The notes under the pieces: model-generated
Databases searched by the model: none
What the model saw: the letters and a program-made list of their open reading frames with translations, nothing else
What the model was told of the DNA's origin: nothing
Shown: one piece after another, positions 1 to 64,000 of the stretch
Layout of the letters: each line of letters starts with the position of its first letter
Position numbering within the stretch: position 1 is the stretch's first letter
NCBI GenBank assembly: GCA_041665925.1
Contig: JBAYHW010000002.1
Span: 26,838 to 90,837 of the forward strand
Reading direction: 5' to 3'
From: Minisyncoccota bacterium
GTDB taxonomy: Bacteria; Patescibacteriota; Minisyncoccia; Phycocordibacterales; UBA9973
Length of the DNA: 64,000 bases
Translations under genes and position numbers: made by a program

Positions 1-306
1 GTATACTCGGCTTTTTTTGATACTTTCTAAATCCGAATCTTTTTCTACTATGAGTAGGGTAGAGGAATCCGTATTTACGTTTCCGCAGATATCACAAAGT
101 TTTTCCGTACCTTTCTCGGCAATAAAAAATCTAAAACATTCTTTACACTGCGCAATTTCTTTTTTTAAATCTAAAATAAGCCCCGATAAATTTTCACTAT
201 AAGCAGGGCTTCTAGACATAAGAAAATACACAAAACGCTTAGCTTGCCTCTCACCAATTCCCGGAAATTCTTTAAAAACTTCTGCTAACTTATCTATAAT
301 ATCCAT
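1..306 (-). CDS. recR: Recombination protein RecR, N-terminal ~102 codons; 3' part lies beyond window start
   Basis: Minus-strand ATG at 306-304. Translation MDIIDKLAEVFKEFPGIGERQAKRFVYFL... has the RecR HhH motif (PGIG), a Cys4 zinc finger (CKEC...CDIC) and the start of the Toprim domain (LLIVEKDSD). Reading frame is open to position 1. Confidence 0.8.
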   Translation of the reverse strand, partial: MDIIDKLAEVFKEFPGIGERQAKRFVYFLMSRSPAYSENLSGLILDLKKEIAQCKECFRFFIAEKGTEKLCDICGNVNTDSSTLLIVEKDSDLESIKKSRVY

Positions 307-308
307 TG

Positions 309-1715
309 TTAAAATTCATCTAATTCTCCTCCTATTTTTGAAGGAGCGAATTCACTCAAGCTACTCTTTTCAAGGTTTAGGAATGTTGTGGTCTTTTCGT
401 CAAAGTACAAATCAATTTTCCCCGTTGGTCCATTTCTGTGTTTTTCAATTAAGATTTCGGCGATATTAGTTTTCTCAGATTCATCTTTTCCTTTATCTTC
501 GCGGTGAATAAACATTACAACGTCAGCATCTTGTTCAATGGACCCGGAGTCTCGCAAGTCTGAAAGGCGAGGTTTCCCTCCGCGAGATTCCACCGCACGA
601 GAAAGCTGAGAGAGGGCGAGGACAGGAACGTCGAGCTCTTTCGCCAGGCTTTTCAATGAGCGAGAAATCTCGGTGACCTGGTTAACCATAGAGTCATAAT
701 TTTTCGAAGTGGTCATCAGCTGTAGATAGTCTACGACAATAAGGTCTACTCCTTTTTCTGCTTTAATTCTGCGGGCTAGAGCTTTCATTCTGACAATAGA
801 GTTCCCGGGCTGGTCATCAATATAAATTTTCGCCTTAGCGAGTTTGTCTAATGAGTCGCGGAGTTGAGAAAATTCTCGGTCTGAAGAAAGGCGTCCAGTG
901 CGCAGATTCCAGGCGTTCACGCGAGACTCAGCTGAAAGCATTCTGTCTACTAGTTGCTGAGAAGACATTTCCAAAGAAAAAATTAAAACAGATTTCTCGT
1001 GAGTCGTAGAGGCCATTCGGGCAATATCAAGGGCTAGGGTAGTCTTACCCATTGATGGTCTTGCCGCAAGTATTATTAAGTCAGATTTCTGTAGACCTGA
1101 GAGCATAGTATCTAATTCTTTGAATCCTGTCGGTAGTCCGCGGAGCATTCCTTTATTCTCGTGAAGTTTTTCCATGCGCTCATAAGCCTCCGGCAAAGCG
1201 TCCTTGAGATTTACATATTTTTGATTTTTTGGACTGGAAACAACATGAAAAATTTTCTTCTCGGCCATATCTAGAATATCATCCATATGGTCATCGCCTT
1301 CTTCGAAGGCGAGCTCAGACACATAGTCTGCGGCTTCAATCAAACTTCGGAGGACATATTTCTTCTGGACAATATCAGCGTAATGTTTAACATTTGTAGA
1401 AGAGGGAACGACGTTTACAATCTCAGCCAGATATTGGTTGCCACCGATGGCGCTTAATAACTTTTGTTCACTAAGTTTAGTAGAAAGGGAGAGCATATCT
1501 ATCGGTTCGTTCTTTACCGAGAGGTCTAGCATAGCTCTGAAAATAATCTTGTGTTTTTCCACATAGAAAGATTCTGGAGTTACCATGTCTTCCACTTCAT
1601 GCATTGCGTCTTTGCGGAGCATAATTGACCCCAGAACTGCTTGTTCAGATGGGATGCTCTGTGGAGGGATGCGGAGATTAGCGTTTTTTGTAGTGCCCTT
1701 TTTTGTGATTACCAT
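309..1715 (-). CDS. dnaB: Replicative DNA helicase DnaB
   Basis: 468 aa. N-terminal PPQSIPSEQAVLGSIML matches the DnaB N-terminus. Walker A is ARPSMGKTTLALDIA, and the RecA-like C-domain motifs are present. Confidence 0.93.
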   Translation of the reverse strand: MVITKKGTTKNANLRIPPQSIPSEQAVLGSIMLRKDAMHEVEDMVTPESFYVEKHKIIFRAMLDLSVKNEPIDMLSLSTKLSEQKLLSAIGGNQYLAEIVNVVPSSTNVKHYADIVQKKYVLRSLIEAADYVSELAFEEGDDHMDDILDMAEKKIFHVVSSPKNQKYVNLKDALPEAYERMEKLHENKGMLRGLPTGFKELDTMLSGLQKSDLIILAARPSMGKTTLALDIARMASTTHEKSVLIFSLEMSSQQLVDRMLSAESRVNAWNLRTGRLSSDREFSQLRDSLDKLAKAKIYIDDQPGNSIVRMKALARRIKAEKGVDLIVVDYLQLMTTSKNYDSMVNQVTEISRSLKSLAKELDVPVLALSQLSRAVESRGGKPRLSDLRDSGSIEQDADVVMFIHREDKGKDESEKTNIAEILIEKHRNGPTGKIDLYFDEKTTTFLNLEKSSLSEFAPSKIGGELDEF

Positions 1716-1806
1716 AGAGCCATTCTAGCACAAGAGAACTATTGTCAAAGTGTTCAAGTGCGTAAAACTGTTATTAAAATGTGGAGAATTATGATAATAT
1801 ATTTGT

Positions 1807-2763
1807 ATGTCAAAAAAAGTAATTTTGTCAGGGATTCAGCCTTCTGGTAGGCCCCATATTGGGAACTATTTCGGAATGATGAAGCAACTCCTAGCCGAGC
1901 AGGAAGATTATGAAGTTTATGTGCTCATAGTGGACTATCATGCAATGAAGTCGGTACGTAGCGCAAAGGAGATGAAAGAAAACATTACTAATGTTGTGCT
2001 AGATTATTTAGCTCTTGGGCTTAATCCAGAGAAGGTTACATTTTTTAAGCAGAGTGATGTATCTGAACATACAGAGCTTTGTTGGATTTTCGATACCATT
2101 ACGACAATGCCATATCTGATGCGAGCGCACGCGTTTAAAGATGCCGAAGCCAAGAATAAAGAAATTGATGTCGGGACATTTAATTATCCGATGCTTATGG
2201 CTGCTGACATTTTATTATATAGTCCAGACATTATTCCAGTCGGCGCTGATCAAAAACAACACATTGAGATAGCTCGAGATACAGCAGAGAAATTTAATCG
2301 CACATTCGGAGAGACATTTAAACTGCCGGAAGCTATGATTATGAAAGATGTTGCCGTGGTGCCGGGCACAGATGGACGCAAGATGAGCAAGAGTTACAAC
2401 AACACCATCCCACTTTTTGCCGAGTATGAAGAAATTAAAAAGTGCGTGATGAGTATTGTCACGGACTCTGATGGAAGTTTTCCAAAAAACGTTTTTGCTA
2501 TACATATGCTTCTTCCTTTTTATTCAAATAATGAGTTGAGTAAAATTTATGAAGAACACCCTCGAGAGTATAAATTTTTAAAAGAGTTACTCATAGAAGA
2601 TTTAGAGAAATTTATTGCTCCGCTTCGTGAAAATAGAAAAGAATTTGAAAAAGATATCCCCAAAGCGCTTGCCATACTTAAAGCAGGAGGAGAAAAGGCT
2701 AAAAAGGTAGCAGAAGCGAAAATGGACGAAATTCGAGAGAAAATCGGGGTAAAGGTTTACTAA
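1807..2763 (+). CDS. trpS: Tryptophanyl-tRNA synthetase
   Basis: 318 aa. N-terminal SGIQPSGRPHIGNY is the class I HIGH-type motif. KMSKS motif is present (GRKMSKSYNN). Confidence 0.92.
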   Translation: MSKKVILSGIQPSGRPHIGNYFGMMKQLLAEQEDYEVYVLIVDYHAMKSVRSAKEMKENITNVVLDYLALGLNPEKVTFFKQSDVSEHTELCWIFDTITTMPYLMRAHAFKDAEAKNKEIDVGTFNYPMLMAADILLYSPDIIPVGADQKQHIEIARDTAEKFNRTFGETFKLPEAMIMKDVAVVPGTDGRKMSKSYNNTIPLFAEYEEIKKCVMSIVTDSDGSFPKNVFAIHMLLPFYSNNELSKIYEEHPREYKFLKELLIEDLEKFIAPLRENRKEFEKDIPKALAILKAGGEKAKKVAEAKMDEIREKIGVKVY

Positions 2764-2770
2764 GGTTTCT

Positions 2771-3067
2771 ATGGAAAAGAAAAATCCTAAAATACTAGAA
2801 TACAAAAAAGAACTTCTGGAAGTTTTTTCAAGTATTAAGGGCGATAAAAAGCTAATGGCAGAATTTTTAATAGATATTTTGACACCCGCAGAGTTCGATG
2901 ACCTGGCCCTCAGGTGGCAGTTAGTAAAAAGATTGTATAAAGGAGATACCCATAGAGCTGTAGCAGGGGAGTTGGGTTTGGGTTTAGGGAAAGTCATGAG
3001 AGGATCTAGAGAACTTCGTAATAAAAAAGGGGGGTTTAATCTAATTCTTAAAAAACTAAGTAAGTAA
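2771..3067 (+). CDS. YerC/YecD-family (TrpR-like) helix-turn-helix protein
   Basis: 98 aa. DILTPAEFDDLALRWQLVKRL...GDTHRAVAGELGLGLGKVMRGSRELRN...GGFNLILKKL matches the conserved TrpR/YerC-YecD pattern (LLTP.E...L..R, TG.S..TI.R, GG[YF].L.L). It starts 8 nt after trpS and is probably co-transcribed. Confidence 0.7.
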   Translation: MEKKNPKILEYKKELLEVFSSIKGDKKLMAEFLIDILTPAEFDDLALRWQLVKRLYKGDTHRAVAGELGLGLGKVMRGSRELRNKKGGFNLILKKLSK

Positions 3068-3099
3068 ACACGGTACAGAGATTTAAAAGTTATCCCCAG

Positions 3100-3144
3100 A
3101 TGCAATTTGCATTATTTTTTTGTCCTGCTACTATGTACTAGTAC
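3100..3144. promoter_or_regulatory. Operator-like palindromes: ATGCAA-T-TTGCAT (3100-3112) and GTACTAGTAC (3135-3144), with flanking GGTACAGA direct repeats
   Basis: Perfect 6+1+6 and 10-bp palindromes read directly from the sequence. GTACTAGTAC contains the ACTAGT half-site of the classical E. coli TrpR operator (GTACTAGTTAACTAGTAC). They lie immediately downstream of the trpS / TrpR-like pair. Confidence 0.35.
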
Positions 3145-3309
3145 ATGGGTACAGACTAAAAAGATAGATTAGGTACACATGTGACGACAATTATGAAAGA
3201 CAATAATAAAACAAATAAATTAACTAAATCATGGTGGGGTGGAGAGCTTATAGCTTTTGCGCTGTTCCGTTGATTTCTTTTCTCCTAATTTTCAAACAAG
3301 AAATTTACC

Positions 3310-3338
3310 AAATGGCGCACAAGCGCCATTTGTTCTTT
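3310..3338 (+). terminator. Putative intrinsic terminator: 9-bp perfect stem AAATGGCGC/GCGCCATTT, loop ACAA, then TTGTTCTTT
   Basis: Inverted repeat and downstream T-rich tract seen in sequence. It lies ~240 nt downstream of the TrpR-like gene stop. Confidence 0.35.
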
Positions 3339-3374
3339 ATGCCACCTCTAATAATAACTGAAAGGACCAGTGCC

Positions 3375-3548
3375 ATGGATGACAAAAGATCGGAAAATGT
3401 ATACACAGAACAGATGAAAGATGCACAAGAACTCATTTCCAAAGCCAGTGAAGCTCTGGGTGAGTTCAAATTTCGTACCGCATCCACTCTACTCAAACAA
3501 GCGACCGAACAGGTCGATGCACTGTGGGTAGACAAAACTTACTGGTAG
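3375..3548 (+). CDS. Hypothetical small protein (57 aa)
   Basis: Internal ATG of the 3231-3548 ORF, with AAAGGA upstream. The upstream part of the longer ORF looks non-protein-like. No recognisable family. Confidence 0.3.
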   Translation: MDDKRSENVYTEQMKDAQELISKASEALGEFKFRTASTLLKQATEQVDALWVDKTYW

Positions 3549-3579
3549 TTATTTTAGAAATAGAAGGGAGGTGATCCAG

Positions 3580-3609
3580 ATGTCTCTTTGGGATGACTGG
3601 TGGCAGTAG
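3580..3609 (+). CDS. Mini-ORF MSLWDDWWQ (9 codons, 3 Trp): candidate leader peptide
   Basis: Strong SD GGGAGGTGA 5 nt upstream of the ATG. Three Trp codons in nine. Followed 40 nt downstream by an intrinsic terminator. Confidence 0.3.
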   Translation: MSLWDDWWQ

Positions 3610-3647
3610 GAGCCTGATGGTAGCGGAAGTGGCTCCACCGCATCGCT

Positions 3648-3681
3648 GGTCCCGACGTAAAAATCGGGGCCATTTTTATTT
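3648..3681 (+). terminator. Intrinsic terminator: stem GGTCCCGA/TCGGGGCC (8 bp, one G-U), loop CGTAAAAA, then ATTTTTATTT
   Basis: Hairpin plus U-tract seen in sequence, directly after the Trp-rich mini-ORF. Confidence 0.5.
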
Positions 3682-3734
3682 CAGAGTAGTAGTATGATAG
3701 TATTGGGGCATTAATCAAGTTTTCCACAGGTCTA

Positions 3735-3762
3735 TTGCATTTGGTTTTTGGTATGTTATAAT
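3735..3762 (+). promoter_or_regulatory. Sigma-70-like promoter: TTGCAT (-35), 16 nt spacer, TATAAT (-10)
   Basis: Near-consensus hexamers with near-optimal spacing, upstream of the small Cys/His ORF and the GC-rich island. Confidence 0.45.
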
Positions 3763-3994
3763 ACACATGTAATGAAAATTTCACAGCGTAACAACTTTTT
3801 CTTTTTTAACTTTAGCCCTAACCTTAGAGGTCAGATATTTGCGCTGTAAAAAAGAACTTAAACAAAAACTTACAACTCAAACACCTGCCCTCTAAGGGGT
3901 GGGTGTTTTCGTTTCTGCGTGTGGCAGGAGCGAAAGGGTAAAGGGGCTACCTATCATAAAGTCCTTAATGAGTTGTTCTTTGGGAGAAATAGCC

Positions 3995-4168
3995 ATGTTT
4001 GATATCTCCACCCAAGTTGAGTGCCGCGAATGCGGCGCGAAGTTCGATCCGTTTTTCGGGCATAACTGCCCGAAGCAGAACAGCGTTGCCGTGGCGCCGA
4101 CAGCGTCGCGACGGGAACGAATCAGCTCGGATTTCCCCGACACAGGGACGTCCAACTGGTCGAAGTAA
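3995..4168 (+). CDS. Small Cys/His-containing protein (57 aa), possible zinc-ribbon
   Basis: SD GGGAGA 7 nt upstream of the ATG. MFDISTQVECRECGAKFDPFFGHNCPKQ... has CxxC...H..C. GC-rich. Flanked by its own promoter and terminator. Confidence 0.4.
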   Translation: MFDISTQVECRECGAKFDPFFGHNCPKQNSVAVAPTASRRERISSDFPDTGTSNWSK

Positions 4169-4194
4169 TTATTCGACCAGATCACAAGGAAGGA

Positions 4195-4236
4195 GGGGGC
4201 GAAGTCTTAACCGACAAGCCCCCACCCCTTTTTCTT
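4195..4236 (+). terminator. Intrinsic terminator: stem GGGGGC/GCCCCC, then ACCCC and a T-run
   Basis: Hairpin and T-tract seen in sequence, directly downstream of the small ORF's stop codon. Confidence 0.45.
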
Positions 4237-4353
4237 AAAAAATATATGAAAAATAAAATTTTAAAATATAATAATTTTTTCTTCAGCGTCAGGATTTACC
4301 CCGAGAGCTGATTTTTGCGTTTAAAAATATCCTAACAAAATATTTTAAAAACA

Positions 4354-4380
4354 AACACCAGCTCTCGTAGAGCTGGTGTT
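4354..4380. promoter_or_regulatory. Perfect 11-12 bp hairpin AACACCAGCTCT / AGAGCTGGTGTT
   Basis: Perfect inverted repeat with a 3-5 nt loop and no following U-tract, ~90 nt upstream of the fusion gene start. It could be a regulatory or processing stem-loop. Confidence 0.3.
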
Positions 4381-4467
4381 CCCGTTTAGCGGGGACATTG
4401 ATCTTTGACAAGTGAATAGTTGTTCTTTTTACGTTGGGGTCAAATCCAAAGAAAGGAGGTGAAGAAA

Positions 4468-6039
4468 ATGAATCCTACAGAAGTTAAAATTGTCATGGAG
4501 ACAATCAAAAAGTCTCTAGGCAACGGCGAGGATGGCTATAACCTGGCGGCACTTCTAAGAAGTGCAATCCAGAAGAAGGTCGCAGAGCTTGAAAAAGAAC
4601 GAAAAGAGAGGGGGGAAGAGGAAATTCAAAGGAAACTCGCTCTCCCTATTCAGCGGGCGGACAAACTTCTTTCTTCTGTTCCACGCCTAGTACTGGAAGA
4701 GATAGACAGTTACACCCGAAGTCATAAATGGGGCGAGCTGTCAGTCTCAGCCCAGCAGAAGTTGCATGAACTGGGCGTTCTCGATCTGTGGGCGAAACGC
4801 CGGACTTACGGACCGGATGGTGGAGAGAAACCTTCAGTCAGCTGGTTTGAACCATTCGGGAAAGCTCTGAAAAATCTCATCTGTAACAAGGTAGATGAGT
4901 TGCGTCGAAGTGACGCAGAGGCCACAGAGGCAGCTCGACAAGCTAGGTTGCAGCCAGCCCAAGAGCTTTTGAATGAGCTTTTAGCAAAGTCCGTCAGGCT
5001 TTCGCTCGAAGATGCAAAAGCTTGTAAGGAGGCGCTGGAGAAGTGGATCGAGGACAATGCCTACCGGCCGTACAGTGGTGGCGGCGGGGGTGGGAGTGGT
5101 TGTGTGGTTTCTGATTCGCAAGAGCCGTTCTTGCGAGGGCGATGGGGCCCGCCTATGAAGTGGCCCCCAACAAATTTTTCGGAGAGACAAATGAATCCGA
5201 TCAAAATCGCAGTGGTGGGATTCGGGGATTTCGGTTCCCGATTCGTTAGGTGGCTCCGGAAAGCGAGAGTCGGTGTCGAAACCATCGCGGTGGTAGACCC
5301 GATTCCTGGGAAAATCTGGGGCCCCGCGGGCGTTCTCGTGAGCCCCAGCATCCACGCAATCTCGCAGCGGGTCCTTTCACAGGTGCAGGTCTTCGTCGAT
5401 TGCACTTCCAAAGGGCAAGGCAAGGAGAATCTTGGTCTGTACCAAGCGCTCGGCAGACCGGCCGTGTTTCAAAACGGCGAAGACCGAGCGCTGTGTCAGT
5501 TGTTCCGCGCGGGCTCGACATTTCTTGCGGGAGCGCCGTACCTCCGCATCCCGCAGTGCTCGGCGCTGGCGACAATGAGTGTGTTTGAAGCGCTTCATCC
5601 GCTTCTCGACATTCGTTCCGTCTACACGCTCCATGCCAAGATCAACAACAAAGACAAAATGCTCGGCCTGGGCGACAAGTCTGCGGCCGACATCACCACG
5701 CTCGCAGAGATTCCGGCGGTCGTTGACGTGTGGTACTTGCGAGAGAAGCCGAAGCAGGGCCGCACGCAGTACGTCTACCACGGCAATCTGCACTTTCAGT
5801 GTGGGGGTGCAATTCCGTCGGCGGATCGCATTCGGAAAGCGCTCATGGCGTCCCGTGTGCCACTGTGTACGCAGGAGCTCGACTCGCTGATTTCACCACG
5901 TCTCACGCAGACGCACGTGGTCGCGGAGAGCATTTCGGTTCAGGGAAACAGCGTTCGCATGAACGTGATTTCCTGGACACCGGAAGTGAACTTTCCACAA
6001 AACCTGGCCGCAATCAAATTGCTGGCCAAAGTTCTTTAA
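4468..6039 (+). CDS. Fusion protein: unknown coiled-coil N-domain + poly-Gly linker + archaeal type-II GAPDH-like NAD(P)-binding dehydrogenase domain
   Basis: Strong SD AAAGGAGGTG 8 nt upstream of ATG 4468 (the track ORF starts at 4420). C-terminal half has IAVVGFGDFGSR (Rossmann), VFVDCTSKGQGKENLGLYQALGRPAVFQNGED (archaeal GAPDH signature DCTP.G.G..N...Y...G..A.FQGGE) and a conserved Cys in RIPQCSAL at the position of catalytic SCNTT. N-terminal ~230 aa has no recognisable family. Linker is SGGGGGGSG. GC is ~58% against a ~35% background. Confidence 0.6.
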   Translation: MNPTEVKIVMETIKKSLGNGEDGYNLAALLRSAIQKKVAELEKERKERGEEEIQRKLALPIQRADKLLSSVPRLVLEEIDSYTRSHKWGELSVSAQQKLHELGVLDLWAKRRTYGPDGGEKPSVSWFEPFGKALKNLICNKVDELRRSDAEATEAARQARLQPAQELLNELLAKSVRLSLEDAKACKEALEKWIEDNAYRPYSGGGGGGSGCVVSDSQEPFLRGRWGPPMKWPPTNFSERQMNPIKIAVVGFGDFGSRFVRWLRKARVGVETIAVVDPIPGKIWGPAGVLVSPSIHAISQRVLSQVQVFVDCTSKGQGKENLGLYQALGRPAVFQNGEDRALCQLFRAGSTFLAGAPYLRIPQCSALATMSVFEALHPLLDIRSVYTLHAKINNKDKMLGLGDKSAADITTLAEIPAVVDVWYLREKPKQGRTQYVYHGNLHFQCGGAIPSADRIRKALMASRVPLCTQELDSLISPRLTQTHVVAESISVQGNSVRMNVISWTPEVNFPQNLAAIKLLAKVL

Positions 6040-6160
6040 CGCAAAGCTTGCCGGCGGAATTGGCAGGTAATTACAAAGAAAGGGGCAGTCTCAAATCAAA
6101 TCATCGAGACGTAAGACCCCTTTTTCTTTTTCATTATTTTTATGCTAAAATGCCATCACA

Positions 6161-7177
6161 ATGCCGAACGCAAGTCATATTAATTTAAACCCTTACCCAC
6201 TAATGCTTTATGGCAGTCCGAGTGGAGTCAAGCATAGTCTAGTCGTTAAGGTTGCGAAGTTGTTGAAAAAACCTCTTTCCCCCTCTACTTATAAAGAATT
6301 TAAAGACGGTTCATTTTTGGTTCATCACAATGATTCAGTTCGAGATCGTGACGTTTATTTAATTCTACAACCTCGCTTTGGTAACAGAGAAATTCTTTCC
6401 TATGATTTAGACGAATGCGAATCTATGGTTTTGGCGCTAAAGCAAGGAGAGCCAAGTCGTATTACAGTCGTTATCCCATGTCTGCCATATTCAAGGCAAG
6501 ACAGAGGGTCTAATCACCGAGAGCCTGTACTAGTGCAAAAAGTTCCTATGCGTCTTCAGATGGCTGGGGCACACCGTCTCGTAACACTCCGACTACACAA
6601 TCCAGCGAGCTATAATGCCCATCCTTCTACGATACCTATTGTCGATGTGAATGTAGACGACCTTCTGGTAAAACATATTCGTTCAAAAAAGTTTGATCTA
6701 AAAAAATTTAAAATAGTCGCCCCAGACTTAGGCGCTGCTCCTTCGTGCAGAAAGCTTGCTCGCGAGCTCGGTATCCCAGAAAATATAATTATCATAAATA
6801 AGGTGCGTGATCCGAAAAAAGCAAACCACAATGAAGTCATGGAAGTGATAGGAGATGCAAAAGGTTTTAACTGCATTATTCCTGACGACATGGCCGATAC
6901 GTGCGGTACGGCTATAAAATCACTTTATGCGCTAAAAGAAAATGGAGCCAAGGATGTATATTTTACAGCGACGCACGCTGTTCTGTCTGGGACAGCTGTA
7001 CAGGATTTAAATAAGGCTCCGTTTGCCGGTATTTGGTTTACAGATTCTTGCATAGAAGGGGAAAAAGGGAAAATAAAAAATCTTGAAATAATCTCTACTG
7101 CGAAACTAATCGCAAAGATCATTGATAATTTACATAATGGCAAGTCAGTCACCGAACTTTGGCATAATGGAAAATAA
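6161..7177 (+). CDS. prs: Ribose-phosphate pyrophosphokinase (PRPP synthetase)
   Basis: 338 aa. LPYSRQDR (ribose-5-P binding loop) and IPDDMADTCGT (PRPP-binding motif DDM.DTGGT) are present. Overall collinear with Prs. Confidence 0.8.
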   Translation: MPNASHINLNPYPLMLYGSPSGVKHSLVVKVAKLLKKPLSPSTYKEFKDGSFLVHHNDSVRDRDVYLILQPRFGNREILSYDLDECESMVLALKQGEPSRITVVIPCLPYSRQDRGSNHREPVLVQKVPMRLQMAGAHRLVTLRLHNPASYNAHPSTIPIVDVNVDDLLVKHIRSKKFDLKKFKIVAPDLGAAPSCRKLARELGIPENIIIINKVRDPKKANHNEVMEVIGDAKGFNCIIPDDMADTCGTAIKSLYALKENGAKDVYFTATHAVLSGTAVQDLNKAPFAGIWFTDSCIEGEKGKIKNLEIISTAKLIAKIIDNLHNGKSVTELWHNGK

Positions 7178-7272
7178 AATTTTTGTGTTAAAATATATTT
7201 TATACCTGTCCCGTTAGAAAATCAACGGACTTGTATAAAAAAGGAAGTTTATTATTTTAATTTTTTAATGGG

Positions 7273-8622
7273 ATGAAAAATCGTATTTATATTAAAGATT
7301 TGAAAGAAAACGTGGGGCAAGAAGTTCTTATTGCCGGCTGGGTGGATGTACGTCGTGATCAAGGCAAGATGGTATTTTTTGATATGCGGGATATGACAGG
7401 CAAGGTACAATGCGTGGTTTTGCCGAATCATATGGAGGCGATAGAGCAAGCAAAAGAGGTTAGACTAGAATGGGTTCTTAAAATGACTGGAATAGTAAAC
7501 AAACGTCCAGACAAAAATGTTAAGGCGGGAGTTTTGAATGGCGATATAGAAATCGAAGTTTTAGATATTGAAGTATTGTCTGAAGCGGCGCCTTTGCCTT
7601 TTGACATGTCGCTTGATGGATACAATTTAGATTTGACCACCGAGCTTGATAATCGAGCGTTGGTTCTCCGTCAACCGAAAGTGCAAGCGGTTTTTAAAGT
7701 GCAAGAGACCGTAATCGACTCCTTCCGTGAATTTATGAAAAAAAATATGTTTTTTGAATTTCAAGCGCCGAGTATCGCCCCGGCTGTCGCCGAAGGTGGG
7801 AGTGAAGTTTTTAAAGTTGATTATTTTGACAAGAAAGCATATTTAACTCAATCACCCCAGCTTTATAAGCAAATTGTAATGTCTGCTTTTGAGCGAGTTT
7901 TTTCAGTCAACAAAGTTTTCCGAGCCGAGCCTTCTTCTACGACTAGACATTTGACTGAAATTGTTTCCCTTGATGCCGAAATGGGTTTTATTGATTCTTG
8001 GGCAGATGTTCGTGATATGGCAGAAGAAACAGTAAGATACATACTAAAACAAGTTGAACAAAAAAATTCTGAACATTTGAAAATTTTAAATGCTGAGCTT
8101 CCAAAAATGATAGAAAAAACTCCCACCATGTCTCTGCGAGAAGTTCAGCAGAAAATTTTTGAAAAATCTGGACGAGATGTACGCGGAGAAAAAGATACCA
8201 ATCCTCAAGATGAACGTGAAATTTGCGAAATAATAAAAGAAGAAACCGGCTCTGATTTTGTATTTATATATGGATATCCGACCAGGAAAAAGCCTTTTTA
8301 TGTTTATCCAAATCCAGAGGAGCCTGAATACAATGAAGGTATGGATTTAATCTGTAGAGGCGTAGAATGGCTTTCAGGTGGAAGAAGAATTAATGATTAC
8401 AATCAACTTATGAAGCATGTGGAAATCTGGAAAATGGATCCAAGTAAAGTAAAAATGTTTTTGGAAGCTTTCAAATATGGAGTACCACCTGAAGGTGGAT
8501 TTGCTTTTGGCGCTGAACGTATCACCATGCAGCTTTTGGGTCTAAAAAATGTCCGTGAAGCCTCAATGTTTCCCCGAGACATGAACAGGATAGACGATAA
8601 ACTTAACAGCGACGGATATTAA
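7273..8622 (+). CDS. aspS: Aspartyl-tRNA synthetase, archaeal/eukaryotic-type class IIb (possibly non-discriminating). AsnRS not fully excluded.
   Basis: 449 aa. N-terminal OB-fold anticodon-binding domain. QSPQLYKQ, FRAEPSSTTRHLTEIVSLD and GAERITMQLLG are class II motifs 1-3 of the Asp/Asn/Lys subclass. Confidence 0.7.
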   Translation: MKNRIYIKDLKENVGQEVLIAGWVDVRRDQGKMVFFDMRDMTGKVQCVVLPNHMEAIEQAKEVRLEWVLKMTGIVNKRPDKNVKAGVLNGDIEIEVLDIEVLSEAAPLPFDMSLDGYNLDLTTELDNRALVLRQPKVQAVFKVQETVIDSFREFMKKNMFFEFQAPSIAPAVAEGGSEVFKVDYFDKKAYLTQSPQLYKQIVMSAFERVFSVNKVFRAEPSSTTRHLTEIVSLDAEMGFIDSWADVRDMAEETVRYILKQVEQKNSEHLKILNAELPKMIEKTPTMSLREVQQKIFEKSGRDVRGEKDTNPQDEREICEIIKEETGSDFVFIYGYPTRKKPFYVYPNPEEPEYNEGMDLICRGVEWLSGGRRINDYNQLMKHVEIWKMDPSKVKMFLEAFKYGVPPEGGFAFGAERITMQLLGLKNVREASMFPRDMNRIDDKLNSDGY

Positions 8623-8632
8623 TTATTTTTTT

Positions 8633-8989
8633 ATGCAATACATATTCTCCGGCATAGTTATAAAAGGAGATGGTAACGGCAAGAAAATCGGCTATCCGAC
8701 GATAAACATAGATGAGAAAGATTTCTCATCACTAAAAAAGAAACCAGTTTTTGGTGTTTATAGTGGCAAGGTAACTTTGTCGAGTAAAGTTTATAATGCA
8801 GGGATAATCATAGGCCCTTTGGATAAAAAAGGGTTACTGAAGATTGAAGCACACTTGATAGGCTATAAGGGGAACGCCTATGGCAAGCAAGCAGTTTTCG
8901 AAGTTGCTCGCTTTTTACGCAAATTTAAAAAATTCAAAACTGAAAAAGAGCTTATCAAACAGATAGAGAAAGACTTAGAAAAGTGTTAA
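8633..8989 (+). CDS. Riboflavin kinase (monofunctional, RibF C-domain-like)
   Basis: 118 aa. GIVIKGDGNGKKIGYPTINI matches the G.V..G.G.G...G.PTAN flavokinase motif. C-terminal EAHLIGYKGNAYGKQAVFEVARFLR is also present. Confidence 0.65.
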   Translation: MQYIFSGIVIKGDGNGKKIGYPTINIDEKDFSSLKKKPVFGVYSGKVTLSSKVYNAGIIIGPLDKKGLLKIEAHLIGYKGNAYGKQAVFEVARFLRKFKKFKTEKELIKQIEKDLEKC

Positions 8990-9000
8990 GATAATATTCT

Positions 9001-9924
9001 ATGACATCATACACTGGACCTATTTTTATTATTATTGCAGCGCTGCTCTGGGCCTTTGATGGGCTTATTCGCCAGCATCTATACACACTCCCACCGATTA
9101 CAATAATATTTTTCGAGCATTTAATTGGTTTAATTATTTTATCTCCTTTTGTCCTTAAATATGTTTTAGAAACTAAACTTTCAAAACGAGAGTGGTGGCT
9201 AATAATATTGATATCAATTTTAAGCGGACTCTTCGGAACACTGTGGTTTACGACAGCGCTCGGCAAGGTGCACTTTATTTCAATTTCTGTAGTATTTCTT
9301 TTACAAAAATTACAGCCGATTTTTGCTATTACTTCGGCTCGTATTTTCTTGAAAGAAAAGCTAGATAGAAGATACATTAAATGGGCCCTCTTAGCACTCG
9401 CTTCTGCATATTTTGTAACTTTTCCGAACGGTATTGTAAATTTACAAACAGGTGAGGGGACAGTGATCGCAGCTTTATTTGCTCTCGGGGCTGCCTTTGC
9501 TTGGGGAACGTCTACCACATTTTCTAAAATGCTTTTAGGTAAGCTAGATTTTAAAGTCAGTACTTTTTATAGGTTTTTATTTACTCTTATCATCGCGTTT
9601 CCATTTGTATATATATTCGGTAGATCCTTTGGTGGATTTGAGCAAGTGCGTATATTTGCTATCCCGAGCGTATCACAATTTGCTTGGCTGGCGCTCGTCG
9701 CTGTGTCCACGGGCATGGTGGCGCTCCTCATTTATTATCGAGGGCTTGCAAAAACTTCTGTGCATGTTTCTACAATTCTAGAGCTGACGTTCCCATTCGT
9801 AGCTATTCTGCTTGATTTTACAGTAAACAACACAGTATTGTCTCTGTCACAATGGGTAGCGTCTTTTGTGCTCGTGTTTAGTATTTACCAAATAGCTCGC
9901 TTACGTGAAAATCTAAATGTCTAA
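9001..9924 (+). CDS. EamA/DMT-family membrane transporter
   Basis: 307 aa, about ten predicted TM helices arranged as two EamA-like halves. Confidence 0.55.
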   Translation: MTSYTGPIFIIIAALLWAFDGLIRQHLYTLPPITIIFFEHLIGLIILSPFVLKYVLETKLSKREWWLIILISILSGLFGTLWFTTALGKVHFISISVVFLLQKLQPIFAITSARIFLKEKLDRRYIKWALLALASAYFVTFPNGIVNLQTGEGTVIAALFALGAAFAWGTSTTFSKMLLGKLDFKVSTFYRFLFTLIIAFPFVYIFGRSFGGFEQVRIFAIPSVSQFAWLALVAVSTGMVALLIYYRGLAKTSVHVSTILELTFPFVAILLDFTVNNTVLSLSQWVASFVLVFSIYQIARLRENLNV

Positions 9925-10249
9925 TGATTTATTAAATAAAAAATGCGTACCATGCGAAGGGGGAGTGTTCCCGCTGACACGCGAAGAAATACCCCCTTAC
10001 ATGGCACAAATAAATGGCTGGGAACTTTCCGAAGACGCTACCGAGATTTCTAAGCAGTATAAATTCAAGGATTTTATCGGTGCGATAAATTTCGTGAATC
10101 ACGTAGCCGAAATTGCGGAGGCAGAAGGTCACCATCCAGACATTCATATCAATTACAATAAAGTGAAACTCGTGCTCTCCACGCACGCCATCGGCGGTCT
10201 CTCCGAGAACGACTTTATCCTAGCTGCGAAAGTAGACGCGAGCAAATAA
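9917..10249 (+). CDS. Pterin-4-alpha-carbinolamine dehydratase (PCD/DCoH)
   Basis: 110 aa. CVPCEGG...L near the N-terminus, and the EGHHPDI motif typical of PhhB/DCoH. Confidence 0.7.
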   Translation: MSNDLLNKKCVPCEGGVFPLTREEIPPYMAQINGWELSEDATEISKQYKFKDFIGAINFVNHVAEIAEAEGHHPDIHINYNKVKLVLSTHAIGGLSENDFILAAKVDASK

Positions 10250-10316
10250 AAAAAGGGCGTAGTAGTTGTGTTCCAAACTTGCTACGTCCTCTTTTGCGCG
10301 GGCCAGGCGCGATGAA

Positions 10317-10880
10317 TCAGTGAATGCCACCAGAACTTCCGCAGTAGTGCGAGTCCGATTTAAGCCGGAGTACAATGAACCCACGACGGCGAAGTTGTAA
10401 GAGAGGGTGACGGTTTCCGTTTTTGAATGCGGAAATCGACTTCTCGCGATCTCTGAGGTCTGCTCTGTACTTCTGCATGTCCGTTTTGTATTTCAGAGAG
10501 TACAGCTTGTTGATCTCGTCGATCACCTTCGAGAGTGATCTTTCCAAACCAAGAGATTTAATCTCAGAGATCCTGATTTTAATCTGGCTTCCCTCGAAAC
10601 AAACCTCATCTCTGTAAAGATACGAAGTCTTGGGATTAAATGCCCTCTCGAGCCCTTGACGAATCCATTCAACAGTGAGCTTGCTAGTACCCCGAGGACG
10701 CTTGGGACGGATAGGTTTCCGGAATAGGTCGTCGATGAGATTCTCTTCGCGCTTGTAGACCGCACATGGAATGTTCACTGATGCGAGCGTCTCATCGATT
10801 GTTCCAGTCGCATCCTTGAGTTCTTTCCAATTTCGTACGATCTTGCCGCGCTTGACCGAATATTTTTCGATACTAAGCAT
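10317..10880 (-). CDS. Hypothetical protein (187 aa), unknown family, elevated GC
   Basis: Strong SD AAAGGAGGTGA 8 nt upstream of the minus-strand ATG. GC ~47% against a ~35% background. No recognisable motifs. Lies downstream of a TrpR-like gene of similar GC. Confidence 0.55.
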   Translation of the reverse strand: MLSIEKYSVKRGKIVRNWKELKDATGTIDETLASVNIPCAVYKREENLIDDLFRKPIRPKRPRGTSKLTVEWIRQGLERAFNPKTSYLYRDEVCFEGSQIKIRISEIKSLGLERSLSKVIDEINKLYSLKYKTDMQKYRADLRDREKSISAFKNGNRHPLLQLRRRGFIVLRLKSDSHYCGSSGGIH

Positions 10881-10939
10881 CCCTTTTCACCTCCTTTCTA
10901 TTTGATTTTAAAGAACGATAGGTTTTTCCTACTAACGCA

Positions 10940-10968
10940 AAACCCCCTCCACAATGGAGGGGGTTAGG
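10940..10968. terminator. Bidirectional intrinsic terminator CCCCCTCC-ACAATG-GGAGGGGG flanked by A/T runs
   Basis: Perfect 8-bp GC stem with A-run upstream and T-run downstream (AAAACCCCCTCC...GGAGGGGGTTAGG). Sits between the two minus-strand genes. Confidence 0.5.
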
Positions 10969-10984
10969 TTCGAAATAAAAATAA

Positions 10985-11377
10985 TTACGAGCTCAAACGC
11001 AACCCTTTCCGTTGTGGAGAAGAGTTGCTGCGATGTAAACGAGAAAGAATCAAGCGGTAGCCACCGAGGGAGCCGTAAAGCCATTTGGCGATGCGGGCGA
11101 TGGTGGTGGAAGAAAGCCCCGTCGATTCGCTGATAGCTTCGTATTGGACGTCGCGAGAGAGAAGCCGTGCGGCTTCGAGGCGCTTGCTGAATTCGGTAAT
11201 TTCCGCGGGGGTCAGGAGGTCGCGGAGAAACCGCTTAGCTTCATCGGTCGTTTTCAGCTCTAAAATACCAGCCACCAGCTGCCTGGTTTCCTTGGTATTC
11301 CAATCCGCATCCGAGCCGATCTCGGTCACCAGCCGGACTGTTTTTACCTTCGTATTTTTATTCATTCCCGTACTCAT
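10985..11377 (-). CDS. YerC/YecD-family (TrpR-like) DNA-binding protein, second paralog
   Basis: 130 aa. LRDLLTPAEITEFSKRLEAARLLSRDVQYEAISESTGLSSTTIARIAKWLYGSLGGYRLILSRL matches the YerC/TrpR family pattern very closely. GC ~52%. Confidence 0.75.
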   Translation of the reverse strand: MSTGMNKNTKVKTVRLVTEIGSDADWNTKETRQLVAGILELKTTDEAKRFLRDLLTPAEITEFSKRLEAARLLSRDVQYEAISESTGLSSTTIARIAKWLYGSLGGYRLILSRLHRSNSSPQRKGLRLSS

Positions 11378-11380
11378 CCG

Positions 11381-11423
11381 TCTACTTTAGCAAACTAAAG
11401 TACTTTAGTCAAGTAAAGTAGAT
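11381..11423. promoter_or_regulatory. Operator array: four alternating half-sites TACTTTAG / CTAAAGTA, including the perfect 14-bp palindrome CTAAAGTACTTTAG
   Basis: Read directly: TCTACTTTAG-caaa-CTAAAGTACTTTAG-tcaag-TAAAGTAGA. It lies immediately upstream of the TrpR-like gene start (11377, minus strand) and in the divergent promoter region of the GNAT gene. GTAC core as in TrpR operators. Confidence 0.5.
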
Positions 11424-11475
11424 AAAAAAGGTGTGGATAACTTTTTTCTTATAATCTATTTGCTATAATGCCTGG

Positions 11476-12009
11476 ATGGCTGAAGATTTGTTTAAAATAG
11501 AAGACGCTAAGCCGGAAGATGTGGTTGGAATACGCAGTATCATCCGAGATAGCTGGCTAAAGATTTACCCCAACGAAGATTATGGAATCAAAGTTGAAGA
11601 TATTGCCACGATTGACTGGTTTAATGCTGAAAGCCTGGAGATTCGGAGAAAAGAAATTATGGAAAAAACTGATTCAGTTCACGTCTTTGTCGTAAAAAAT
11701 GACAAAAAAGATATCATGGCTTTTTGTAAAGTTTTGAGACATGACGATTGCGGGGAAATAGATGCGATATACATCGTTCCTGAATTTCAGCGAAAGGGAA
11801 TAGGCCAAAAGCTAATACAAAAAGCTTTTGAGTGGCTAGGACCTGAACTCGATATAAAATTAGTGGTAGTAAAATACAATTATCCGGCAATCGAATTCTA
11901 CAAAAAATTCGGGTTCAAAGAAACTGCGAAAAAAGTTATTTATGATGGGACCCAACTCCCGAGCGGAAAAGAAATTCCTAGAATTGAAATGGTAAGACTA
12001 AAAAATTAG
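11476..12009 (+). CDS. GNAT-family N-acetyltransferase
   Basis: 177 aa. Acetyl-CoA-binding motif QRKGIGQKL and surrounding GNAT core (IVPEFQRKGIG...). Confidence 0.7.
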   Translation: MAEDLFKIEDAKPEDVVGIRSIIRDSWLKIYPNEDYGIKVEDIATIDWFNAESLEIRRKEIMEKTDSVHVFVVKNDKKDIMAFCKVLRHDDCGEIDAIYIVPEFQRKGIGQKLIQKAFEWLGPELDIKLVVVKYNYPAIEFYKKFGFKETAKKVIYDGTQLPSGKEIPRIEMVRLKN

Positions 12010-12014
12010 ATTGG

Positions 12015-14591
12015 TCAATTAGGGGTATTTAAGAACTTTTCGATAATTTTTCGATCGCGTTTGAGCCAAACGATATTACCTTCGAGGCGTTCAAGGACCT
12101 GGGTGATGGCCCTGGAGGCCCCAGGGGCTTCGTGAATGCTGAAGAACTTACGGAAGCTATTTAGATGCTTCTGCTCGGCGCTACCGCTTATGGCCTTTAC
12201 AACCCTTGCTAGATTAAGTCCACCTTCACCGTAGCGAGATACGAGGGTTTTCCAATTCTTTTGAATAAAATTCCACCAAATGTCTCGGCCCAGGGGATTG
12301 GCTCCGATAGAAGAGAGGATGCCCATTGTGTCTTGCGGGCGGACATGTTTAGACATTGCGAATTCACAAGTTCTTTTTAATAATGTAGGACTTTTAAAAT
12401 CACCCAAAATTCCACCAATTCTATTTTTCTCTTCGTGCAGAGTTTCTTTTTTATATAAATTTATAAATTGATTGAATTCTTTTGTTCCACTGTGAGTCGC
12501 AACTATGCCGTATACTGCTCCACGAATGTCTGGAGAAATATTTTTTGTATTAAATTTCTTACGAGCTTCGGCAATTATTTTCTTATCACCGGCGTGTCCA
12601 GCACGAGAAATTGCAAGCGAGCGGAGCAATACATCCATATGGGCTTCTTTTGGTTTCTTTTGCCAGCTAAGTTTTAAAGCAAGAGGGGAGAAGAGGCCTA
12701 GAATTAATTTATTTAAATTATCTTCTGCTCCAGTTTTCACCAACAACTGCTCTAGTCGTGCTAGACCTGTGGCTATTTCTACCCAGACTGTGTAATTGTT
12801 TTCGTTTTTGTATGCTGATAAAAATTCTAAGGCATCGGTGGTGGGTATTGTTCCAGCTTCTGCCAGGGCAAATAAGTCACGAATGATTCCCAGCCTGTCG
12901 CTTGCGTTTAATTCTTTATTTTTAACTGGGGCGCGTAACTTTTCCAATAATTCCTTAGAGTAAGCGGTTCTATAAAATCCTGTTTCGCCGAAATTCAGTT
13001 TTATGTAAATATGAAAACCAAACTTTTTATCGGTACGGAATTTTTTAAGCTTAAAAATTCCTGAAGTCGGCTCGCCGTCGCTCGCCAAACCCCTAAAAAA
13101 GTTTGTTTTCATGTTCTGTATGGGAATATCCCAAACCGTTTTATTTTTGGCTTTTTTAGCAGATATTGGACTTGCAAAAAATCTTTCTTGCGACAATAGA
13201 AGTTCATTATTTTTTAGACTTGCTTTGACGACAGGGTAGCCGGGTTTGGATGTCCAATCGTGCATCATCTTAGCTACTGGTTTGCCTGAGACTTTTTCAA
13301 ATGCTTGCCATAGATGCAGAGTCGCCGTGTTTTTATAACTGTGCTTTTTTAAATAGAATCGCAGGCCGTCTCGGAAATCTTGCTCTCCTAAATAATTTGC
13401 GAGCATACGAATTATCGAGGCACCCTTGGAATACGATACCTCATCAAAAATTTCTCCAATTTCGTCTGGGTGGTGGACTTCTACTTCTATGGGGTGCGTA
13501 GTTTTAAGTGCATCAAGTCTAAGGGCAACACCAAGGTCGTTTGTGATGAACTGCGTCCAGATGTCCCACTTAGGGAAAAGTTTATCAACGGCAAGGTATT
13601 CAATGTATGAAGCGAAGCCTTCATTCAGCCATAAATGCGTCCACCATTCCATGGTTACTAAGTTGCCGAACCATTGATGGGCTAGCTCGTGGGCAACGAC
13701 AAGAGCCACCCATTGCTTATTTGATGCCGAAGAGTGGGCTTCGTCTACTAAAAGGGCGCTCTCGCGATAGGTGACTGCTCCCCAGTTCTCCATTGCCCCA
13801 GAAGAGAAGTCTGGAATCGCGATCATATCAAGAGCTGGTAAAGGATATTTAATATCAAAATACTTTTCATAAAATTCTAAAGTTTTCACAGCGCAATCAA
13901 GTGCGAACCTTGCTTGATGTTTTTTCCCTGGCACAGTAAATACTCTCACAAGGGTGCCATTTCTTGTCTTTGACTTTATATGTTCAAAATCTCCTACAAT
14001 GAAGGCTAGAAGGTAAGTGGACATCTTGGGCGTAGGGGAAAATTTAATGACATTATATCCTGATTCGTGTTCAAGCGTAGAGACCGGTAGGGTGTTTGAG
14101 ATTGCGGTTTTGCCCTTCGGCACAATAAGAGAAACGTGGAAGATAGCTTTATGTGTTGGCTCGTCAAAACAAGGAAAAGCTCGCCTAGCGTCTGTGGCTT
14201 CGAACTGGGTGGTTGCCATATGAAATTCTTTTTTATCAACGTTGTATTTACTTCTGTAAAAACCACGCATTTTGTCGTTCAAAATACCCTGGAACACGAG
14301 AGTAAGTTTTGTCTTGCCCTTAGGAATAATTTTTGGGAACGTAAATGTTGCTGTTTCGGACTTTTTGTCATATTTAATTTTTCCAAATAGTTTTTCTTTT
14401 CCAATTTCTATATCTACAGTTTCGATGTCTATTTCTTTACTATGCAACATTACTGTTATAGTTTTTTGCAAAATACTAAGATGTATAGTTTCTCGGCCAG
14501 AGAAAGTAAAGTTCTCTAGATCAGGTTTGAGCTCAATCTTATACTCGGTCGGTATGATATTTTTAGAAAGACGGACATTTTTCTTTTGCAT
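12015..14591 (-). CDS. pepN: Aminopeptidase N (M1 family zinc metallopeptidase)
   Basis: 858 aa. GAMEN exopeptidase motif (SSGAMENWG) and HEXXH-x18-E zinc motif (HELAHQWFGN...WLNEGFA). Confidence 0.9.
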   Translation of the reverse strand: MQKKNVRLSKNIIPTEYKIELKPDLENFTFSGRETIHLSILQKTITVMLHSKEIDIETVDIEIGKEKLFGKIKYDKKSETATFTFPKIIPKGKTKLTLVFQGILNDKMRGFYRSKYNVDKKEFHMATTQFEATDARRAFPCFDEPTHKAIFHVSLIVPKGKTAISNTLPVSTLEHESGYNVIKFSPTPKMSTYLLAFIVGDFEHIKSKTRNGTLVRVFTVPGKKHQARFALDCAVKTLEFYEKYFDIKYPLPALDMIAIPDFSSGAMENWGAVTYRESALLVDEAHSSASNKQWVALVVAHELAHQWFGNLVTMEWWTHLWLNEGFASYIEYLAVDKLFPKWDIWTQFITNDLGVALRLDALKTTHPIEVEVHHPDEIGEIFDEVSYSKGASIIRMLANYLGEQDFRDGLRFYLKKHSYKNTATLHLWQAFEKVSGKPVAKMMHDWTSKPGYPVVKASLKNNELLLSQERFFASPISAKKAKNKTVWDIPIQNMKTNFFRGLASDGEPTSGIFKLKKFRTDKKFGFHIYIKLNFGETGFYRTAYSKELLEKLRAPVKNKELNASDRLGIIRDLFALAEAGTIPTTDALEFLSAYKNENNYTVWVEIATGLARLEQLLVKTGAEDNLNKLILGLFSPLALKLSWQKKPKEAHMDVLLRSLAISRAGHAGDKKIIAEARKKFNTKNISPDIRGAVYGIVATHSGTKEFNQFINLYKKETLHEEKNRIGGILGDFKSPTLLKRTCEFAMSKHVRPQDTMGILSSIGANPLGRDIWWNFIQKNWKTLVSRYGEGGLNLARVVKAISGSAEQKHLNSFRKFFSIHEAPGASRAITQVLERLEGNIVWLKRDRKIIEKFLNTPN

Positions 14592-14613
14592 AAAGAAATG
14601 TTAGCATATAAGG

Positions 14614-15369
14614 GTGAATGAGCAAACTTATCAAATAAAAACCGCTGGTTTTGAGGGCCCTTTTGGCTTACTTTTGGACTTAATAGAAAAGCGCAAGCTT
14701 CATATAAATGATGTATCTTTAGCGGAAGTTACCGAGGAATACCTAGAGCATATGAATAAGATGGGCGGGTTAAGCCCCGCAGAAATTTCTAGCTTTGTGC
14801 TCGTGGCTTCGACTTTACTTTTAATCAAATCAAAATCACTCTTGCCGAATCTTGACCTTACCTCCGAAGAAGAAGGAGATATCAAGAGCCTGGAAGAAAG
14901 GCTTCGTCTGTATGAACTATTTACAAGATTGGGGGGAAATATAAAAAGTAATTTCGGAAAGAAAATAATCTTTGCTCCACTAGAAAGAAAAAATGATTTC
15001 TTGGTTTTTCTTCCTGACGACAGTATAACACCAGAATCCATGATGACTTTCGCTAGGAACGCCCTAGGAGCTATGCCGAAAAAAGTTTTCTTGCCAGAAG
15101 TGGAAGTGCGCAAGGTGATAAGTATAGAAGAAATGATAGATAATTTAACCAAAAGAATTACAAAATCACTGAAAATGAATTTCAAGGATTTACATGGCCA
15201 CAATGGTGGGGTTCATTCAAAAGAAGAAAAAATAGTTGTAATTGTTGGATTTCTTGCTATGCTTGAACTTGTAAGACAGGGGATAATGGATGCTACACAA
15301 AATGAGATTTTTGAGGATATTTTTATAGAGAAGACTGAAGTAATTATTGAAAATACAGATGAACAATAG
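14614..15369 (+). CDS. scpA: Segregation and condensation protein A (kleisin)
   Basis: 251 aa. N-terminal FEGPFGLLLDLIEKRKLHINDVSLAEVTEEYL is the conserved ScpA N-terminus. Confidence 0.85.
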   Translation: MNEQTYQIKTAGFEGPFGLLLDLIEKRKLHINDVSLAEVTEEYLEHMNKMGGLSPAEISSFVLVASTLLLIKSKSLLPNLDLTSEEEGDIKSLEERLRLYELFTRLGGNIKSNFGKKIIFAPLERKNDFLVFLPDDSITPESMMTFARNALGAMPKKVFLPEVEVRKVISIEEMIDNLTKRITKSLKMNFKDLHGHNGGVHSKEEKIVVIVGFLAMLELVRQGIMDATQNEIFEDIFIEKTEVIIENTDEQ

Positions 15370-15934
15370 TCTAGAAAACAAAATAGAAGCAATACTTTTC
15401 TTTAAGGGTGAACCGGTATCTTTTAAAAAATTAGAAGATATTTTGCAAGTTTCCAAGAACGAAATTAAAGATGCTATTTTTAATTTAAAAAATAATTTAG
15501 AAAATAGGGGAGTGGTGCTTTTAGAACAAGGTGAAGAGATAACACTTGGCACCGCACCCGAATTTTCTAAACTCATAGAACATTTACAGAAAGAAGAATT
15601 GAATAAGGAACTTTCTAAAGCATCGCTAGAAACACTTTCAATTGTTTTATATAAAAATGGAGCTAGTCGAGCAGAGATTGATTATATTCGCGGAGTAAAT
15701 TCTAGCTTCACTCTACGTGCACTTTCTGTGCGCGGGCTAGTAGAAAAGACCCTAGATCCGAAGGACAACAGGCGATATATCTATAAACCAAGCTTTGATC
15801 TTATTTCATTTATGGGAGTTACATCTGTGGAAGAACTGCCAGATTATTCAGAAGTGATCAACGGTATTGAAATCGCCACTAAGACCCTAGAAGAAGAAAC
15901 AAAAAAAGAGGAAGCAAATGCAAGCGCAAACTAA
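15347..15934 (+). CDS. scpB: Segregation and condensation protein B
   Basis: 195 aa. IEAILFFKGEPVSFKKLEDIL... and a second winged-helix GASRAEIDYIRGVNSSFTLRALSVRGLVEK, typical of ScpB. Overlaps scpA. Confidence 0.85.
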   Translation: MKIQMNNSLENKIEAILFFKGEPVSFKKLEDILQVSKNEIKDAIFNLKNNLENRGVVLLEQGEEITLGTAPEFSKLIEHLQKEELNKELSKASLETLSIVLYKNGASRAEIDYIRGVNSSFTLRALSVRGLVEKTLDPKDNRRYIYKPSFDLISFMGVTSVEELPDYSEVINGIEIATKTLEEETKKEEANASAN

Positions 15935-17669
15935 AACCTGCCAAAATTGCAAAAACGACTTCACCATAGAGCCGGACGATTTTGGATTTTATGAAAAAAT
16001 AATAGTTCCTCCACCGACCTTTTGCCCGGAGTGTAGACTGCAAAGGAGGCTCGCTTGGAGGAATGAAAAAAGTTTGTATAGTCGAGAATGTGATTTATGT
16101 AAAAAGAAGATGATTTCTATATACAGCGTAGAGGCGAAATCTTTGGTTTATTGCAATCAATGCTGGTGGGGCGATGGATGGGAAGGAAATCAGTACGCAA
16201 TGGATGTGGATTTCTCAAGACCTTTTCTGAATCAGTTTTTTGATCTTTTCCATAAAGTTCCTGCTCCCAACCTTTTTGCGTTTAGTAAAAATATGGTTAA
16301 TTCCCAATATTGCAACATGGCCAACGATATGAGAAATTGTTATTTGGTCCACGATGGAACCTTTGACGAAAACGTTTCTTATGGTAGTGGAGTTTTTCAT
16401 TCCAAAGATTCTCAAGACGTTACAATGGTTCGTAAATGTGAGCTGTGTTATGAAATTATAACCTGCATTAATTGCTACCATACTACTTTTTCACAGCAGT
16501 GTGAGGATTGCGTTGACGTACACTTTTCTTTTGGGCTAAGGGGTTGCAACAATTGTTTTGGTTGCGTGAACTTACACAAGCAGAGTTATTGTATTTTCAA
16601 TGAACAATATACCAAAGAGGAATATGAAGAAAAATTGAAATCGTTTGGAATTGATTCTTATAAAAAGGTGAATGAATTGAAAGATAAGGTACACGAGTTC
16701 TGGAAAAAATTCCCCAAGAGATATTATTTTGGTGTTCAAAATTTAAACGTAACGGGTGACTATCTTGAGCATTCTAAAAACGCAAAGTCCTGTTTTGGTG
16801 CAGCAAATTTAGAAGATTCAAAATTTTGTTCATTTGTTTCGAACGGACCAGTAAAAACAACTTATGATTTTACCCATTACGGAGATAACATAGAACTAGT
16901 CAACGAATCTTTGCAGTCAGGAGACGGCATATATAATATAAAATGTGGTTGGGGCACATGGACTAATTCAAGGAATGTGAATTACGGCATTACTTGTCCA
17001 GGAGTTTCAGATATTTTTGGATGTGTTGGGGTTAAGAAAAAACAATATTGTATTTTAAATAAACAATATACTAAAGAAGAATACAAAGAATTGGTTTCAA
17101 AAATTATTAAACATATGAATGAGATGCCTTACATTGATAAGAAAGGCAGAATTTATAAATATGGTGAATTCTTCCCAGTAGATTTTTCACCTTTTGGATA
17201 CAATGAAACGACTGCGCAAGAATATTTTCCCCTAGATCAAGCGCAAGCAATTGCAAAAGGTTACAATTGGAAAGAAAACAAGGAACGAAATTATCACATA
17301 ACAAAAGATTCAGAAGAACTTCCTGATAATATCAATGAAATTGCTGACTCACTTTTAGACGACGTAATTGGCTGTGCACACAAGGGAAGATGTGAAGATG
17401 ACTGTATGACTGCTTTTAAAATTTTATCCGAGGACTTGAAATTTTACCGACGAATGAATTTGCCCTTACCCAGACTTTGCCCCAACTGCAGACGCTACCA
17501 GAGAATAAAATTAAGGAATCCGCTCAAACTTTGGCACAGGCAATGCATGTGTGATAAAAAGCACCCTAACCACGAAGGAAAATGCGAAGTAGAATTCGAA
17601 ACTTCCTACGCACCCGATAGACCAGAAATAATTTATTGCGAAAGTTGTTATAACAAAGAAGTCTACTAA
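15918..17669 (+). CDS. Large cysteine-rich protein (583 aa, ~36 Cys mostly as CxxC pairs), unknown family; paralog A
   Basis: N-terminal zinc-ribbon module CQNC...FYEKIIVPPPTFCPECRLQRRLAWRN...CDLC. Homologous C-terminal module FYRRMNLPLPRLCPNCRRYQRIKLRNPLKLWHRQCMC. Central Cys-rich repeats end in YCIFNEQYTKEEYEE / YCILNKQYTKEEYKE. Overlaps scpB stop by 17 nt. Confidence 0.7.
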   Translation: MQAQTKTCQNCKNDFTIEPDDFGFYEKIIVPPPTFCPECRLQRRLAWRNEKSLYSRECDLCKKKMISIYSVEAKSLVYCNQCWWGDGWEGNQYAMDVDFSRPFLNQFFDLFHKVPAPNLFAFSKNMVNSQYCNMANDMRNCYLVHDGTFDENVSYGSGVFHSKDSQDVTMVRKCELCYEIITCINCYHTTFSQQCEDCVDVHFSFGLRGCNNCFGCVNLHKQSYCIFNEQYTKEEYEEKLKSFGIDSYKKVNELKDKVHEFWKKFPKRYYFGVQNLNVTGDYLEHSKNAKSCFGAANLEDSKFCSFVSNGPVKTTYDFTHYGDNIELVNESLQSGDGIYNIKCGWGTWTNSRNVNYGITCPGVSDIFGCVGVKKKQYCILNKQYTKEEYKELVSKIIKHMNEMPYIDKKGRIYKYGEFFPVDFSPFGYNETTAQEYFPLDQAQAIAKGYNWKENKERNYHITKDSEELPDNINEIADSLLDDVIGCAHKGRCEDDCMTAFKILSEDLKFYRRMNLPLPRLCPNCRRYQRIKLRNPLKLWHRQCMCDKKHPNHEGKCEVEFETSYAPDRPEIIYCESCYNKEVY

Positions 17670-17703
17670 TTCCCCCATATCAGCCATGGCGTAAATGAGG
17701 GAA

Positions 17704-18528
17704 TTACAGGCACTCGGGGTTAATACCAAGTACGTAATCGTTTACGAGATTCATTCTTTTTACGTTCTCATCACCGGCAAAACCAGCTATGTCATTATTA
17801 GTCACTAGAGCTTTATATTTTTCAGTAAACTCTTTTGCAAGAGGTAAGTAAGACCAGTGCCACTTTTCTTCATTGTAGCCAGTGGGGCGAGCTTGGCCTT
17901 TTGCAGTATACGGCTGACAGAATCCAAAGCTGGCAGCATTGACGACTAGCCACTCATAAACTTTTCTTCCTGCTTCTGTCTGGAAGTAGTAGGGGACTGT
18001 CATGTTTATATCTATATCTGTGCCCCAATGGTGCCTGGAGGTGCTAGGCACTGAGCTATATTCTAATATTTTCTTAAATCTTTCTAAGCCGTCAGGAATG
18101 GATTCATTTAATTTCTTTCCGTCAACTAAAGTAACACCTGTCCATTTATCATCCCAAATCTTTTTCTGGGAATTGAAATTTCTCACAGCAGAAACTATCT
18201 GTAGATCCACATTTTCTTTTTTAGCTGTTTCGGCCATTTGAATAAAAGCTTCTAGGGCTTCCTTTCTTAAATATGTCGTGTACCCGCTCATGTTGTATTC
18301 TTTAGGGACGTGTACGAAATCTTCTCTATCGCTCGGATTAAATTTACCCAACAAATAAAGCCTCGTTTCTGCGTCTTTTTTAAGCTGTTGCTCAATCAAT
18401 ATTTTTTGTTTAACAATTTCCTCCTCTTTTTGTTTTTTTAACGCTGAAATTGAGGAATTTATCATCATTCCGCCAATAACTACCAACAAAACCAAAGGAA
18501 AAATGTATTTTATAATATCTTTTTTCAC
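17704..18528 (-). CDS. VanY-like D-alanyl-D-alanine carboxypeptidase (peptidase M15B), membrane-anchored
   Basis: Motifs SAVRNFNSQKKIW (SxxRS..Q), SRHHWGTDIDIN (SxHxxGxAxD) and FGFCQPY...EEKWHWSY (YGF...EPWHxxY). N-terminal TM anchor. Start taken as GTG at 18528. The track ORF extends to 18735, but that stretch overlaps the neighbouring gene start and looks non-coding. Confidence 0.7.
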   Translation of the reverse strand: MKKDIIKYIFPLVLLVVIGGMMINSSISALKKQKEEEIVKQKILIEQQLKKDAETRLYLLGKFNPSDREDFVHVPKEYNMSGYTTYLRKEALEAFIQMAETAKKENVDLQIVSAVRNFNSQKKIWDDKWTGVTLVDGKKLNESIPDGLERFKKILEYSSVPSTSRHHWGTDIDINMTVPYYFQTEAGRKVYEWLVVNAASFGFCQPYTAKGQARPTGYNEEKWHWSYLPLAKEFTEKYKALVTNNDIAGFAGDENVKRMNLVNDYVLGINPECL

Positions 18529-18564
18529 TCGCAAAGAATAGCATATTTTGGTACAATTTACTAA

Positions 18565-20301
18565 ATGAAGGCGGAAATTAAAGTTTGTCAAAACTGCAAG
18601 AGTGATTTTACGGTAGAGCCGGATGATTTTGGATTTTATGAAAAAATCAAAGTTCCTCCACCGACCTTCTGTCCGGATTGTAGGAGACAGAGACGCTGGG
18701 CTTGGCGGAACAACATGTCGCTCTATAATCGACAATGTAAGTCCTGCGGCAAAGGCGTGATTTCACTTTACCATCCTGATTCAGGCCTAACTGTTTATTG
18801 TAATAAGTGTTGGTGGAGCGACAAATGGGATTCAAAAAGTTTTGGCGTAGATTATGATTTTTCAAAACCATTTTTTACTCAATTCCGAGAACTTATAGGA
18901 AAAGTTCCACACATGTCTATTGTAAATGATAATGATATTGCAAGTTTAAATTGCGAATATACCCACGACTGGTGGTTCTCTAAGAATTGCTATATGTGTT
19001 TTTCTGGGTGGAATACAGAGAATATAATGTATAGTTTTTTTATTCTTGCTGGTAGAGATATGGTTGACTGTATGAACATAAGATCAAAAAGTGAGCAGTT
19101 ATATGAATGTATTATTTGTTCGCATGGTTACCAAGTTAAAAATTCAATTTATTCTAGTTCTTGTTTGAATTCACAATTTTTATATTGGTGTAAAAATTGC
19201 AGTGATTGTTTTTTGTGTTCAGAATTAGTTGGTAAAAAATATTGTTACAAGAATGAGCAATATTCAGAAGAAGAATACGAAAAGATTTTAAAAGAATATA
19301 GATTAGATACTTGGAGCGGGGTAGAGCGGGCTCAAAAAGAATATGATGAATTTATTTTAAAATTTCCTAGAAAATATAGTAATTCTATTCGGAACTTAAA
19401 TTGTACTGGAGAGCTAGTATCTGATTCAAAGAATTCAAAAAATTGTTTTGTGACAAAAAATGCGGAAAATTGTAGATATAATGAATATTCGGGAGATGGT
19501 AATAATTCAAATAAAGATTGCTACGATATTACAACCACAGGTGGAGTATCGGAATGTTATGAATGTGTTGTTGGAGATCACTCGCAGTTTAATTTGTTTG
19601 GACTTTTTTCGGTTAAAAGTCAAGATATAAAATATTGTCAGCATTGTCATAACTGTAAACATTGTTTCGGGTGCGTCGGGTTGCGCAATGCGAATTATTG
19701 TATTTTTAATAAACAATATACCAAGAAAGAATATGAGGAGTTAGTGCCTAAAATAATTAGACATATGAATGACATGCCTTATGTCGACAAAAGAGGAAAT
19801 GAGTATAAATTTGGGGAGTATTTTCCTGTAGAGCTTTCGTATTTTGGATATAATGAATCCTGCGCAATGGAACAATTTCCCCTTGATAAACAGAAAGTCC
19901 TTGAGAACAAATATAATTGGCAAGACAATATTCAGCGAACAACAGGGAAGGAAACACTAGAATCAGACAAAATTCCCGAAAGTATAGATGAAGTAAACGC
20001 TTCAATACTGAAGGAAGTGCTAGCTTGTATAGAATGCCACAGAAACTACAAAATAGTTCCTAATGAATTAATATTCTACAGAAAAATGAAGATTCCTATT
20101 CCGAGAAAGTGTTTTTATTGTCGTCATGAGGCTAGAATTAAAAGAAATAATCCTTTTAAACTCTGGCATAGGCAATGTATGTGTGATAAGAAACATCCAC
20201 ATCACGAAAAGAAGTGCGGGATAGAATTTGAGACGAGTTACGCACCCGATAGACCGGAGATAGTGTACTGTGAAAAATGTTATCAAGCGGAAGTTTATTA
20301 G
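18565..20301 (+). CDS. Large cysteine-rich protein (578 aa), paralog B of 15918-17669
   Basis: Collinear with paralog A. MKAEIKVCQNCKSDFTVEPDDFGFYEKIKVPPPTFCPDCRRQRRWAWRN... at the N-terminus and ...NPFKLWHRQCMCDKKHPHHEKKCGIEFETSYAPDRPEIVYCEKCYQAEVY at the C-terminus are near-identical to A. Central CxxC repeats with YCIFNKQYTKKEYEE. Confidence 0.7.
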   Translation: MKAEIKVCQNCKSDFTVEPDDFGFYEKIKVPPPTFCPDCRRQRRWAWRNNMSLYNRQCKSCGKGVISLYHPDSGLTVYCNKCWWSDKWDSKSFGVDYDFSKPFFTQFRELIGKVPHMSIVNDNDIASLNCEYTHDWWFSKNCYMCFSGWNTENIMYSFFILAGRDMVDCMNIRSKSEQLYECIICSHGYQVKNSIYSSSCLNSQFLYWCKNCSDCFLCSELVGKKYCYKNEQYSEEEYEKILKEYRLDTWSGVERAQKEYDEFILKFPRKYSNSIRNLNCTGELVSDSKNSKNCFVTKNAENCRYNEYSGDGNNSNKDCYDITTTGGVSECYECVVGDHSQFNLFGLFSVKSQDIKYCQHCHNCKHCFGCVGLRNANYCIFNKQYTKKEYEELVPKIIRHMNDMPYVDKRGNEYKFGEYFPVELSYFGYNESCAMEQFPLDKQKVLENKYNWQDNIQRTTGKETLESDKIPESIDEVNASILKEVLACIECHRNYKIVPNELIFYRKMKIPIPRKCFYCRHEARIKRNNPFKLWHRQCMCDKKHPHHEKKCGIEFETSYAPDRPEIVYCEKCYQAEVY

Positions 20302-20339
20302 GTATTTCTTAAAAAAGGTTAAAATGATATGATATATCC

Positions 20340-21395
20340 ATGCTTTTGAATTTGGTTAAAATTTCAATACCGACAGCTTTTGCTTTCTTTCTTGGCTTTT
20401 TACTTACTCCCATTGCCACGCATTTCTTCTACAAATACAAAATGTGGAAGAAGTATTCTAGGAACCTAGATGCTAAGGCACAGGATTTTCATAAAATACA
20501 CAACGAGCAAGATGAGCTTAAAACCCCACGAGTAGGAGGAATAATTATTTGGTTTTCTGTTCTATGCACTACACTCGTTTTTTATTTATTGTTTATTTTT
20601 TTTCCTTCGACCAGCTCCGCGAAGATGAATTTCTTAAGTCGTAATCAAACCTTGATACCATTTTTTACTTTACTGCTTGGGTCACTCATTGGGCTCTGGG
20701 ACGATTTGATACAAATATATGGAAAAGGAAAATTTGCTCGAGATGATAAGTCGTGGCGAATTTGGAAAATTATATTGGTATCAGTTATGTCATTTTTTAT
20801 TGGCTTTTGGTTTTTCTATAAGCTGGGGATGGATTCTTTTCACATTCCATTCGGGGGAGAAATTTTTATTGGTATTTTAATTATTCCATTTTTTATGTTG
20901 GTGGCCTTGGCGACATTTTCCGGTGGAGTTATCGATGGCATTGACGGTCTTTCCGGTGGAGTTCTATCTTCAATCTTTGGCGCTTATGCAGTGATAGCTC
21001 TCGCCAATAATCAGATAGACCTGGCAGCATTTTCGGGAGTTATAATGGGGGCGATTTTGGCATTTTTGTGGTTTAATATTCCGCCGGCGAGATTTTATAT
21101 GGGAGAGACAGGGATAATGGGGCTGACTATTACCCTAGCTACGCTCGCATTTCTGACTGATTCGATTTTAATTTTGCCAATAGTTGCATTACCACTTGTT
21201 ATAACCTCGGCTTCTGTGATTCTTCAACTTGTTTCTAAAAAATTCCGAGGGGGGAAAAGATTGTTTAAGCTGGCACCACTTCACCACCACCTAGAAGCTA
21301 TCGGGTGGTCTTCTTATAAAATTACTATGCGTTTTTGGATTTTCTCAGTCATGTTTGCGGTCGTAGGAATTATTTTAGCAATTATTAGTCGATAG
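20340..21395 (+). CDS. mraY: Phospho-N-acetylmuramoyl-pentapeptide transferase
   Basis: 351 aa polytopic membrane protein. DGIDGLSGG (MraY DG.DGLA motif) and LAPLHHHLEAIGW (PIHHHFE.GW). Confidence 0.88.
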   Translation: MLLNLVKISIPTAFAFFLGFLLTPIATHFFYKYKMWKKYSRNLDAKAQDFHKIHNEQDELKTPRVGGIIIWFSVLCTTLVFYLLFIFFPSTSSAKMNFLSRNQTLIPFFTLLLGSLIGLWDDLIQIYGKGKFARDDKSWRIWKIILVSVMSFFIGFWFFYKLGMDSFHIPFGGEIFIGILIIPFFMLVALATFSGGVIDGIDGLSGGVLSSIFGAYAVIALANNQIDLAAFSGVIMGAILAFLWFNIPPARFYMGETGIMGLTITLATLAFLTDSILILPIVALPLVITSASVILQLVSKKFRGGKRLFKLAPLHHHLEAIGWSSYKITMRFWIFSVMFAVVGIILAIISR

Positions 21396-21412
21396 ATAAT
21401 TTAGTGAGATAA

Positions 21413-22513
21413 ATGAAAGAAAAAAAAGTAGATAAATTTTTCTTAATAATTATATTTATTTTACTCGCCTTTGGCGTGGCAATGTTTATTTCGGCGTCTT
21501 TAGGGGTTCTGGCGAAAAATGCAAATATTTTTTATTCCATACTTTTTAGTCAGCTGATCCTAGGGCTTGGGCTGGGATTGGTAGGTATGTACATTGCTTC
21601 AAAAATACATTATAAAGTTTGGCGTAATTTTTCTTTTCTAATTTTTTTGGCATCCATACTTCTAACTGCTGCGGTTTTTATACCTTCTTTTGGGTGGAGT
21701 CATGGAGGAGCCCAGAGGTGGATACAGATAGGAGGTTTTACTTTTCAACCTGTTGAATTTTTAAAATTTGGTTTTGTGATTTATTTTGCAGCATGGTTAT
21801 CTTGGGTGAAAACCAGGGTAGGGGATTTCAGATTTGGAATCTTACCCTTCGGTATTATGTTAGCGGTTATTGCCTTTGTTTTATTAAAGCAACCAGATAC
21901 AAAAAGCTTTATTTTGATTACAATTACTGGGATTTCCATGCTTTTCCTTTCTGGGGTTCCGATTAAATATATTTTCGGTGTTGGCTTTGGGGTAGTATTT
22001 TTATTGGCTGGGCTTGTGTATTATAAACCATACTTACAAGATAGGGTTAAAACTTATATTAATCCAAGTGCAGATGCTCGAGGATCTTCTTATCAAATTC
22101 AGCAATCGTTTATTGCTCTCGGCTCGGGCGGGGTATTAGGAAGGGGATTTGGTCAAAGCGTTCAGAAATTCGGCTACCTTCCTGAACCGCAAGGAGATTT
22201 TATTTTTGCTGTTATGGGAGAAGAACTTGGTTTTGTCGGCGGGCTGGTGACTATATTTTTATATCTTTTATTTTTATTGCGAGGGTTTCGTATTGCGAAC
22301 AGGTCGCCAGATTTGTTCAGTGGACTTTTAGTCTACGGAATTGTTATACTCATTACTGTACAGTCGTTTATGCACATTGCTTCGGTTACTGGAGTGTTCC
22401 CGTTGACGGGGGTGCCCCTAGTTTTTATGAGTCAGGGGGGGACTTCGCTTATGGTATATCTGGTCGCAATAGGTATTGTATTTAACGTATCAAAATTTCA
22501 AAAAAATTTATGA
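21413..22513 (+). CDS. ftsW: SEDS-family peptidoglycan glycosyltransferase FtsW/RodA
   Basis: 366 aa, ~10 TM helices. Conserved FIFAVMGEELGFVGG and the MSQGG.S motif typical of FtsW/RodA. Confidence 0.85.
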   Translation: MKEKKVDKFFLIIIFILLAFGVAMFISASLGVLAKNANIFYSILFSQLILGLGLGLVGMYIASKIHYKVWRNFSFLIFLASILLTAAVFIPSFGWSHGGAQRWIQIGGFTFQPVEFLKFGFVIYFAAWLSWVKTRVGDFRFGILPFGIMLAVIAFVLLKQPDTKSFILITITGISMLFLSGVPIKYIFGVGFGVVFLLAGLVYYKPYLQDRVKTYINPSADARGSSYQIQQSFIALGSGGVLGRGFGQSVQKFGYLPEPQGDFIFAVMGEELGFVGGLVTIFLYLLFLLRGFRIANRSPDLFSGLLVYGIVILITVQSFMHIASVTGVFPLTGVPLVFMSQGGTSLMVYLVAIGIVFNVSKFQKNL

Positions 22514-23640
22514 AAATAGTTTTTACAGGAGGAGGCACCGGAGGACATTTCTATCCAATAATTGCTGTCGTCCAAAAAGTAAATCAAATCATTGATCGGG
22601 AGCACATAGTCGGTGCAAAATTATACTATATTTCTGATAGTCCTTACGACAAAGAAGTTTTAATGGAAAACGGGCTGCTATACGAAGGAATAATTACCGG
22701 CAAGATGCGGACGTACTTTTCCTTTAAAAACTTTTCCGATGTTTTTAAAATATTTTTCGGCACTATCAATGCAATTTATAAATTGTTTTCTATTTATCCA
22801 GATGTGGTTTTCGGTAAGGGCGGATATGCGTCATTTCCGACAATCTGCGCGGCGAGATTTTTACGTATTCCTGTTATTATCCATGAATCTGATTCTGCTC
22901 CAGGACGGGTAAATAGATGGGCAGGAAAATTTGCTAAAAAAATTGCCGTCTCGTTTCCTGAGGCCGTAGAATATTTCCCCAAAGATCGCACAGCTTGGAC
23001 AGGGCAACCAATAAGAACTGAAATAGAAAACAGAGCTCCTAGAGAAGAAGCTCTAGAATATTTCAAACTTGAATCAAACTTGCCAGTGATTTTTATTACT
23101 GGAGGTTCACAAGGGGCAGAACTAATAAATAATGCCATCCTAGACGCCTTGCCAAAACTAGTAGAAAATTATCAGGTTATTCATCAAACTGGAGTGAAAA
23201 ATTTCCCTACGACTTCAGGACAAGCCGAGGTGGTTCTCTCTGGCAATAAACATAAATCTAGATACTTACCTTTTCCTTTTTTAAACGTTCTACAGATGAA
23301 AATGGCGGCTGGGGCAGCAACTATAATAATTTCACGCGCCGGATCTACGCTGTTTGAAATTGCGGCTTGGAACGTACCCTCAATTTTAATTCCTTTTACG
23401 AATTCCAATGCTGATCATTCTAAGAAAAATGCTTTTAATTACGCTAGAGCCGGAGCATGTAGTGTCATAGAAGAAGCAAATATGACTGCCAATATTCTAA
23501 ATTCTGAAATTGAGAGAATTTTAACTGATAAGCAAGGTTATGAACAAATGAAGCAGAGCGCTATAGCTTTCAATAAACCTGGTGCGGCGGAAAAAATCGC
23601 CCGTGAAATAGTAGATATTGCTCTCAGCCACGAGAAGTAA
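22510..23640 (+). CDS. murG: UDP-N-acetylglucosamine--N-acetylmuramyl-(pentapeptide) pyrophosphoryl-undecaprenol N-acetylglucosamine transferase
   Basis: 376 aa. N-terminal VFTGGGTGGHFYPIIAV and C-terminal GT-B fold region (ISRAGSTLFEIAAWNVPSILIP). Confidence 0.88.
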   Translation: MKIVFTGGGTGGHFYPIIAVVQKVNQIIDREHIVGAKLYYISDSPYDKEVLMENGLLYEGIITGKMRTYFSFKNFSDVFKIFFGTINAIYKLFSIYPDVVFGKGGYASFPTICAARFLRIPVIIHESDSAPGRVNRWAGKFAKKIAVSFPEAVEYFPKDRTAWTGQPIRTEIENRAPREEALEYFKLESNLPVIFITGGSQGAELINNAILDALPKLVENYQVIHQTGVKNFPTTSGQAEVVLSGNKHKSRYLPFPFLNVLQMKMAAGAATIIISRAGSTLFEIAAWNVPSILIPFTNSNADHSKKNAFNYARAGACSVIEEANMTANILNSEIERILTDKQGYEQMKQSAIAFNKPGAAEKIAREIVDIALSHEK

Positions 23641-23705
23641 CTCTTGCTTTTTTCAATAATTGTGATATAATATATTTAATCAAACTGTACATTTAGGAGG
23701 AGACG

Positions 23706-24182
23706 ATGTTTCAGAAGTTCGTGTCTCTGGGGGAGTTCAGCAAACTCTCACATAAAGACAAAACGGTTGTGATGACCACTGGGGTGTTTGACGTGCCACA
23801 CGTAGGGCATCCACGCTACTTATACACGGCAAGGATGCTGGGCGACCTGCTCGTGGTCGGAGTGCATTCCGACGAGCTGGTTCGCCAGAGGAAGGGTGAA
23901 GGACGACCGATTTACCCACTGGAAGAGCGGGTGGAGTTGTTGTCTTATTACGGTTGCGTGGACTTCATCCTGGAACTCAAAGACCAGGAAGATGTCTATG
24001 GGACGATCCGGACCGTAAGGCCAAAAATCCTAGTGGTGTCGACGACCACTGAGGACGAGGCCAACAGCCCGGCCACCATGAGCTCAATGTTCGGCGACAG
24101 CATGGCGGTTGCCGTACTCGGGCCACAGTCATTCCGACACACGACAGATCTCGTCGAAAAACAGGAGGTGATCGAAAAATGA
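23706..24182 (+). CDS. Cytidylyl/adenylyltransferase-like protein (RfaE domain II / TagD-like nucleotidyltransferase), GC-rich
   Basis: 158 aa. TTGVFDVPHVGHPRYLYTARMLGDLLVVGVHSDELVRQRKGEGRPIYPLEERVELL matches the HIGH-type nucleotidyltransferase core of heptose-1-P adenylyltransferase / glycerol-3-P cytidylyltransferase. SD GGAGGAG upstream. GC ~54% against ~35% in the flanks. Confidence 0.65.
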   Translation: MFQKFVSLGEFSKLSHKDKTVVMTTGVFDVPHVGHPRYLYTARMLGDLLVVGVHSDELVRQRKGEGRPIYPLEERVELLSYYGCVDFILELKDQEDVYGTIRTVRPKILVVSTTTEDEANSPATMSSMFGDSMAVAVLGPQSFRHTTDLVEKQEVIEK

Positions 24183-24255
24183 GCCTATCGAGGGAAGACT
24201 ATGCTTTCTTTGGTAGGCTTTTCTCATTTTCATATAAAAATGCTAAAATGGACAT

Positions 24256-25671
24256 ATGTCAGATAAAGTAGTAACAAGATTTGCGCCTTCGCCTACGGGT
24301 TTTATGCATGTGGGTGGAGTACGAACGGCTCTTTATGCTTGGCTTTTAGCCAAGAAAGAAAACGGACAGTTTATTTTACGTATTGAAGATACTGATAAAG
24401 AAAGAGAAGTGGAGGGGTCTATTGGCCATATTCAAGAGTCATTAAAATGGCTTGGGCTTAATTGGGATCAAGGTCCTGATATTGGCGGGCCACATGCTTC
24501 ATATATTCAATCTGAAAGATTAGATTTATATAAAAAATACGGTGAGCAACTTATCGAAAAAAATTTCGCCTATGCTGATCCTTATACAGAAGAAGAAATA
24601 GAAAATTTTAGAAAAAAATCTGAAGAAGATAAAAAGCCATTTTTATATCGCGAGCACAGACCCGAGAATCCGCCAATGTGGGATGGCACAAAGCCTCTTC
24701 GTTTTAAAGTTTCTGAATTAAAACGTACAGAATGGAAAGACATTGTCTGGGGAGATTTATCCGCAGGACCAGAAGCTCTAGATGATTTTATTTTAATAAA
24801 GAGTGACGGGTATCCGACTTATAACTTTGCCCACGTGGTGGACGACATAGAGATGGGAGTGACACACGTAATGCGTGGACAAGAATTTATTTCTTCTACG
24901 CCGAAGTTTCTGGCATTATACGAAGCGCTAGGTGCTACACCGCCACTTTTTGCTACGACTCCGCCAATAATGGGCCCTGATGGCAAGAAAAAGCTTTCTA
25001 AGCGTGATGGAGCGAAGGATCTACTGGATTATGAAAAAGAAGGCTACCTACCGGAAGCAATGATAAACTACCTTGCTTTTCTCGGTTTTAATCCCGGCGG
25101 AGAAAAAGAAATTTATACGCCAGAAGAATTGATAAAAGTTTTTGATTTAACTAAAATCCAACGCTCTGGTGCGAGATGGGACGACGAGAAATTAAACTGG
25201 ATGAATAAGGAACATATTAAATTACTTCCTAAAGAAGAAATTGAGAAAAACATTTTAGCTATATTGCCAGAGAGCATGCAAAATCCGAAACTTGTTCCAG
25301 TAATCTTAGAGAGGATTTCCAAATGGGGAGATGTAAAAGATATGGTAGCAAGAGGGGAGTTAGATCTATTTTTTAAAGCGCCTGAATTTGAGAAAAACAA
25401 ACTTATTTTTAAGAATACTTCACCCGAAAAAATAACTGAGAATTTAAATTCCGCAATTCAAACACTTTCTTCTTTGGAAGAAAAGAATTTTACGTATGAA
25501 AATATTAAAAACTCTCTGATGTCAATAGCCGATAAATTAGAGAGTAGGGGAGAGGTGCTTCATCCGGTGCGCTATGCCCTCTCAGGAAAAGATAAATCTC
25601 CAGATCCGTTTATTATTGCCGAGATTTTAGGAAAAAATGAAACTTTATCAAGACTACAAAACGCTATTTAA
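24256..25671 (+). CDS. gltX: Glutamyl-tRNA synthetase
   Basis: 471 aa. RFAPSPTGFMHVGGVRTALY (HIGH region) and KLSKRDG (KMSKS). Confidence 0.92.
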   Translation: MSDKVVTRFAPSPTGFMHVGGVRTALYAWLLAKKENGQFILRIEDTDKEREVEGSIGHIQESLKWLGLNWDQGPDIGGPHASYIQSERLDLYKKYGEQLIEKNFAYADPYTEEEIENFRKKSEEDKKPFLYREHRPENPPMWDGTKPLRFKVSELKRTEWKDIVWGDLSAGPEALDDFILIKSDGYPTYNFAHVVDDIEMGVTHVMRGQEFISSTPKFLALYEALGATPPLFATTPPIMGPDGKKKLSKRDGAKDLLDYEKEGYLPEAMINYLAFLGFNPGGEKEIYTPEELIKVFDLTKIQRSGARWDDEKLNWMNKEHIKLLPKEEIEKNILAILPESMQNPKLVPVILERISKWGDVKDMVARGELDLFFKAPEFEKNKLIFKNTSPEKITENLNSAIQTLSSLEEKNFTYENIKNSLMSIADKLESRGEVLHPVRYALSGKDKSPDPFIIAEILGKNETLSRLQNAI

Positions 25672-26899
25672 TATAATACTTTTATTGATTTTGGCTATAG
25701 CTCCGGTGGGTTTTTCTTATGCGCAGACTGCTGAAGAAATAAGAAATATGATTAATCAGAAAGATAATGACATAGCGGCGCTAGAAAAAGAAATTTCTTC
25801 CTACCAAAATCAACTTGAAACTCTAGGAAAACAGAAAAGCTCTCTGGCAAGCTCTATTAAACAACTTGATTTAACCAAGAAGAAATTGACGGCAGACATT
25901 GCAGTTACTCAAAATAAAATTGATAAAACAAATTTAAAAATAAAAAATCTAAGTTCGGATATAGGAACCAAAGAGAATTCTATTAATACCAACTTAGACT
26001 CAATTAAACTTGAAATAAGGAATACCAATGAATATGAACAAGAGAGCCTAGTGCAGAGTATCTTGTCCCAAGATGACTTTAGCCTTGTCTGGAACGATAT
26101 AGACAACATTGCTACTATAAGAGACAGGCTTAGGTCAAATATTGTGACCTTAAAACAGATGAAAGGTGAACTAGAAGATACTAGGCAGGTTACTATTGAT
26201 GCTAAAAATGAACTTACTAAATTAAAATCTCAACTTTCCGCTCAACATAAAATAGTTATCCAGAATACAAACGAGAAAAATAAATTACTTCAACAAACAA
26301 AAAACAATGAAGCCAACTATCAAACTTTATTGAAAGACAGAATTGCAAAGAAAGAAGCATTCGAAAAGGAGCTTAGTGATTATGAAGATCAACTTAAATT
26401 TATCCTAGATCCGTCCCAGCTTCCCAAGGGGCGGGTTTTAAGTTGGCCACTCGATAAGATACTGGTGACTTCGCCTTATGCTCCTAGATGGGGGGGCTTT
26501 CACAGAGGGACTGACTTTAGGGCTTCTATAGGTACTCCAGTGAAAGCTATGGCCGATGGGGTAGTAAAAGGGGCTGGAGATACGGATTTATGCTGCCCAG
26601 GAGCCTCCTATGGTAAATGGATCTTCATTGAATACAACAATGGGCTTTCTAGTACCTTCGGGCACCTTTCTCTTATTTCTGTTTCTTCTGGACAAAGGGT
26701 CAAAAGAGGACAAGTGGTTGGATATAGCGGGAATACAGGATCTTCTACAGGACCACATCTGCATGTTTCTTTATATGTCTCAAGTGGAGTTAAGGTAGAT
26801 TCATTTCCTAGTAAATCCTATAAAGGCAAGACACTAATTCAGCCAATTTCAGCGATAGAAGCCTACATTGATCCTATGAAGTATCTTCCTCCACTATAA
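25637..26899 (+). CDS. M23-family peptidase with long N-terminal coiled coil (EnvC-like)
   Basis: 420 aa. Signal peptide, ~250 aa heptad-rich region, then an M23 domain with HRGTDF...GTPVKAMADGVV and GNTGSSTGPHLHVS. Confidence 0.8.
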   Translation: MKLYQDYKTLFNIILLLILAIAPVGFSYAQTAEEIRNMINQKDNDIAALEKEISSYQNQLETLGKQKSSLASSIKQLDLTKKKLTADIAVTQNKIDKTNLKIKNLSSDIGTKENSINTNLDSIKLEIRNTNEYEQESLVQSILSQDDFSLVWNDIDNIATIRDRLRSNIVTLKQMKGELEDTRQVTIDAKNELTKLKSQLSAQHKIVIQNTNEKNKLLQQTKNNEANYQTLLKDRIAKKEAFEKELSDYEDQLKFILDPSQLPKGRVLSWPLDKILVTSPYAPRWGGFHRGTDFRASIGTPVKAMADGVVKGAGDTDLCCPGASYGKWIFIEYNNGLSSTFGHLSLISVSSGQRVKRGQVVGYSGNTGSSTGPHLHVSLYVSSGVKVDSFPSKSYKGKTLIQPISAIEAYIDPMKYLPPL

Positions 26900-26945
26900 G
26901 CAAAATCATTTGCCACTTTTAAATATTTAGTGGTAAAATATAGGC

Positions 26946-27098
26946 ATGAAACATAAATTAAAAAATAATCAGCAAGGGGGGTTCCTTCAATTAATTCTCT
27001 TTATTGTTATTGCATTACTTATAATGAAATATTTTAATATTACTATCTCTGACATCATTAACTGGTTTCAATCTTTATTTGGAAGTGTTTTACGATAA
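26946..27098 (+). CDS. Possible small membrane peptide (50 aa)
   Basis: Unannotated ORF MKHKLKNNQQGGFLQLILFIVIALLIMKYFNITISDIINWFQSLFGSVLR with a single hydrophobic helix. No strong RBS. Confidence 0.2.
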   Translation: MKHKLKNNQQGGFLQLILFIVIALLIMKYFNITISDIINWFQSLFGSVLR

Positions 27099-27119
27099 AT
27101 TAATAATTTAATTTAAAAA

Positions 27120-27443
27120 ATGAAAAATTATAATAAAAATGCAGGGCTAAGTATACTAGGAATCCTGTTTTTAGGAGTTATTATTATTCTTGTATTAAGT
27201 TACTTCAACATTAGCATAAAATCGGTGGTAGACAGCCCTACAGCCCAAGAAAACATCGATTATGTCGGGGGAGGCACCAAGAGCCTTTGGACGACCTATT
27301 TGGCGGAACCCGCAGATTATCTTTGGAATGATATCTGGTTGCCAATTTTTTGGAGACCATTTGTTTCTAACATGGAGCGCATTCGTGATGGATTGCCTAC
27401 AGATGTAGATCGAGCGGCTAATAACCTCCAAATTCAGCAATAA
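27120..27443 (+). CDS. Hypothetical single-pass membrane protein (107 aa)
   Basis: N-terminal TM helix (LSILGILFLGVIIILVLSYF). No recognisable domain. Confidence 0.4.
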   Translation: MKNYNKNAGLSILGILFLGVIIILVLSYFNISIKSVVDSPTAQENIDYVGGGTKSLWTTYLAEPADYLWNDIWLPIFWRPFVSNMERIRDGLPTDVDRAANNLQIQQ

Positions 27444-27534
27444 TTGAGGGGAGGGCTTTTCTATATTAGCACTTCAATACTTGTTACCCAACATATATTG
27501 TGCGACACGTACCTATATTATAAACACGGCTCCC

Positions 27535-27864
27535 CTAATACATTTGGCTCTTTATCTTTTTCAATTCTGCGATAATGTTTTCATCAGTAATTTTTGTAAA
27601 TCTTTTTATAGTTTTATTTTCTTTTATTACATTCCCCATCCACATTTCGAGTGGTCTTAGGTCATAAAATTTTCCAGCCTTGAAAGCCTTACTTTCATAA
27701 ATTGGCATGTATACTGCCATGTTCGCATCTTCAGGCCTACAATCATCTTCACTATGTATCCCCACCCCTATTAGCTCATAAGCGTAGTTGTTTATAGAAA
27801 TGGTTGGATCATGCTTATAATGATAGTAGAAACCTTTCTCTGGAATTTTTTCTGGAACTTTCAT
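27535..27864 (-). CDS. DUF1653-like small protein
   Basis: 109 aa. GFYYHYKHDP...YAYELIGVGIHSE...VYMPIYE resembles the DUF1653 consensus (YRHYKG..Y.V.G.A.HTE...VVYR.LY). Confidence 0.45.
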   Translation of the reverse strand: MKVPEKIPEKGFYYHYKHDPTISINNYAYELIGVGIHSEDDCRPEDANMAVYMPIYESKAFKAGKFYDLRPLEMWMGNVIKENKTIKRFTKITDENIIAELKKIKSQMY

Positions 27865-27870
27865 ATTGTT

Positions 27871-28254
27871 TTAATTACACGAGGTTGATAAGGTATAACC
27901 AGCTTGTTCTGCCTGTTCAGCTGTTGCAAAATATACTCTATTTTCTTGTTTGATAGTTTTTCCTGCTGAGCAACCCAAAGAATAATACTTACTCCCCCTA
28001 CTGGAGGCAAAGAAACTTTTGTCAATTCCGGAAGTTTGGTTTTCAGTACTCGGAACACTAGAAATAATATTTGCTGACTGATTTGATATAGCCTTACCAT
28101 ACTGGTCTGTATATTCTATTTTGAGGCCTGAAGTATCATTTTGTTTAGATAATCTACCGAGTTCAAAGGACCCTAACCCTACTAAAATGACTATAAGCAC
28201 AATTAGGATGTCCTTCCCTTTCTCGCTTGTGATAAATTGCTTGATTTTTTCCAT
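27871..28254 (-). CDS. Membrane-anchored hypothetical protein with C-terminal Ada-Zn-binding-like motif
   Basis: Start moved to MEKIKQF (ATG 28254). One TM helix. C-terminal KYYSLGCSAGKTIKQENRVYFATAEQAEQAGY resembles the Ada metal-binding fold pattern but has only 2 Cys. Confidence 0.4.
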   Translation of the reverse strand: MEKIKQFITSEKGKDILIVLIVILVGLGSFELGRLSKQNDTSGLKIEYTDQYGKAISNQSANIISSVPSTENQTSGIDKSFFASSRGSKYYSLGCSAGKTIKQENRVYFATAEQAEQAGYTLSTSCN

Positions 28255-28311
28255 ATAATTGGCTATACTCCTTTTGCTAGTAATTTTAACATTAAATAAG
28301 ACAAAGACAAT

Positions 28312-28584
28312 ATGGCACATAGAAAAGCCGGCGGAACCGCCAAAAACTTAAGAGACTCAAACCCAAAATACCTCGGTATTAAGCTTGCAGACGGGCAAAT
28401 GGCTCAAGCGGGCTCTATAATCGTACGTCAGCGCGGGACAGCCATTATGGCCGGTACAAACGTATCTGTAGGTAAAGATCATACCCTATTTGCCCTTAAA
28501 CCTGGAGTTGTAAAATTCGGCTCTAAGCGTAAAACCTCCTTCCATGGGAAATCCGCAGTCAAGAAAACAGTAAACGTAATTTAA
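28312..28584 (+). CDS. rpmA: 50S ribosomal protein L27
   Basis: 90 aa. [24 protein letters not shown]...[26 protein letters not shown] is the canonical L27 sequence pattern. Confidence 0.92.
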
Positions 28585-28625
28585 ACTAAAAATCCCCACT
28601 AAGGGGATTTTTAGTTTGGGTATCT

Positions 28626-29405
28626 TTACTGGCTGGAGCTTGAAAATAATTCTTTTGCGCGGGGTAATTCCCCTGGCGCACCTGGTTTTTTGTGGAGTCG
28701 CAAGGAAGATTTACCCACTTGCACCTCAACTTCTGGGCATTTTTCTGAGAGCGCCTTGGCCCAAGCTTTAACCTTGGGTTCTGTAATCGGAGGTATCTCA
28801 TTTAAACCTTCAAACTGCACAAAGATAAGACCGTTTTCATTTAACAGCTTATACCAACTTCGGATTGTGTGATCTAGGATAGCTGAATCCATTCTCATGT
28901 CGTAAAGAGGCGCTACGATTCTAGAAATTATCAAATCAACTTTTTGTGTGTTGAGGGTGTGTTTAAGTCGGATAAAAGTTTTAACATCAAAAATATCGCC
29001 TGCAACTATAGTATGGTGATACATTTCGTCGATGACCTTCTCTTTTGTTTTGCGCACATCTTTAAGACAAATTCCAGCAGTACGGTTAAAAAATCCTTCA
29101 GAGAAAGATCTAAACAATGCCGAGCCTGGGCCACCGAGCTCTATGGCGATGTTGTGCCCAGAATTCTGGAGAACCTGCTCGATGTATTGTCTAAACATTT
29201 CCGCTATTTGCTGAAGACCTGGTTCTCTAGAATCATAAAGTTTCTGGTACGGCGGTAAGACTTCTTTAAAAGTTGAAGCGAATCTCTCTATCGGGGAATC
29301 GTAAGCTGACCAACTACCCTCTTCCTTTTTTTGTTTTTCTGCAGTATCCCGGTTGATCCTTACAGCTCTTCTTAGCTTGCTGAAATTATTAGTTTCTAAG
29401 GCCAT
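28626..29405 (-). CDS. Class I SAM-dependent methyltransferase-like protein with basic C-terminal tail
   Basis: 259 aa. Motif I IELGGPGS, post-I CLKD, motif II VAGDIFD, motif III VDLIISR. Substrate unknown. Confidence 0.5.
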   Translation of the reverse strand: MALETNNFSKLRRAVRINRDTAEKQKKEEGSWSAYDSPIERFASTFKEVLPPYQKLYDSREPGLQQIAEMFRQYIEQVLQNSGHNIAIELGGPGSALFRSFSEGFFNRTAGICLKDVRKTKEKVIDEMYHHTIVAGDIFDVKTFIRLKHTLNTQKVDLIISRIVAPLYDMRMDSAILDHTIRSWYKLLNENGLIFVQFEGLNEIPPITEPKVKAWAKALSEKCPEVEVQVGKSSLRLHKKPGAPGELPRAKELFSSSSQ

Positions 29406-29413
29406 AATTATTC

Positions 29414-29857
29414 TTAAAACTTCAAAATTATTAGTTTAAACGAAGATTTTTTGTGTTTGATTTCAATTGGAATTTCAAACTCCCCTATTTCTTTCAGCGG
29501 TTTTTCTAGTATTATGAATTCAGCGCTAATGTCGGCGTGATTTTGTTTTTTCATTTCTTCTACGATTTCTTTCGTATGGATGCCTTTAAAAAGGTGTCCT
29601 TTTTCATCTGCCTTAGCCTTTATGGTGAGGACTTTGCCTTTGATTTCTTCTAAATTTTTCATTAAAAGATCTTCTTGCACTTCCCTCTCTATTTCAATAT
29701 TTTTCTTTCTTTTTTCTAAATCAGCGACAGCTTTCGGCGTGGCAATTTCTGCAAGTTTTCTCGGAATTAAAAAATTCATAACGTAACCGTCATTTACTTC
29801 TTTTATGTCATGCCTCTTCCCTACTCTAGGCACATCTTGTAAAAAAATTACACGCAT
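29414..29857 (-). CDS. rplI: 50S ribosomal protein L9
   Basis: 147 aa. MRVIFLQDVPRVGKRHDIKEVNDGYVMNFLIPRKLA is the conserved L9 N-domain. Confidence 0.88.
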   Translation of the reverse strand: MRVIFLQDVPRVGKRHDIKEVNDGYVMNFLIPRKLAEIATPKAVADLEKRKKNIEIEREVQEDLLMKNLEEIKGKVLTIKAKADEKGHLFKGIHTKEIVEEMKKQNHADISAEFIILEKPLKEIGEFEIPIEIKHKKSSFKLIILKF

Positions 29858-29861
29858 ATTT

Positions 29862-31100
29862 TTATTTCAATAATAATTCTACTGCCTTACTAAGTTGTGG
29901 ATCTATTTTTGCTTCTACATCTTTGGCCGTAACCTTTACCTCATAGTCTGGGGTCAAGCCCTTTTCGGAAATAGAAGTTCCATCTGGAGTTAACCATTTG
30001 GCTACAGTAATTTTTAAAAGAGTATCAGGGGTTAGCTTAACAACTTCTTGCACGGAGCCTTTACCGAAGCTCTGGGTCCCTACGAGTTTAGCTTTGCCAT
30101 TGTTCTGTAGCGCTCCCGCTAGAATTTCCGAAGCTGATGCCGAGCCACCATCTATCAAAATAACAAATTTTAATTTATCATTGAATATATCGTAGCCTTT
30201 GCTCCTATAAATATCCTGCTCTTTCTTGTCACCATAATCTTCAGTGACAACCACTTTCCCGTTTGGTAGGAACCAGCTGGCCATGCTTACAGCCGCATCC
30301 AAGTATCCTCCCGGGTTGCCTCGTAAATCAAGTAAAAGTTTATCGGTCTTGGCTTCGACAAATTCTTTCATCGCAGCTCGGAAAAGGTTGGCTGATGTTG
30401 CCGAAAAACTATAAAGTTTAATTACAAAAATTCCATCCTTGCGTAATTCTGTATCTAAAGTTGGAATACTGACTGTGTCGCGGACTATAACCACGTCTTT
30501 CGGTTGTTTTTCTCCTTCACGAAAAATCGTAAGAGTAACTGTCGATCCCTTTGGTCCTCGAATTAACTTTATAGCCCCGTCAATTCCTAAATCTGATGTA
30601 GAGGTATTGTTGATTTTTAAAATTTTATCACCAGACTTAATTCCAGCTCGGTAGGCCGGAGTATCTTTAAGTGGAGCTATGACCGTGAGGACATTATCTT
30701 TTATGCCTACTTCCATTCCTATTCCTTCAAAATTGCCGGAGATCTCTTCTTCGAAGGATTTAGCTTCTGTGGGTTTGAAAAACACAGTGTAGGGGTCATT
30801 TAAAGCGCCCACAAGCCCTGAAATTGCGCCGTAAACCCTATCTTGGTCGGTTATCTTATCAGCACTTAAGGACTTCTCATTGAGCGTATTCCAAGCTTTC
30901 CAAAATGGCGCGAAATCAGCCGTTGTAGTTACCGCAGTTTCCTTACCTGAAATGCCTGCAACTTTTTCTATCTCTGATCTATTTTGAATACCCACATAAA
31001 CACCTGCAATAAAAAACAATCCTATCAATATGACAGTAATTAAATATTGTTTTGTTTTAGAAAAATTCTCCATGTTGCATCTATTCTTCTGTAGCTTCAA
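29862..31100 (-). CDS. ctpA: Carboxyl-terminal processing protease (S41, tail-specific protease)
   Basis: 412 aa. TM anchor, PDZ domain, and the S41 catalytic region LDLRGNPGGYLDAAVSMASWF. Confidence 0.85.
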   Translation of the reverse strand: MKLQKNRCNMENFSKTKQYLITVILIGLFFIAGVYVGIQNRSEIEKVAGISGKETAVTTTADFAPFWKAWNTLNEKSLSADKITDQDRVYGAISGLVGALNDPYTVFFKPTEAKSFEEEISGNFEGIGMEVGIKDNVLTVIAPLKDTPAYRAGIKSGDKILKINNTSTSDLGIDGAIKLIRGPKGSTVTLTIFREGEKQPKDVVIVRDTVSIPTLDTELRKDGIFVIKLYSFSATSANLFRAAMKEFVEAKTDKLLLDLRGNPGGYLDAAVSMASWFLPNGKVVVTEDYGDKKEQDIYRSKGYDIFNDKLKFVILIDGGSASASEILAGALQNNGKAKLVGTQSFGKGSVQEVVKLTPDTLLKITVAKWLTPDGTSISEKGLTPDYEVKVTAKDVEAKIDPQLSKAVELLLK

Positions 31101-31350
31101 TAACTACCTCTTCTTCAATTACGGCGTCATTAAAATTGTTTTCTTTAAAATTGTCGAAGGGTCTATCCTGCAATTCTTTTATTTTGTGTTCTTTGTAGAT
31201 TGTGTAGCTGAAATAAGCTAAGGCTAATCCGGAAAGAGTAGTCAGTATGTCTTTCCATGAATATGGGAAACCCGTGTAGGGTATAATAGCTACCCAAATA
31301 CCCAAAATTAAAAGTGTTCGTGCTTTTTTCATACCTATAGTATATTTCAC
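31081..31350 (-). CDS. Hypothetical small membrane protein (89 aa)
   Basis: Two predicted TM helices and an acidic C-terminal tail. Overlaps ctpA start. Confidence 0.4.
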   Translation of the reverse strand: MKYTIGMKKARTLLILGIWVAIIPYTGFPYSWKDILTTLSGLALAYFSYTIYKEHKIKELQDRPFDNFKENNFNDAVIEEEVVIEATEE

Positions 31351-31373
31351 GTTGGCTTTTAATGCAAATAGGT

Positions 31374-33068
31374 TTATTTAAAATATTCTGGGGTATTTAT
31401 CGACATCCAATCAATAAGTTGGCGCATTACCGAAGATGCTCCCACGCTATTCGTATTAGGTCCAGCTTCCATCATTATGGCAAAAGCGTACCTTGGATTT
31501 TCGTATGGGAAAAAGCCAATTACCCAGGAATTTACCTTGTTCTTGTTGACTCCAAGCTGCGCAGTACCTGTCTTCGCAGCAATTTTTACATAAGGTACAT
31601 TGAGAGATGTCGCGGTGCCGAATGTAACGGTGCCTCGCATCCCTTCATGGATAAAATTGTAATATTCTTGACTTAAATCAAGAGTAGTAAATTTATTTTC
31701 TTTTTCTTTATCACCTAGCACTAAGTGTGGGGTTAAAAGTTTTCCTCTATTCGCTATGGCGCCAGTAGCTCGAACCATCTCTATTGGAGTAACCTGGAAG
31801 CCATATTGCCCTATGGCTGTATGATAAGTATCTCCAATGCGCCAGGGGTCTCCTTTAAAATTTTTTAGTTTCCATTCTGGGCTTGGAATAGTCCCCTGTT
31901 TCTCATCAGGTAAATCTATTCCTGTTTTTTCTCCAAAACCGAAAAGTCTCGCATATTTTTCTATGTTGGCAATACCTAAACCTTTTTGACCTTCAAATCC
32001 TCCGCCAACTTCGTAAAAATATATGTCTGACGACACAGCTATAGCTTCCATCATATTAGTCCAGCCGTTAACTCTCCAGTCCTTAAAGACAGTTTTCTGG
32101 TCTGGGAAATACGGGTTTGGAATAGATATGGAGCCCGTGGATAAAATTTTCTTATAAGGATCAATAACTCCTTCCGCTAAAGCCCCGATTGCAAAGAACG
32201 GTTTCACTATTGACCCAGGAGTATAAAGTCCAGAAATATCCCTGTCTAAGAAAACTTTCCTCTTGTCATTAAAATAATTTTTTATCGTTGGAGCATCTTT
32301 TCCTATTGATAATATTTCTGAGCTATATTCTGGAAAGCTTGTGGAAGTAATAATTTCTCCATTTGTGGCATCCATTATTATTCCCGATCCTCCCGTAAAG
32401 GCTTTATCAGTAGAAAGATTGCCAATCAATTTAAATAATTCTTTTTGTATTCTGGAGTCTATGGTTGTAATTAGGTCTGTGCCTTGTTTTGGAGCGTTGA
32501 CAATGTTTTCTGAGTATACCTTACCTAGGGCATCTGTTTCTATTATTTTTGCTCCGTTTTCTCCTTTAAGAGTATTATTATATTGTTTTTCTAAGCCGTC
32601 TTTTCCTATAAATTCTCCCTGCCAAAAGTTGCCAGTCTTATCTTTTGTTGGGTAACTTACATATCCCATTACATGAGAAAACCCTGGGGACAAATATGCC
32701 CGAGTGGGTACGGTGTCTAACTCCTCTTTCTTGTTCCAGACCATTGCTGTCTTATTGCGATCATAAATTATTCCCCTATCGGTAAAGATTATTGCTTTTT
32801 CTAGAACATTGTTTTGACTTCGATTAAAATATGCCTCACCTTTTTCTATCTGTAGATATATAAGTCGAGTCCCGAAAATTCCAGTAAAAAATAAAAATAA
32901 AATTCCAAGAAGTAGAATCGTCTTTTTTGGAATAGGTCTTTCTATGCGTCCTTCAAATTGCTGACTGTCAAAATTCTGGAGATTCCTTGAATCTAGAAAA
33001 ATTTCATCGGGTTCGACGAACGTGTTCTTTGTTCTTAGGCTATTTTTCTTAATTATTCTGGTTATCAT
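31374..33068 (-). CDS. Class B penicillin-binding protein (PBP2/FtsI-type transpeptidase)
   Basis: 564 aa. N-terminal TM anchor and dimerisation domain. Transpeptidase motifs SIVKP (SxxK), SSD (SxN-like) and KTGTAQ. Confidence 0.85.
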   Translation of the reverse strand: MITRIIKKNSLRTKNTFVEPDEIFLDSRNLQNFDSQQFEGRIERPIPKKTILLLGILFLFFTGIFGTRLIYLQIEKGEAYFNRSQNNVLEKAIIFTDRGIIYDRNKTAMVWNKKEELDTVPTRAYLSPGFSHVMGYVSYPTKDKTGNFWQGEFIGKDGLEKQYNNTLKGENGAKIIETDALGKVYSENIVNAPKQGTDLITTIDSRIQKELFKLIGNLSTDKAFTGGSGIIMDATNGEIITSTSFPEYSSEILSIGKDAPTIKNYFNDKRKVFLDRDISGLYTPGSIVKPFFAIGALAEGVIDPYKKILSTGSISIPNPYFPDQKTVFKDWRVNGWTNMMEAIAVSSDIYFYEVGGGFEGQKGLGIANIEKYARLFGFGEKTGIDLPDEKQGTIPSPEWKLKNFKGDPWRIGDTYHTAIGQYGFQVTPIEMVRATGAIANRGKLLTPHLVLGDKEKENKFTTLDLSQEYYNFIHEGMRGTVTFGTATSLNVPYVKIAAKTGTAQLGVNKNKVNSWVIGFFPYENPRYAFAIMMEAGPNTNSVGASSVMRQLIDWMSINTPEYFK

Positions 33069-33337
33069 TTTCGTAAGAATTCTAAATTTGAGCTTCTTTT
33101 AAAAGCTTCGACTAAAAGGATTACTATTATAGAAATAAAAAAAGAAACAAAAATCATTCCTGAAAACTTCGCCTCTTTTACTCCATAAAGTACATCAGAC
33201 AACAAAAGCAGTGTCACAGCCTCCCAATAGTGTGAGAAATATACCATTCCCACTATGGCTAGCAAAACAGATAGCCAAAAAGGCCAAAAAATGACAGAAA
33301 TAAAAAGTAAAATTGAGAAAAGAATTCTGGGTACCAT
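33065..33337 (-). CDS. Hypothetical small membrane protein (90 aa), possibly MreD-like
   Basis: Three hydrophobic helices. Translationally coupled upstream of the PBP2 gene, the position MreD usually occupies. No sequence motif to confirm. Confidence 0.35.
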   Translation of the reverse strand: MVPRILFSILLFISVIFWPFWLSVLLAIVGMVYFSHYWEAVTLLLLSDVLYGVKEAKFSGMIFVSFFISIIVILLVEAFKRSSNLEFLRK

Positions 33338-33346
33338 ATACCCATA

Positions 33347-34714
33347 TTACAAGGATGCGAGTTTTGGTGCAAGGCCTACGTAGTTTTCTGGAGTAATTCC
33401 CAGAAGCTCTTTTTTTATTTTATCGCTGACATTCAGGGAGCGTATGAATTGATGGATGTCTTCTAGTGTAACTTTTTTCCCACGAGTAAGATCCTTCAAT
33501 TTTTCATACGGTGTTTCTACTCCTTCTCTGCGCAATATAGTCTGAATAGCTTCAGTAATGACCTCAGGGTGTTCCAATAAAGTCTTCACAACTTTCTCTT
33601 TATTAACTTCTATTCTAGATAATCCACTTAGTAAATATTCATATGCAATAAGTGAGTGTGCGAAGGCTACGCCGAAATTTCTTTCTACTGTAGAGTCAGA
33701 TAGGTCACGCTGTAGACGCGAAATCGGAAGTTTTCTAGCGAAAAATTCAAAGAGAGAATTAGCTAACCCAAAATTTCCTTCACTGTTTTCAAAGAAAATC
33801 GGATTTATTTTATGTGGCATTGTAGATGATCCTACTTCCCCTGCTTTTGGTTTCTGGACTACCCATTCGTCAGAAATATATCTCCAGATATCTTGGTTGA
33901 AATCAAGTAAAATTGTGTTTATTCTCCTGAGCGTATCGAAAATTGCTACATAACTATCATGGCATTCAATCTGGGTGGTAATAAGATTTGGCGCTAGCTT
34001 CTGTGTTCTTTTTTTATTAAAGCTCTCAATATATTTTTTACTGAATTCTATCCAATTTACATGTGGGTATGCTGACATGTGAGCATTAAAATTTCCCGTT
34101 GCCCCGTTTAACTTAGCTGCAATTTTTATGCTTTCTAATCCTTCCAATCTTTTCTCTATCCTTGTGGCGAAAACTTTCATTTCTTTGCCGAAAGTTGTAG
34201 GAGAAGCAGGCTGTCCATGGGTGCGAGCTAGCATGGGTAGATTTTTGTATTTTTTTGCAAGTAGATTTAATTCTGAGATTATCTTTTCAATTTTAGGAAT
34301 TAAAACATTTTCTAGAGAACCTGAAAGCATTAAGGCGTAAGCTATGTTGTTCGTATCTTCGGAAGTTAAAGCAAAATGTACCCACTCCACACTATCCTTG
34401 AGGGAAGTTTTTTCCAATTTTTCTTTAATAAAGTATTCTACAGCTTTAACGTCGTGATTTGTGGTATTTTCTATTTCTTTTATATTTTTATATGAAACTT
34501 CATTAAATTTTTCAGAAAGGTTTCTGATAATTTTTATTTCAGCTGGAGTAAATTTTCTTAGAGCTGTTTTCCTGGAAAGCGAAAGAGCAATTAAGTATTC
34601 ACCCTCCATCAATACTCGATATTTCATTAAAGCCTCTTCGGAGAAATAAGCCGCAAGCGCGTGAGTTTTTTCAAAATATCTTCCATCTATTGGACTGATA
34701 ACATTATTATACAT
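33347..34714 (-). CDS. purB: Adenylosuccinate lyase
   Basis: 455 aa. SPIDGRY N-terminus and fumarate-lyase signature SSTMPHKINP. Confidence 0.9.
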   Translation of the reverse strand: MYNNVISPIDGRYFEKTHALAAYFSEEALMKYRVLMEGEYLIALSLSRKTALRKFTPAEIKIIRNLSEKFNEVSYKNIKEIENTTNHDVKAVEYFIKEKLEKTSLKDSVEWVHFALTSEDTNNIAYALMLSGSLENVLIPKIEKIISELNLLAKKYKNLPMLARTHGQPASPTTFGKEMKVFATRIEKRLEGLESIKIAAKLNGATGNFNAHMSAYPHVNWIEFSKKYIESFNKKRTQKLAPNLITTQIECHDSYVAIFDTLRRINTILLDFNQDIWRYISDEWVVQKPKAGEVGSSTMPHKINPIFFENSEGNFGLANSLFEFFARKLPISRLQRDLSDSTVERNFGVAFAHSLIAYEYLLSGLSRIEVNKEKVVKTLLEHPEVITEAIQTILRREGVETPYEKLKDLTRGKKVTLEDIHQFIRSLNVSDKIKKELLGITPENYVGLAPKLASL

Positions 34715-34766
34715 ACATATATTATACCATAATTATTAATATTTTACAAGTACTCCAGAAAACCCA

Positions 34767-35759
34767 TTATTTTTTCAAATTTTTAGTAATTCTTTCTAAG
34801 ACGGGCATACTAAAATCATGGTTGAAAGGTTGACCAGTAATCATTTCGTAAATTTCTATATAACGACGGGAAAGCTCAGCTACTAGCTCAACTGGGGCAG
34901 GAGGCAAAACTTCATCTTTGTACGGATCGCAATGCTCCTTAAACCAAAGCCTAAGAAATTCTTTGTCGAAATATTCTGGTTCTTCTCCTTGTTGAAATCG
35001 GGCCTCATAACTTTCTGCTTTCCAGTATCGAGAAGAGTCGGGGGTATGAATCTCGTCTATTAACATTAACTTCCCGTTTTCATCTATTCCCATCTCATAT
35101 TTTGTATCCACCAGTATTAATCCCCTACTAAGAGCAACTTCTTGACCCCTCTTGAAAAGTTTTAAGGCTGTTTCAGACATTTCCGCCCATAATTCTTTTG
35201 AAACTATATTTTCTTCTATAATTTCTGCCGAGGTAATTGGGCGGTCGTGTTCATCGGACTTTGTAGTCGGAGTCAAAACCGGAGTGTCTAATTTTTGGTT
35301 TTTCTTCATTCCTTCTGGCAATGTGAAGTCTCCGAAATTTCTCTGTCCGTTATTATAAATAGTCCAGAGAGAAGTATTTGTTGAGCCAGTAATGTAGCCA
35401 CGAACCACCATTTCTATCGGAATTACCTTGCATTTTTTTGCTACTAAGACATTCGGGTCAGGTGTACTTAGAACATGATTTTGAACAATGTCTTTTGTTT
35501 TTTCAAACCAGAATAAACTTATTTGATTTAAGACTTCCCCTTTGAAAGGTATGGAGGCTATATTTCTATCGAATGAAGAATGTCTGTCGGTGGAGATAAG
35601 GGTAATGTGATCTTGGGCGACATAAATATCTCTTACTTTACCTATCTTCCTTTCACCGAGTTCGGGAAAATTAGTTTCTTTTAATACATCATCTATATGT
35701 TCCTTAATTTTACCTATGTCCATATTAAAAAATTTATTTATAAATAATAATTTTACCAA
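34767..35759 (-). CDS. purC: Phosphoribosylaminoimidazole-succinocarboxamide synthase (SAICAR synthetase), long form
   Basis: 330 aa. IGKVRDIYVAQDHITLISTDRHSSFD matches the PurC ATP-binding N-terminus. Long (eukaryote/Gram-positive-like) form. Confidence 0.85.
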   Translation of the reverse strand: MVKLLFINKFFNMDIGKIKEHIDDVLKETNFPELGERKIGKVRDIYVAQDHITLISTDRHSSFDRNIASIPFKGEVLNQISLFWFEKTKDIVQNHVLSTPDPNVLVAKKCKVIPIEMVVRGYITGSTNTSLWTIYNNGQRNFGDFTLPEGMKKNQKLDTPVLTPTTKSDEHDRPITSAEIIEENIVSKELWAEMSETALKLFKRGQEVALSRGLILVDTKYEMGIDENGKLMLIDEIHTPDSSRYWKAESYEARFQQGEEPEYFDKEFLRLWFKEHCDPYKDEVLPPAPVELVAELSRRYIEIYEMITGQPFNHDFSMPVLERITKNLKK

Positions 35760-36894
35760 GTGTAAGTTTTGAATTTACTAAAACTCTTGGCTCATCTTCT
35801 TTTGTAATTTTACCGGCAATTTTTGCTTTTATGGAAAAATCCTTAGCTCTTTTGATGCAATAATCCGCATCTTTTTCATCCACTACTATCAACATACCTT
35901 GTCCCCCATTCCATACTTCATAAAATTCTTCATCGGAGATGTTGTGCCACAAGGCGCACTTCTTCATAATTTCTGGAGGTTCCCACAGATCAAAAAGTTC
36001 TGCGGACAGTTTTTTCGAGAAAAGAATATCTTTTGCAAGTTTCTCTTTAAGTGCTCCTCCTGAAAGGTGAACAATAGATTTTATTTCTATTTCAGATTTA
36101 AAATTGGGATCATACCATCCATGTAAAGTATTAATAAATACATCATACAGTACAGATGGGCATGCTGCTTGTTTGATACTTGTTTGTGCTTCTGGGTTTT
36201 CCCACCATTTTGTCCCGAATTTATCTTGAAATGCTTTTCTCACTGAAGTTCCGCCATTACACCTGAAACCTTCTTCTTTTAGGGCTATTATCACTTGTCC
36301 TGGTTTTAATTTATCCCCAGTTATCATTTTCAGAGGATGGTAAGCTCCGATCATTACTCCAGACCAATTAAATTTTGTTTGCGATCCAATTATCTCTGAA
36401 CCTAGAGCATCTTTTACTTGGGCAGTCTCCCCCTTGAGTGCTACTATATTGCTAATTTTTGTGACTTCACCTAAACCTCGCAAAAGATTTTTATAAGTTT
36501 CACTAACTTCATTTCCGGCTTGCCCTATGCCGTTGGTATCCAAGATATTAAGAAAAACTAAAGGTATGCCTCCATAACGGGTTACATCGCTTGCGGTCAT
36601 GGCGATAATATCATAAGCTGCCGTTCTGTGCATTTTAGCTGCGTCTACCAGAATACCCTTAGTTCCCATACCATCAGCTGTTGCCTCAATAAAATATCCT
36701 TCTGGTAAATTTTTAAAAACAAAAGGCCTAGGACCCCTAAAATTACCTTCAGATAAATCTTTTACTTCTACGTATGGAGAATTGTTATAACTTTCTTTAC
36801 AAATAGACCCAGCAAAACTACTAAACGCTGCTTCTTCATCAATGTCTACACCATCCTGCGAAGAAATTTTTGTTTTGGTAGTGTTTTCATCCAT
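35734..36894 (-). CDS. purM: Phosphoribosylformylglycinamidine cyclo-ligase (AIR synthetase)
   Basis: 386 aa. TADGMGTKGILV (DGVGTK motif), with PurM N- and C-domains collinear. Confidence 0.85.
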   Translation of the reverse strand: MDENTTKTKISSQDGVDIDEEAAFSSFAGSICKESYNNSPYVEVKDLSEGNFRGPRPFVFKNLPEGYFIEATADGMGTKGILVDAAKMHRTAAYDIIAMTASDVTRYGGIPLVFLNILDTNGIGQAGNEVSETYKNLLRGLGEVTKISNIVALKGETAQVKDALGSEIIGSQTKFNWSGVMIGAYHPLKMITGDKLKPGQVIIALKEEGFRCNGGTSVRKAFQDKFGTKWWENPEAQTSIKQAACPSVLYDVFINTLHGWYDPNFKSEIEIKSIVHLSGGALKEKLAKDILFSKKLSAELFDLWEPPEIMKKCALWHNISDEEFYEVWNGGQGMLIVVDEKDADYCIKRAKDFSIKAKIAGKITKEDEPRVLVNSKLTLGKIIIYK

Positions 36895-36897
36895 GTT

Positions 36898-37413
36898 TTA
36901 TTTCTCTAAATATTTCTTATATCCAATTTCTGAAAGCTTATCACCTTTAGTGGTCTGCTCGTCGCTCATTTTTATTTTATAATCCTTTAATTTTTCTTCT
37001 AGATCTTTGTCTTCAGTAGCAAGGATCTGTATTGCTAGAAGCCCCGCATTTTTCCCTGCATTGATACCTACCGTGGCAACAGGAATTCCTGGAGGCATTT
37101 GAACTGTTGAGAGAAGTGAATCTAATCCGTCTAAGCTTTTGGCTTTTACAGGCAAGCCGATAACTGGGAGCGTCGTATGCGCGGCGATAACTCCAGCTAA
37201 GTGTGCTGCGCCTCCTGCGCCAGCAATTAAAACTTTGATCCCACGTTCTCTGGCACCAGAGGAATATTTTTGCGCTCTTTCTGGGGCGCGATGGGCAGAA
37301 CCGACTGTCATGTCGTAAGTTACCCCAAATTCTTCAATAATTTTTGCCGCTTCAGCGAAGACTTCTAAATCCGAATCCGAACCCATTATTATGCCAACTT
37401 TTGGATTTTTCAT
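36898..37413 (-). CDS. purE: N5-carboxyaminoimidazole ribonucleotide mutase
   Basis: 171 aa. VGIIMGSDSDLEV and the conserved GGAAHLAGV loop. Confidence 0.88.
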   Translation of the reverse strand: MKNPKVGIIMGSDSDLEVFAEAAKIIEEFGVTYDMTVGSAHRAPERAQKYSSGARERGIKVLIAGAGGAAHLAGVIAAHTTLPVIGLPVKAKSLDGLDSLLSTVQMPPGIPVATVGINAGKNAGLLAIQILATEDKDLEEKLKDYKIKMSDEQTTKGDKLSEIGYKKYLEK

Positions 37414-37491
37414 CCCAGTATCAAAAATTTAAAATTTATAATATGACCTTTAACTTACCTCCGTAGATTTTGATACGGGACAGGTATAAAT

Positions 37492-38778
37492 TTACTTTAA
37501 CATTTTTAACGCATTTTCGCCAATATCTTTTCTGTATTGCATTCCTTCAAATGAAATTTTTTCTATTGCTGCATACGCTTTGTTTAAAGCTTCTTCTAAA
37601 GTATTTCCCGAGGCGCTAATGCCGAGTACTCGGCCTCCATTTGTGACCAAGTTATCATTTTCAATTTTTGTTCCAGCATGAAAAATAACAATATCAGAAA
37701 AGAGTTCGGCATCTTTTATTCCAGAAATGATTTTACCTTTTTCGTAGTTGCCAGGGTAGCCACCGGATGCCAGGATTACTGTGCAAGCGAAAAGTTTTGT
37801 CCACTTAACTTCTATTTTATCCAAGGTTCCGTCAATACACGCGTCAAAAATGTCTAAAATATCTGAATCGAGCAATCTCATATAAGTCTGGGTTTCAGGA
37901 TCACCAAAACGTGCATTGTATTCTAAAATTTTTGGACCATCTTTTGTTAACATTAGCCCTGGGTATAAAACTCCCGCGAAGGGGGTGCTCATTCCTGCCA
38001 TTGAGGAAATCGTTTTCAAGACAATATTTTCTTCTATTTCCTTCACTAATTCTTGTGATACGAACGGGAGTGGAGCAATTGTTCCCATGCCTCCAGTATT
38101 TAACCCCGTATCTCCCTCTCCGATTTTTTTATGATCTTGGGAAGGTGGGAACATTAGATAATTTTTACCATCAGAAAATGCATGAATAGAAATTTCTGGG
38201 CCGGCTAAAAATTTCTCTATAACAATTTCTCTCCCCGCATCACCGAAGACTTTTTTGATAAAAATTTCTTCAAGTGTTTTATCTACGTCTTCCCGAGTCT
38301 CACAGATGATTACACCCTTACCTAAAGCAAGCCCGCTTGCTTTTATTACCAAGGGCAACATTTCACTAGCGGCATATCTCTTCGCATTTTCATAGTCATT
38401 AAATATTTCAAATTTAGCCGTAGGCAAGCCATTTTTAGCCATAAATTCTTTAGAAAAAGCCTTGGACCACTCGAGCCGAGCAGCAGCCTTGGTGGGGCCC
38501 CAGATGCGTAGACCAGCGTCCTTAAAAGTGTCTACTATTCCTAAGGCGAGTGGGTCATCGGGTAAGGCTAAAGTTAAATCAATCTTTTCTTTTTTAGCAA
38601 AATCTAAAAGCCCCTTAATGTCTGTGGCTTTCAAGTCTACGTTGGTGCCAAGTTTTGAAGTACCAGCATTACCAGGAGCAAAAAATATATCTCCGGCTCG
38701 GAGTGATTGCTTCACTTTCCAGCCAATGGAGTGTTCCCTACCACCACTACCTATTATTAAAATTTTTATTTTTCCCAT
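37492..38778 (-). CDS. purD: Phosphoribosylamine--glycine ligase (GAR synthetase)
   Basis: ATP-grasp. Start placed at MGKIKILIIGSGGREHS (the track ORF extends 17 codons further). C-terminal EGMQYRKDIG. Confidence 0.85.
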   Translation of the reverse strand: MGKIKILIIGSGGREHSIGWKVKQSLRAGDIFFAPGNAGTSKLGTNVDLKATDIKGLLDFAKKEKIDLTLALPDDPLALGIVDTFKDAGLRIWGPTKAAARLEWSKAFSKEFMAKNGLPTAKFEIFNDYENAKRYAASEMLPLVIKASGLALGKGVIICETREDVDKTLEEIFIKKVFGDAGREIVIEKFLAGPEISIHAFSDGKNYLMFPPSQDHKKIGEGDTGLNTGGMGTIAPLPFVSQELVKEIEENIVLKTISSMAGMSTPFAGVLYPGLMLTKDGPKILEYNARFGDPETQTYMRLLDSDILDIFDACIDGTLDKIEVKWTKLFACTVILASGGYPGNYEKGKIISGIKDAELFSDIVIFHAGTKIENDNLVTNGGRVLGISASGNTLEEALNKAYAAIEKISFEGMQYRKDIGENALKMLK

Positions 38779-38783
38779 ATCTT

Positions 38784-39497
38784 CTATATTATAACTTTTT
38801 GAGTTTCTTGTAACTTTTTTTCGTAACATTCATCAATTTTTTCGATAAAATCTGCGGATGAAAAGGTGTCGATATTGTTGTAGAAAAACTCACTCAACAT
38901 TATTCTAACTTGTCTTAAATTATTATACACGGTTTCAAAAGAGGGTTCAGCTTTTTTTAAATTATCAAAATCTCCTATTACAAAATCCAAAGTTCTTGGC
39001 TCCTGTTTACTTAATAAAAAGAAATATATATCTGCTACAGCAAATTTAAAACCTTTTGCAGCCGCATCTAATGCTTCTTGAAAACACGCATTTAAAAAAA
39101 ATTCTAAAGCAACAGTTTTTTTCATGAACTCTTCGCCATAACGATACATATTAAATCTACCGTTGCTTCCTATGCAAATTTGATCATTGAGAAAACCATC
39201 AGTCATTAAAATACTTTTCCCGTCTGTCCCTATCCTGAAAGTTGGAAAAACTTTTAATCCACTATTTTTTGCCAGTACGTACATTTCAAATGCATGCCGT
39301 ACTAATTCCTGTGATTTTTTTTCTGAAAAATAACTCTTATTATACTTTTTTATAACAAATTGTTTGGGCTTACCTCTAACGTTGACGATGGAAGTAAATA
39401 TATTTCCCATTCCTCCTGTGTCATCTAGGAGTTTCTCTTCAGAAATTTGTACAGCAGTTTCTTTTCCTGTATGTTTTTGAAAAATTTCTTCTTGCAT
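38784..39497 (-). CDS. Hypothetical protein (237 aa) embedded in the pur operon; weak protein-kinase-like motifs
   Basis: No confident family. FVIKKY (VAIK-like), ILMTDGF and VIGDFDNL (DFG-like) hint at a kinase-like fold. Tightly packed between purD and purN. Confidence 0.45.
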   Translation of the reverse strand: MQEEIFQKHTGKETAVQISEEKLLDDTGGMGNIFTSIVNVRGKPKQFVIKKYNKSYFSEKKSQELVRHAFEMYVLAKNSGLKVFPTFRIGTDGKSILMTDGFLNDQICIGSNGRFNMYRYGEEFMKKTVALEFFLNACFQEALDAAAKGFKFAVADIYFFLLSKQEPRTLDFVIGDFDNLKKAEPSFETVYNNLRQVRIMLSEFFYNNIDTFSSADFIEKIDECYEKKLQETQKVII

Positions 39498-39561
39498 TTT
39501 TATTTAAATGTTATAACAAATTTGAGAACAAGGTGATGAAGTAGTCATCACTATTATTATT

Positions 39562-40191
39562 CTATGATGCTGTTAATTTTTCTAAAACTTCTACATACAA
39601 AGCGTTTTCTTTTTTCTTCAACCTAGAGTATAAAGATTCAACATTGTCGTAATCCTCAATTTTTTCAAAACATCTTCCCAAGACAGGGCCGAAATCAAAA
39701 TTTAAAGTAAGGAAATGAATAGAACTTCCGGCAAAAGTTGCTTTTTTGTCTAAAAAGTTACCTATAGCTTTGGTGGTTAACATTCCTTTATTCCAAAGGG
39801 CCAGAGTGTTATCGGGACTTTTTACACTCCCGTTTTCAGTATCAGGAATTAAACCAGGATGTAGATTTAAGATTTTATTAGGAAATGTTTGTATAACCTC
39901 GTCTAAAATAATTTGTTTCCAACCAGCCAAACAAACATAATCCAAATTTAATTTCAATAAAAGTGGTAGCAATTCTTCCTTTGTCGAACAGATTTCAATA
40001 GGTAAATTATGTTTTCGCGCACGCTCTAATCCTTGCGCCTCAGTTTTGTCTGAAATCACTATGGCGATCTCTGCTTGGATTTTTCCATTTTCAATGCCGT
40101 CAATTATAGCCTGAAGATTCGTGCCGGTACCTGTGTCGGAAATAAGAACTGCCAGCCTTAATAATTTTTTCGTATTATTTATTTGGGACAT
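39562..40191 (-). CDS. purN: Phosphoribosylglycinamide formyltransferase
   Basis: 209 aa. LAVLISDTGTGTNLQAII N-terminus and the NLHPGLIP motif region of formyltransferases. Confidence 0.8.
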   Translation of the reverse strand: MSQINNTKKLLRLAVLISDTGTGTNLQAIIDGIENGKIQAEIAIVISDKTEAQGLERARKHNLPIEICSTKEELLPLLLKLNLDYVCLAGWKQIILDEVIQTFPNKILNLHPGLIPDTENGSVKSPDNTLALWNKGMLTTKAIGNFLDKKATFAGSSIHFLTLNFDFGPVLGRCFEKIEDYDNVESLYSRLKKKENALYVEVLEKLTAS

Positions 40192-41569
40192 CGTAATTTA
40201 TTTCTTTTCGACGTTCTTTTAAATCAATAGGATACTCTCCCGTAAAAAAAGAGGTGGATAGTTCATTTTTGGGTAATCCGATAGATTTAATTAAACCGTC
40301 GAGAGATAAATAATGCAGCGATGTAGCTCCGAGGAATTTCCTGATTTCTTCAACTGTTTTATTTGATGCAATTAATCCTTTTTGATTTGGGGTATCAATG
40401 CCGTAAAAATCTGGGAATCGGATAGGTGGAGATGATACTAAGAAGTGTACTTCTTTCGCTCCAGCCTCAAATAAAGTTTTAACTATTCCTCTACTAGTCG
40501 TCCCCCTAACTATAGAATCATCAATAACAGCTATACTTTTATCTTTCAACGCTTCATTTAAAGGTATGAGCTTAAGAGCCACAGAATGTTCTCGCGATTT
40601 TTGGTCCGGCTCGATAAATGTTCTGTGCACATATCTATTTTTTACTAAAGCCATTTCAATGGGGATTCCTGAAATTTCACTATATCCTAGAGCCACTGGA
40701 GTTGCTGTGTCAGGTACTGGAACTATCGCATCAACCTTCAATTTATATTCTCGAGCGAGTTCTCGACCGAAGTTTTTCCTGACGTTGTAAATTAATTTTC
40801 CTTCTAGGATGCTATCTGGGCGAGAAAAATACACATATTCAAATATGTCATGTTTAGGGTTCGGTTCTGCTAATTTGATGCTCTTCAAACCTTTACTATT
40901 TATTACAATCATTTCTCCTGGAATGACCTCTCTTATAAAATTAGCCCCAATGGTTGCAAGCGCGCATGTTTCGGATGCCACCACATAACCCTTCTTAATT
41001 TTTCCCAGCACTAGTGGACGCATTCCATATTCGTCTCTCACAGCGACTAAATTATCTTTATCCATCATCACTAGAGAGAAAGCTCCTGTTATTAAAGGGA
41101 AAACTTTTGTCAGGGCGTCGGGTACGGTGTTCCCATTTTTTATGTAAAAATCAATAGCGTCAGTAACAAGCTCTGAGTCCATCCTATTTTTCTGGAGAGT
41201 CTTATGTGAAGATAAGAATTTTTCAAGTGCCTTGACGCTGGGAAGATTTCCATTATGTGCTAAAGCAAAAGAATGTTCTTTATTGATAACAGGTTGAGCG
41301 TGATCTAGGGCTCCACCACCGGAAGTAGAATATCTATTGTGTCCTATCCCAATATATCCTTTTAAATTTTCTATATCTTGCTCTTTATAAACCTGAGCAA
41401 CGAGACCAGCGCCTTTATGGTTATGTAATTTCTTCCCATCACTTGTGGTTATTCCAGAAGCTTCTTGTCCCCTATGCTGCAGTGCAAAAAGAGAAAAAAA
41501 CGCCAATCTTGAAACTGGTAATCCTTTACCGTATATTCCTACGATTCCACATTTTTCTTTTAGTTCCAT
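40175..41569 (-). CDS. purF: Amidophosphoribosyltransferase
   Basis: 464 aa. N-terminal nucleophile CGIVGIYG directly after Met. PRTase domain follows. Confidence 0.88.
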   Translation of the reverse strand: MELKEKCGIVGIYGKGLPVSRLAFFSLFALQHRGQEASGITTSDGKKLHNHKGAGLVAQVYKEQDIENLKGYIGIGHNRYSTSGGGALDHAQPVINKEHSFALAHNGNLPSVKALEKFLSSHKTLQKNRMDSELVTDAIDFYIKNGNTVPDALTKVFPLITGAFSLVMMDKDNLVAVRDEYGMRPLVLGKIKKGYVVASETCALATIGANFIREVIPGEMIVINSKGLKSIKLAEPNPKHDIFEYVYFSRPDSILEGKLIYNVRKNFGRELAREYKLKVDAIVPVPDTATPVALGYSEISGIPIEMALVKNRYVHRTFIEPDQKSREHSVALKLIPLNEALKDKSIAVIDDSIVRGTTSRGIVKTLFEAGAKEVHFLVSSPPIRFPDFYGIDTPNQKGLIASNKTVEEIRKFLGATSLHYLSLDGLIKSIGLPKNELSTSFFTGEYPIDLKERRKEINYDVPNK

Positions 41570-42322
41570 TTATTTATTAAAGTATTTAATTGCGTTTCTA
41601 AATATCTGTAAGCCTTGCCCTTCTCTGGCTCCTTTTTTATTAATGTACCAAAGCGGACTTTGATGTGAAAACATTCCTCGTTCTGGGTGCGGCATTAGGC
41701 CTAGAACTCTGCCATTATACGACAAAACTCCAGCAATGTCATAGTCTGAACCGTTTGGATTTTTTTCTAGATTTTGGAATTTACATATGTTTCCCTTTTC
41801 GTAAACAAAAGCAATTTGTTTACTTTTTTGCATTTTTGCGTACTCATGAGCTGAAATAACATAATGTCCTTCTCCGTGGGCTATCGGAAGAGATAATTTC
41901 TTAATCCCCATAAGCCAAGGACTTTCTCCGGTTACTTTTAGATCCACCCACCTATCTATGTATTTCCCGTTTTTATTAAAAGTAAGTCCACCTGGCAAAA
42001 TTCCGAGGTTGGTCGCAATCTGAAATCCGTTACAAATACCTATTACTAAAGTATCGCGAGATAAAAATTCTTGGAGTTCTTTCGCTAAATGATTTTTAAA
42101 TTTATTTGCATAAGCTTTCCCACTTCCCGTGTCGTCTCCATAAGAAAATCCTCCAGGGAAAGCAAGAACCTGATAATCTTTTAAGATTTTCGGTTTAGAG
42201 ATTAAATCATTCAAATGCACAATATCAGCCTGTCCTCCAGCCCACTCAAAAGCAAACTTCGTTTCCTCTTCACAATTGAGCCCATACCCCGACATTATTA
42301 TAATTTTTGGCTTTTGTTTCAT
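41570..42322 (-). CDS. purQ: Phosphoribosylformylglycinamidine synthase, glutamine amidotransferase subunit
   Basis: 250 aa. IIIMSGYGLNCEEE...GICNGFQI (catalytic Cys in a GATase1 fold) and the MPHPER motif. Confidence 0.85.
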   Translation of the reverse strand: MKQKPKIIIMSGYGLNCEEETKFAFEWAGGQADIVHLNDLISKPKILKDYQVLAFPGGFSYGDDTGSGKAYANKFKNHLAKELQEFLSRDTLVIGICNGFQIATNLGILPGGLTFNKNGKYIDRWVDLKVTGESPWLMGIKKLSLPIAHGEGHYVISAHEYAKMQKSKQIAFVYEKGNICKFQNLEKNPNGSDYDIAGVLSYNGRVLGLMPHPERGMFSHQSPLWYINKKGAREGQGLQIFRNAIKYFNK

Positions 42323-45210
42323 TTGTTTTTATTAGAGAAATTATGGTATATGGTGTGCAATTTTTTTGCGTTTAATTCAGCTAATTTCATTTTATCTGTG
42401 ATTACGAAATTCTTGTCTTTGGAGACTTTTCCGATCTTAGCATGTGGAATATTTTTGATAATTTTTTCAAACGCAGAAACGTTTTTGTGTGACACAGACA
42501 CAAGGATTCTTCCTTGGCTTTCAGAAAAAAGTTTCACTTCTGGTGAACTTGCTGTTCCTGGAAGATTTTTTATTGAAACATTACAGCCAATCATACCGCC
42601 TAGGCTTGCCTTTGCTAAGGCTATAGCAAGCCCCCCAGAATTTATAGAAATCGCAGAGGCTACCAATTCTTTTTCGATTGTTTGCTCTAATGCTTTATAA
42701 ATTTTTATATGCTTCCTTACATCAACTTTAGGAACAGCGTTACCTACATAACCCAGCATCTTAAAATATTCTCCACCACCGAGCTCATCGTAAGTTTCTC
42801 CAAGAATATAAATTACATCGCCACTGCTTTTAAATTCTGGCGATACGGTTTTGTTAAAGTTTGGCATTACACTCAAGGCCGAAATTAGGAGAGTTGGAGG
42901 GACAGAAATAGCCACAGGATTCCCTTTTTCGTCGTACCCTTTGAAATCGTTAAACATGCTATCTTTTCCGGAAATAAAAGGTGTGCCGAAGCCTACAGCA
43001 GTGTCGTAGCAAGCTTTTACAGCCTCTGTGAGCTGATATAAACGCTTAGGGTCATTTGAGCTACACCAGCAGAAATTGTCTAAAATAGCGATATTTGAGA
43101 GCTTCCCACCAGCTGATATGGTGTTCCGGATGGCAGTATCTATAGCACAAGAGGCCATATCATAGGTGCTAATGTCGCCATATGAAGGATAAGTACTGGA
43201 AGTTACTACAATCCCCTTTTTTGAATTTAGGACAGGGTTGAAAACTTGAGCGTCAGTATTTATGCGTCCCTGACCAGAGAGTGGTTTTAAAACAGAGGAC
43301 GCTTGAACTTCGTGATCGTATTGCCCTGAGACGAACGAAAATCCACTAATGTTTTTTTGTCCAAGTAACCTTTCAAGTTCAGCTGTGTAAGATTTTTTGT
43401 TATTAAGTACAGGCTCCGAATGTTTTTCTATGAAGGGTGAAGTTAGTAATTGGTGTTTCGGTAATCCGTCGTGTAGGAAATCCATGTCAATATCCATGAT
43501 TTTTTTACCTTTGTATTCCACAATACATTTTTCAGAATCTGTAAATGTACCTACGATTGTAGCTTCTACTCCGCGGCTATCCATTAAATTTTTAAATATT
43601 TTCCATTTTGATTTTGGTATCGAGAGAGTCATACGCTCTTGAGATTCTGAAATCCAAATTTCCCACGGACGTAAGCCAGGATACTTGAGGGGCACCTTTT
43701 CTAGGTCAACTTTCGCTCCACCACACTCCTTTGCCATTTCTGCAATTGAGCAAGAGATTCCTCCAGCGCCATTATCGGTGATGCTATTATATAAACCCAA
43801 GTCTCGCACCTCTTTCACTATCGCATCACTTAATTTCTTTTGAGTTATTGGGTCACCAATTTGCACCGCAGCAGCAGGAGAATTTGAATCCGTAGCCACA
43901 GAAGAAAATGTCGCTCCATGAATACCATCTAGCCCAACTCTTCCTCCAGCGACTACAATATAATCCCCCACCTTAGCTTTCTTGAGGTGAGAAAGCTTCC
44001 CATTAATTTTTCTTGGAATTAACCCTATAGTACCAGCGAAGACCAAAGGTTTCCCGCGATAACGATCATCGAATTTTAAAAATCCATTTAAAGTAGGAAT
44101 ACCTGAACAATTCCCCCCAGAATTTATTCCTTTAACTACGCCATCCATTATACGTTTAGGAGGTAGCATCAGTTGGGTTAAACTTTTATCCCTATAAAAT
44201 TTCCGCTTATCTTCAGGATTTCCAAAACAGAAACCGTATACATTTGCTACCGGCTTAGCTCCCATGCCGAAACCAATAGTATCTCGGTTTACGCCCACAA
44301 TACCAGTAATAGCTCCCCCGAAAGGATCTAAGGCCGATGGGCTGTTGTGGGTTTCTACTTTATGGGTTATTAAATAATCATTATCGAAAATTATTCCGCC
44401 AGAATTATCACTAAATACCGAGACACAGAAATCCTTCTTCCCTTTTTGTTTGCGAATTAAGTTCGTAGCACCTTTGATGTACGTTTTATATAAACCATCT
44501 TTAATGTCATCAATAGGATTTGCAAAAATAGTGTGCTTGCAGTGTTCTGACCACGTCTGCGCCAATGCCTCGAGCTCGATATCTATAGGATTCCTCTTTA
44601 AACCAAGGAAGTGTTCTTTGATTACCTGCATTGAAGGTAAATCGAGGGCAAGTGGGCCACGTCGGGAACCATTTCTATCTAAAATTCCAAGCTTACCGGT
44701 GTTTTCTAGTTCTTCATCTGTAAAATTTTTGAGTGGGACTTCAATTACTGGAAGAGTTTTTTCTAAAATTACTTGAGGGGCTTTCAGGGGCAGACCCTTT
44801 GTTTTTTGTATCTCTGAAAAACTAGCAATATACGAGCGTTCAATTAATGGATTATGTAGAGAAAGCGCAATTTTCTTTACTTCTTCTGGTTTACTAGATT
44901 TCGAAATAATAAATATCTTTGAAGCATAGACGGCAAACTGCCCATCATTTTTCATGTGAAATAAATCGCAGATAGTTTCTTCAGTAGTGTGTCCGACATT
45001 ATCGGTGACTCCAGGCTTGTATCCAATTTCAATAACGTATGAAAATTTAATAATTTTAGGGAATTTGTTTATAGAAAAGTCTTCAAGGACGGGGTTCGTC
45101 AGAGCTTTCGCTATTTTTTGAATTTTTTCATTAGAGAATTTGTGCGTTATGAGATAGGAGTCAACGAAGTTGGCTTTTCCCTTAGATATCACATATATCC
45201 TTGAAATCAT
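42319..45210 (-). CDS. purL: Phosphoribosylformylglycinamidine synthase, PurS-like N-terminal duplication fused to PurL
   Basis: 963 aa. Two N-terminal PurS-like units (KPGVTDNVGHTTEETICDLF; LTNPVLEDFSI / LHNPLIERSYI) followed by the full PurL AIRS/AIRS-C repeats. Confidence 0.8.
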   Translation of the reverse strand: MISRIYVISKGKANFVDSYLITHKFSNEKIQKIAKALTNPVLEDFSINKFPKIIKFSYVIEIGYKPGVTDNVGHTTEETICDLFHMKNDGQFAVYASKIFIISKSSKPEEVKKIALSLHNPLIERSYIASFSEIQKTKGLPLKAPQVILEKTLPVIEVPLKNFTDEELENTGKLGILDRNGSRRGPLALDLPSMQVIKEHFLGLKRNPIDIELEALAQTWSEHCKHTIFANPIDDIKDGLYKTYIKGATNLIRKQKGKKDFCVSVFSDNSGGIIFDNDYLITHKVETHNSPSALDPFGGAITGIVGVNRDTIGFGMGAKPVANVYGFCFGNPEDKRKFYRDKSLTQLMLPPKRIMDGVVKGINSGGNCSGIPTLNGFLKFDDRYRGKPLVFAGTIGLIPRKINGKLSHLKKAKVGDYIVVAGGRVGLDGIHGATFSSVATDSNSPAAAVQIGDPITQKKLSDAIVKEVRDLGLYNSITDNGAGGISCSIAEMAKECGGAKVDLEKVPLKYPGLRPWEIWISESQERMTLSIPKSKWKIFKNLMDSRGVEATIVGTFTDSEKCIVEYKGKKIMDIDMDFLHDGLPKHQLLTSPFIEKHSEPVLNNKKSYTAELERLLGQKNISGFSFVSGQYDHEVQASSVLKPLSGQGRINTDAQVFNPVLNSKKGIVVTSSTYPSYGDISTYDMASCAIDTAIRNTISAGGKLSNIAILDNFCWCSSNDPKRLYQLTEAVKACYDTAVGFGTPFISGKDSMFNDFKGYDEKGNPVAISVPPTLLISALSVMPNFNKTVSPEFKSSGDVIYILGETYDELGGGEYFKMLGYVGNAVPKVDVRKHIKIYKALEQTIEKELVASAISINSGGLAIALAKASLGGMIGCNVSIKNLPGTASSPEVKLFSESQGRILVSVSHKNVSAFEKIIKNIPHAKIGKVSKDKNFVITDKMKLAELNAKKLHTIYHNFSNKNK

Positions 45211-45249
45211 ACAAATATAGTATAATATATAAGCACTAAAGACAAATTT

Positions 45250-46227
45250 ATGAAAAACATCGTAACCGTAGGAGGAGGTACAGGTAGCTATACAATTTTG
45301 TCCGGATTAAAAAATCTTCCGGACGTTTCTTTGACTGCGCTTGTGTCTATGGCTGACGATGGAGGGTCTGGCGGAGCACTTCGAAATGAACTTGGAGTTC
45401 TTCCCCCAGGAGATGTAAGACTATGCCTCGTAGCTTTATCTGAACACAGCAATATAATGCGTGAACTTATGAATTATAGGTTTAAAGAAGGAACATTAAG
45501 GGGGCATAGTTTTGGAAATTTATTTTTAGCCGCATTTGAAAAAATTACAGGAGATTTTGCAAAAGGTGTGGAAGCAGCTTCGGAAATTCTAAAAATCAAA
45601 GGTAATGTAATACCTGTGACAAAGGACAAAGCAGAATTAGTTGTTGTGCTTTTGGATGGTAAAAAATTTGAAGGAGAAAACAACATACAAGATGCCGACT
45701 TGCAGTCTGTAGGGCTTAAGGAAGTTTTTTACAAAAACGACGTTTTCTTAAATGAACATGCCAAGCTCGCAATACTAAAGGCAGATTATATTATTTTAGG
45801 TCCTGGGAATTATTTTTGCTCTATTGTGCCCAACCTAATAGTTAAAGGTTTTAAAGAGGCAGTCTCAGAAAGTAAAGCTAAGATTATTTTACCTTTAAAT
45901 TTAACAAACAAATCAGGCCACACTAAGAACTGGAAAGTAAGTAGCTATATAACTGATATAGAGAAATACCTAGAAAAACCAGTAGATTTCATCTTAGTGA
46001 ATAAAGATGAACTATCTCACGAACAAATTGAACGCTATAAACAAGAAGAAGGAGAAGGAGTTATCATCGAAGACGACTTTAATGATACTCGGGTTATTCG
46101 GGCTTCCCTGCTCTCCAGTGTTATATTTGAAAAAGCTAAAGAAGATGTACTCCCAAGTACTAAAGGTTTCATTCGTCACGATTCGGAAAAATTAGCAGAA
46201 TGTATAAATAAAATAATAAATAAATAA
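45250..46227 (+). CDS. YvcK / CofD-like family protein (UPF0052; gluconeogenesis factor / 2-phospho-L-lactate transferase family)
   Basis: 325 aa. NIVTVGGGTGSYTILSGLKN...VSMADDGGSGGALRNELGVLPPGDVRLCLVALSE matches the YvcK/CofD signature nearly residue for residue. Confidence 0.8.
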   Translation: MKNIVTVGGGTGSYTILSGLKNLPDVSLTALVSMADDGGSGGALRNELGVLPPGDVRLCLVALSEHSNIMRELMNYRFKEGTLRGHSFGNLFLAAFEKITGDFAKGVEAASEILKIKGNVIPVTKDKAELVVVLLDGKKFEGENNIQDADLQSVGLKEVFYKNDVFLNEHAKLAILKADYIILGPGNYFCSIVPNLIVKGFKEAVSESKAKIILPLNLTNKSGHTKNWKVSSYITDIEKYLEKPVDFILVNKDELSHEQIERYKQEEGEGVIIEDDFNDTRVIRASLLSSVIFEKAKEDVLPSTKGFIRHDSEKLAECINKIINK

Positions 46228-46228
46228 T

Positions 46229-46849
46229 ATGGCAAAGTATAAATACATTTTTGACTTCGACGATACATTATTTAAAAACACAGAACTGCTCAAACCACGC
46301 ATTTTTAGCATGATTTCGAAGGCTACTGGTACATCAGAAAAAGACATTGAAACTCGATACTATACTCCAGCTATCCGGGATCATTTTTCATTGATTGAAT
46401 TTATTCAAGAATTTTTTACCCAGAAAGGTATCCCCCAAGACGGAGTCGACTCACTTTTTAAAGAAATAATGAGCGAAAGTCACAAATTTTTAAATGTTGA
46501 ATTATTAGAAGAAATAAAAAAAATCCCCCCTGAAGACTGTTATATCGTTACCACTGGACGACAAGATTGGAACTGGAGCAAACTAGCATATAGTGGTATT
46601 TTAGAATATTTTATTCCACAAAATATTGTTGTTGTTCCGGGGAAAAAGAGTAGATCCATTAGAAATATTTGTCACGAGAATAAAGATTTCACTGTTATTT
46701 TCATTGATGATAAATCAAGGTTCATTGAAGAGTTAAAACAAGAAAAAGTACCTAACCTTCAATGTCTTTTATATAAAGGAGAAAATTTGACAGAATTGGT
46801 AAAAAAAATTGAAGGATATAGGTCTAGTGAACTACGTGGACTAAAATAA
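46229..46849 (+). CDS. HAD-superfamily hydrolase
   Basis: 206 aa. Motif I FDFDDTL, motif II IVTTG, motif IV IFIDDK. Confidence 0.65.
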   Translation: MAKYKYIFDFDDTLFKNTELLKPRIFSMISKATGTSEKDIETRYYTPAIRDHFSLIEFIQEFFTQKGIPQDGVDSLFKEIMSESHKFLNVELLEEIKKIPPEDCYIVTTGRQDWNWSKLAYSGILEYFIPQNIVVVPGKKSRSIRNICHENKDFTVIFIDDKSRFIEELKQEKVPNLQCLLYKGENLTELVKKIEGYRSSELRGLK

Positions 46850-48238
46850 CTACCAATATCTCTCTACTACATGATGCTCTTCGGGTCCAGTGCCGACGTA
46901 GATGATTTTAGCATTTAGGATTTTTTCTAGAAATTTAACATACTCAAGTGCTTCTTTGGGCAACTTGCTACCATGGTCTGATAGTTTTCCTTTCCAGCCA
47001 GGAAAAGTTCTATAGATACATTTTATTTTTTCTCTAGAGAGATCAAAAGGGACTTCCTCGGTTTTTTTACCGTTAATTATATAACTAGTACAAACTTTAA
47101 TTTTCTTTAGACCAGAAAGTACGTCCAATTTTGTCAACACGAGGTCAGTAGCGTAGTTCATTTCTATCGCATATTTTAATAAAGGAATATCAATCCATCC
47201 AGTTCTCCTTAATCTGCCAGTGGTGGCCCCTATCTCATTTCCAGCGCGCCTTATAGCTACGCCCTGCTCAAATTCATTTTCACTATTTAAGTTAGGCATA
47301 GGGAATTTTGCTTTTTCTTCAGAATATTTTTTATCTCTACACCATACGGCCGACCTCTCTCCTCCAAGTTCCGTTGGGAAAGGCCCTTCTCCTACTTTTG
47401 TAACATAAGCTTTCATTATACCTATAGCTCCTCCGACATATGACGGAGGAATTCCTAGCCCTGTGCCTACTCCACTAGCTATTGTGTGTGATGAAGTAAC
47501 ATACGGATAATGACCAAATCGGACATCTAAAAGCGCTCCTTGTGCTCCTTCAGCTATGACTACATTTCCACGAGCTAAGGCGTCCCCTACTATCTTCGCA
47601 GAGTCTACTAGTTGTATTGATCGTAGAAATTTAATTCCTTTGAAAAATTGCTCTTCATTTTTCTTTAGTTCATTATCCGGAACCTCATAATCAAAAACTT
47701 TTTTTAATGTATCTCTGTGTTCCGCCGTTAAAGCCTTGTATTTCTTTTCAAAATCTTTATAGAAGATATCTCCAACGCGCAATGCTCGCCTTAAGGTCAG
47801 GTCAGTATAAGATGGGGAAATTCCCTTCCCTGTTGAACCAATTTTCTTTTTACCTTTTGTCTTTTCTGATACGGAATCTAAAATTAAATGAGTCGGTATT
47901 GTCAGAACCGCATGCGGAGAAACAGACATTCTCTTCAGGAATGAGATTTCTCTAGGAATCATCTTTACCTCTTCAGCAAGCGCCCCAGGATTTATGACCA
48001 TCCCCGCGCCTAGATGAATTTGTGCTTTACCAAAAACTCCGGACGGAATTAAATGAAAGACATAGCAAATCCCCTTATGCCAGATTGTATGCCCAGCATT
48101 ATTTCCTCCTTGGAATCTTACTATTAAATCTTTGTTTGATAAACCTGAAGCTATCTTAGCGACACCTTTCCCTTTCCCTTCATCTCCCCACTGTAAGCCG
48201 ATCAGAGGAGTAATTTTAGATCTCTTTTTTTTTATCAT
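46850..48238 (-). CDS. purA: Adenylosuccinate synthetase
   Basis: 462 aa. GLQWGDEGKGKGV P-loop and FQGGNNAGHT. Confidence 0.92.
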   Translation of the reverse strand: MIKKKRSKITPLIGLQWGDEGKGKGVAKIASGLSNKDLIVRFQGGNNAGHTIWHKGICYVFHLIPSGVFGKAQIHLGAGMVINPGALAEEVKMIPREISFLKRMSVSPHAVLTIPTHLILDSVSEKTKGKKKIGSTGKGISPSYTDLTLRRALRVGDIFYKDFEKKYKALTAEHRDTLKKVFDYEVPDNELKKNEEQFFKGIKFLRSIQLVDSAKIVGDALARGNVVIAEGAQGALLDVRFGHYPYVTSSHTIASGVGTGLGIPPSYVGGAIGIMKAYVTKVGEGPFPTELGGERSAVWCRDKKYSEEKAKFPMPNLNSENEFEQGVAIRRAGNEIGATTGRLRRTGWIDIPLLKYAIEMNYATDLVLTKLDVLSGLKKIKVCTSYIINGKKTEEVPFDLSREKIKCIYRTFPGWKGKLSDHGSKLPKEALEYVKFLEKILNAKIIYVGTGPEEHHVVERYW

Positions 48239-49707
48239 TGTTTTTTGTAATTGGGCGCTGGGCTAACCATAAAGATATCGTGGACATGACTTTCATTTAA
48301 GCCAGCAGAAGTAATAGTATAGAAAGAAGCATCGCGAAGTTCAGTAATATTTCGAGCTCCCAAATAACCCATTCCTGCACGCAACCCTCCCATGTATTGA
48401 TGGATTATTTCTGAAAGTGCTCCTTTATAAGAAACATGACCAGAAACTCCTTCGGGGACTAATTTTGTTGAATCATTCTGATCTTCCTGAAAGTATCTAT
48501 CTTTAGATCCTCTTTGCATTGCGCCGAGAGATCCCATGCCTCGATATTTTTTAAATTTTTGATCGTTCATGGTTATAGTATCTCCGGGGGCTTCATCGGT
48601 GCCAGCGAACATACTACCAGCCATTACCACGTCCGCACCAAAAGCGAGCGCCTTAACAACATCTCCGCTGTGTTTTATCCCACCATCGGCAATAACAGGA
48701 ATATTTAGTTTTTTACAAGCTTCATAAACAGACGAAACGGCAGAAAGTTGTGGAACTCCAACCCCAGATACTATGCGTGTAGTACAAATTGAACCTGGGC
48801 CAATACCAACTTTTATTGCGTTTGCTCCTGCCTTTATTAAATCTAGAGCAGCTTTCCCTGTGGCTACATTGCCAGCAATAATATCTAATTTAGGGTATGC
48901 TTTTCGTATTTTTTTAACTGCCTCGAGTACACCTTTAGAGTGGCCGTGAGCAGTGTCTACACATACTGCGTCTACATTACTTTTTACTAATGCATCTACT
49001 TGAGCTAGAACATCAGATCCAGCCCCCACAGCAGCCCCGACGCAAAGTCGGCCGAGCTTGTCTTTTGTTGCTAATGGGTATTCTTTTGATTTCGCAATAT
49101 CTCGATAAGTAATCAATCCGACTAATCTATTATTTTTATCAACCAAAGGAAGTTTCTCTATGCCATATTTGCTAAATAAATTATTTGCTTCCTCTATGGT
49201 AGTGTTCGGTCCACCAGTTATGAGTTTAGTGGTCATTATTTTTTCTATTGGAGTTGCAGCATCTTTCTGAAAACGCATATCTCTATTGGTGACTATACCT
49301 ACCAATAAACCATTTTTATCAACTACCGGGAACCCCCCAAAGTGATACTTTTTTTGTATTTCAAATACGTCACCAGCCGTAGCTTCGACTGGAATCGTAA
49401 CTGGATCGGTAATTCGTCCCGACTCGTAACGTTTTACTCGTTCTACTTCATGGGCTTGATCGATGATAGAAAGATTTTTGTGAATAATGCCCATCCCCCC
49501 TAGCTCTGCCATAGCTATAGCCATTTTTGATTCTGTCACGGTATCCATAGCGGCTGACATGAATGGGATATTGAGGCTAATATTTTTCGTAAGTTGAGTT
49601 TTAGTTATTACGTTTTTTGGTAAAACTTCACTATAATTTGGCACCAGTAAAATATCATCAAAAGTAAGTCCTTGTCCAAGATTTTTTGGGGAAGAGTTTT
49701 TTGGCAT
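48235..49707 (-). CDS. guaB: Inosine-5'-monophosphate dehydrogenase
   Basis: 490 aa. [17 protein letters not shown]-terminus, tandem CBS domains, and catalytic loop [11 protein letters not shown]. Confidence 0.92.
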
Positions 49708-49727
49708 ATATTCTTTATAACATATAA

Positions 49728-50147
49728 TTATTTTTTTACCAAAAATTTATCCAAACACCAGGAATCTATTCCATAAAGGAATATTGATATTGTGGCCATT
49801 GAAAGTCCAAAGTCACGAACTCCAATACCGTTATACCCAACTGTAAATGTTATATGCAACATATGAAGAGCTAGAAGAAACGCCGTAGCTTTTGTAAAAT
49901 AACCCATAAGTAAACATAACCCAAACACGATTTCAAACGCTCCATTAAAATGCACGAAACCAACAGCACTAATTCCAGAGATAGAGGTAATCCATGAAGG
50001 AATAAGATTAACCCACGCACTTGTGTTAATTATTTGCTGAGTCCCAAACCACAAAAACACAACCGCTAAACCTAAGCGAACGACTATTGGAGCAAAACGC
50101 TTCATCTTTACTTCTAATGTTTCGCTAACAAGATTTATTTCATTCAT
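49728..50147 (-). CDS. DoxX-family membrane protein
   Basis: 139 aa, four TM helices. RLGLAVVFLWFGTQ resembles the DoxX N-terminus. Confidence 0.5.
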   Translation of the reverse strand: MNEINLVSETLEVKMKRFAPIVVRLGLAVVFLWFGTQQIINTSAWVNLIPSWITSISGISAVGFVHFNGAFEIVFGLCLLMGYFTKATAFLLALHMLHITFTVGYNGIGVRDFGLSMATISIFLYGIDSWCLDKFLVKK

Positions 50148-50157
50148 ATGGTTTAAG

Positions 50158-50553
50158 TTATTTTGTATAGCTTCCTATTTTAAAACTATTTAATACATTT
50201 TCAGGATTTTGTTGTCCTCCGTGTTGGCCCAGGAAAGCAATGGTTGCATCCTTCCCACATGTACTGATAATTGCTTCTGACCCACCAGGATGTTGAGTTA
50301 TCCAAGCCGTCAAATCATATACGTTATTTTTTACAACTGTCCAACAATTAGATGCACTTGAATGTGCTTTTACTTGAGCTAAAGTGTAACTCGTAGTTTC
50401 TATTTTGGTAACTATCGATATATTTTTATCTACGGGTTTATATGAACTAGCAGATCTATTAGAAATATTATTGGCTAATAAGGTAATAATAATTACTACT
50501 AAAAACGAAATTATTAAAAACGAAATTATTGATTTAATTTTTTTGCTTTCCAT
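50158..50553 (-). CDS. Membrane-anchored cytochrome b5-like heme-binding domain protein
   Basis: 131 aa. N-terminal TM helix, then TLAQVKAHSSASNCWTVVKNNVYDLTAWITQHPGGSEAIISTCGKDATIAFLGQHGG. This matches cyt-b5 pattern Y.L.E...H...W..VYD.T.F...HPGG.E.I....G.DAT..F...H, with both His ligands. Confidence 0.6.
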   Translation of the reverse strand: MESKKIKSIISFLIISFLVVIIITLLANNISNRSASSYKPVDKNISIVTKIETTSYTLAQVKAHSSASNCWTVVKNNVYDLTAWITQHPGGSEAIISTCGKDATIAFLGQHGGQQNPENVLNSFKIGSYTK

Positions 50554-50565
50554 ATATTTATTATA

Positions 50566-50859
50566 TCACAACATCACACCTTCTTTAAGAAGTAAGTTCA
50601 TCTTTTGTTTTATCCCGCCCTTTCCTGAATATCCCCCAAGGGTTCCATTACTGCGAATTACCCTATGGCACGGAATATTTGGAGCCATGGGGTTTACCCC
50701 CACAGCATTCGCTACAGCACGAATAGCTCTTGGTCTGCCGATCTTTTTAGCTAATTCTTTATAAGTTATGGTCTTCCCTTTCGGAATACCCAACAAAGCT
50801 CTCCAAACTTTTTTTTGAAATTTAGTACCTTTCAGTTTTTCAATTTCAATTTTCTGCAT
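50566..50859 (-). CDS. ogt: Methylated-DNA--protein-cysteine methyltransferase, C-terminal domain only
   Basis: Start placed at MQKIEIEKL (the track ORF starts 15 codons earlier in low-complexity sequence). FQKKVWRALLGIPKGKTITYKELA...NPMAPNIPCHRVIRSNGTLGGY with the PCHR active site. Confidence 0.8.
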   Translation of the reverse strand: MQKIEIEKLKGTKFQKKVWRALLGIPKGKTITYKELAKKIGRPRAIRAVANAVGVNPMAPNIPCHRVIRSNGTLGGYSGKGGIKQKMNLLLKEGVML

Positions 50860-50892
50860 ATAAAAATAATATATCATAAAATATGAAATATA

Positions 50893-50921
50893 AAAATACC
50901 CCATAATTAGAGGGGTATTTT
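50893..50921 (-). terminator. Intrinsic terminator AAAATACCCC-ATAATTAGA-GGGGTATTTT
   Basis: Perfect 10-bp stem plus T-tract on the minus strand, directly after the stop of the 50940-52130 gene. Confidence 0.5.
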
Positions 50922-50939
50922 TATATTGATTTACAGCAA

Positions 50940-52130
50940 CTAAGGTTTAGTCATGAAAGATAAGCTACTCCCATAGTCTGTTCCATATTGATTCTTTGCG
51001 ACAACTCGAAAAAAGTATTTTGTATTTTTACTTAATCCGGCAATATTTGCTTCTACACTCACCGCACTAGTTCCTGCGGCAAGCGTTTTAACAGTTGTTC
51101 CTCCCCCTATGATTATTCCAAATAATGAATCTTCGCTATACTCAAACCAGTATGTTGTGTCGACACCATTAGGATTAACACGACCGTTAAGTGTTGCCTT
51201 AGAGTTAGCGATATCAGAAGCTTGAATAGTTGTGGCAGTTGGAGAGCTAGGATCAGCGGGACCTTTGGTAATGAAATTCAAAGTGGCACCATTTACTGTT
51301 CCGAATTTATTTTGAGCATTTACTCGGAAGTAATATTTCGTTAGGGGTTCTAGATTCGAAAGATTGATCGATACTACTAATTTTGAGTTAAGATCTGAAT
51401 CATTTGTTATAGATTTAATAGAATCTACGTTACCGAAGTTGGTGTCAGTACCATACTCAAACCAATAATTTGTTGCCCATCCATTAGGACTAACTTCACC
51501 GTTTAATGTTGCAGTCGTTCGTAATATAGCCGTAGCTGCTCTTGTGCGAGGAGTTGGGATAGCTGCCTTTGGTTCAGGGTCACTATTAGTTTTTAGACTA
51601 AAGATTTCACCATTCATAGTTCCAAAACTGTTATTCGCACTTAAGCGAAAATAATAGACAGTGTCTGATTTCAACCCAGTTATATAAGCAGGGGTAGAAA
51701 TTGAAGCAAAACTTGAGCCAATTGCTTGCGCTTTAGTCTTGGTCCCAAGTGTGTTAGATGTGCCGTATTCAAACCAATAAGTCGTCGGCATACCATTTGG
51801 AATAACTAATCCATTGACTAGAGCTGTAGAAATTGAAGCGGAAAAATTTGGGCTGGTTTCTACTTTTGGTACTCCTTGTATTGGAGTTTGATTTTGCGAT
51901 GGAGTGACTACTGAAGAAGGATTTTCTGTTATTACCGGTTCAGCGGTTGAAGGCGTTGTATTATCTTTCAATAAAAAATAACCACCAACAATAAGAACTA
52001 TTACAACTAATATTCCAATAATAATGTTTTTATTCATAAGATTTAGAAAATAAATTTTTTGATTAATAAAAAACGTAATAATATAGACAGCTCGACCTTC
52101 GCCAACCATAATGACGAAAAGATAGAGCAA
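50940..52130 (-). CDS. Membrane-anchored surface protein with three tandem fibronectin-III-like repeats
   Basis: 396 aa. N-terminal TM helix, then three ~95-aa repeats each with PNG..T.YWFEYG...YYFR(V/L).A.N..GT..G. Confidence 0.6.
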   Translation of the reverse strand: MLYLFVIMVGEGRAVYIITFFINQKIYFLNLMNKNIIIGILVVIVLIVGGYFLLKDNTTPSTAEPVITENPSSVVTPSQNQTPIQGVPKVETSPNFSASISTALVNGLVIPNGMPTTYWFEYGTSNTLGTKTKAQAIGSSFASISTPAYITGLKSDTVYYFRLSANNSFGTMNGEIFSLKTNSDPEPKAAIPTPRTRAATAILRTTATLNGEVSPNGWATNYWFEYGTDTNFGNVDSIKSITNDSDLNSKLVVSINLSNLEPLTKYYFRVNAQNKFGTVNGATLNFITKGPADPSSPTATTIQASDIANSKATLNGRVNPNGVDTTYWFEYSEDSLFGIIIGGGTTVKTLAAGTSAVSVEANIAGLSKNTKYFFRVVAKNQYGTDYGSSLSFMTKP

Positions 52131-52146
52131 TTATTACATATAGACT

Positions 52147-53232
52147 CTATTTTATAATCTCTATCAGGGCTGGTTCTATGTTTGTAGAGACAAGATTAAA
52201 CCGTAAGTGACCTATATTTTGACCTTGGGCTGTTTTAACGCTAACTCTCCATTTTCCTGGAGCTAAGTCTATGCGCATAGAATAAGTACGGAATCCACCG
52301 TCTCGTCCTCCAACGACCAGTAGATTCACCTTGCTTTCAGTTACCCACTCTTTCAAAGTTTCATTATAGTGTTGCCATTCATGCACTATCGTCAAATTAA
52401 GGCCTTTGGGTGAAAATATAGCACTGTACGCAAACACTGCAGCACCAGGTAAAACATTAAAATCAGGGTAAAGCTGAAAATATCTTTTCCAGCCATTTTT
52501 TTCATACTGCACTAGATAATTCCCATCTTTATTTTTCTGAATTAAATGAAAAGCTCCAGCATCCTTTAAAGACAGCGGAATTGGAGGGATTAAATTTATA
52601 AAATATAGAAAATTTACCGTTACGAAAATACCTAAAATTAATAAAATTAATTTTTTGCTTTCAGTAAATTTCTCTTTTGCGAAATGGAACAGAACTAAAA
52701 TAAATATAGTAATAAAAATCAAACTTACTAAACCTGAAAGGAGGAACACACCAGTCCCGATTTTATGCAAGATAACTGGTACCAGGAAGATTGTAAAGGA
52801 ATAAACTGAAAGGAAAAATAAACTTATTTGAAAACTTAACCTCGCGTGGTGTTTTTTTAAGGATTCATTTGCCCAGAATGCCACCGCAAGTATTAACACG
52901 AACGGCCAAACCACGAAAATATCAGCACTTCTAAAATATAGAACCAAATTAGCTGAGAGAACCCCACCGAAACAAAATTGTAAGATAACTAAATACCAAA
53001 AATGAGTCCGCTCTGAGTTTTGTTCTTTCCCACTAGTAGCCTCTTCTCTGTGAAGAAGTAAAATAAAAATTCCTATTAGTATAATATATCCGAGTATCCA
53101 CAAATTTTCCCAAAGTTTATCCGCCCGCTTGATAGTTAAAGCGTCAATAATAAATCCAAGAATTAGAAACAACGAAGAAACCTGATGCTCATAACGACCA
53201 TAGAAATTTCGAATTGGTTCAATAAAAAACAT
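52147..53232 (-). CDS. Polytopic membrane protein with C-terminal extracytoplasmic domain (unknown family)
   Basis: 361 aa. ~7 TM helices followed by a ~140 aa soluble domain. Part of an operon with the ECF sigma factor. Confidence 0.45.
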   Translation of the reverse strand: MFFIEPIRNFYGRYEHQVSSLFLILGFIIDALTIKRADKLWENLWILGYIILIGIFILLLHREEATSGKEQNSERTHFWYLVILQFCFGGVLSANLVLYFRSADIFVVWPFVLILAVAFWANESLKKHHARLSFQISLFFLSVYSFTIFLVPVILHKIGTGVFLLSGLVSLIFITIFILVLFHFAKEKFTESKKLILLILGIFVTVNFLYFINLIPPIPLSLKDAGAFHLIQKNKDGNYLVQYEKNGWKRYFQLYPDFNVLPGAAVFAYSAIFSPKGLNLTIVHEWQHYNETLKEWVTESKVNLLVVGGRDGGFRTYSMRIDLAPGKWRVSVKTAQGQNIGHLRFNLVSTNIEPALIEIIK

Positions 53233-53256
53233 TTTTGTATTATAACACTTTATAGT

Positions 53257-53955
53257 TTAATCTTCTGTGGCATTTCTCTCTTCATGTTTTATATTTTCTT
53301 CATTTTTCTGTTTGTTTTCTTTTCTATTTCGTACTCTTTCAATAACAGATTCTAAGGCTTGTTTGTTTTCTTCCCTCTCTTTTTCGCGTATTTTCTTAAT
53401 TTTCTCGGAATGTTGCTCTAGACTTACTTCTAATTCTCCTTCAAGACGATTAATGTTATTATTATCTTTCGCTCTTTCTCTGATCTGACGTATATTTTCG
53501 TCAAAATCATTAAAGTTTTTATTTAAATCTTTTTCAATTCTTTCTGTTTTTTCTTTAGTCAATTTTCCTTTTGCTGATAATCGTTCAAATTCATCTACTC
53601 TGTTTTCTATTTTCTTAAAGCTGTACTCTGCTCTGCTTTCTGGGGTGAAGTAGATAAAATTTGGAATTTTTTCGACAAAATTTGTTTTAACTCCATACAA
53701 CACATCTCCAGGTAGTGCATCCAAGGAAGCGAAGGCTGTCGCACTAGTAATTGATAGTAAAAAAATTGCAGAAAATCCAACTTTCAAGAAACTGCTACGA
53801 ATCGAAAAAGAAAAAAACGGGCTAGGTATTGAATAAGATAACTTAGTATCTGAATCCTTTTTCAAGATAGTATTGGAAATACGCTTAAAAAGCTCTTTTT
53901 TCTCAAGATCTGATAATTTTATATCTTTTAATTTTTTTAATTCGTGCATTTTCAT
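53257..53955 (-). CDS. Putative anti-sigma factor (single TM helix, charged coiled-coil C-domain)
   Basis: 232 aa. Cytoplasmic N-terminus, TM helix (VGFSAIFLLSITSATAF), K/E/R-rich coiled coil. Immediately downstream of the ECF sigma gene. Confidence 0.45.
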   Translation of the reverse strand: MKMHELKKLKDIKLSDLEKKELFKRISNTILKKDSDTKLSYSIPSPFFSFSIRSSFLKVGFSAIFLLSITSATAFASLDALPGDVLYGVKTNFVEKIPNFIYFTPESRAEYSFKKIENRVDEFERLSAKGKLTKEKTERIEKDLNKNFNDFDENIRQIRERAKDNNNINRLEGELEVSLEQHSEKIKKIREKEREENKQALESVIERVRNRKENKQKNEENIKHEERNATED

Positions 53956-53961
53956 TTTATA

Positions 53962-54477
53962 TTATATATGAAGTAACGATTTAAGTAAGCTGACTCCCCG
54001 ATTTATTCTGACAGATATCACGTTTGAGGATACTCCCAGTATCTCGGCGATTTCTTTGGGTGACAATTCTTCGACATACCGTAAGTAAACAGCTTCTCTA
54101 TATATTGGCTCTAAGCCCGCCATCTTTTCAATTATCATTTTAGCTTCGAGCTTGACGTCTACTCCTATAATATTGCCTTCAAACATATCCATGAAGACTT
54201 CAGTTTTTTCAGAATTTTCTCCAGCAAATGTCTGTACGGGTATACTTTTCTTCTTTTTATACCAATCGATCACTAAATTCCTTGCTATTCGATAAAGTAA
54301 GGCTCTTGGTTCAAGCACGGCCTCCTTTTGTAAGGTCTGCCAAAATCTGAGATAAGTATCTTCAACTATATCTAAGGCTTGATCTTTATCCGACACTCTA
54401 TATAAGACGAAACGAAAAAGGGCATCGGTATTTTCTCTATAGGCTTTTTCAAATAATTTTGACAAATGTGGATTCAT
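53962..54477 (-). CDS. ECF-subfamily RNA polymerase sigma-70 factor
   Basis: 171 aa. Region 2 (DIVEDTYLRFWQTL, ARNLVIDWYKKKK) and region 4 HTH (LSPKEIAEILGVSSNVISVRINRG). Confidence 0.8.
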   Translation of the reverse strand: MNPHLSKLFEKAYRENTDALFRFVLYRVSDKDQALDIVEDTYLRFWQTLQKEAVLEPRALLYRIARNLVIDWYKKKKSIPVQTFAGENSEKTEVFMDMFEGNIIGVDVKLEAKMIIEKMAGLEPIYREAVYLRYVEELSPKEIAEILGVSSNVISVRINRGVSLLKSLLHI

Positions 54478-54641
54478 AAGAGCTGACGACGTAGGATCGT
54501 ATAACTTACTATATTAACATTAAATTACAGAAAATTATAGATTCAGTAAGTTTATCAGCCATAAGTCGTCTTTATCTGTAGGGAGATTAATTTTTGATCT
54601 TCCTACATTATTAACATTATAAATTAACGTAGAAAAATATT

Positions 54642-55448
54642 ATGAACAAAATAAAAAACATCACGAAAGGTTTCCTTGTATTAGCCCTCTTGGCAGGTGC
54701 CTTTATGGCAACTCCAGTGAGAGCTGAAGATAACAATAGTGGGAATGAATTCTCTAATGCCCGCGCATCTTTAAAAGCTGATGCGATGATTAGATTAGAT
54801 AATTCAGTAGGAGTAGTTATGGGTTCCAACAACGCGATTAGAGTTATGGGTGCGAAAGTCACTGCTGTATCTGGTAATGACATAAGCGTAACTGTTCCAT
54901 TCGGAAATAGTTCTCTCAACTTCGTCGTGAAAACTAATACCCAAACTAAAGTAAACGGTAAATTACTATCTGATCCATCTGTGCTCGCTTTGCTTAAAGT
55001 TGGGAATAAAATCAGCTTCGCTGGTATAATTTCATCTTCTTCTAGCTCTTCTATCACCGTAGATGGAAGTCATGTAGTCAGTCAGGATCTTTATAGTAAT
55101 GGTAGACCAGAAAATAAAACTTCTTTCCAGGGTGAAGTAAAAGCAATCAACGTTGCTGATAATTCATTTACGCTTAAACTAAAAAGTGGCGTATCTGTAA
55201 AGGTAGCTCTCTCAAGTGCTGCTGTTATCACTCTAGATGGAACAGTTAAAACTTTAGCTTCATTAAACGTAGGAGATGAAGTGAAGTTAATTGGTGAATT
55301 GAATTCTGATGGAACAGTTATCACTGCGTCAAAAGTTATCATAGATAGTAATGACGATAATAATGATAACGACAACAACGGAAAAAATGATGAAGGAAAA
55401 GAAAATAAGAGCTGGTTCGGAAAGTTCCGAAACTGGTTTTGGAACTAA
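54642..55448 (+). CDS. Secreted beta-rich repeat protein with D/N-rich stretch and aromatic C-terminus
   Basis: 268 aa. Signal peptide (LVLALLAGAFMATPVRA). Two or three similar ~60-aa units (e.g. VTAVSGNDISVTV / VKVALSSAAVITLDG). C-terminal DDNNDNDNNGKNDEGKENKSWFGKFRNWFWN. Confidence 0.5.
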   Translation: MNKIKNITKGFLVLALLAGAFMATPVRAEDNNSGNEFSNARASLKADAMIRLDNSVGVVMGSNNAIRVMGAKVTAVSGNDISVTVPFGNSSLNFVVKTNTQTKVNGKLLSDPSVLALLKVGNKISFAGIISSSSSSSITVDGSHVVSQDLYSNGRPENKTSFQGEVKAINVADNSFTLKLKSGVSVKVALSSAAVITLDGTVKTLASLNVGDEVKLIGELNSDGTVITASKVIIDSNDDNNDNDNNGKNDEGKENKSWFGKFRNWFWN

Positions 55449-55510
55449 TCATCTCTGATATATCCTAAATATATCTTAACAAAAAGAGCCCATCTGGGCT
55501 CCTTTTGTGT

Positions 55511-56104
55511 TTATTGTGCTAATGCGGTATTTACAATATCCTCTAATTCTTGTTCGTTAGTGAATAAATATGATTTAATCCCTAAACTCTGAGCTACATC
55601 TATGTGTTTTTGTTGATCATCAAAATATATGCAATCTCCTGGTTTAAGATTATTTTCAGCTAATACTAATTCCCAAGCTCTTTTGTCAGGTTTTTTAAAT
55701 CCAGTTTGCCAAGAAAAATAGACTTTATCTACTGCTTCGTGGACCCAAGAATAATGTCCGTAGTATTCTGATCGTTCCTTAAAATTATTAGAAAGAATAA
55801 AAACCTTAATCCCCTTTTCTCTAAGAGATTTTGCAAATTCTATCATTTGCTCTGAAGATTTTTCTGCCTGAAACCAATAATCCCAGAATTCTTTTTCAGA
55901 AAAATTAATTTTCCATTTTTCTAAATATGGTTTCCAATATTGAAAAGCAGGCCCAGCATCTGGCTGTCTTACTTTAGTCATTATCTCTAATAAGATAGGT
56001 TTAAATTCAGATTTTGGAATATTGAAATCCTTTTCAAACCTGTCACTTAGTTTGGGACTTTGTAAAAATATTCCATTTAGATCAAAAATTACTGCTTTTA
56101 TCAT
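55511..56104 (-). CDS. HAD-superfamily (subfamily IA-like) hydrolase
   Basis: 197 aa. Motif I VIFDLNGIF (variant), motif II ILSNN, motif III K in KKPD, motif IV IYFDDQ. Confidence 0.55.
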   Translation of the reverse strand: MIKAVIFDLNGIFLQSPKLSDRFEKDFNIPKSEFKPILLEIMTKVRQPDAGPAFQYWKPYLEKWKINFSEKEFWDYWFQAEKSSEQMIEFAKSLREKGIKVFILSNNFKERSEYYGHYSWVHEAVDKVYFSWQTGFKKPDKRAWELVLAENNLKPGDCIYFDDQQKHIDVAQSLGIKSYLFTNEQELEDIVNTALAQ

Positions 56105-56246
56105 TATCTTAATATATTTTTTTGCAATTCTTTCAGGAACATAAAATTTTAATATAAAAACTTGGTATCTGATACTATATTGAAGTAGTTTTACCTTAAA
56201 ATTCCAATACCTACCAACAGCTGATCAATTAATTTAAATATATCGG

Positions 56247-56927
56247 TCAATTTATAAGCTTCGTACTGGGCTTCAAACATTTTTTTACCTTATGTGTTTG
56301 TTTCATTATTTCACTTAATACCTGAGGTTGCACTAAGCGATTCGCTAGTGTAGCGATACCATCTTTCGTATCAATTTCCCTATCTTCAAAATCGTCTATT
56401 AATTGAATAAGGAAACCGAGTTCCTCGTAGCAATTTTGTTTTTTTATATCCATATGGGGGCTTACCTCAAGGGCAAGCATTAAGGCAGCCTTGCCTCCTT
56501 TTCTTTTGGTTATGTCACGGATCGTGTTTAAAGAAATACCCTTCTCTCTTTGTTGTATAGAGTCTATTTGAGCTTTAGTTAAATCTACAAGTACAGCCAA
56601 GGATTCTGTGGTTAGGTTTTCTTGTGCCAATACCAAGGCGCGATTTAAATAAGAATCTAAATGTGGAGATTTTGTTTCCCTTTCAGTAATTACTCGCAAT
56701 ATCTCTCTTCCTCTAAGTTTAGCGGTTTGTGTGTTTTTTTGATCGAAAGCAGAATCAAAAGTTCTCTCTGCTCCTCCAATAATTGCTGCAGCATTTTTTT
56801 GATTTTTATTTAATTTAACACCTTCTAATTCGGAAATAATTTTTGCTACTCGCACTGATTTTTCAGCGCTAATTACTTCAGCGCCAAGTTCAGGTGCTAT
56901 AACTTTTGATGGTTCGATTTCTCTCAT
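56247..56927 (-). CDS. Polyprenyl synthetase-like protein, N-terminally short (lacks first DDxxD region)
   Basis: 226 aa. Second aspartate-rich motif FLIQLIDDFED and KGGKAALMLALE resemble the C-terminal two-thirds of trans-isoprenyl diphosphate synthases. No FARM-type first motif. The start abuts a tRNA gene. Confidence 0.45.
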   Translation of the reverse strand: MREIEPSKVIAPELGAEVISAEKSVRVAKIISELEGVKLNKNQKNAAAIIGGAERTFDSAFDQKNTQTAKLRGREILRVITERETKSPHLDSYLNRALVLAQENLTTESLAVLVDLTKAQIDSIQQREKGISLNTIRDITKRKGGKAALMLALEVSPHMDIKKQNCYEELGFLIQLIDDFEDREIDTKDGIATLANRLVQPQVLSEIMKQTHKVKKCLKPSTKLIN

Positions 56928-56949
56928 GATTTTGTCATATTAAACTTAC

Positions 56950-57023
56950 TGGCTGGGAGACTTGGAATCGAACCAAGATTCACGGCTTCAAAGGCCGCTG
57001 TCCTACCGTTAGACGATCTCCCA
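56950..57023 (-). tRNA. tRNA-Gln (anticodon UUG), CCA encoded
   Basis: Manual fold of the reverse complement: acceptor UGGGAGA/UCUCCCA (7 bp), D-stem GUCU/GGAC, anticodon stem GCGGC/GCCGU with loop CUUUGAA (U33, anticodon UUG, A37), T-arm CUUGG-UUCGAUU-CCAAG, discriminator G, CCA. Confidence 0.8.
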
Positions 57024-57064
57024 ATAACACACATCTAGATTAACATAATTCTCTCCATAAATCA

Positions 57065-57508
57065 TTATTGATATTTTTTGTATTTACGCAAGAATTTTTT
57101 CAACTTTTTTGTTAGAATTCCTATTCTATACTTGTTGATCTCAAACATTTCCTTTTCTTGATTTGTACTTTCATTGGTGTAAGTAGCCCAAGATCGTTCA
57201 TAACGTTTTAGCATGTCCTCTATATTCTTCAAAGTAACATCGGCGTTCACTAAGGCTGTTTTTAAGTCAAAAATTTCTAAACCTTTAATTTGTTTTTCCC
57301 AATTTGATATATTTTTTTCAAAACTTTGTAAAAAGACCCTCGAAGGTATATCTCGATTTTCTAATTCTAGTGGGCTTAAAGCTGAATCGTCTCCAGCCAT
57401 CCAGTCTACAGCCGCATTCATTTCGTCAGGTGAAGCATTTTCCTGCCCAGTAAGATGTAATGATAGTTTCTCCTTTGGATCTTCCTTTTTGGGCTGTTTT
57501 TCTTTCAT
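57065..57508 (-). CDS. Hypothetical protein (147 aa)
   Basis: Overlaps dnaX stop. Charged, with a K-rich C-terminus. Not YbaB-like. Confidence 0.4.
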   Translation of the reverse strand: MKEKQPKKEDPKEKLSLHLTGQENASPDEMNAAVDWMAGDDSALSPLELENRDIPSRVFLQSFEKNISNWEKQIKGLEIFDLKTALVNADVTLKNIEDMLKRYERSWATYTNESTNQEKEMFEINKYRIGILTKKLKKFLRKYKKYQ

Positions 57509-58551
57509 TTTATTTTTTTTTCTTCTAAAATCTTTATTAACGCAAGTTCGAGTGGGAGTTCAGCTATAAAAGCATTATCTATGTTTTGATAAGCTTCTAG
57601 GAGAACAGAGAGCGCCCCAGAACGAAGCATACCTTCCTTGTCTTCTTTCACCAGGTCTTTTAGAAATTCTAAATCTCCTTCCGACAACTCCCCCATCATT
57701 GTATCTTTTAATTTCGGTGCATAGCGTAAAATTATCGCCATTCGGAATTTCTGGATTACGAGTTTGAAATATAATTTAATGTCTAAATTGTCTCCAGAAA
57801 CATTTTTAAGAACCGCAATCCCTTTTTCTAAATCCTTGTGAGCTATGGCCGAAATAAACTCATTAACCAGGGTCGTCTTCGGTGCCCCAGTAATCTTCTC
57901 CACGTCTTCTCTTTTGATTTTCTTTCCTTTGGCGAAGTTTAAAACTTTTTGTAACTCTCCCAAAGCATCACGAAACGAGCCGTCAGCCAAGATAGATAGG
58001 AGTTCTGCAGATCCAGCGTCTAGCTCGAATCCCTCCTGCTCTGCGACATCTAAAATAATTTTTCTTAAAATCACTTCAGTTGGCTTTTTGAAAGTGAAAA
58101 CCTGACAGCGAGAAATTATTGTTTCGGGTACCTTGTGAAATTCAGTAGTCGCTAAAATAAATATCACGTGCTTCGGAGGTTCTTCTAGCGTTTTAAGTAA
58201 TGCGCCCCAAGCATCCTTGGAAAGCATGTGTACCTCATCAATAATGTAGACCTTGTACTTTGAATCAAATGGTAATACCCGGACTCCATCTCGAAGCTCT
58301 TTAATATCCTCTATGCCTCTATTGGAAGCAGCGTCTATTTCATAGAGATCATTAACTGATACACCAATTTTATCAGCAAAAATTCTAGCCACTGAGGTCT
58401 TCCCCGTACCCCGAGAACCAACGAATAGATACGCATGAGAGACTTTATTCGTCTCTACTGAGCTTTCTAGGACCTTGACGATATGATCCTGACCTAAAAC
58501 TTCCTTGAAGTTTTTCGGCCTGTATTTACGGTATAAAGCTAAATCATGCAT
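57505..58551 (-). CDS. dnaX: DNA polymerase III subunit gamma/tau (short form)
   Basis: 348 aa. KYRPKNFKEVLGQDHIV...HAYLFVGSRGTGKTSVARIFA (AAA+ clamp-loader Walker A) and a sensor/SRC region. Confidence 0.85.
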   Translation of the reverse strand: MHDLALYRKYRPKNFKEVLGQDHIVKVLESSVETNKVSHAYLFVGSRGTGKTSVARIFADKIGVSVNDLYEIDAASNRGIEDIKELRDGVRVLPFDSKYKVYIIDEVHMLSKDAWGALLKTLEEPPKHVIFILATTEFHKVPETIISRCQVFTFKKPTEVILRKIILDVAEQEGFELDAGSAELLSILADGSFRDALGELQKVLNFAKGKKIKREDVEKITGAPKTTLVNEFISAIAHKDLEKGIAVLKNVSGDNLDIKLYFKLVIQKFRMAIILRYAPKLKDTMMGELSEGDLEFLKDLVKEDKEGMLRSGALSVLLEAYQNIDNAFIAELPLELALIKILEEKKIK

Positions 58552-58587
58552 AAAATCATTCTAGCAAATTATTATGTAAAAATCACT

Positions 58588-59490
58588 TTATTTTCGCAAG
58601 ATCGTAATCATATATACCCATAATCTTTCCCTAAAAGCATAAGGCATTAGATAACCCGCTGGTATGTTATAAAGAAATTTTTTAGGTAAAATTATTTTTA
58701 ACAACTTAGCCAACAAAGGGCGGTGAAAATACCTATCAGCTAAACGTTCCATTCTTTTACTAGAGGGTATTAGGTATAAAGAAACATCTTCTTCTTTAAT
58801 AATTGTAAAATTATTTTTTTGAATTATGTTTTTAAAACCTTTATATGTTTCAAGTTTATTCAATGCTAATCCTCTCTCAATTAATTTCATAGCCAATAAC
58901 TCATTAGATGAATATTTTTCTTCTTCATTTCGATAACCATCAAAAATAACAAAAAAACCACCCGGCTTAAGAACACGATGAACTTCAGATACCACCTGAT
59001 TTTTATCTTCACTATGACACAAAGCTTCGATAACGAAAACTATATCGAAGGAAGAAGATTTAAAAGATTTAAGGTTGTGGTAATCCTCATTTTTTAAGTG
59101 AAAATTCCGCACTTTCGCTGTTTTTTCATAAGCATGAGTTAATTGAGCATTAGAGATATCTATTCCATAAAATTCTGTATGAGGAAATTTGTTTGATAAA
59201 TAAAAAGAATTAGAACCTCTTCCTGTGGCTAACTCAAGCACTTTTGTTGAATGATTTTCTTTTATTATGTTTTGAATAATTCTAGCTTGTTCTAATAAGT
59301 CTGATTCTTTATAGATACCGTCTCGACTTATACCAAAATGTATATAATCTTTATTATAGAAAAATGTGTAAGGAGTCTGATTAATTTTATAATATTTCTG
59401 AATATATGACTCATCGCTTTTTAATTTAATTATGGCTTCCACATCAAACACATTTTTTATTGTATTAAGTTTTGTTTCTAGTTCGTTCAT
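58588..59490 (-). CDS. Class I SAM-dependent methyltransferase
   Basis: 300 aa. Motif I VLELATGRGSNSFYL, acidic YGIDIS, motif IV-like LKPGGFFVIFD. Very AT-rich gene. Confidence 0.6.
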   Translation of the reverse strand: MNELETKLNTIKNVFDVEAIIKLKSDESYIQKYYKINQTPYTFFYNKDYIHFGISRDGIYKESDLLEQARIIQNIIKENHSTKVLELATGRGSNSFYLSNKFPHTEFYGIDISNAQLTHAYEKTAKVRNFHLKNEDYHNLKSFKSSSFDIVFVIEALCHSEDKNQVVSEVHRVLKPGGFFVIFDGYRNEEEKYSSNELLAMKLIERGLALNKLETYKGFKNIIQKNNFTIIKEEDVSLYLIPSSKRMERLADRYFHRPLLAKLLKIILPKKFLYNIPAGYLMPYAFRERLWVYMITILRK

Positions 59491-60446
59491 ATAGCATTTA
59501 AAAAATCATTAGTAATATTTTCCACCTGTGAAGCATCTTCGGCTTCCATTAACTTCATGCGGAGTTCTTTGGCGCCATCGAAACCGTTCACGTATGCTTT
59601 GTAGTGCTTTTTCATGATTGCAAAATTTTTATACTCACCTAATAGTTCTTCGAAAAGTTTCGTATGCTCAACCATTACTTGTAACTTTTCTTTAAGTGAT
59701 GGAATCCTGCCACTAAAAAGCCACGGGTTCCCAAAAATTGCTCTACCGAGCATCACTCCATCACAACCAGTTTCTTCTACTTTTCTTTTTGCATCTTCTA
59801 GGTCAACTACATCACCATTTCCGAAAATTAAAGTGTTCGGACTCACCTCATCTCTAATTTCAACAATACGTTTCATCAGATCCCAGTGTGCAGGCACGTC
59901 CGACATTTCTTTACGAGTTCGCAAATGCACAGTCAATACTGCTAAGTCTAGAGAGAGGAGCTCACGAATCCAAGTCTCGATTTCGTTCTTATTGTATCCA
60001 ATTCGTGTTTTTACAGATACAGGTAATCCTCCTCCGCCTTCTTTCGCAGCTTTTATTATTTCTTTTGCTAAATGTGGATCTTTAATACATGCAGCACCAG
60101 CACTTTGTTTTTCTACAGATTTATCAGGACATCCCATATTTATGTCTATGCCATCAAAACCGAGCTCCTTACAAAGCTTGGATGCCTCTTTTATATTTTC
60201 TGGTTTACCCCCGAATATCTGCGCGATTATCGGATGTTCGTTTCCCGCATACTTCAAATCAATTAGAAGTTTTTCCCGGGCTTGGGGGTGCGAGAGCCCA
60301 TCCGCAGATACGAATTCAGTCCAGAACACGTCTGGTTTACCGTATTTATTAATAATCTGCCTGAAGGCACAGTCAGTCACGTCCGCCATCGGAGCCAAAA
60401 CAAAAACTGGTTTCTGTAATTTTCCCCAAAAGCCCAAATAACTCAT
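59487..60446 (-). CDS. tRNA-dihydrouridine synthase
   Basis: 319 aa. VFVLAPMADVTDCAFRQI N-terminus, TIM-barrel FMN site (DINMGCP), and catalytic Cys region. Confidence 0.85.
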   Translation of the reverse strand: MSYLGFWGKLQKPVFVLAPMADVTDCAFRQIINKYGKPDVFWTEFVSADGLSHPQAREKLLIDLKYAGNEHPIIAQIFGGKPENIKEASKLCKELGFDGIDINMGCPDKSVEKQSAGAACIKDPHLAKEIIKAAKEGGGGLPVSVKTRIGYNKNEIETWIRELLSLDLAVLTVHLRTRKEMSDVPAHWDLMKRIVEIRDEVSPNTLIFGNGDVVDLEDAKRKVEETGCDGVMLGRAIFGNPWLFSGRIPSLKEKLQVMVEHTKLFEELLGEYKNFAIMKKHYKAYVNGFDGAKELRMKLMEAEDASQVENITNDFLNAI

Positions 60447-61318
60447 TGGAATTTGTTGTAAACCTTATTCCCAAACCTTAGATCAATGTATAAAAGTGAA
60501 GACAAATTATTTTTTAATTTAGACTTTAGAGGTTCTGTGCTAATCGCTGCTTGTAAATTTTCTGCTACTTTCTCTAAGTCATCGTCTAGTTTAAAAATTA
60601 TTTTTCCACCTACTCCTGGTTCCTTAGAAAGAGCAAAATTTCCATTACCCGAATTGTCAGACCAGAAAGCGGTCGGGCTAGGCATCATTTTTTCAATTGC
60701 TATTTTAAATTTCACTACCTCCGCGAACTTATTTTTAAGGAAATAAAATCCCAAAGGAGTTTCAGCACTTAAATTTTCAATAGAACCATAGAATTTAAAA
60801 TAAACTCCTCCGGAAAAATATGGCGCTTCATCAAAGATATATCCATCGGCATCCATAAAATAACATTTTTGATTATCGACACTACTTAAAACTGGCACAA
60901 TTTCCCCGCACCAAGTATATTTAGCTTCCCGCTCAGTTATCGTAACTTCTAAAATTTTATTATCTTTTATTGTTAGGGTGATATCTTTAATTCTTTTAAA
61001 TCTATCATGCAGTGCATTTTTTATTGATTCTTTGGAATAGTATAGAATATTTGTTTTTGGGAATAGCCAGAGATGCTTACCTGCGAGTTTGTCTTTGATG
61101 GAACTTTTTAATATTTCACTATCTAGAACTTTATTACCGACAATTTGAATTTCTCCAATATTAATATTTTTAAGACTAGAGACGTATGCCAACCCCCCGA
61201 AAATTACCACTAATCCTATCAGTAAAATTAAAAATTTATTCAAAACAGCTAAACGGCGTCTTTTTTTCAACTCTGAAAGACGTGGTGAGCTTAAAACATT
61301 TCGTCTCTTTGTCCTCAT
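60443..61318 (-). CDS. Cell division protein FtsQ/DivIB-like (POTRA)
   Basis: 291 aa. Basic N-terminus, one TM helix, then POTRA-like IGEIQIVGNKVLDSEILKSSIKDKLAGKHLWLF. Confidence 0.5.
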   Translation of the reverse strand: MRTKRRNVLSSPRLSELKKRRRLAVLNKFLILLIGLVVIFGGLAYVSSLKNINIGEIQIVGNKVLDSEILKSSIKDKLAGKHLWLFPKTNILYYSKESIKNALHDRFKRIKDITLTIKDNKILEVTITEREAKYTWCGEIVPVLSSVDNQKCYFMDADGYIFDEAPYFSGGVYFKFYGSIENLSAETPLGFYFLKNKFAEVVKFKIAIEKMMPSPTAFWSDNSGNGNFALSKEPGVGGKIIFKLDDDLEKVAENLQAAISTEPLKSKLKNNLSSLLYIDLRFGNKVYNKFQ

Positions 61319-62601
61319 TTAATGAATTGCTTACCTCCCATATATGGTACTAAAACATCTGGAATTTTAATTGAACCGTCTTCTTGTTGATAGTTTTCTA
61401 CTATTTGGCAAATTATTCTAGGCATAGCGAGAGCGGTGTTGTTGAGTGAATGTACAAAACGAAGCTTACCATCATCGTCTTTATATCGAATACTTAATCT
61501 CCTAGTCTGAAAATCATGAAAATAAGATGAGGAGTGTGTTTCTCTATATTTGCCATCACTCGGCATCCAGGCTTCTATGTCATATTTTTTTACTTGTCCG
61601 AGGCCTAAGTCTCCTCCACAATTCACAACTACATGATATGGTAGCTTTAACTCTTGCAGTAGAGCTTCGGAATTTAAAGTAAGCTCTTCATGTAGACGCA
61701 CAGACTCTTCGTGAGATGCTTCACATAAAACGACTTGTTCATATTTTACAAATTCATGAATTCTAAATATTCCTTTAGTATCCTTACCGTGACTCCCCGC
61801 TTCTCGTCGAAAACATGGAGAAGAAGAGAAAAATTTAATCGGTAAATCTTTCTTATCAATTATTTCATTCATATAGTAACCCATCGTAGAAACTTCAGCC
61901 GTCCCAGCAAGGTAGTCAGAATCTTGAGTTTTATATAAATCCTCTTCACTTTGAGGTAAATACCCAGTACCGACGAAAGGCTCTCGACGAAGAAGCGAAG
62001 GTACAACCATAGGTGTAAATCCTTCGCGATTCATAAAACGATCTTCTACGAAATGCATCAATGCCCATTCTAGTCGCGCGCCATCGTTCTTCATAAAATA
62101 TCCTCGAAATCCTGCAACTTTACTCCCTCGCTCGTAGTCTGCCATGTCGTGCATGAGCATCAGCTCCACGTGACTTTTGGGAGTAAAAGAAAAATTTGGT
62201 TTTTCTCCCCAGGCTCGTACCTCCACATTTTCCTCATCTGAAGCGCCTTCTGGTACTGACATATCTGGAATATTTGGTACCTGAACCATTAATTTCTGCC
62301 AATCTTCCATCAAAACTTTCAATTTTTCTTCTTTGGTTTTTGTTTCTTCTTTAACTGCGCGCATTTCCTCGATGAGTTGAATTTTAAGTGCTGGGTCTTG
62401 ATCGCGAGCAATGTCGTTAGAAACTCTATTGACTTCGCTTCGAAGTTCTTCTACTTCTTTTAAGACTGCCAGCCTCTCATCATCTAATTTTATCAAGGCT
62501 TCAATGTCTATGTCTATACGCTTTTTCTTGGCGCCTGCCTGTACTATGTCTTTATTTTCACGAATGAATTTGATATCTAACATATTTGTATTGTATAACA
62601 A
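61315..62601 (-). CDS. serS: Seryl-tRNA synthetase
   Basis: 428 aa. N-terminal coiled-coil arm (MLDIKFIRENKDIV...) and class II core motifs. Confidence 0.9.
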   Translation of the reverse strand: MLYNTNMLDIKFIRENKDIVQAGAKKKRIDIDIEALIKLDDERLAVLKEVEELRSEVNRVSNDIARDQDPALKIQLIEEMRAVKEETKTKEEKLKVLMEDWQKLMVQVPNIPDMSVPEGASDEENVEVRAWGEKPNFSFTPKSHVELMLMHDMADYERGSKVAGFRGYFMKNDGARLEWALMHFVEDRFMNREGFTPMVVPSLLRREPFVGTGYLPQSEEDLYKTQDSDYLAGTAEVSTMGYYMNEIIDKKDLPIKFFSSSPCFRREAGSHGKDTKGIFRIHEFVKYEQVVLCEASHEESVRLHEELTLNSEALLQELKLPYHVVVNCGGDLGLGQVKKYDIEAWMPSDGKYRETHSSSYFHDFQTRRLSIRYKDDDGKLRFVHSLNNTALAMPRIICQIVENYQQEDGSIKIPDVLVPYMGGKQFIK

Positions 62602-63479
62602 AATGTTATAATCACAAAGTGGAAATCAGAAAGTTACCAAAACAAAAATTTCCTAAAGCGTTATTGGAAATTCCTCAGCCCCCGAAGGATCTATGGGTAA
62701 TGGGCGAAATGCCTCCCGAAGATTTAATTTATCTGTGTGTGGTTGGATCTAGGAAATTTACTTCGTATGGACGTGAAGCTTGTGAGAAAATTATTTCGGG
62801 ACTAAAGGGTTATCCGATAGTTATCGTGTCTGGTCTAGCTATGGGTATCGACGCTATCGCACATAAAAAAGCTCTATCTGTGGGTCTGCGAGCTCTTGTA
62901 TTCCCCGGTTCTGGACTTTCCCCCGAAGCAATGTATCCGAAGACTAATGTAAAATTAGCAAATGAAATTCTAGCCGAAGGTGGGTGTTTAATTTCAGAAT
63001 TTGAACCCGACTTCAAGGCAACGTTGTGGGGTTTCGGAAGGCGCAATAGATTAATGGCAGGAATTTCTAAAGCTGTCCTAATTATAGAGGCCGAAGAAAA
63101 GTCAGGCACACTCATAACCGCTCGCTTGACTACGGAATATAATAGAGATCTCCTTGTTGTCCCTGGTTCCATATTTTCACCAAATTCTAAAGGTGTAAAT
63201 AAATTATTACGAATGGGAGCAACGCCCATAACCTCAAGCGAAGATGTTTTAGAAGCACTTGGCTTCGAACTTCCGAAAGATGAAGAAAAACAAGCAAAAT
63301 TATTTTTAGATTTATTACCTGAAGAAAAAATGGTAGTTAATTTACTTCGTGAGCCACTTCCTCGAGATGATTTAATTCGTGCGATGAAAATGCCCACCCC
63401 CACAGCGAACGCCCTACTTTCCGTAATGGAAATTAAGGGATTGATAAAAGAAGAACTCGGAGAAATACAATTATCATAA
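62586..63479 (+). CDS. dprA: DNA processing protein DprA/Smf
   Basis: 297 aa. VVGSRKFTSYGREACEKII...IVIVSGLAMGIDAIAHKKAL Rossmann-like DprA core, and a C-terminal winged-helix domain. Confidence 0.85.
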   Translation: MYCITKCYNHKVEIRKLPKQKFPKALLEIPQPPKDLWVMGEMPPEDLIYLCVVGSRKFTSYGREACEKIISGLKGYPIVIVSGLAMGIDAIAHKKALSVGLRALVFPGSGLSPEAMYPKTNVKLANEILAEGGCLISEFEPDFKATLWGFGRRNRLMAGISKAVLIIEAEEKSGTLITARLTTEYNRDLLVVPGSIFSPNSKGVNKLLRMGATPITSSEDVLEALGFELPKDEEKQAKLFLDLLPEEKMVVNLLREPLPRDDLIRAMKMPTPTANALLSVMEIKGLIKEELGEIQLS

Positions 63480-63530
63480 TTTGCTAAAAAAATAGATTTC
63501 GTGTAATACTTGGTCAATAGATACATAAGT

Positions 63531-64000
63531 ATGAAATTATTAATTGTAGAATCACCAAGTAAAGCCAAGACTATCGAGAAGTATCTCAAGGGGGCTTTTA
63601 CCGTGCGAGCATCCGTCGGACACATTCGCGATTTACCAAAATCAAATAAACAAGCGATAGATATTGAAGGTGGATTTATCCCACATTATGAAATTTCCAA
63701 AGGCAAAGAAAAAGTCGTGCATGAACTTCAAGGACTAGCAGAAAAAGCGACAGAGATTCTCTTAGCCACAGACCCTGATCGTGAAGGAGAAGCAATTGCT
63801 TGGCACATAGAGACACTTTTAAAATTAGATAAAAAACTCAAAGCGCCGATGGAACGAGTAACCTTTCATGAAATTACTAAAGAAGCAGTGGAAGAAGCAC
63901 TGAAATATCCGAGGAAAATTGACACAGCCTTGCGTAAAGCTCAAGAAGCTCGCAGAGTACTAGACAGGCTCGTGGGTTATGATTTATCGGGTCTAATATG
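63531..64000 (+). CDS. topA: DNA topoisomerase I, N-terminal part (continues beyond window end)
   Basis: MKLLIVESPSKAKTIEKYLKG...VGHIRDLP (Toprim), ATDPDREGEAIAWHI (DxD), and RVLDRLVGYDLSGL. No stop codon before the window end. Confidence 0.88.
   Translation, partial: MKLLIVESPSKAKTIEKYLKGAFTVRASVGHIRDLPKSNKQAIDIEGGFIPHYEISKGKEKVVHELQGLAEKATEILLATDPDREGEAIAWHIETLLKLDKKLKAPMERVTFHEITKEAVEEALKYPRKIDTALRKAQEARRVLDRLVGYDLSGLI

Follow-up and report, generated by a model that had tools for sequence, protein, structure and literature searches.

The described systems closest to the locus reported here are the TrpR repressor and the trpL attenuator of Escherichia coli, which are combined on one promoter (PMC7755916). 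The published TrpR motif is TGTAcTnGTnnACnAgTACA, with the half-site GNACT and an 8-bp spacer (PMC9413887). Published regulon reconstructions describe TrpR as a conserved regulator of gammaproteobacteria that the remaining classes of Proteobacteria lack (PMC5343134). In Chlamydia trachomatis, where the order is PtrpR, trpR, intergenic region and trpBA, no convincing trpL was described and YtgR is used instead (PMC7755916). HisR, the histidine repressor known as YerC in Bacillus subtilis, belongs to the same Pfam family as TrpR (PF01371) and has 20-bp palindromic operators (PMC9413887). In Sinorhizobium, the attenuator RNA rnTrpL and the leader peptide peTrpL act in trans (PMC6614838, PMC7298713).

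Unlike E. coli, the host examined here is a very small, uncultivated Patescibacteria/CPR bacterium of Paceibacterota/Nomurabacteria-like type, represented by a 64-kb window (the whole stretch of DNA that was analysed). CPR organisms are usually held to lack most amino-acid biosynthesis and, to our knowledge, almost nothing is known about regulation in them. The window bacterium very probably carries an E. coli-type two-tier Trp switch, without trp genes behind it. We consider it highly probable that this switch consists of a 28-bp operator of a TrpR-type repressor, a promoter, and a leader attenuator with tandem Trp codons (WW), all listed in Table 1. If so, the joint use of TrpR and trpL attenuation on one promoter would extend past Proteobacteria and Chlamydiae, into Patescibacteria/CPR; the mechanism itself is familiar, so that the surprise is moderate.

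Table 1. Features of the TrpR-like locus and of the YerC/YecD paralogue, in window positions
Feature	Position	Strand	Remarks
trpS (tryptophanyl-tRNA synthetase)	1807..2763	+	Pfam tRNA-synt_1b, E 1.3e-63; first of the trpS/TrpR-like pair
TrpR-family repressor gene, 98 aa	2771..3067	+	PF01371, 47.6 bits (cut-off 27)
DnaA-box-like element GTTATCCCCA	3089..3098	+	1 mismatch to the conserved box AAGTTATCCACA (DnaA-box consensus); upstream of the -35
Short hairpin and T-run	3099..3120	+	3099-3104 pairs with 3108-3113; contains ATGCAATTTGCAT; overlaps the -35
Predicted -35 element TTGCAT	3107..3112	+	TTG kept at constant spacing to the operator in 45/47 non-redundant loci
Predicted extended -10 element	3126..3134	+	TG 3126-3127, TACTAT 3129-3134; from the position matrix
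Predicted operator, TGCTACTATGTACT joined to AGTACATGGGTACA	3126..3153	.	Perfect core 3133-3146; centre between 3139 and 3140
Leader ORF MKDNNKTNKLTKSWWGGELIAFALFR, 26 codons	3193..3273	+	Tandem Trp codons 3232-3237
Predicted attenuator RNA	3231..3339	+	1:2 hairpin 3231-3270; antiterminator 3253-3279 with 3298-3324; terminator 3309-3332, T-rich tail
57-aa ORF	3375..3548	+	From the ORF list; sole sizeable product of the putatively operator-controlled unit in this genome
Second Trp-rich mini-ORF, MSLWDDWWQ	3580..3609	+	Strong Shine-Dalgarno GGGAGGTGA
Terminator-like hairpin and T-run	3647..3672	+	From the terminator scan: 9 pairs, 6 GC, then TTTTTATTTC; would end the Trp-controlled unit
YerC/YecD paralogue	10985-11377		TIGR02531, 61.9 bits against a cut-off of 42.2

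The preliminary description of this DNA had pointed to a perfect 10-bp palindrome, GTACTAGTAC, at 3135-3144, and had put it forward as a plausible cognate operator for the TrpR-family protein encoded next to it. The palindrome is indeed present, 67 nt after the stop codon of the TrpR-family ORF. It forms the middle of a perfect 14-bp palindrome, ATGTACTAGTACAT, which occurs only once within the window, and is also the centre of an imperfect 28-bp palindrome. The proposal had been tied to conservation in related genomes, and the palindrome is conserved there. We compared 61 relatives, with at least 60% identity and a contig extending beyond the stop codon of the TrpR-like gene, and identified TGTACTAGTACA 21-90 nt past the stop codon in 58 of them (52 exact, 6 with 1-2 mismatches); in the other three, the contigs stop within ~60 nt of the stop codon. 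Two entries, L001 and L002, are the same genome from other samples (100% identical) and thus add nothing to the comparison. The central 10 bp, GTACT followed directly by AGTAC, is unchanged in 47 of 47 non-redundant sites. In the position matrix built from these sites, conservation extends symmetrically over positions -14 to +14 and drops beyond +17, and TACA at +11 to +14, on the arm free of promoter constraint, is retained in 43-46 of them.

In a more distant group of five relatives (~50% identity; L067-L073), the sites GTACT-N8-AGTAC or GTACT-N8-AGAAC precede the TrpR-like gene by 20-45 nt; the variant ending in AGAAC is that of L067, and the L068 site is ATGTACTATTACAATAGTACAT. The distant-group site GTACT-ATTACAAT-AGTAC shows the 8-bp spacer cleanly, with the E. 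coli half-site and spacing. The 32-39%-identity homologues (L006-L008, L074-L080) carry no site that matches the 12-mer TGTACTAGTACA with 2 mismatches or fewer; of these, the distant homologue L074 scores as YerC/YecD. In most relatives trpS lies upstream of the TrpR-like gene, and 11 operator-bearing loci have no trpS there. These 11 loci, together with the upstream placement in the distant group, indicate that the operator travels with the repressor gene and not with trpS. Taken as a prediction from sequence, the GTACTAGTAC palindrome is very probably the binding site of the TrpR-like repressor, as had been proposed.

The operator resembles that of E. coli in its GTACT/AGTAC half-site around a CTAG core; in terms of the half-site definition of PMC9413887, it has inverted GNACT half-sites around CTAG, and its positions -6 to +14 line up with the published motif TGTAcTnGTnnACnAgTACA. 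It differs in that the strongest element here would be the junction of two sites, with no single GTACT-N8-AGTAC and with weak outer half-sites. The 28 bp may be read as a pair of 20-bp TrpR-type sites that overlap with an offset of 8 bp, and it is only under this reading that the 8-bp spacing appears. The right-hand site is then GTACT-N8-GGTAC and the left-hand one GCTAC-N8-AGTAC, with a degenerate outer half-site in each. The left outer half-site coincides with the -10 hexamer, and its conservation is thus confounded. The layout of overlapping sites with an 8-bp offset would match the tandem dimer arrangement of E. coli trp operators (PDB 1TRO, 1TRR), and the half-site duplex in 1TRR contains GTACTAGTAC. 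Unlike E. coli trpR, the repressor gene in the group of the window has no operator of its own upstream.

Conservation also points to a rightward promoter at the operator. The -10 positions are conserved at T-14 in 46/47 sites, G-13 in 34/47, T-11 in 45/47, A-10 in 45/47, A-7 in 47/47 and T-6 in 46/47, giving TG-n-TAyyAT at -14 to -6, so that the operator overlaps the promoter with its predicted start. The spacer between the -10 and the -35 is 16 nt. Since the -35 agrees with TTGACA at just 3 of 6 positions, the promoter was not listed by the promoter scan, and we therefore based the promoter call on conservation. As in the E. coli trp operator, the operator would cover both the -10 and the start site of a promoter under Trp control. 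The operator had earlier been placed in the spacer after the gene. It is more than an element behind the gene, as it spans about 28 bp and overlaps a predicted promoter that would fire downstream into a Trp leader attenuator.

Upstream of the -35, TTATCCACA is exact in 31/46 non-redundant loci and present with at most 1 mismatch in 40/46; across 160 kb of loci it has 34 exact matches, and 31 of them are at this promoter spot. The DnaA-box-like AAGTTATCCACA element is also common to the Phe-leader and YerC promoters.

A small ORF homologous to the leader ORF (consensus ..KSWWGA...AFA..C*) was identified in 32 of the 47 non-redundant loci, that is, 33 TGGTGG matches less one false match in L016, and TGGTGG is unchanged in all 31 aligned leader sequences. 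In the RNA alignment, the terminator state is 93.7% paired and includes 9 pairs altered on both sides, whereas slid controls reach at most 49%, and the antiterminator is 92.0% paired, vs at most 50%, with 8 pairs altered on both sides. The attenuator of the window itself folds at -14.5 and -16.5 kcal/mol, and the MFE structure of the whole leader adopts the antiterminator. No Rfam family, Trp_leader included, passed the gathering threshold, nor was any found in 3050-4500 at E<=10, and a T-box or another known riboswitch or leader was rejected on this ground. The leader is predicted to work like a trpL attenuator, outside the curated Rfam Trp_leader family. It shares with E. coli trpL the short ORF with tandem Trp codons before region 1, the 1:2, 2:3 and 3:4 helices and the U-run terminator, but belongs to another sequence family, marked by the conserved peptide KSWWGA..AFA..C and an upper stem of GAUUUCUU/AAGGAAUC; in the window, it also differs from trpL in having no obvious Shine-Dalgarno before the leader ORF, no Rfam match and no trp gene behind it. 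In contrast to Chlamydia, the loci here carry clear WW or WWW leaders. The comparison also provides about 50 examples of this family of Trp leaders, together with several leaders of a Phe family; neither is in Rfam.

The operator and the attenuator would act in succession. When tryptophan is abundant, the repressor encoded ~60 nt upstream, loaded with Trp, would bind the operator at the perfect core ATGTACTAGTACAT and, by covering the extended -10 (TGcTACTAT) and the putative start of the rightward promoter, would block initiation. Probably two dimers would bind, on the overlapping 20-bp TrpR-type sites that have the central GTACT and AGTAC in common. Transcripts that escape would meet a second checkpoint in the leader ORF and its alternative 1:2, 2:3 and 3:4 helices. 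With Trp-tRNA scarce, the ribosome would stall at WW, and region 2 would stay available for the antiterminator; if the ribosome instead arrives at the leader stop codon, it would mask region 2 and the terminator would form. In relatives the cassette would drive trpE, trpD, trpB or trpA, while here it would drive only the 57-aa ORF and the second Trp-rich mini-ORF.

Using Pfam or local BLAST, we detected TrpA, TrpE, TrpD or TrpB downstream in L013, L023, L035, L010, L018, L016, L031, L043 and L069. After the cassette, trpD is found in L010 and L018, trpE in L023 and L035, and trpB and trpA in L013. In L069, of the distant group, the order is operator, trpR-like gene, leader and trpB, which parallels the PtrpR, trpR, intergenic region, trpBA order of Chlamydia trachomatis, where trpR is likewise linked to trp salvage or biosynthesis genes. 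In the window, on the other hand, no trp biosynthesis genes were found behind the cassette or elsewhere in the 64 kb, and only small ORFs lie downstream. The 57-aa ORF matches no Pfam or NCBIfam family. It is missing from L086, a relative with 90% identity, which makes its reality as a gene uncertain, and L087 has different small ORFs instead. The second mini-ORF has counterparts in L025 (MGLWDWWL), L056 (MLWDWWF), L060 (MGWSDDWWF), L003 (MTGWSLDDWWQ..) and L086 (MSLWDDWWQKGA); a clear antiterminator for it was sought in the window and was not found. The cassette may flag further genes tied to Trp supply, such as FAD oxidases and uncharacterised products of 427, 477-483 and 744-761 aa.

Perhaps the TrpR operator, the WW attenuator and the WDDWW mini-ORF form a two-tier sensor uncoupled from Trp synthesis, a stand-alone Trp-availability switch whose outputs would be small proteins and/or the released RNA or peptide of the leader, active in trans; we offer this tentatively and regard it as rather unlikely. 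The freed short RNA or peptide of a Trp attenuator could have a role of its own, in likeness to rnTrpL and peTrpL of Sinorhizobium, and such trans action is a mere lead for why the cassette might persist without trp genes. If the stand-alone switch were real, an ultrasmall bacterium dependent on a host might use it to gauge its amino-acid supply, and the DnaA-box-like AAGTTATCCACA element would be its third input.

The lack of trp genes downstream of the cassette and within the window, together with a payload that varies among the closest relatives, could also mean that what survives here of the operator and leader is a relic of evolution, intact in sequence but with their useful control gone as trp genes were lost from the locus. 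We find this unlikely. The window, L086 and L087 (82% identity) have all kept an intact operator core and WW leader, along with the two helices and the second mini-ORF, and purifying selection is evident on the repressor subclade. Moreover, the search for trp genes was limited to the window, and the contig is 124 kb long, so that over 60 kb of it, as well as the other contigs, lie outside.

The repressor itself had been labelled as YerC/TrpR-like. The 98-aa protein scores 35.2 bits with the TIGR01321 TrpR model, under its cut-off of 67.25 (the L068 protein of the distant group reaches 65.5), and 19.9 bits with the YerC/YecD model TIGR02531, against a cut-off of 42.2. The family profile matches E. 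coli TrpR structures at E 2e-7 and YerC-like structures more weakly, at 5e-6 to 5e-5, and the NCBI name of the protein is 'Trp family transcriptional regulator [Candidatus Paceibacterota bacterium]'. By these comparisons the protein is TrpR-like, not YerC-like; the true YerC/YecD gene is found elsewhere in the window. The promoter of that paralogue has two tandem TACTTTA-N6-TAAAGTA sites, HisR-like, the palindrome of which is conserved in four relatives, so that each paralogue has its own motif. Reading the sequence of 3068-3160, we found no HisR-type operator, cacTTTA-N6-TAAAgtg. The 98-aa protein thus differs from HisR, within the same PF01371 family, in its TGTACT-type site and in a TrpR score above its YerC/YecD score.

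The consensus helix of the family, elglGISTVTRGS, is a near match to that of E. coli, ELGAGIATITRGS, which adds to the likeness with E. coli TrpR given by the shared protein family. The subclade of the window protein, however, has GLGLGKVMRGS vs the family consensus GLGISTVTRGS, and so differs from E. coli in having Lys and Met at the equivalents of Thr81 and Thr83; despite this, the operator core is unaltered. No consistent pattern of covariation was found between the GKVMRGS-subclade helix and the GGTACA outer half-site, since in L056 and L063 the consensus helix goes together with GGTACA. Of the E. coli TrpR residues that line the Trp pocket, the equivalents of Thr44, Arg54, Arg84 and Gly85 are retained in the alignment, in line with Trp as the putative corepressor; residues 31-88 of the E. 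coli sequence used there agree with those in the profile match to E. coli TrpR. A common GTACT half-site and a near-identical helix over so large a phylogenetic distance would constitute a natural experiment on TrpR-DNA recognition, with the zero-spacer junction vs the N8 site, and the Thr81/Thr83 substitutions vs the unaltered core, as its contrasts.

It could be argued that the operator is real but serves another protein, either the YerC/YecD paralogue or some other factor, and that its adjacency to the TrpR-like gene is mere synteny. The second conserved element, AAGTTATCCACA, does suggest that at least one more factor probably acts at the promoter. Nevertheless, this explanation is very unlikely, as the site stays linked to the TrpR-like gene whether downstream or upstream of it and also without trpS, its half-site is the same as that of E. 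coli TrpR, to which the family consensus is also nearly identical in the recognition helix, and the YerC paralogue has a distinct HisR-like motif.

The 6+1+6 palindrome ATGCAA-T-TTGCAT (ATGCAATTTGCAT) is present at 3100-3112, as described earlier, and fits a hairpin with a T-run better than a protein site. It folds at -4.6 kcal/mol (z -3.0), with a 6-pair stem (2 G-C) followed by UUAUUUUUUU, and is too weak for the criteria of the terminator scan. A stem of at least 4 bp forms from the bases after the invariant TTG in 33/45 relatives vs 1-4/45 in shifted controls. We rejected it as a second operator, since its arms are not conserved but covary among relatives (GCAC/GTGC, GCCT/AGGC, GCCACC/GGTGGC). 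It is probably the intrinsic terminator of trpS/TrpR-like transcription, overlapping the -35 of the next promoter.

Any palindrome is capable of forming a hairpin and, with ATGCAATTTGCAT acting as one next to it, the operator palindrome could itself work as a nucleic-acid structure, a 5' hairpin in RNA or a cruciform in DNA; if transcribed from upstream, AUGUACUAGUACAU would give 5 bp with a 4-nt loop. Yet this possible stem is very weak, the left arm of the palindrome coincides with the -10 region and is probably absent from the transcript, and the operator sequence is invariant and not covarying, the opposite of what is found in the ATGCAATTTGCAT hairpin. Furthermore, the arms in the distant group are 8 bp apart with a spacer variable in sequence, which fits protein half-sites. 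We regard a purely structural role as highly improbable.

A lone palindrome is statistically ordinary for a 64-kb window, which holds nine perfect 14-bp palindromes vs 5.8 +/- 2.5 in shuffles and 16 GTACT-N8-AGTAC-like sites vs 15.7 expected. The window statistics alone thus prove nothing, and conservation in the relatives is the deciding evidence; a chance palindrome in an AT-rich spacer has a negligible probability, having already been refuted by the exact 12-mer TGTACTAGTACA, which recurs in the same place in over 50 independent loci. We sought further copies of the operator across the window and found none, the 14-mer at 3 mismatches giving 5 hits vs 2.5 expected. The repeat GGTACAGA occurs 3 times in the window vs 0.66 expected, a count reached by 3/100 shuffles. 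Two copies had been noted as direct repeats at 3072 and 3150; both exist, at 3072-3079 and 3148-3155, the second starting 2 nt earlier than had been given. As a meaningful direct repeat GGTACAGA was rejected, since its first copy is missing in all relatives, the 90%-identity one included. From this comparison, the copy at 3072-3079 is attributed to chance, and that at 3148-3155 is the outer half-site of the predicted operator.

The 10-bp palindrome GTACTAGTAC that the preliminary description reported behind the TrpR-like gene was found at 3135–3144, at the centre of a perfect 14-bp palindrome, ATGTACTAGTACAT (3133–3146, read from the sequence), which occurs only once within the window. The 6+1+6 palindrome ATGCAATTTGCAT was likewise present at 3100–3112. 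As for the direct repeat GGTACAGA, one copy was located at 3072–3079 as described, and the other lies at 3148–3155 rather than at 3150. Within the window, neither perfect 14-bp palindromes (9 vs. 5.8 ± 2.5 in shuffles) nor GTACT-N8-AGTAC-like sites (16 vs. 15.7 expected) were in excess; therefore, the case depends on comparison with relatives.

Three Candidatus Nomurabacteria MAGs (66–73% identity) were identified by a genome scan and 73 more loci by a metagenome scan, and two nearer relatives (90% and 82% identity) were added by look-up; the identical protein was also found on a 124-kb ENA contig and a Logan contig, both 100% identical to the window. The loci compared are referred to here by L numbers (L001 and so on). 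Among the 61 relatives with at least 60% identity and a contig reaching past the stop codon of the TrpR-like gene, 58 had TGTACTAGTACA 21–90 nt past that codon (52 exact, 6 with 1–2 mismatches), and in the remaining three the contigs stop within about 60 nt of it. The palindrome is thus conserved in related genomes, a lack of which was named beforehand as refuting the preliminary reading, and its occurrence by chance is excluded. All 47 non-redundant sites share the same central GTACTAGTAC, around which conservation runs symmetrically from −14 to +14, with TGyTAyyATGTACT and AGTACATrraTACA on the two sides of the centre, fading past +17. The GGTACAGA copy at 3148–3155 is the right outer half-site of this putative operator (GGTACA; GATACA in most relatives), and no counterpart of the copy at 3072–3079 was found in any of the related loci compared. 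The site tracks the repressor gene and not trpS, as eleven loci that bear the operator lack an upstream trpS.

In a distant group (L067–L073, ~50% identity), resembling Chlamydia trpRBA, the site follows a TTGACA/TATAGT-type promoter and precedes the repressor gene by 20–45 nt; it reads, for example, ATGTACTATTACAATAGTACAT, which is GTACT-N8-AGTAC (AGAAC in L067). The same half-site and 8-bp spacer are known from E. coli TrpR, with the published motif TGTAcTnGTnnACnAgTACA (PMC9413887). No such palindrome was found near the gene in homologues at 32–39% identity, of which the only member scanned, L074, scores as YerC/YecD.

Four elements precede the palindrome in the relatives: a TTG that is invariant in sequence and distance, a 16-nt T-rich spacer, a TG and then TAyyAT. 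From these we infer an extended −10 promoter with its start at about 3140–3142, at the palindrome centre, which the consensus scan did not list because its −35 agrees at only 3/6 positions. With the −10 and the start within the palindrome, the putative operator would thus cover both, the position expected of a repressor. Positions −6 to +14 (TGTACTAGTACATGGGTACA in the window) agree with most specified positions of the 20-bp TrpR motif, and so does the mirror site from −14 to +6; therefore, we model the element as a pair of overlapping TrpR sites, shifted by 8 bp against each other and with the central 12 bp in common, which is how tandem TrpR dimers are arranged in E. coli. Both outer half-sites are degenerate, the left one serving at the same time as the −10. 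DNA binding by the protein, its corepressor and stoichiometry, the transcription start and ribosome stalling are all predictions here.

Coordinates of the features in the window
Feature	Position	Strand	Description
dnaB-trpS gap	1716–1806		gene strand flips from − to +
trpS	1807–2763		precedes TrpR-like gene
TrpR-like gene	2771–3067	+	98 aa
TTGCAT	3107–3112		candidate −35
TG	3126–3127		predicted extended −10
TACTAT	3129–3134		predicted −10
Leader ORF MKDNNKTNKLTKSWWGGELIAFALFR	3193–3273		26 codons, ~55 nt past predicted start
Antiterminator	3253–3279 with 3298–3324		predicted pairing
Small ORF	3375–3548		57 aa, behind leader; candidate gene
Mini-ORF MSLWDDWWQ	3580–3609		9 codons, three Trp codons; strong Shine-Dalgarno sequence
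Terminator	3647–3672		after mini-ORF
Phe-rich leader ORF MKISQRNNFFFFNFSPNLRGQIFAL	3735–3908
Small ORF	3995–4168		candidate gene
Phe-rich leader ORF MKNKILKYNNFFFSVRIYPES	4246–4380
523-aa ORF	4468–6039		behind second Phe leader
Second TrpR-family gene	10985–11377	−	TIGR02531 YerC/YecD, 61.9 bits (cut-off 42.2)
YerC/YecD promoter	11382–11443		tandem sites, 11421–11382
AAGTTATCCACA	3089–3098, 3719–3728, 11432–11443 (−)		includes DnaA-box consensus

In 33/45 relatives (1–4/45 in controls shifted by 6–9 nt), a stem can form between the bases after the invariant TTG and a complementary arm 3–7 nt upstream, with arms that covary (GCAT/ATGC, GCAC/GTGC, GCCT/AGGC, GCGC/GCGC, GCCACC/GGTGGC, GCCTCC/GGAGGC). 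That they covary without sequence conservation points to ATGCAATTTGCAT as an RNA hairpin (−4.6 kcal/mol, z −3.0 in the window, followed by a T-run). Its simplest reading is as a terminator for the trpS/TrpR-like transcript that overlaps the next promoter's −35. A structural role, as RNA or DNA, is unlikely for the operator palindrome itself, the sequence of which is invariant and not covarying, and the arms of which can stand 8 bp apart (L067–L073).

The TrpR-like protein, named 'Trp family transcriptional regulator [Candidatus Paceibacterota bacterium]' at NCBI, had been labelled YerC/TrpR-like. Its place in the Trp_repressor family was confirmed (PF01371, 47.6 bits, cut-off 27), whereas the YerC part of the label was not, as the NCBIfam TrpR model (35.2 bits, under its 67.25 cut-off) ranks above YerC/YecD (19.9 bits, cut-off 42.2). 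With a four-member family profile, E. coli TrpR structures (E 2e-7) came ahead of the YerC-like 3kor (5e-6), 3g1c (3e-5) and 3frw (5e-5). The family-consensus helix elglGISTVTRGS aligned with E. coli ELGAGIATITRGS, and the residues that correspond to the Trp-pocket residues Thr44, Arg54, Arg84 and Gly85 of E. coli are retained. The subclade of the window has GLGLG(K/T)VMRGS, consistent in six proteins (77–100% identity), and its operators have an unchanged core. In L022, L038, L045, L055 and L064, the TrpS in the same place is 31–35% identical to that of the window (69–86% in other loci); trpS appears to be replaced in some lineages by a different type of tryptophanyl-tRNA synthetase.

The second TrpR-family gene served as an internal control. 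In its promoter stand two TACTTTA-N6-TAAAGTA sites in tandem, kept in four relatives (L082–L085), which cover the −35 (TTGACT) and −10 (TAAAGT) and match the HisR consensus of Firmicutes, cacTTTAnnnnnnTAAAgtg (PMC9413887). The conspicuous perfect palindrome here, CTAAAGTACTTTAG, is the junction of two sites, as modelled for the TrpR-like operator. For a CPR bacterium, the tandem sites suggest autoregulation of a YerC/YecD gene through a HisR-like repressor. Each paralogue thus has its own subfamily-type palindrome, which favours assigning the TGTACT site to the TrpR-like protein. That the operator belongs to another protein is improbable; nothing points to one. The earlier reading of GTACTAGTAC as a putative cognate operator is backed by conservation, gene linkage and the paralogue.

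A homologous leader ORF, with the consensus ..KSWWGA...AFA..C, follows in 32/47 non-redundant loci, and TGGTGG is invariant in an alignment of 31 leaders, for which RNAalifold gave a hairpin directly after the Trp codons and a terminator. The state with the 1:2 hairpin and 3:4 terminator had 93.7% of cells paired (≤49% in slid controls; 9 pairs changed on both sides) and the 2:3 antiterminator state 92.0% (≤50%; 8 pairs), counts that support two mutually exclusive RNA states. In the window, the 1:2 hairpin folds at −14.5 kcal/mol and the terminator at −16.5 kcal/mol (z −4.4), and the MFE of the whole leader adopts the antiterminator. No Rfam family matches the leader; its alternating-helix logic is that of E. 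coli trpL (summarised in PMC7755916). The predicted functional design, TrpR repression and trpL-like attenuation on one promoter, is the same as in E. coli, of which this arrangement would be a further case. In public records the genes already carry a Trp repressor annotation. The searchable literature describes TrpR regulons in gammaproteobacteria, with the other proteobacterial classes reported to lack them (PMC5343134), and in Chlamydia; no paper was found in it for 'trp repressor' together with Patescibacteria/CPR.

Behind the cassette of operator, leader and attenuator, we identified TrpE (L023, L035), TrpD (L010, L018), TrpB (L013, L016, L031, L043, and L069 of the distant group) and TrpA (L013). 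Other loci have an Asp/Glu racemase, DAO-family FAD oxidases, a PEP-utilising enzyme or proteins without a Pfam family, and the right border of this variable island is usually an aspartyl/asparaginyl-tRNA synthetase gene. No such genes follow the cassette in the window, and no trp gene was found in the whole 64 kb. Operator and leader may possibly be a relic here, although three genomes at 82–100% identity have kept the cassette intact.

The MSLWDDWWQ mini-ORF is conserved in L003, L025, L056, L060 and L086, the last of which (90% identity) has the same operator and leader without the 57-aa ORF. The L003 copy immediately precedes the Asp/Asn-tRNA synthetase gene. Downstream of the mini-ORF, a CCACCGC element could pair with the GGTGG of its Trp codons. 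Post-leader small ORFs (57–164 aa, window and relatives), mutually unrelated by BLAST, were also found in L012, L013, L015, L019, L027, L029, L033, L040, L058, L060 and L066, several with a Trp-containing tail (..KTYW, ..GWGWK, ..RPWG, ..SGWD) or CxxC zinc-ribbon-like pairs.

A strong hairpin (AAACACC..GGTGTTT) comes after each Phe-rich leader, the first of which also has a promoter of its own, TTGCAT-16-TGtTATAAT. This family, FFFF..RRLIFAL-stop, is conserved in L017, L029, L040 and L087, without a match in Rfam; its place right before EPSP synthase in L087 makes it look like an attenuator of the Phe type that serves genes of the aromatic pathway. AAGTTATCCACA, which includes the DnaA-box consensus TTATCCACA and is present in most related loci, is conserved 6–22 nt ahead of the Trp-leader promoter's −35, with an exact copy in 31/46 loci; 31 of its 34 exact occurrences in 160 kb fall at this spot. 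It was also found upstream of the Phe-leader promoter (window, L017) and of that of the YerC-like gene. The 523-aa ORF (~58% G+C vs. ~37% for the genome), with a PRPP synthetase gene next, has no Pfam family and is possibly acquired DNA. Its N-terminal half is charged, it contains a Gly run, and towards the C-terminus it weakly resembles type II (archaeal) GAPDH (E 8.6e-10, ~90 residues). At the dnaB-trpS gap, the genes change from the minus strand (recR, dnaB and those upstream, in L001) to the plus strand, and the cumulative GC skew climbs from there and turns over near 26–27 kb, which could reflect replication landmarks.

Follow-up and report, generated by a model that had tools for sequence, protein, structure and literature searches.

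A GC-rich reading frame in the variable trpS-prs slot of a Paceibacteria genome as a probable recent fusion of an orphan helical region with a rare type-II-GAPDH-like dehydrogenase

Analysis of a 64,000-nt stretch of DNA (the window) from an AT-rich Paceibacteria genome (candidate phyla radiation) revealed a GC-rich ORF on the plus strand, 4468-6039, which encoded a protein of 523 aa. This ORF was probably a recent, lineage-private fusion that carried a rare dehydrogenase and formed the cargo of a cassette behind an attenuator-like leader. Two adjacent co-oriented genes, the upstream one for an orphan helical protein of ~200 aa and the downstream one for a dehydrogenase from a rare family whose members are short (~285 aa), would have been joined recently. 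The region between trpS and prs appeared to be a hypervariable slot of two or three cassettes, of which the last has the fusion gene as its cargo; a promoter-like box followed by a conserved 5' leader of ~110 nt would open each cassette. The features of the locus are listed in Table 1.

Table 1. Features of the trpS-prs slot and of the fusion ORF (nt positions counted from the first letter of the window)
Feature	Coordinates	Strand	Basis
Degenerate leader copy (unit 1), ending in a terminator-like hairpin (3309-3332)	3246-3355	+	CM 12.6 bits, E 0.6 (weak); TTTGCGCTGT core by eye
Cassette 1 cargo: 57-aa helical orphan ORF (also called as 105-aa or 69-aa)	3375-3548	+	Gene callers
Tiny ORF MSLWDDWWQ with strong SD GGGAGGTGA	3580-3609	+	Sequence read
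Promoter-like TTGCAT-16 nt-TATAAT before leader module A	3735-3762	+	By eye; not flagged by consensus scan
Leader module A: H1 3822-3897, H2 3879-3908 with U-tract, then H3	3815-3930	+	CM 114 bits
Cassette 2 cargo: GC-rich block (0.54-0.58), terminator hairpin 4196-4230	3954-4235	+	Composition, fold
Leader module B, paralogue of A: H1 4302-4367, H2 4354-4380, H3 4381-4396	4292-4402	+	CM 105 bits
SD of the fusion ORF, AAAGGAGGTG (aaaggaggtg)	4452-4461	+	6 nt before ATG
N-terminal orphan region, predicted all-helical (aa 1-200)	4468-5067	+	AF2; no homologue
Linker with G-run SGGGGGGSG and internal SD GGAG (5181-5184) (aa 201-241)	5068-5190	+	pLDDT 29-43
Type-II-GAPDH-like dehydrogenase domain with own ATG (aa 242-523, 282 aa)	5191-6039	+	Profile, AF2, Foldseek
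C-domain residues: GxGxxG 251-256, D277, DC 311-312, FQNGE 334-338, Cys364, Lys391, Tyr437		+	Family alignment
Hairpin and T-run 3' of the ORF, then TATGCTAAAAT, promoter-like box of prs	6081-6131	+	Read by eye; 3' flank kept in L002

A preliminary description of this DNA had taken 4468-6039 as the single real gene with a strong Shine-Dalgarno (SD) sequence. The ORF and its SD were confirmed, and the motifs quoted for it were all found in the translation (IAVVGFGDFGSR, VFVDCTSKGQGKENLGLYQALGRPAVFQNGED, RIPQCSAL, and SGGGGGGSG at aa 203-211). The antisense ORFs mentioned did exist, over 5000-5800, as expected from the low density of stop codons in GC-rich DNA. The GC content of the ORF was 0.548 versus a window mean of 0.379 (sd 0.049, 500-nt windows), and values above 0.50 in 500-nt windows were confined to 4501-6000 and 23751-24250. 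GC3 was 0.61 over the whole ORF and 0.69 in the C-domain, compared with 0.32-0.36 in trpS, prs, and aspS. The abrupt rise in GC described between 3.55 and 6.1 kb was real as GC-rich DNA but did not form a single block; two blocks (~3900-4200, GC 0.54, and 4500-6040, GC 0.50-0.61) were parted by an AT-rich spacer (4200-4500, GC 0.35), and GC was merely 0.40-0.46 across 3550-3900. None of 20,000 mononucleotide shuffles left the N-terminal frame of 241 codons open, and first-order Markov simulations did so in a fraction of 5e-5; the remaining five frames of this region contained 7-13 stops. The open N-terminal frame is not due to chance.

The profile of the dehydrogenase family aligned over its full length (positions 6-281 of 286) with type II (archaeal) GAPDH structures in the PDB (1b7g, E = 6e-23; 2czc, 5e-22; 1cf2, 1e-21; 2yyy, 7e-19). 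The AF2 model of the C-domain (pLDDT ~90) returned the same four structures as the top Foldseek matches (2czc, 2yyy, 1cf2, and 1b7g; E = 2e-19 to 3e-17; target-normalised TM 0.66-0.69), and its predicted two-domain fold appeared superposable on them. This similarity in both searches bore out the proposed relationship between the C-domain and archaeal type II GAPDH. The domain combined a Rossmann GxGxxG part with an alpha/beta catalytic part bearing the Cys, as in the GAPDH-like/ASADH-like superfamily. The family shared with type II GAPDH (NF003251/TIGR01546) the motifs GxGxxG, VDC(T/S)xxGxGxxNxxxY, and (A/V)(I/V)FQ(G/N)GE, the position of the nucleophilic Cys in an 'x-C-(N/S)' turn, and a C-terminal PE(N/I)xxA(I) helix. 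The NCBIfam type II GAPDH models matched 16/16 aligned family members (best E = 5e-16), and weak Pfam matches to DapB_N, GFO_IDH_MocA, and NAD_binding_3 were found in some members. Fold and family relationship trace the origin of the C-domain family to the type II GAPDH fold of archaea. Unlike the type II enzymes of ~335-343 aa, however, its members were 276-312 aa long, shared ~20% identity with them, and were bacterial (Patescibacteria) rather than archaeal; in the window, a 241-aa orphan extension was added. The family comprised 19 representatives among 1.84 billion proteins, with Patescibacteria genomes and unassigned metagenome contigs as the hosts so far. A search of 185,579 species genomes gave two loci, one in a Doudnabacteria MAG and one in a Patescibacteria MAG, and JGI metagenomes also gave two. 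The closest relative, the gene in L002, was 72% identical in amino acids and lay at the same genomic position; the best non-syntenic relatives were 37-49% identical.

The columns invariant in the family were G251, G253, G256, D311, C312, G318, N321, Y325, A332, Q335, G337, E338, C364, K391, Y423, Y437, and P505. Cys364, which the preliminary description had placed at the GAPDH nucleophile position within RIPQCSAL, aligned with C139 of 1b7g and was invariant in 18/18 family sequences. The Cys/His dyad was not retained in the alignment; H219 of 1b7g (in the MHMH/MHVH strand), which we take to be the catalytic His, aligned with the invariant Tyr437, and the alignment with 2czc agreed. His438 adjoins Tyr437 and might act as the base in most family members, with A, I, S, or F at this position in several of them. 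The residues R166-R167 (RRAAD) and S-H192-H193 (in the PSHH stretch) of 1b7g, presumably phosphate-site residues, aligned with K391-(V/I) and S-x-x-(D/E), respectively; these equivalences, read from HMM alignments with ~20% identity, may be shifted by a residue. An Asp or Glu ended beta-2 in 16/16 family members, and NAD rather than NADP is predicted as the cofactor because of this invariant acidic residue. The most likely reaction would be an NAD-dependent oxidation or reduction of an aldehyde or acyl-thioester through a thiohemiacetal on Cys364. As a guess, the substrate would be other than glyceraldehyde-3-phosphate, either without a phosphate or with its phosphate bound differently.

The N-terminal half had been described as belonging to no recognisable family, and the searches agreed: no homologue of the 241 aa was found among 1.84 billion representatives, phages, plasmids, and viral contigs, and Foldseek gave no match at E < 1. 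AF2 did not establish the coiled coil named in the preliminary description, which would consist of long continuous heptad-repeat helices; it predicted 8-10 separate low-confidence helices of 9-35 residues each (pLDDT 40-70 with an alignment, 48 alone), followed by a 40-aa linker predicted to be disordered. This linker aligned with the SD/TAA region of L002, where the homologue was a stand-alone, syntenic gene with the same downstream genes as in the window. L002 read AAGGAGTAAAGGATG, with an SD for this gene and, two codons ahead of the ATG, a TAA in frame; the window read TCGGAGAGACAAATG at the matching place. The C-domain retained its own SD (GGAG, 6-nt spacer) and ATG at 5191, so that a recent loss of the stop or of the frame was likely, and a free 282-aa enzyme would probably be made alongside the 523-aa fusion. 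No N-terminal extension was present in any of the 19 family representatives, and the other full-length ones recovered were ~276-312 aa long (one of 396 aa), in agreement with the earlier view of the architecture as novel; only this lineage has the fusion. The contig of L002 ended 13 nt before the ATG with the upstream neighbour out of view, and an N-domain-like gene could lie there.

L018-L023 shared dnaB-trpS ... prs-aspS with the window, and their cargo between trpS and prs consisted of unrelated GC-rich orphans of ~90, 247, and 62 aa; in these syntenic relatives, the cargo was replaced while the leaders stayed. The orthologues of modules A and B were located at 7124-7236 and 7767-7874 of L018, and the promoter region ahead of module A was kept at 7010-7261 (74% identity). 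The leader modules were 74-79% identical between the window and the relatives. In each leader of ~110 nt, the long imperfect hairpin H1 overlapped the terminator hairpin H2; the two were mutually exclusive and near iso-energetic. The six module copies, which came from two lineages and were aligned by fitting to the model, showed compensatory changes in 9/21 H1 pairs with 92% of cells paired, values reached by 0-1 of 500 shuffles. A U-tract followed H2 in 4/6 module copies. The leader is conserved and covarying, and by sequence and fold the hairpins 3879-3908 and 4354-4380, with the U-tract and H1 covariation, would qualify as intrinsic-terminator attenuators. Since H1 as an antiterminator competes with H2 as a terminator, expression is probably set by transcription attenuation. 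In other lineages, the genes of the dehydrogenase family had no such leader in front of them; the leader was therefore not tied to this family. In Rfam, neither the leaders nor the 3905-4235 block reached a gathering score; tRNA-Gln was the only match in the window, and at E <= 5 the region 3000-4500 gave only noise matches to miRNA and sRNA models.

The exact cassette 1 protein was recorded for this population only (Logan, NCBI MFA6520249.1) and had no match in Pfam, NCBIfam, PADLOC, or PHROG. An intrinsic-terminator-like hairpin (3647-3672) lay downstream of the MSLWDDWWQ ORF with a fold z-score of just -1.0; by their likeness, the ORF and hairpin might be a Trp attenuator. Cassette 2 contained a candidate 57-aa CxxC...HxC ORF (3996-4168) with a codon-position GC atypical of coding (GC2 0.72). 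It had no family matches, and its product was absent from the protein collection searched. The RNA fold of 3905-4235 reached z = -6.0, and the cargo may instead be a structured RNA.

The preliminary description implied that the ORF joins a scaffold or localisation domain to a true archaeal-type GAPDH of glycolysis, a view that we regard as very improbable. Type II GAPDH was the best match by sequence and fold, and the nucleophilic Cys, the Rossmann motif, and the FQ(N/G)GE motif were retained, but the ORF scored only 38.2-41.1 bits and 27.7-29.6 bits on NF003251/TIGR01546, far under the curated whole-protein cut-offs of 185/232.9 bits. These scores placed the protein outside the NCBIfam families, and the single-sequence match was confined to residues ~300-387. 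The domain fell ~50 residues short of type II GAPDH in length, did not conserve the equivalents of H219, R167, and H192/H193, and differed from the NADP-preferring type II enzymes in the acidic residue after beta-2. The extreme rarity of the family was a poor fit to a core glycolytic step, and no glycolytic gene context was found at any locus examined. Judged by these scores and residues, the C-domain is very probably not a GAPDH in function. An artefact, with two genes read as one because of a chimeric join or of a single-nucleotide indel error within the G-rich stretch 5084-5100, is given even slightly less weight. In both alternative frames a stop came 12-27 codons past the G-run and before the internal SD and ATG, so that one indel would yield a classical two-gene layout, and the closest homologue stood alone. 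However, the 523-aa product recurred unchanged in other records, namely an NCBI MAG (MFA6520250.1, Candidatus Paceibacterota bacterium), JGI/IMG, and a Logan contig 100% identical to 1774-7302 of the window. Identical sequence was present in the ENA (124 kb), NCBI (119 kb), JGI, and Logan (5.5 kb) assemblies from different assemblers, although these may all stem from one sample and a population-level frameshift variant could exist at the fusion. A G5-6 run is seldom miscalled in consensus Illumina assemblies, and the 3' junction with host DNA recurred in a different sample (L002). The agreement among the assemblies and this recurrence also spoke against an assembly artefact.

The preliminary description saw a compositionally foreign island next to prs, and in its full form this would be a stretch of 3.9-6.04 kb, fusion included, recently acquired from a GC-rich donor and not yet drifted. 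The atypical GC stood, with GC3 at 0.69 versus 0.33 in host genes and with GC1 and GC2 raised too. Family members of the same composition (L013 and L014, gene GC 0.58-0.61) occurred in GC-rich hosts (0.56-0.57), the slot varied among close relatives, and indels with GC-richer genes lay nearby (10317-11377). The island nevertheless proved too simple a picture. The C-domain and its syntenic L002 copy were 0.72 identical in amino acids and 0.36 at 4-fold sites, equal to the flanking housekeeping genes (0.72-0.81 and 0.30-0.42), so that any transfer would be older than the split of these lineages. The internal spacers and leaders were AT-rich, host-like, and conserved with L018; no donor is known, with the nearest non-syntenic relatives as distant as given above, and the phage, plasmid, and viral collections searched gave nothing. 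A recent acquisition is thus unlikely, but it is the alternative to which we give most weight. An old transfer with partial drift toward host composition would fit the account of a fusion in a cassette, which does not by itself explain why the cargo stays GC-rich. A distinctly weaker case could be made for an integrase-free integron-like array, with the hairpins as attC-like DNA recombination sites and the GC-rich ORFs as mobile cassettes. The ORFs were co-oriented, mostly orphan, and of foreign composition, they were separated by imperfect inverted repeats of 66-76 nt with conserved unpaired positions, the repeats stayed while the cargo differed among close relatives, and a second two-cassette array with leader modules followed rplU in L018. 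Against this, no RYYYAAC/GTTRRRY boxes were seen by eye at the hairpin ends, the hairpin was most conserved inside and not at its base, opposite to attC, and the genes called in L001 and L018 included no integrase Pfam. The modules occupied orthologous positions in diverged genomes, and the hairpins sat between the promoter-like box and the SD and overlapped a terminator with a U-tract, a layout that fits an RNA leader.

Among known systems, the leaders resembled the protein- or ligand-controlled 5' leaders of Firmicutes in the order of promoter-like box, hairpin sharing an arm with an intrinsic terminator, SD, and gene, and in covariation that preserved both near iso-energetic foldings. Unlike known attenuators, they had no Rfam match and were reused before unrelated, exchangeable GC-rich cargo at at least two loci. 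Variable slots between housekeeping flanks include the minimal mobile elements of Neisseria and the integron cassette arrays or CALINs. The fixed trpS ... prs slot was similar in its differing, atypical, mostly orphan genes and in the structured repeats between cassettes; it differed from integron arrays and CALINs in that no integrase or attC consensus was seen and the repeats looked like RNA leaders, and any exchange of its cargo is putative. The DmpF/BphJ-type acylating acetaldehyde dehydrogenases, aspartate-semialdehyde dehydrogenase, and E. coli erythrose-4-phosphate dehydrogenase shared with the C-domain a Rossmann domain and a Cys-nucleophile catalytic domain. Weak profile matches to acylating acetaldehyde dehydrogenases (1nvm_B and 4lrs_B; E = 1e-4 to 3e-3) were found, and erythrose-4-phosphate dehydrogenase (2xf8) was among the Foldseek matches. 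These other superfamily members were far more distant from the C-domain than type II GAPDH, and, unlike DmpF-type enzymes, ORF 4468-6039 had no partner gene (e.g. an aldolase) nearby. The enzymes of the GAPDH-like superfamily indicate that its scaffold accommodates substrates other than glyceraldehyde-3-phosphate as well as CoA-dependent chemistry.

The window was AT-rich, with a mean GC of 0.379 (sd 0.049 in 500-nt windows), and it encoded dnaB, trpS, a TrpR-like gene, prs, aspS and other housekeeping genes; the matching MAG is named Candidatus Paceibacterota bacterium at NCBI. The real gene that the preliminary description had placed at 4468-6039 (+) was recovered with its strong SD, AAAGGAGGTG preceding an ORF of 523 aa whose translation contained all of the quoted motifs. 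The GC of this ORF was 0.548 and its GC3 was 0.61, reaching 0.69 in the C-terminal part, and the GC3 of the neighboring genes was 0.32-0.36. A single GC-rich island from 3.55 to 6.1 kb had also been proposed; the rise in GC was found, but it was split into two blocks (~3900-4200 and 4500-6040) by an AT-rich spacer. The frame of the N-terminal 241 codons was open in 0/20,000 shuffles and in 5e-5 of the Markov simulations, while the other five frames of the same stretch had 7-13 stops; this frame is open far above chance expectation. The GC-rich block as an rRNA, RNase P or tmRNA was dropped, as the sole hit of the Rfam (gathering score) and tRNA scans of the whole window was a tRNA-Gln at 56.9 kb. 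The only other 500-nt window with GC above 0.5 held an ordinary cytidylyltransferase-like gene (Pfam PF01467, E 6e-14).

The C-domain (residues 242-523) had been assigned to the archaeal type II GAPDH-like fold. As a single sequence it matched NF003251 (E 8.6e-10) and PDB 1cf2 (5.7e-6) over residues ~277-387 only, and the type II GAPDH matches of the fusion ORF were far under the curated cut-offs. A word-indexed search with the full-length query returned only the query itself because low-complexity words dominated the candidate list, and residues 236-523 as the query returned three stand-alone homologues of 282-292 aa. An exhaustive search of 1.84 billion representatives gave 19 proteins, none of which covered residues 1-241. 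The profile of a 16-member family aligned end to end with the four solved archaeal type II GAPDHs in the PDB (E 6e-23 to 7e-19), and the NCBIfam type II models matched all 16 members (best 5e-16), none near the cut-off. The AlphaFold model calculated from the family alignment had a pLDDT of ~90 over the C-domain, and its best Foldseek matches in the PDB were 2czc, 2yyy, 1cf2 and 1b7g (E 2e-19, target-normalised TM 0.66-0.69), followed by type I GAPDHs and E4P dehydrogenase. The profile search, the model and the Foldseek matches therefore showed that the fold assignment was right. The family members were shorter than type II GAPDH by ~50 residues. No significant match in Pfam, PADLOC or PHROGs was obtained with the fusion protein or the small ORFs, and neither a defence-system nor a phage reading of them was supported. 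A literature search for CPR archaeal-type GAPDH or structure papers gave no usable result.

HMM alignments to 1b7g and 2czc were used to identify the equivalent residues in the active site.

Active-site positions of the family (fusion ORF numbering) and their equivalents in the archaeal type II GAPDH 1b7g
Family	1b7g	State in the family
C364	nucleophile C139	retained, invariant
Y437, invariant Tyr	H219, MHMH strand	replaced
His438, adjoining Y437		variable across family
K391-(V/I)	R166-R167	single basic residue retained
S-x-x-(D/E)	S-H192-H193	His pair gone

In addition to C364 and Y437, the residues invariant in the family were GxGxxG (251, 253, 256), D311-C312, G318, N321, Y325, A332, Q335, G337-E338, K391, Y423 and P505. 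The Cys of archaeal type II GAPDH was retained, whereas the His and the phosphate sites were replaced; here we take H219 of 1b7g to be the catalytic base and R166-R167 and S-H192-H193 to be the phosphate sites. An Asp or Glu closed β2 in every member (D277 in the fusion ORF), and since an acidic residue after β2 favors NAD over NADP by the standard Rossmann-fold rule, NAD would be favored in the family. From these residues we infer an NAD-dependent, Cys-based aldehyde/acyl oxidoreductase with a substrate other than glyceraldehyde-3-phosphate.

The family was found at two loci among 185,579 species genomes (one Doudnabacteria MAG and one Patescibacteria MAG), at two loci in JGI metagenomes, and at none in viral contigs. 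The gene was monocistronic and stood amid unrelated housekeeping genes, with a GC of 0.39-0.61 in hosts of 0.35-0.57. It was richer in GC than its host in the window (0.58 vs 0.38), in L002, a contig from another sample (0.51 vs 0.35), and in L009, the locus of a more distant member (0.47 vs 0.39), but not at the other loci. The family is a rare branch of type II GAPDH that is so far confined to Patescibacteria and has a remodelled active site. The L009 member (38% identity) adjoined rplU-recR-dnaB, a block that also neighbors the window locus, and a second cassette site of the close relative L018 follows rplU; the adjacency in L009 may reflect an old positional link or simply chance.

The closest homologue, P0002 (72% identity), was encoded on L002 and followed immediately by aspS, flavokinase, EamA, pterin-4a dehydratase, peptidase M1 and scpAB, an order that differs from that of the window in lacking prs. 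P0002 was a stand-alone protein: its ATG had a dedicated SD and was preceded, two codons upstream, by an in-frame TAA (AAGGAGTAAAGGATG), and the L002 contig ended 13 nt upstream of it. The homologous stretch in the window read TCGGAGAGACAAATG and the stop was absent, while the internal SD (GGAG, 6-nt spacer) and the ATG at 5191 were intact in the fusion ORF. The 40 residues ahead of this ATG (SGGGGGGSGCVVSDSQEPFLRGRWGPPMKWPPTNFSERQ) were predicted to be disordered (pLDDT ~30-43), and the two other frames met stops within 12-27 codons of the G-run. The stop lost relative to L002, together with the stops in the other frames, suggests that two adjacent genes were joined, either through the loss of a stop or through a shift of 1 nt within the G-run. 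An assembly join had been considered in the preliminary description, but the identical 523-aa product was present in NCBI (119-kb contig), JGI and Logan records, which may all stem from one sample, and the Logan contig matched the window at 100% identity across 5529 nt. An assembler artefact does not account for the join: the data show a genuine fusion, private to the lineage and apparently recent, whose downstream start signals are intact. The gene is real and unusual, but as an architecture the fusion is probably young and possibly neutral. The N-terminal half had been said to belong to no recognisable family, and indeed no homologue of it was found in the 1.84-billion-protein search, in phages and plasmids (tblastn) or in viral contigs. 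The model of this region, which the preliminary description had labelled a coiled coil, consisted of low-confidence helices without a Foldseek fold match, and the single-sequence AF2 model was poor (pLDDT 48), its matches being meaningless. No homology was found to the 184-aa ORF upstream of the family member at L012 or to the 247-aa cargo of L018.

The coordinates of the slot, the leaders and the neighboring features are listed below.

Positions of the leader modules, cassettes and neighboring features in the window, in the close relative L018 and in L009
Feature	Window	Relative
Region compared with L018	2764-3717	L018 7011-7124
TrpR-like gene	2771-3067	
Degenerate third leader copy	3246-3355	
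Nine-codon ORF MSLWDDWWQ	3580-3609	
Terminator-like hairpin	3647-3672	
BLASTN match, 74% identity	3718-3953	L018 7010-7261
BLASTN match, 79% identity	3824-3895	L018 7775-7840
Leader modules A and B	3815-3930 and 4292-4402	
H1, long imperfect hairpin	3822-3897 and 4302-4367	
H2, terminator hairpin	3879-3908 and 4354-4380	
GC-rich block behind leader A	3905-4235	
aspS	7273-8622	
Second GC-richer insertion	10317-11377 (-)	
Weak leader-model match	10919-11025 (-)	
Other 500-nt window with GC > 0.5	23706-24182	
Leader copies in L018		7124-7236, 7767-7874, 1176-1287, 1767-1877, 14586-14690 (-)
Aromatic-amino-acid gene group		L018 13845-16087
Locus of distant family member		L009 8001-10834

The dehydrogenase domain had an amino-acid identity of 0.72 and a 4-fold-site identity of 0.36 between the window and L002, and the values for its neighbors were 0.81 and 0.42 (EamA), 0.75 and 0.30 (peptidase M1), and 0.72 and 0.34 (ScpA). 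This equal divergence of the gene and its neighbors argues that the gene has been in place since the two lineages split, and it excluded a very recent import. An older transfer from a GC-rich donor, with the gene only partly drifted to the host composition, is possible. Close relatives whose prs was 90% identical or more (L018-L023, including NCBI GCA_036517215.1) shared dnaB(-)-trpS ... prs-aspS with the window, and their trpS-prs slot carried different GC-rich orphan ORFs (~90, 247 and 62 aa, GC 0.50-0.57) and neither the TrpR-like gene nor the dehydrogenase. Within this slot, BLASTN showed the window and L018 to be conserved only in AT-rich pieces ahead of the cargo. The reading as a compositionally foreign island was too simple, since the gene was syntenic in L002 with equal divergence and the cargo of L018-L023 was unrelated; the "island" consists of cassettes, each probably controlled by its leader, that occupy a hypervariable slot and carry cargo differing between close relatives. 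The repeats at its borders were short and at chance level, with no direct repeats or att sites beyond these. RNA structure as the cause of the GC-richness of the cargo was inconsistent (z = -6.0, -3.2, -3.4 and -0.15). The block behind leader A folded beyond its shuffles as a chain of perfect hairpins (z = -6.0), and its putative 57-aa CxxC...HxC ORF had an atypical codon-position GC (GC2 0.72), so this block may be a structured RNA instead of a protein gene; the equivalent L018 cargo gave no fold signal (z = -0.15). The window lineage carried the TrpR-like gene and, upstream of leader A, a first small cassette with another 57-aa ORF; L018-type relatives lacked both and had leader A directly after trpS.

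Modules A and B were paralogous and ~110 nt long, and each lay after a promoter-like box and ~70-90 nt ahead of an SD; apart from the degenerate copy, no further one was found in the 64 kb. The 3' half of H1 was the 5' half of H2, the two were near in energy, and which of them the minimum-energy fold contained varied between copies. A U-tract followed H2 in four of the six copies. A covariance model found two more L018 copies after rplU, ahead of an 83-aa ORF and a GC-rich 274-aa ORF (methyltransferase-like motif by eye, no Pfam match), and a weaker copy upstream of the aromatic-amino-acid hydroxylase gene. In a covariation set of only six copies from two lineages, with the alignment fitted to the model, 9/21 H1 pairs had compensatory changes and 92% of cells were paired, values that 0-1/500 shuffles reached, and slid controls gave at most 4. 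The modules matched no Rfam family, and upstream of family members in other lineages there were generic hairpins only, without a covariance-model hit. The most economical reading of these sequences is that a transcription-attenuation leader would be reused ahead of exchangeable cargo. The hairpins could instead be an attC-like DNA recombination site, but this is the weaker alternative, as neither consensus boxes nor an integrase were seen and conservation peaked in the inner hairpin. The module, with its mutually exclusive hairpins and its recurrence ahead of unrelated GC-rich orphan genes at two or more loci, is a candidate for a new cis-regulatory RNA in Paceibacteria.

Taken overall, the neighborhood leaned toward aromatic amino acids (trpS, two TrpR-like genes and a Trp-rich leader peptide). 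Just downstream of trpS and the TrpR-like gene, the ORF MSLWDDWWQ contained three Trp codons, had a strong SD, was followed by a terminator-like hairpin and resembled a Trp leader peptide; its fold was no better than shuffles (z = -1.0), an antiterminator pairing did not emerge, and a Trp-attenuator reading was rejected. The second insertion relative to L018 was moderately GC-richer (0.45-0.54) and carried, besides a 187-aa orphan ORF, a second TrpR-family gene (129 aa, Pfam E 4e-16), with a weak leader-model match nearby (E 0.05). The relatives (positions given for L018) had a Biopterin_H aromatic-amino-acid hydroxylase, a nitroreductase and a kynurenine-formamidase-like cyclase beside pterin-4a dehydratase, and this group was absent from the window. 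The first ~110 aa of aspS were 79% and 64% identical to L002 and L018, respectively, and the remaining ~310 aa were 33% and 30% identical, while L002 and L018 shared 62% there; aspS appears to be chimeric, and its catalytic part seems to have been replaced in the window lineage.

Taken jointly, the leaders, the cassettes and the enzyme permit a speculative reading that we consider rather unlikely to hold as a whole. An undescribed antiterminator/terminator leader RNA would control orphan cassettes that are exchangeable and stay GC-rich. Their fixed chromosomal sites would be trpS-prs, the position behind rplU and possibly the aromatic-amino-acid hydroxylase gene, and one of them would hold a new type II GAPDH-derived enzyme that lacks the phosphate sites and is in the process of being joined to an orphan helical protein. 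Recombination at the leaders would exchange the cassettes, giving an analogue of the integron in an ultra-small symbiont that differs from it in working without an integrase.

Should the fusion prove to be a neutral accident, and the enzyme no more than an ordinary aldehyde dehydrogenase, the interest of the finding would be modest. With its internal start still intact, the fusion would be a rare snapshot of genes joining after a stop or a frame was lost. The leader, a directly testable candidate with covariation support, would tie otherwise unrelated orphan genes into one regulon. Candidate phyla radiation (CPR) bacteria have tiny genomes, and despite this the window lineage retains a slot in which atypical genes change fast. 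In the dehydrogenase family, an archaeal GAPDH scaffold has clearly been re-tooled in bacteria, and knowing its substrate would extend the sparse metabolism of Patescibacteria by one reaction.

What the first reader, a model, noticed from the sequence alone, without database searches (positions are those of the whole stretch)
3566..3681. Trp-codon-rich mini-ORF (MSLWDDWWQ) followed by an intrinsic terminator: candidate tryptophan attenuator
- **Mini-ORF:** A 9-codon ORF with a near-ideal SD (GGGAGGTGA, 5 nt spacing) encodes three Trp in nine residues, including a tandem WW.
- **Terminator:** 40 nt downstream there is a clean intrinsic terminator, GGTCCCGA/TCGGGGCC plus ATTTTTATTT.
- **Alternative pairings:** Competing stems are possible (GGAGCC...GGCTCC at 3609-3636; CCACCGC/GCGG).
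- **Context:** This geometry is what a ribosome-mediated Trp attenuator looks like. It sits ~500 nt downstream of trpS and a TrpR-like gene.
- **Open question:** The regulated target is unclear. A separate promoter-like element lies further downstream.
Basis: partly seen in the sequence, partly recalled or inferred. Interest (0 to 1): 0.65.

Follow-up and report, generated by a model that had tools for sequence, protein, structure and literature searches.

The report
Conserved tryptophan-rich micro-ORF plus terminator
A nine-codon, tryptophan-rich gene with its own terminator is real and conserved in a group of tiny-genome (CPR/Paceibacteria) bacteria, but it is the cargo of a tryptophan-controlled switch just upstream, not the switch itself.

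Summary
SD GGGAGGTGA (3566-3574), ORF 3580-3609 (MSLWDDWWQ*), hairpin GGAGCC/GGCTCC (3609-3636) and an intrinsic terminator (3647-3681) are all present.

It is not chance. In 1.08 Mb of related Paceibacteria DNA, only 3 of 216 SD-preceded mini-ORFs have three or more Trp, and all three sit at this syntenic spot. With further relatives, the LW(x)DDWW peptide is found in six genomes, with synonymous Leu/Asp codon changes. A seventh genome carries MWWPWFWWI there.

The attenuator reading fails its own test. Ribosome-masking models leave the terminator at P = 0.90-1.00 in all six loci modelled, and stalling at Trp codons and sitting at the stop codon give the same result.

The real Trp attenuator lies upstream. 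It comprises a TrpR-operator palindrome (3133-3146), a WW leader ORF (3193-3273), a covarying antiterminator and a terminator (3309-3332). In most relatives its terminator flips from about 0.95 to 0.00 and back in the same model. In relatives it precedes trpE or trpDCFBA.

The micro-ORF is the last cistron of that Trp-controlled unit, and apparently the only one in relative L202. Its function is unresolved. I favour a peptide product.

Two Phe-leader attenuators follow (3772-3908, 4246-4381).

The parts
3107..3134 (+). Promoter-like element of the Trp-controlled unit: -35 TTGCAT (3107-3112), 16-nt spacer, -10 TACTAT (3129-3134). It is preceded by a DnaA-box-like GTTATCCCCA at 3089-3098.
   Evidence: Read from the sequence. 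The same layout is conserved after every trpR-like gene in relatives (alignment A1). The simple sigma-70 scan did not call it, so promoter function is inferred.
3133..3146 (.). TrpR-operator-like palindrome ATGTACTAGTACAT, overlapping the -10 and the expected transcription start.
   Evidence: GTACTAGTAC or close variants occur at the same place in L003, L006, L007, L008, L011, L015, L016, L022, L193, L194, L195, L202, L203 and L206. The resemblance to the E. coli trp operator is from my own knowledge. Binding was not tested.
3193..3273 (+). Leader ORF 1 (MKDNNKTNKLTKSWWGGELIAFALFR*), with an invariant tandem Trp at 3232-3237. This is the sensor of the genuine Trp attenuator ('att1').
   Evidence: TGGTGG is invariant in 13 aligned loci (A4). 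ORFs with WW at this place appear. There is no SD before the window's ATG, so the start codon is uncertain. In L193 and others the ORF starts at the ATG inside the operator.
3258..3319 (+). att1 antiterminator helix. 3258-3266 pairs with 3311-3319, and there are inner pairs around the leader's stop codon. It is mutually exclusive with terminator 1.
   Evidence: Constrained fold. 91.9% of cells are paired in 13 sequences, against 38-54% for slid controls, and 4 pairs change on both sides.
3309..3341 (+). att1 terminator: CAAATGGCGC/GCGCCATTTG (3309-3332) plus TTCTTTATG.
   Evidence: 89% paired, 7 of 10 pairs with compensatory changes, 0 of 500 shuffles as good. Masking model: P(term) falls from 0.92-0.99 to 0.00-0.18 in 7 of 10 loci (0.63-0.98 in the window, L193 and L013) and is 0.93-0.99 again with the ribosome at the stop codon.
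3375..3548 (+). orf57a, a 57-aa orphan ORF between att1 and the micro-ORF. It is variable cargo, or may not be a gene at all.
   Evidence: Only itself is found in 5.8 billion proteins. It has no similarity to the ORFs at the same place in L013 or L194. It is absent in L193, L202, L203 and L007.
3566..3574 (+). Shine-Dalgarno GGGAGGTGA of the micro-ORF.
   Evidence: It is conserved as (A/G)GGAGGTGAT or GGGAGTGAT in L193, L194, L202, L203 and L013 (alignment A5).
3580..3609 (+). Micro-ORF MSLWDDWWQ* (the finding).
   Evidence: Homologues are L193 MSLWDDWWQKGA*, L013 MLWDDWWP*, L203/L204 MLWDDWWC*, L202 MLWANDDDWWR* and L194 MRGSLWDPGWQ*. L007 has the analogue MWWPWFWWI*. Leu is encoded by CTT, CTC or TTG and Asp by GAT or GAC.
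3609..3641 (+). Two mutually exclusive small hairpins directly after the stop codon. H1 is GGAGCC (3609-3614)/GGCTCC (3631-3636). H2 is GCGG (3623-3626)/CCGC (3638-3641). The motif ACCGCATC follows.
   Evidence: H1 is kept in the window, L193, L194, L202 and L203, and its third pair varies A-U / G.U / G-C among the window, L193 and L194. ACCGCATC is shared by the window, L202 and L203, and ACCGC by L193 and L194. Neither hairpin overlaps the terminator by more than 2 nt.
3647..3681 (+). Intrinsic terminator 2: TGGTCCCGA / 8-nt loop / TCGGGGCCA plus TTTTTATTT. This is the 3' end of the Trp-controlled unit.
   Evidence: -14.9 kcal/mol. P(term) is 0.93 free, 0.91 stalled and 0.90 at the stop codon. 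Non-homologous but equivalent strong terminators (-16.5 to -27 kcal/mol) follow the micro-ORF in L013, L203, L202, L194 and L007.
3735..3915 (+). It comprises -35 TTGCAT (3735-3740), TGT-TATAAT (3754-3762), the Phe leader ORF 3772-3849 (MKISQRNNFFFFNFSPNLRGQIFAL*) and a terminator at 3879-3908.
   Evidence: Nine copies occur in six genomes. The antiterminator segment (CTTAGAGGTCAG) is complementary to the terminator's 5' arm, with compensatory changes between copies.
4246..4395 (+). Second copy of the Phe leader attenuator (MKNKILKYNNFFFSVRIYPES*; terminator 4353-4381), upstream of orf523.

Best explanation
**What it is.** The micro-ORF is a real, translated, conserved small gene. It is not the leader of a ribosome-mediated attenuator.

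**Where it sits.** It is the last cistron of a short transcription unit. In at least one relative (L202) it appears to be the only cistron. The unit runs in this order:
- It starts at a promoter overlapped by a TrpR-operator palindrome (3107-3146).
- It then passes a textbook WW leader-peptide attenuator (3193-3341).
- It may carry a variable orphan ORF (orf57a in the window).
- It reaches the micro-ORF (3580-3609).
- It ends at a constitutive intrinsic terminator (3647-3681).

**How Trp control works.** Trp control is exerted upstream. Low Trp releases TrpR. Ribosome stalling at the WW codons of leader 1 lets the antiterminator form, so RNA polymerase reaches the micro-ORF only when Trp-tRNA is scarce. 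These steps are supported by comparative and modelling evidence.

**What the micro-ORF does (inferred).** Ribosomes load at the strong SD and must read three UGG codons within the last six sense codons. The output is therefore gated a second time by Trp-tRNA. My preferred reading is that the LW(x)DDWW peptide itself is the functional output. It would be a Trp-regulated micropeptide acting in trans, comparable to the Sinorhizobium leader peptide peTrpL. Its target is unknown.
For: **Real and conserved**
- Homologous micro-ORFs with a conserved SD occur in L193, L013, L203/L204, L202 and L194. A Trp-rich analogue occurs in L007.
- Only 3 of 216 SD-preceded mini-ORFs in 1.08 Mb have three or more Trp, and all three are at this spot.

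**Selection on the peptide**
- Leu is kept through CTT, CTC and TTG. Asp is kept through GAT and GAC. The indels are in frame.
- The flanking ORFs (orf57a, L013 ORF43, L194 ORF48 and ORF61) share no detectable similarity.

**Under Trp control from upstream**
- The operator, WW leader and terminator are conserved in 13 loci.
- The terminator has 7 of 10 compensatory pairs, and 0 of 500 shuffles do as well.
- The antiterminator is 92% paired, against 38-54% in slid controls.
- The same module directly precedes a trpE-like gene in L003 (read from its N-terminal sequence) and trpD/C-trpF-trpB-trpA in L197.

**Terminator 2 is constitutive**
- P(term) is 0.90-1.00 in all ribosome states in six loci.
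- In the same model att1 goes from about 0.95 to 0.00-0.18 and back to about 0.95 in 7 of 10 loci.
- The kinetic proxy shows no difference between stall and stop for the micro-ORF, but a clear one for att1 and the Phe leaders.

**Terminal or sole cistron**
- In L202, L203 and L193 the micro-ORF's SD follows directly after terminator 1.
- In L202 the next gene after terminator 2 is aspS, preceded by its own apparent extended -10 motif (TGnTAAAAT). That motif is shared with the aspS upstream region of L203.

**Precedent**
- A Trp leader peptide acting in trans is described for peTrpL (PMC7298713, listed).
Against: - No experiment shows transcription, translation or a peptide.
- An unmodified 8-12-residue cytoplasmic peptide would normally be short-lived, and no partner or target is evident.
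- The L007 peptide (MWWPWFWWI) shares only its Trp-richness. This fits a codon-level sensor better than a sequence-specific product.
- L194 has lost one Trp and one Asp.
- In L007 the hairpin after the micro-ORF has a poor U-tract. Genes including trpB and trpA follow it with no visible promoter, so some read-through must occur there.
- The conserved H1/H2 hairpins and the ACCGCATC motif have no role in a pure peptide model.
- Leader 1 in the window has no SD, and carries a roughly 40-nt insertion compared with L193. The window's own att1 may therefore be weakened; its modelled switch is smaller (0.99 to 0.89, or 0.56 with a longer footprint).
- The folding models are equilibrium or truncated-equilibrium approximations, not co-transcriptional kinetics.
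Confidence: 0.45

Rival explanations
1. **Cis-acting second gauge of Trp-tRNA.** This would be a tandem sensor like B. subtilis rtpLP, or the two leader ORFs of Salmonella mgtCBR. Ribosome occupancy or stalling on the micro-ORF would switch the RNA just after the stop codon between H1 (GGAGCC/GGCUCC) and H2 (GCGG/CCGC). That switch would change transcript stability, processing, pausing or low-level read-through. The peptide itself would have no role.
For: - Trp-richness is the only property shared with the L007 analogue.
- H1 starts at the stop codon and is kept in five loci, with an A-U / G.U / G-C series among three of them. ACCGCATC is shared by the window, L202 and L203, and ACCGC by L193 and L194.
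- The arrangement 'transcriptional Trp sensor, then a roughly 10-codon ORF with three Trp' matches the B. subtilis at operon (Chen & Yanofsky 2004, cited in PMC4027176).
- In L007, genes including trpBA follow with no visible promoter.
Against: - H1 and H2 do not touch the terminator, and no SD or ORF lies behind the stop codon, as rtpLP requires.
- The stalled and terminating ribosome positions are almost identical, and no consistent free-versus-occupied effect is seen across loci.
- Synonymous variation at Leu and Asp points to selection on the peptide rather than on RNA or codons alone.
- In L193 the stop codon has moved 3 codons downstream, into and past H1's 5' arm, without loss of the ORF.
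Confidence: 0.25
2. **Classical ribosome-mediated Trp attenuator.** Stalling at the three UGG codons would favour an antiterminator that prevents the 3647-3672 hairpin. Transcription would then continue into downstream genes when Trp is scarce.
For: - A short ORF with a strong SD, three Trp in nine codons, a nearby hairpin and then a clean terminator.
- A Trp regulon context.
- The same lineage demonstrably uses this mechanism nearby, in att1 and the Phe leaders.
Against: - No segment competes with the terminator. P(term) is 0.90-1.00 in every ribosome state in six loci, whereas att1 drops to 0.00-0.18 in 7 of 10 loci.
- The 5' arm is not pre-emptively sequestered in a stall-specific way.
- The terminators are unusually strong (-15 to -27 kcal/mol, against -10 to -18 for att1).
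- The Trp codons are only 2-3 codons from the stop.
- What follows is an independent promoter with a Phe leader in the window and L194, a promoter with a Leu-rich leader in L203, and aspS with its own apparent promoter motif in L202.
- No trp or aro genes were found in the 64-kb window.
Confidence: 0.07
3. **Evolutionary leftover.** This would be the stub of a former leader or of a lost gene's 5' end, kept next to a terminator with no present function. The similarity among relatives would reflect recent common descent or transfer of a small cassette.
For: - The region between trpS and aspS is a hot spot of gain and loss. Every relative has a different content there.
- Only 7 of about 16 loci with att1 carry a micro-ORF.
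- The metagenome pattern scan found no further members.
- The window's genome has lost the trp genes that att1 controls elsewhere.
Against: - The SD, start codon, reading frame and LW..DDWW are kept in six genomes whose TrpR proteins are only 72-90% identical. Everything around them has become unalignable.
- The changes are synonymous or in frame, and no copy carries a frameshift or an early stop.
Confidence: 0.13

Closest known systems
E. coli trp operon control: TrpR operator plus the trpL leader-peptide attenuator
   Same: - The locus has a TrpR-family gene and a GTACTAGTAC palindrome over the -10.
- It has a leader ORF with tandem Trp codons, and alternative 2:3 (antiterminator) and 3:4 (terminator) helices.
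- The module precedes a trpE-like gene or trpDCFBA in relatives.
- All of this applies to the upstream element (3107-3341), which is the true counterpart.
   Different: - The finding itself (3566-3681) has the Trp-rich ORF and the terminator but no antiterminator and no cognate downstream genes.
- The organism is a CPR bacterium.
- In the window the module controls no trp gene.
- Leader 1 lacks an SD.
B. subtilis rtpLP, the 10-codon leader with three Trp codons in the anti-TRAP (at) operon (Chen & Yanofsky, Mol Cell 2004, cited in PMC4027176)
   Same: - It is a very short ORF with three Trp codons.
- It is placed after a first, transcriptional sensor of Trp-tRNA, giving tandem sensing.
   Different: - rtpLP acts because its stop codon lies next to the SD of rtpA, so a terminating ribosome blocks initiation. 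Here a hairpin and a terminator follow, not an ORF.
- The first sensor there is a T-box, not a leader peptide.
Sinorhizobium meliloti peTrpL / rnTrpL, where the Trp leader peptide and attenuator RNA have functions in trans (PMC7298713)
   Same: It is a Trp-rich peptide of about 10-14 residues, encoded in a Trp-controlled leader region. Its product, not only its translation, is used by the cell.
   Different: - peTrpL is the leader of a working attenuator. Here the micro-ORF is separate from the attenuator.
- The two peptides share no sequence similarity.
- A function in trans is only inferred here.
Salmonella mgtCBR tandem attenuators (mgtM and mgtP leader ORFs; PMC3641672)
   Same: Two short ORFs in series in one leader region, each read by ribosomes as a separate signal.
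   Different: In mgtCBR both ORFs control alternative stem-loops that decide read-through. Here only the first ORF does.
E. coli TnaC, a Trp-sensing arrest peptide (PMC8429421)
   Same: Both are short Trp- and Asp-containing regulatory peptides. One homologue (L013) ends in Pro-stop, as TnaC does.
   Different: - TnaC is 24 residues, with defined W12-D16-P24 spacing.
- It blocks Rho-dependent termination.
- It induces a catabolic operon when Trp is high.
- An 8-9-residue chain cannot fill the same tunnel sites.
Chlamydia trachomatis trpRBA operon, with a predicted leader peptide in the trpR-trpB spacer (Merino & Yanofsky 2005, discussed in PMC6504234)
   Same: The gene order trpR, then a spacer with a Trp-rich leader, then trpBA, resembles relative L007. 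Both organisms have reduced genomes and incomplete Trp pathways.
   Different: - The chlamydial attenuator is unproven.
- There is no counterpart of the second micro-ORF.
- The window itself has no trpBA.

Membership tests
Ribosome-mediated (leader-peptide) transcription attenuator | A short translated ORF enriched in codons of the regulating amino acid | tested here: met
   Three UGG in nine codons behind GGGAGGTGA. Only 3 of 216 comparable ORFs are this Trp-rich.
Ribosome-mediated (leader-peptide) transcription attenuator | An intrinsic terminator downstream of the leader ORF | tested here: met
   3647-3681, 9-bp stem plus T-tract. Equivalent terminators are found in five relatives.
Ribosome-mediated (leader-peptide) transcription attenuator | An antiterminator helix that excludes the terminator and forms only when the ribosome stalls at the regulatory codons | tested here: not met
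   P(term) is 0.90-1.00 when free, stalled or at the stop codon in six loci. The att1 control goes from about 0.95 to 0.00-0.18 and back to about 0.95 in 7 of 10 loci. In the truncated-transcript test, stall and stop are equal for the micro-ORF, whereas stall is well above stop for att1 and the Phe leaders.
Ribosome-mediated (leader-peptide) transcription attenuator | Regulatory codons conserved in relatives | tested here: met
   Three Trp in the window, L193, L013, L203 and L202, two in L194 and five in L007.
Ribosome-mediated (leader-peptide) transcription attenuator | Genes of the cognate pathway follow in the same transcription unit | tested here: not met
   In the window, a promoter with a Phe leader follows, then orphan ORFs and prs. 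In L202 it is aspS, with its own apparent promoter motif. No trp or aro genes were found in the 64 kb. Only in L007 do trpBA lie further downstream.
rtpLP-type translational leader (B. subtilis at operon) | An ORF of about 10 codons with several Trp codons, downstream of a transcriptional Trp-tRNA sensor | tested here: met
   9 codons with 3 Trp, lying 239 nt after the att1 terminator.
rtpLP-type translational leader (B. subtilis at operon) | The leader's stop codon lies next to the SD of the regulated ORF, so that a terminating ribosome blocks its initiation | tested here: not met
   The stop codon is followed by H1, then the terminator. No SD or ORF lies within reach in the window, L202, L203 or L194. 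The overlapping +2-frame ORF 3593-3697 is not conserved, because L013 has GAC instead of GAT-G.
TnaC-type Trp-sensing arrest peptide | A peptide of about 24 residues with conserved W12, D16 and P24 and a stop codon at the arrest site | tested here: not met
   The peptides are 8-12 residues. The last residue varies (Q, P, C, R or QKGA).
TnaC-type Trp-sensing arrest peptide | Arrest induced by free L-Trp, blocking Rho-dependent termination | not testable with these tools
   This needs toeprinting or in vitro translation with and without L-Trp.
peTrpL-like leader peptide acting in trans | A Trp-rich peptide encoded in a Trp-controlled leader region | tested here: met
peTrpL-like leader peptide acting in trans | A demonstrated function of the free peptide on other targets | not testable with these tools
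   The only indirect support is selection at the amino-acid level and the micro-ORF's status as sole cistron in L202.
Microcin C-like mccA (tiny ORF plus terminator hairpin plus MccB) | A peptide ending in Asn, with a ThiF/MccB-type adenylyltransferase gene downstream | tested here: not met
   The peptides end in Q, P, C, R or A. orf523 gives only a sub-threshold ThiF hit (E = 0.079). Its relatives look like DapB/GFO-type Rossmann oxidoreductases. orf523 is absent from every other micro-ORF locus.
Classical Trp attenuator with TrpR operator (applies to the upstream element 3107-3341, not to the finding) | An operator palindrome over the promoter, a tandem-Trp leader ORF, conserved mutually exclusive antiterminator and terminator, and trp genes downstream in relatives | tested here: met
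   L003 has a trpE-like gene downstream and L197 has trpD/C-F-B-A. TrpR binding itself was not tested.

The most novel reading that the evidence does not exclude
The LW(x)DDWW micro-ORF is a new kind of Trp-status effector. It would be the dedicated, sometimes only, product of a unit gated twice by Trp (TrpR plus attenuator), in bacteria that largely cannot make Trp. Because it needs three Trp-tRNA in six codons, it would act in one of two ways. It could be a micropeptide made only within a narrow band of Trp supply, acting in trans for example on TrpR, TrpRS or an uptake system. Or it could be a deliberate ribosome-stalling 'alarm' mRNA that turns Trp shortage into a wider response.
Probability: 0.3. 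Interest if true: 0.75.

Novelty: new variant of a known kind. Interest (0 to 1): 0.55.

Why it matters
**New for CPR bacteria.** Candidate-phyla-radiation bacteria (here Paceibacteria/Nomurabacteria) appear to use E. coli-style amino-acid control. That includes a TrpR operator, a textbook Trp leader-peptide attenuator, and Phe-type (and one Leu-rich) leader attenuators built on a shared scaffold. These elements are shuffled among cargo genes in a variable region between trpS and aspS. My literature searches found no description of leader-peptide attenuation in this group. These elements give a way to read amino-acid dependencies and regulons in organisms that cannot be cultured.

**An unexplained piece.** The micro-ORF is a conserved, Trp-rich, 8-12-codon gene expressed only when Trp is short. 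It has no gene behind it. If its peptide or its stalled translation is a signal, that would add a new member to the very small set of functional leader-type micropeptides.

**A practical lesson.** 'Trp-rich mini-ORF plus terminator' is not enough to call an attenuator. The ribosome-masking test with in-locus positive controls separates the two cases.

Tried and rejected
- **Rfam.** No family matched at gathering scores over the whole window or at relaxed E-values over 3000-4600. Only chance microRNA/sRNA hits appeared.
- **Homologues of the neighbours, to obtain comparators.** orf523 and orf57a each found only themselves in the word-indexed search. orf523 had no viral relatives. The exhaustive HMMER search found 19 relatives of the C-terminal half of orf523 only.
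- **Identical copies.** L001 and L002 are 100% identical to the window and carry no information.
- **Metagenome pattern scan** for SD + ATG + W[D/E][D/E]WW. It returned 110 hits. The short ORFs among them lie in unrelated, mostly GC-rich contexts without terminators, so I treat them as chance.
- **Homology among the small ORFs between att1 and the micro-ORF.** None was found.
- **sRNA-seed idea.** No target complementary to the conserved CCACCGCATC motif was found in the window. Matches were at chance level.
- **Overlapping +2-frame ORF 3593-3697.** Its ATG is not conserved in L013.
- **H1/H2 as an H-type pseudoknot.** I rejected this by inspection. A single nucleotide would have to span a 6-bp stem.
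- **RiPP or microcin-C-like cassette.** Rejected (see the membership table).
- **'TSNWSK' at the end of orf57b** recalls the darobactin core. I treated it as coincidence, since nothing else supports it.
- **Long-range pairing of the ORF's 5' half with the terminator's 5' arm.** It is seen in the untranslated window RNA but is not conserved in relatives.
Full report
**1. What is in the sequence**

- SD GGGAGGTGA lies at 3566-3574, followed by a 5-nt spacer.
- The ORF is ATG(3580) TCT CTT TGG GAT GAC TGG TGG CAG TAG(3607-3609) = MSLWDDWWQ*.
- Hairpin GGAGCC (3609-3614)/GGCTCC (3631-3636) has a competing GCGG (3623-3626)/CCGC (3638-3641) pairing.
- The terminator is TGGTCCCGA / 8-nt loop / TCGGGGCCA (3647-3672) plus TTTTTATTT (-14.9 kcal/mol).

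Upstream genes are dnaB (minus strand), trpS (1807-2763) and a PF01371 Trp_repressor gene (2771-3067).

Rfam has nothing here. The overall fold energy of 3560-3690 is ordinary (z = -0.98).

**2. Source and neighbourhood**

- The window is identical to an ENA contig and a Logan contig.
- Relatives found through trpS are Candidatus Nomurabacteria/Paceibacteria MAGs, that is, CPR bacteria.
- In most of the 80 loci, trpS is followed directly by aspS. In the window's nearer relatives, variable material sits between them: trpR, prs, trp and aro genes, and orphans.
- In the window this stretch (3100-6100) rises to 60% G+C in a genome of about 38%.
- It carries three ORFs without relatives in the 80 loci: orf57a, orf57b and orf523.
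- Only the C-terminal half of orf523 has distant relatives. These are Rossmann-type oxidoreductases.

**3. The micro-ORF is conserved and not a chance ORF**

DNA search of the island against the relatives found a 52-nt match covering exactly the SD and mini-ORF in L013. More loci were fetched through TrpR homologues. The family is:

| Locus | Peptide |
|---|---|
| window | MSLWDDWWQ* |
| L193 | MSLWDDWWQKGA* |
| L013 | MLWDDWWP* |
| L203/L204 | MLWDDWWC* |
| L202 | MLWANDDDWWR* |
| L194 | MRGSLWDPGWQ* |
| L007 (same position, different peptide) | MWWPWFWWI* |

These come, with the alignment in A5.

- Leu is encoded by CTT, CTC or TTG and Asp by GAT or GAC. The indels are in frame.
- The ORFs that lie between this element and the upstream attenuator in the window, L013 and L194 share no detectable similarity.
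- In 1.08 Mb of these genomes there are 216 ATG ORFs of 5-12 codons behind a strong SD. Only three have three or more Trp, and they are the window, L013 and L007 copies.
- A metagenome pattern scan added no convincing members. The family appears to be rare and restricted to this clade.

**4. The real Trp attenuator is upstream**

A conserved module follows the trpR-like gene in most relatives that carry one. In L197 a Phe leader and an orphan ORF intervene. L195 and L196 have only the operator. L013 has the leader without a trpR gene. The module consists of:
- a DnaA-box-like GTTATCC(A/C)CA;
- a promoter-like TTGCAT-16-TACTAT;
- the palindrome ATGTACTAGTACAT over the -10 (window 3133-3146);
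- a small ORF with an invariant TGGTGG (window 3193-3273, WW at 3232-3237);
- three complementary segments and a terminator (window 3309-3332).

On 13 sequences (A4):
- The terminator is 89% paired, with compensatory changes in 7 of 10 pairs, and 0 of 500 shuffles do as well.
- The mutually exclusive antiterminator is 92% paired, against 38-54% for slid controls.

This module directly precedes a trpE-like gene in L003 (identified from its N-terminal sequence) and trpD/C-trpF-trpB-trpA in L197. I call it att1. By every test available here it is a classical TrpR-plus-attenuator control region.

**5. Does the finding's hairpin switch?**

I modelled three states: free RNA, a ribosome stalled with the last Trp codon in the A site, and a ribosome at the stop codon. 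The footprint extended 13 nt past the A site.

| Element | Free | Stalled at Trp | At stop |
|---|---|---|---|
| att1 terminator (7 of 10 loci) | 0.92-0.98 | 0.00-0.18 | 0.93-0.98 |
| att1 terminator (window, L193, L013) | 0.98-0.99 | 0.63-0.98 | 0.98-0.99 |
| micro-ORF terminator (all six loci) | 0.91-1.00 | 0.90-1.00 | 0.90-1.00 |

Equilibrium can miss kinetic switches. The Phe leaders show only a partial drop at equilibrium. I therefore also folded transcripts truncated before the terminator's 3' arm, and measured how much of the 5' arm was already paired:

| Element | Stalled | At stop |
|---|---|---|
| att1 | 0.68-0.93 | 0.01-0.58 |
| Phe leaders | 0.66-0.76 | 0.01-0.11 |
| micro-ORF | 0.42-0.82 | 0.24-0.82, with no consistent direction relative to stalled |

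- The reason is geometric. The Trp codons are only 2-3 codons from the stop.
- H1 and H2 compete with each other, not with the terminator.
- The terminators after the micro-ORF are also stronger (-15 to -27 kcal/mol) than those of att1 (-10 to -18).
- I conclude that 3647-3681 is a constitutive terminator.

**6. Place in the transcription unit**

- In L193, L202 and L203 the micro-ORF's SD follows directly after the U-tract of the att1 terminator.
- In the window, L013 and L194, non-homologous small ORFs are inserted between them.
- After terminator 2 come different things:
  - a promoter with a Phe leader, in the window and in L194, where that leader sits directly before aroA;
  - a promoter with a Leu-rich leader in L203;
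  - aspS in L202, with a TGnTAAAAT promoter motif of its own.
- The micro-ORF is therefore the conserved distal cistron of the TrpR/att1-controlled unit, and in L202 apparently its only cistron.
- The 64-kb window has no trp or aro biosynthesis genes.

**7. Interpretation**

Supported by the comparative evidence and modelling:
- The micro-ORF is a real conserved coding element.
- Trp control is exerted upstream.
- The terminator is constitutive.
- No classical attenuation occurs at this site.

Inferred: what the micro-ORF does.
- It is transcribed only when Trp-tRNA is scarce, yet it needs three Trp in six codons. Its translation is therefore gated a second time by Trp-tRNA.
- There is amino-acid-level conservation, and the micro-ORF can be the sole cistron. 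I therefore favour the peptide as the output (confidence about 0.45 for the whole statement). This would resemble peTrpL of Sinorhizobium (PMC7298713).
- The main rival (0.25) is a purely cis-acting gauge. It would use the conserved H1/H2 hairpins at the stop codon, in the spirit of B. subtilis rtpLP (Chen & Yanofsky 2004, cited in PMC4027176) or the Salmonella mgtCBR tandem leaders (PMC3641672).
- L007 argues for that rival. Its peptide shares only Trp-richness, and trpBA lie downstream of a hairpin with a poor U-tract.
- A leftover without function (0.13) is made unlikely by the pattern of substitutions.

**8. Novelty**

- Leader-peptide attenuation and TrpR operators are well known.
- My literature searches found no paper that combined leader-peptide or transcription attenuation with Patescibacteria, Parcubacteria or CPR terms. 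Those parts are therefore new members of a known kind.
- The micro-ORF is a Trp-rich mini-gene that is cargo rather than sensor of a Trp attenuator. It resembles rtpLP and peTrpL without meeting their defining features. I rate it a new variant of a known kind, with moderate interest (0.55).

**9. Limits**

- All functional statements rest on sequence comparison and thermodynamic models.
- The sample of homologues is small: six plus one analogue.
- The window's own att1 may be weakened. It has no SD before the leader ATG, a roughly 40-nt insertion compared with L193, and a smaller modelled switch.
- Promoters are inferred from conserved hexamers, not from the consensus scan.

Noticed in passing
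window 3089-3341 (and L003, L007, L011, L013, L015, L016, L193, L194, L197, L200, L202, L203, L206): A textbook Trp control region in a CPR bacterium. It has the TrpR-operator-like palindrome ATGTACTAGTACAT over the -10, a leader ORF with invariant tandem Trp codons, and a covarying antiterminator and terminator. In relatives it sits directly before a trpE-like gene (L003) or trpD/C-F-B-A (L197).
   Followed up: yes
window 3735-3915 and 4246-4395; L004 3135-3305 and 3800-3945; L003 11900-12055; L012 9735-9885; L015 7915-8070 and 8300-8445; L016 10560-10715; L194 6060-6245; L197 5330-5520: A repeated Phe-codon leader attenuator with its own TTGCAT/TATAAT promoter.
- Example peptides are MKISQRNNFFFFNFSPNLRGQIFAL* (window) and ...NNFFFFFFSPNLRGRIFAL* (L004).
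- A segment inside the ORF is complementary to the terminator's 5' arm, with compensatory changes between copies.
- It precedes aroA in L194 and prs in L012 and L015. In the window it precedes only the orphans orf57b and orf523.
   Followed up: partly
L203 3240-3425: This is the same RNA scaffold as the Phe leader (…GGCTGATATTTGCGTTGTAAAA…ACTTACAACCCAAACACC… plus a terminator). Here, though, the leader peptide is MSLLLSLLRPLEG*, with six Leu in 13 residues and no Phe run. This looks like a change of amino-acid specificity on one attenuator chassis.
   Followed up: no
window 3089-3098 (+), 3719-3728 (+), 11432-11441 (-); equivalent positions in relatives: A DnaA-box-like motif, GTT(A/T)TCC(A/C)CA, lies 6-18 nt upstream of the -35 hexamer of three promoters. 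These belong to the Trp unit, the Phe leader and the second TrpR-family gene. There are 3 matches in the window against 0.5 expected, and the motif is conserved after trpR in nearly all relatives. Its meaning is unknown.
   Followed up: partly
window 3100-6100: A G+C-rich island (up to 0.60 in a genome of about 0.38) holds three ORFs with no relatives in the 80 sister loci: orf57a (3375-3548), orf57b (3995-4168, Cys-containing) and orf523 (4468-6039). The N-terminal 240 residues of orf523 are orphan. Its C-terminal half has only 19 distant relatives, which have DapB/GFO-like Rossmann domains.
   Followed up: partly
window 2763-7273 compared with L003-L082: The adjacency of trpS and aspS is ancestral in Paceibacteria. 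In this clade the junction has become a hot spot where trpR, attenuators, trp and aro genes, prs and orphan ORFs are gained and lost. Every relative has a different content there.
   Followed up: partly
window 10985-11445 (- strand): A second Trp_repressor-family gene (about 130 aa) has a promoter region carrying TTGACT, the palindrome CTAAAGTACTTTAG and TAAAGT. It may be autoregulated.
   Followed up: no
L007 8980-14770; L194 4341-7544: Relatives keep pieces of aromatic amino-acid metabolism around trpR.
- L007 has a transaldolase-family gene, a probable DAHP synthase (read from its sequence, not tested) and trpB-trpA.
- L194 has a TAL_FSA-family gene and aroA.
- L197 has trpD/C-F-B-A.
- The pathways are patchy, which suggests salvage or partial synthesis in CPR bacteria.
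   Followed up: no
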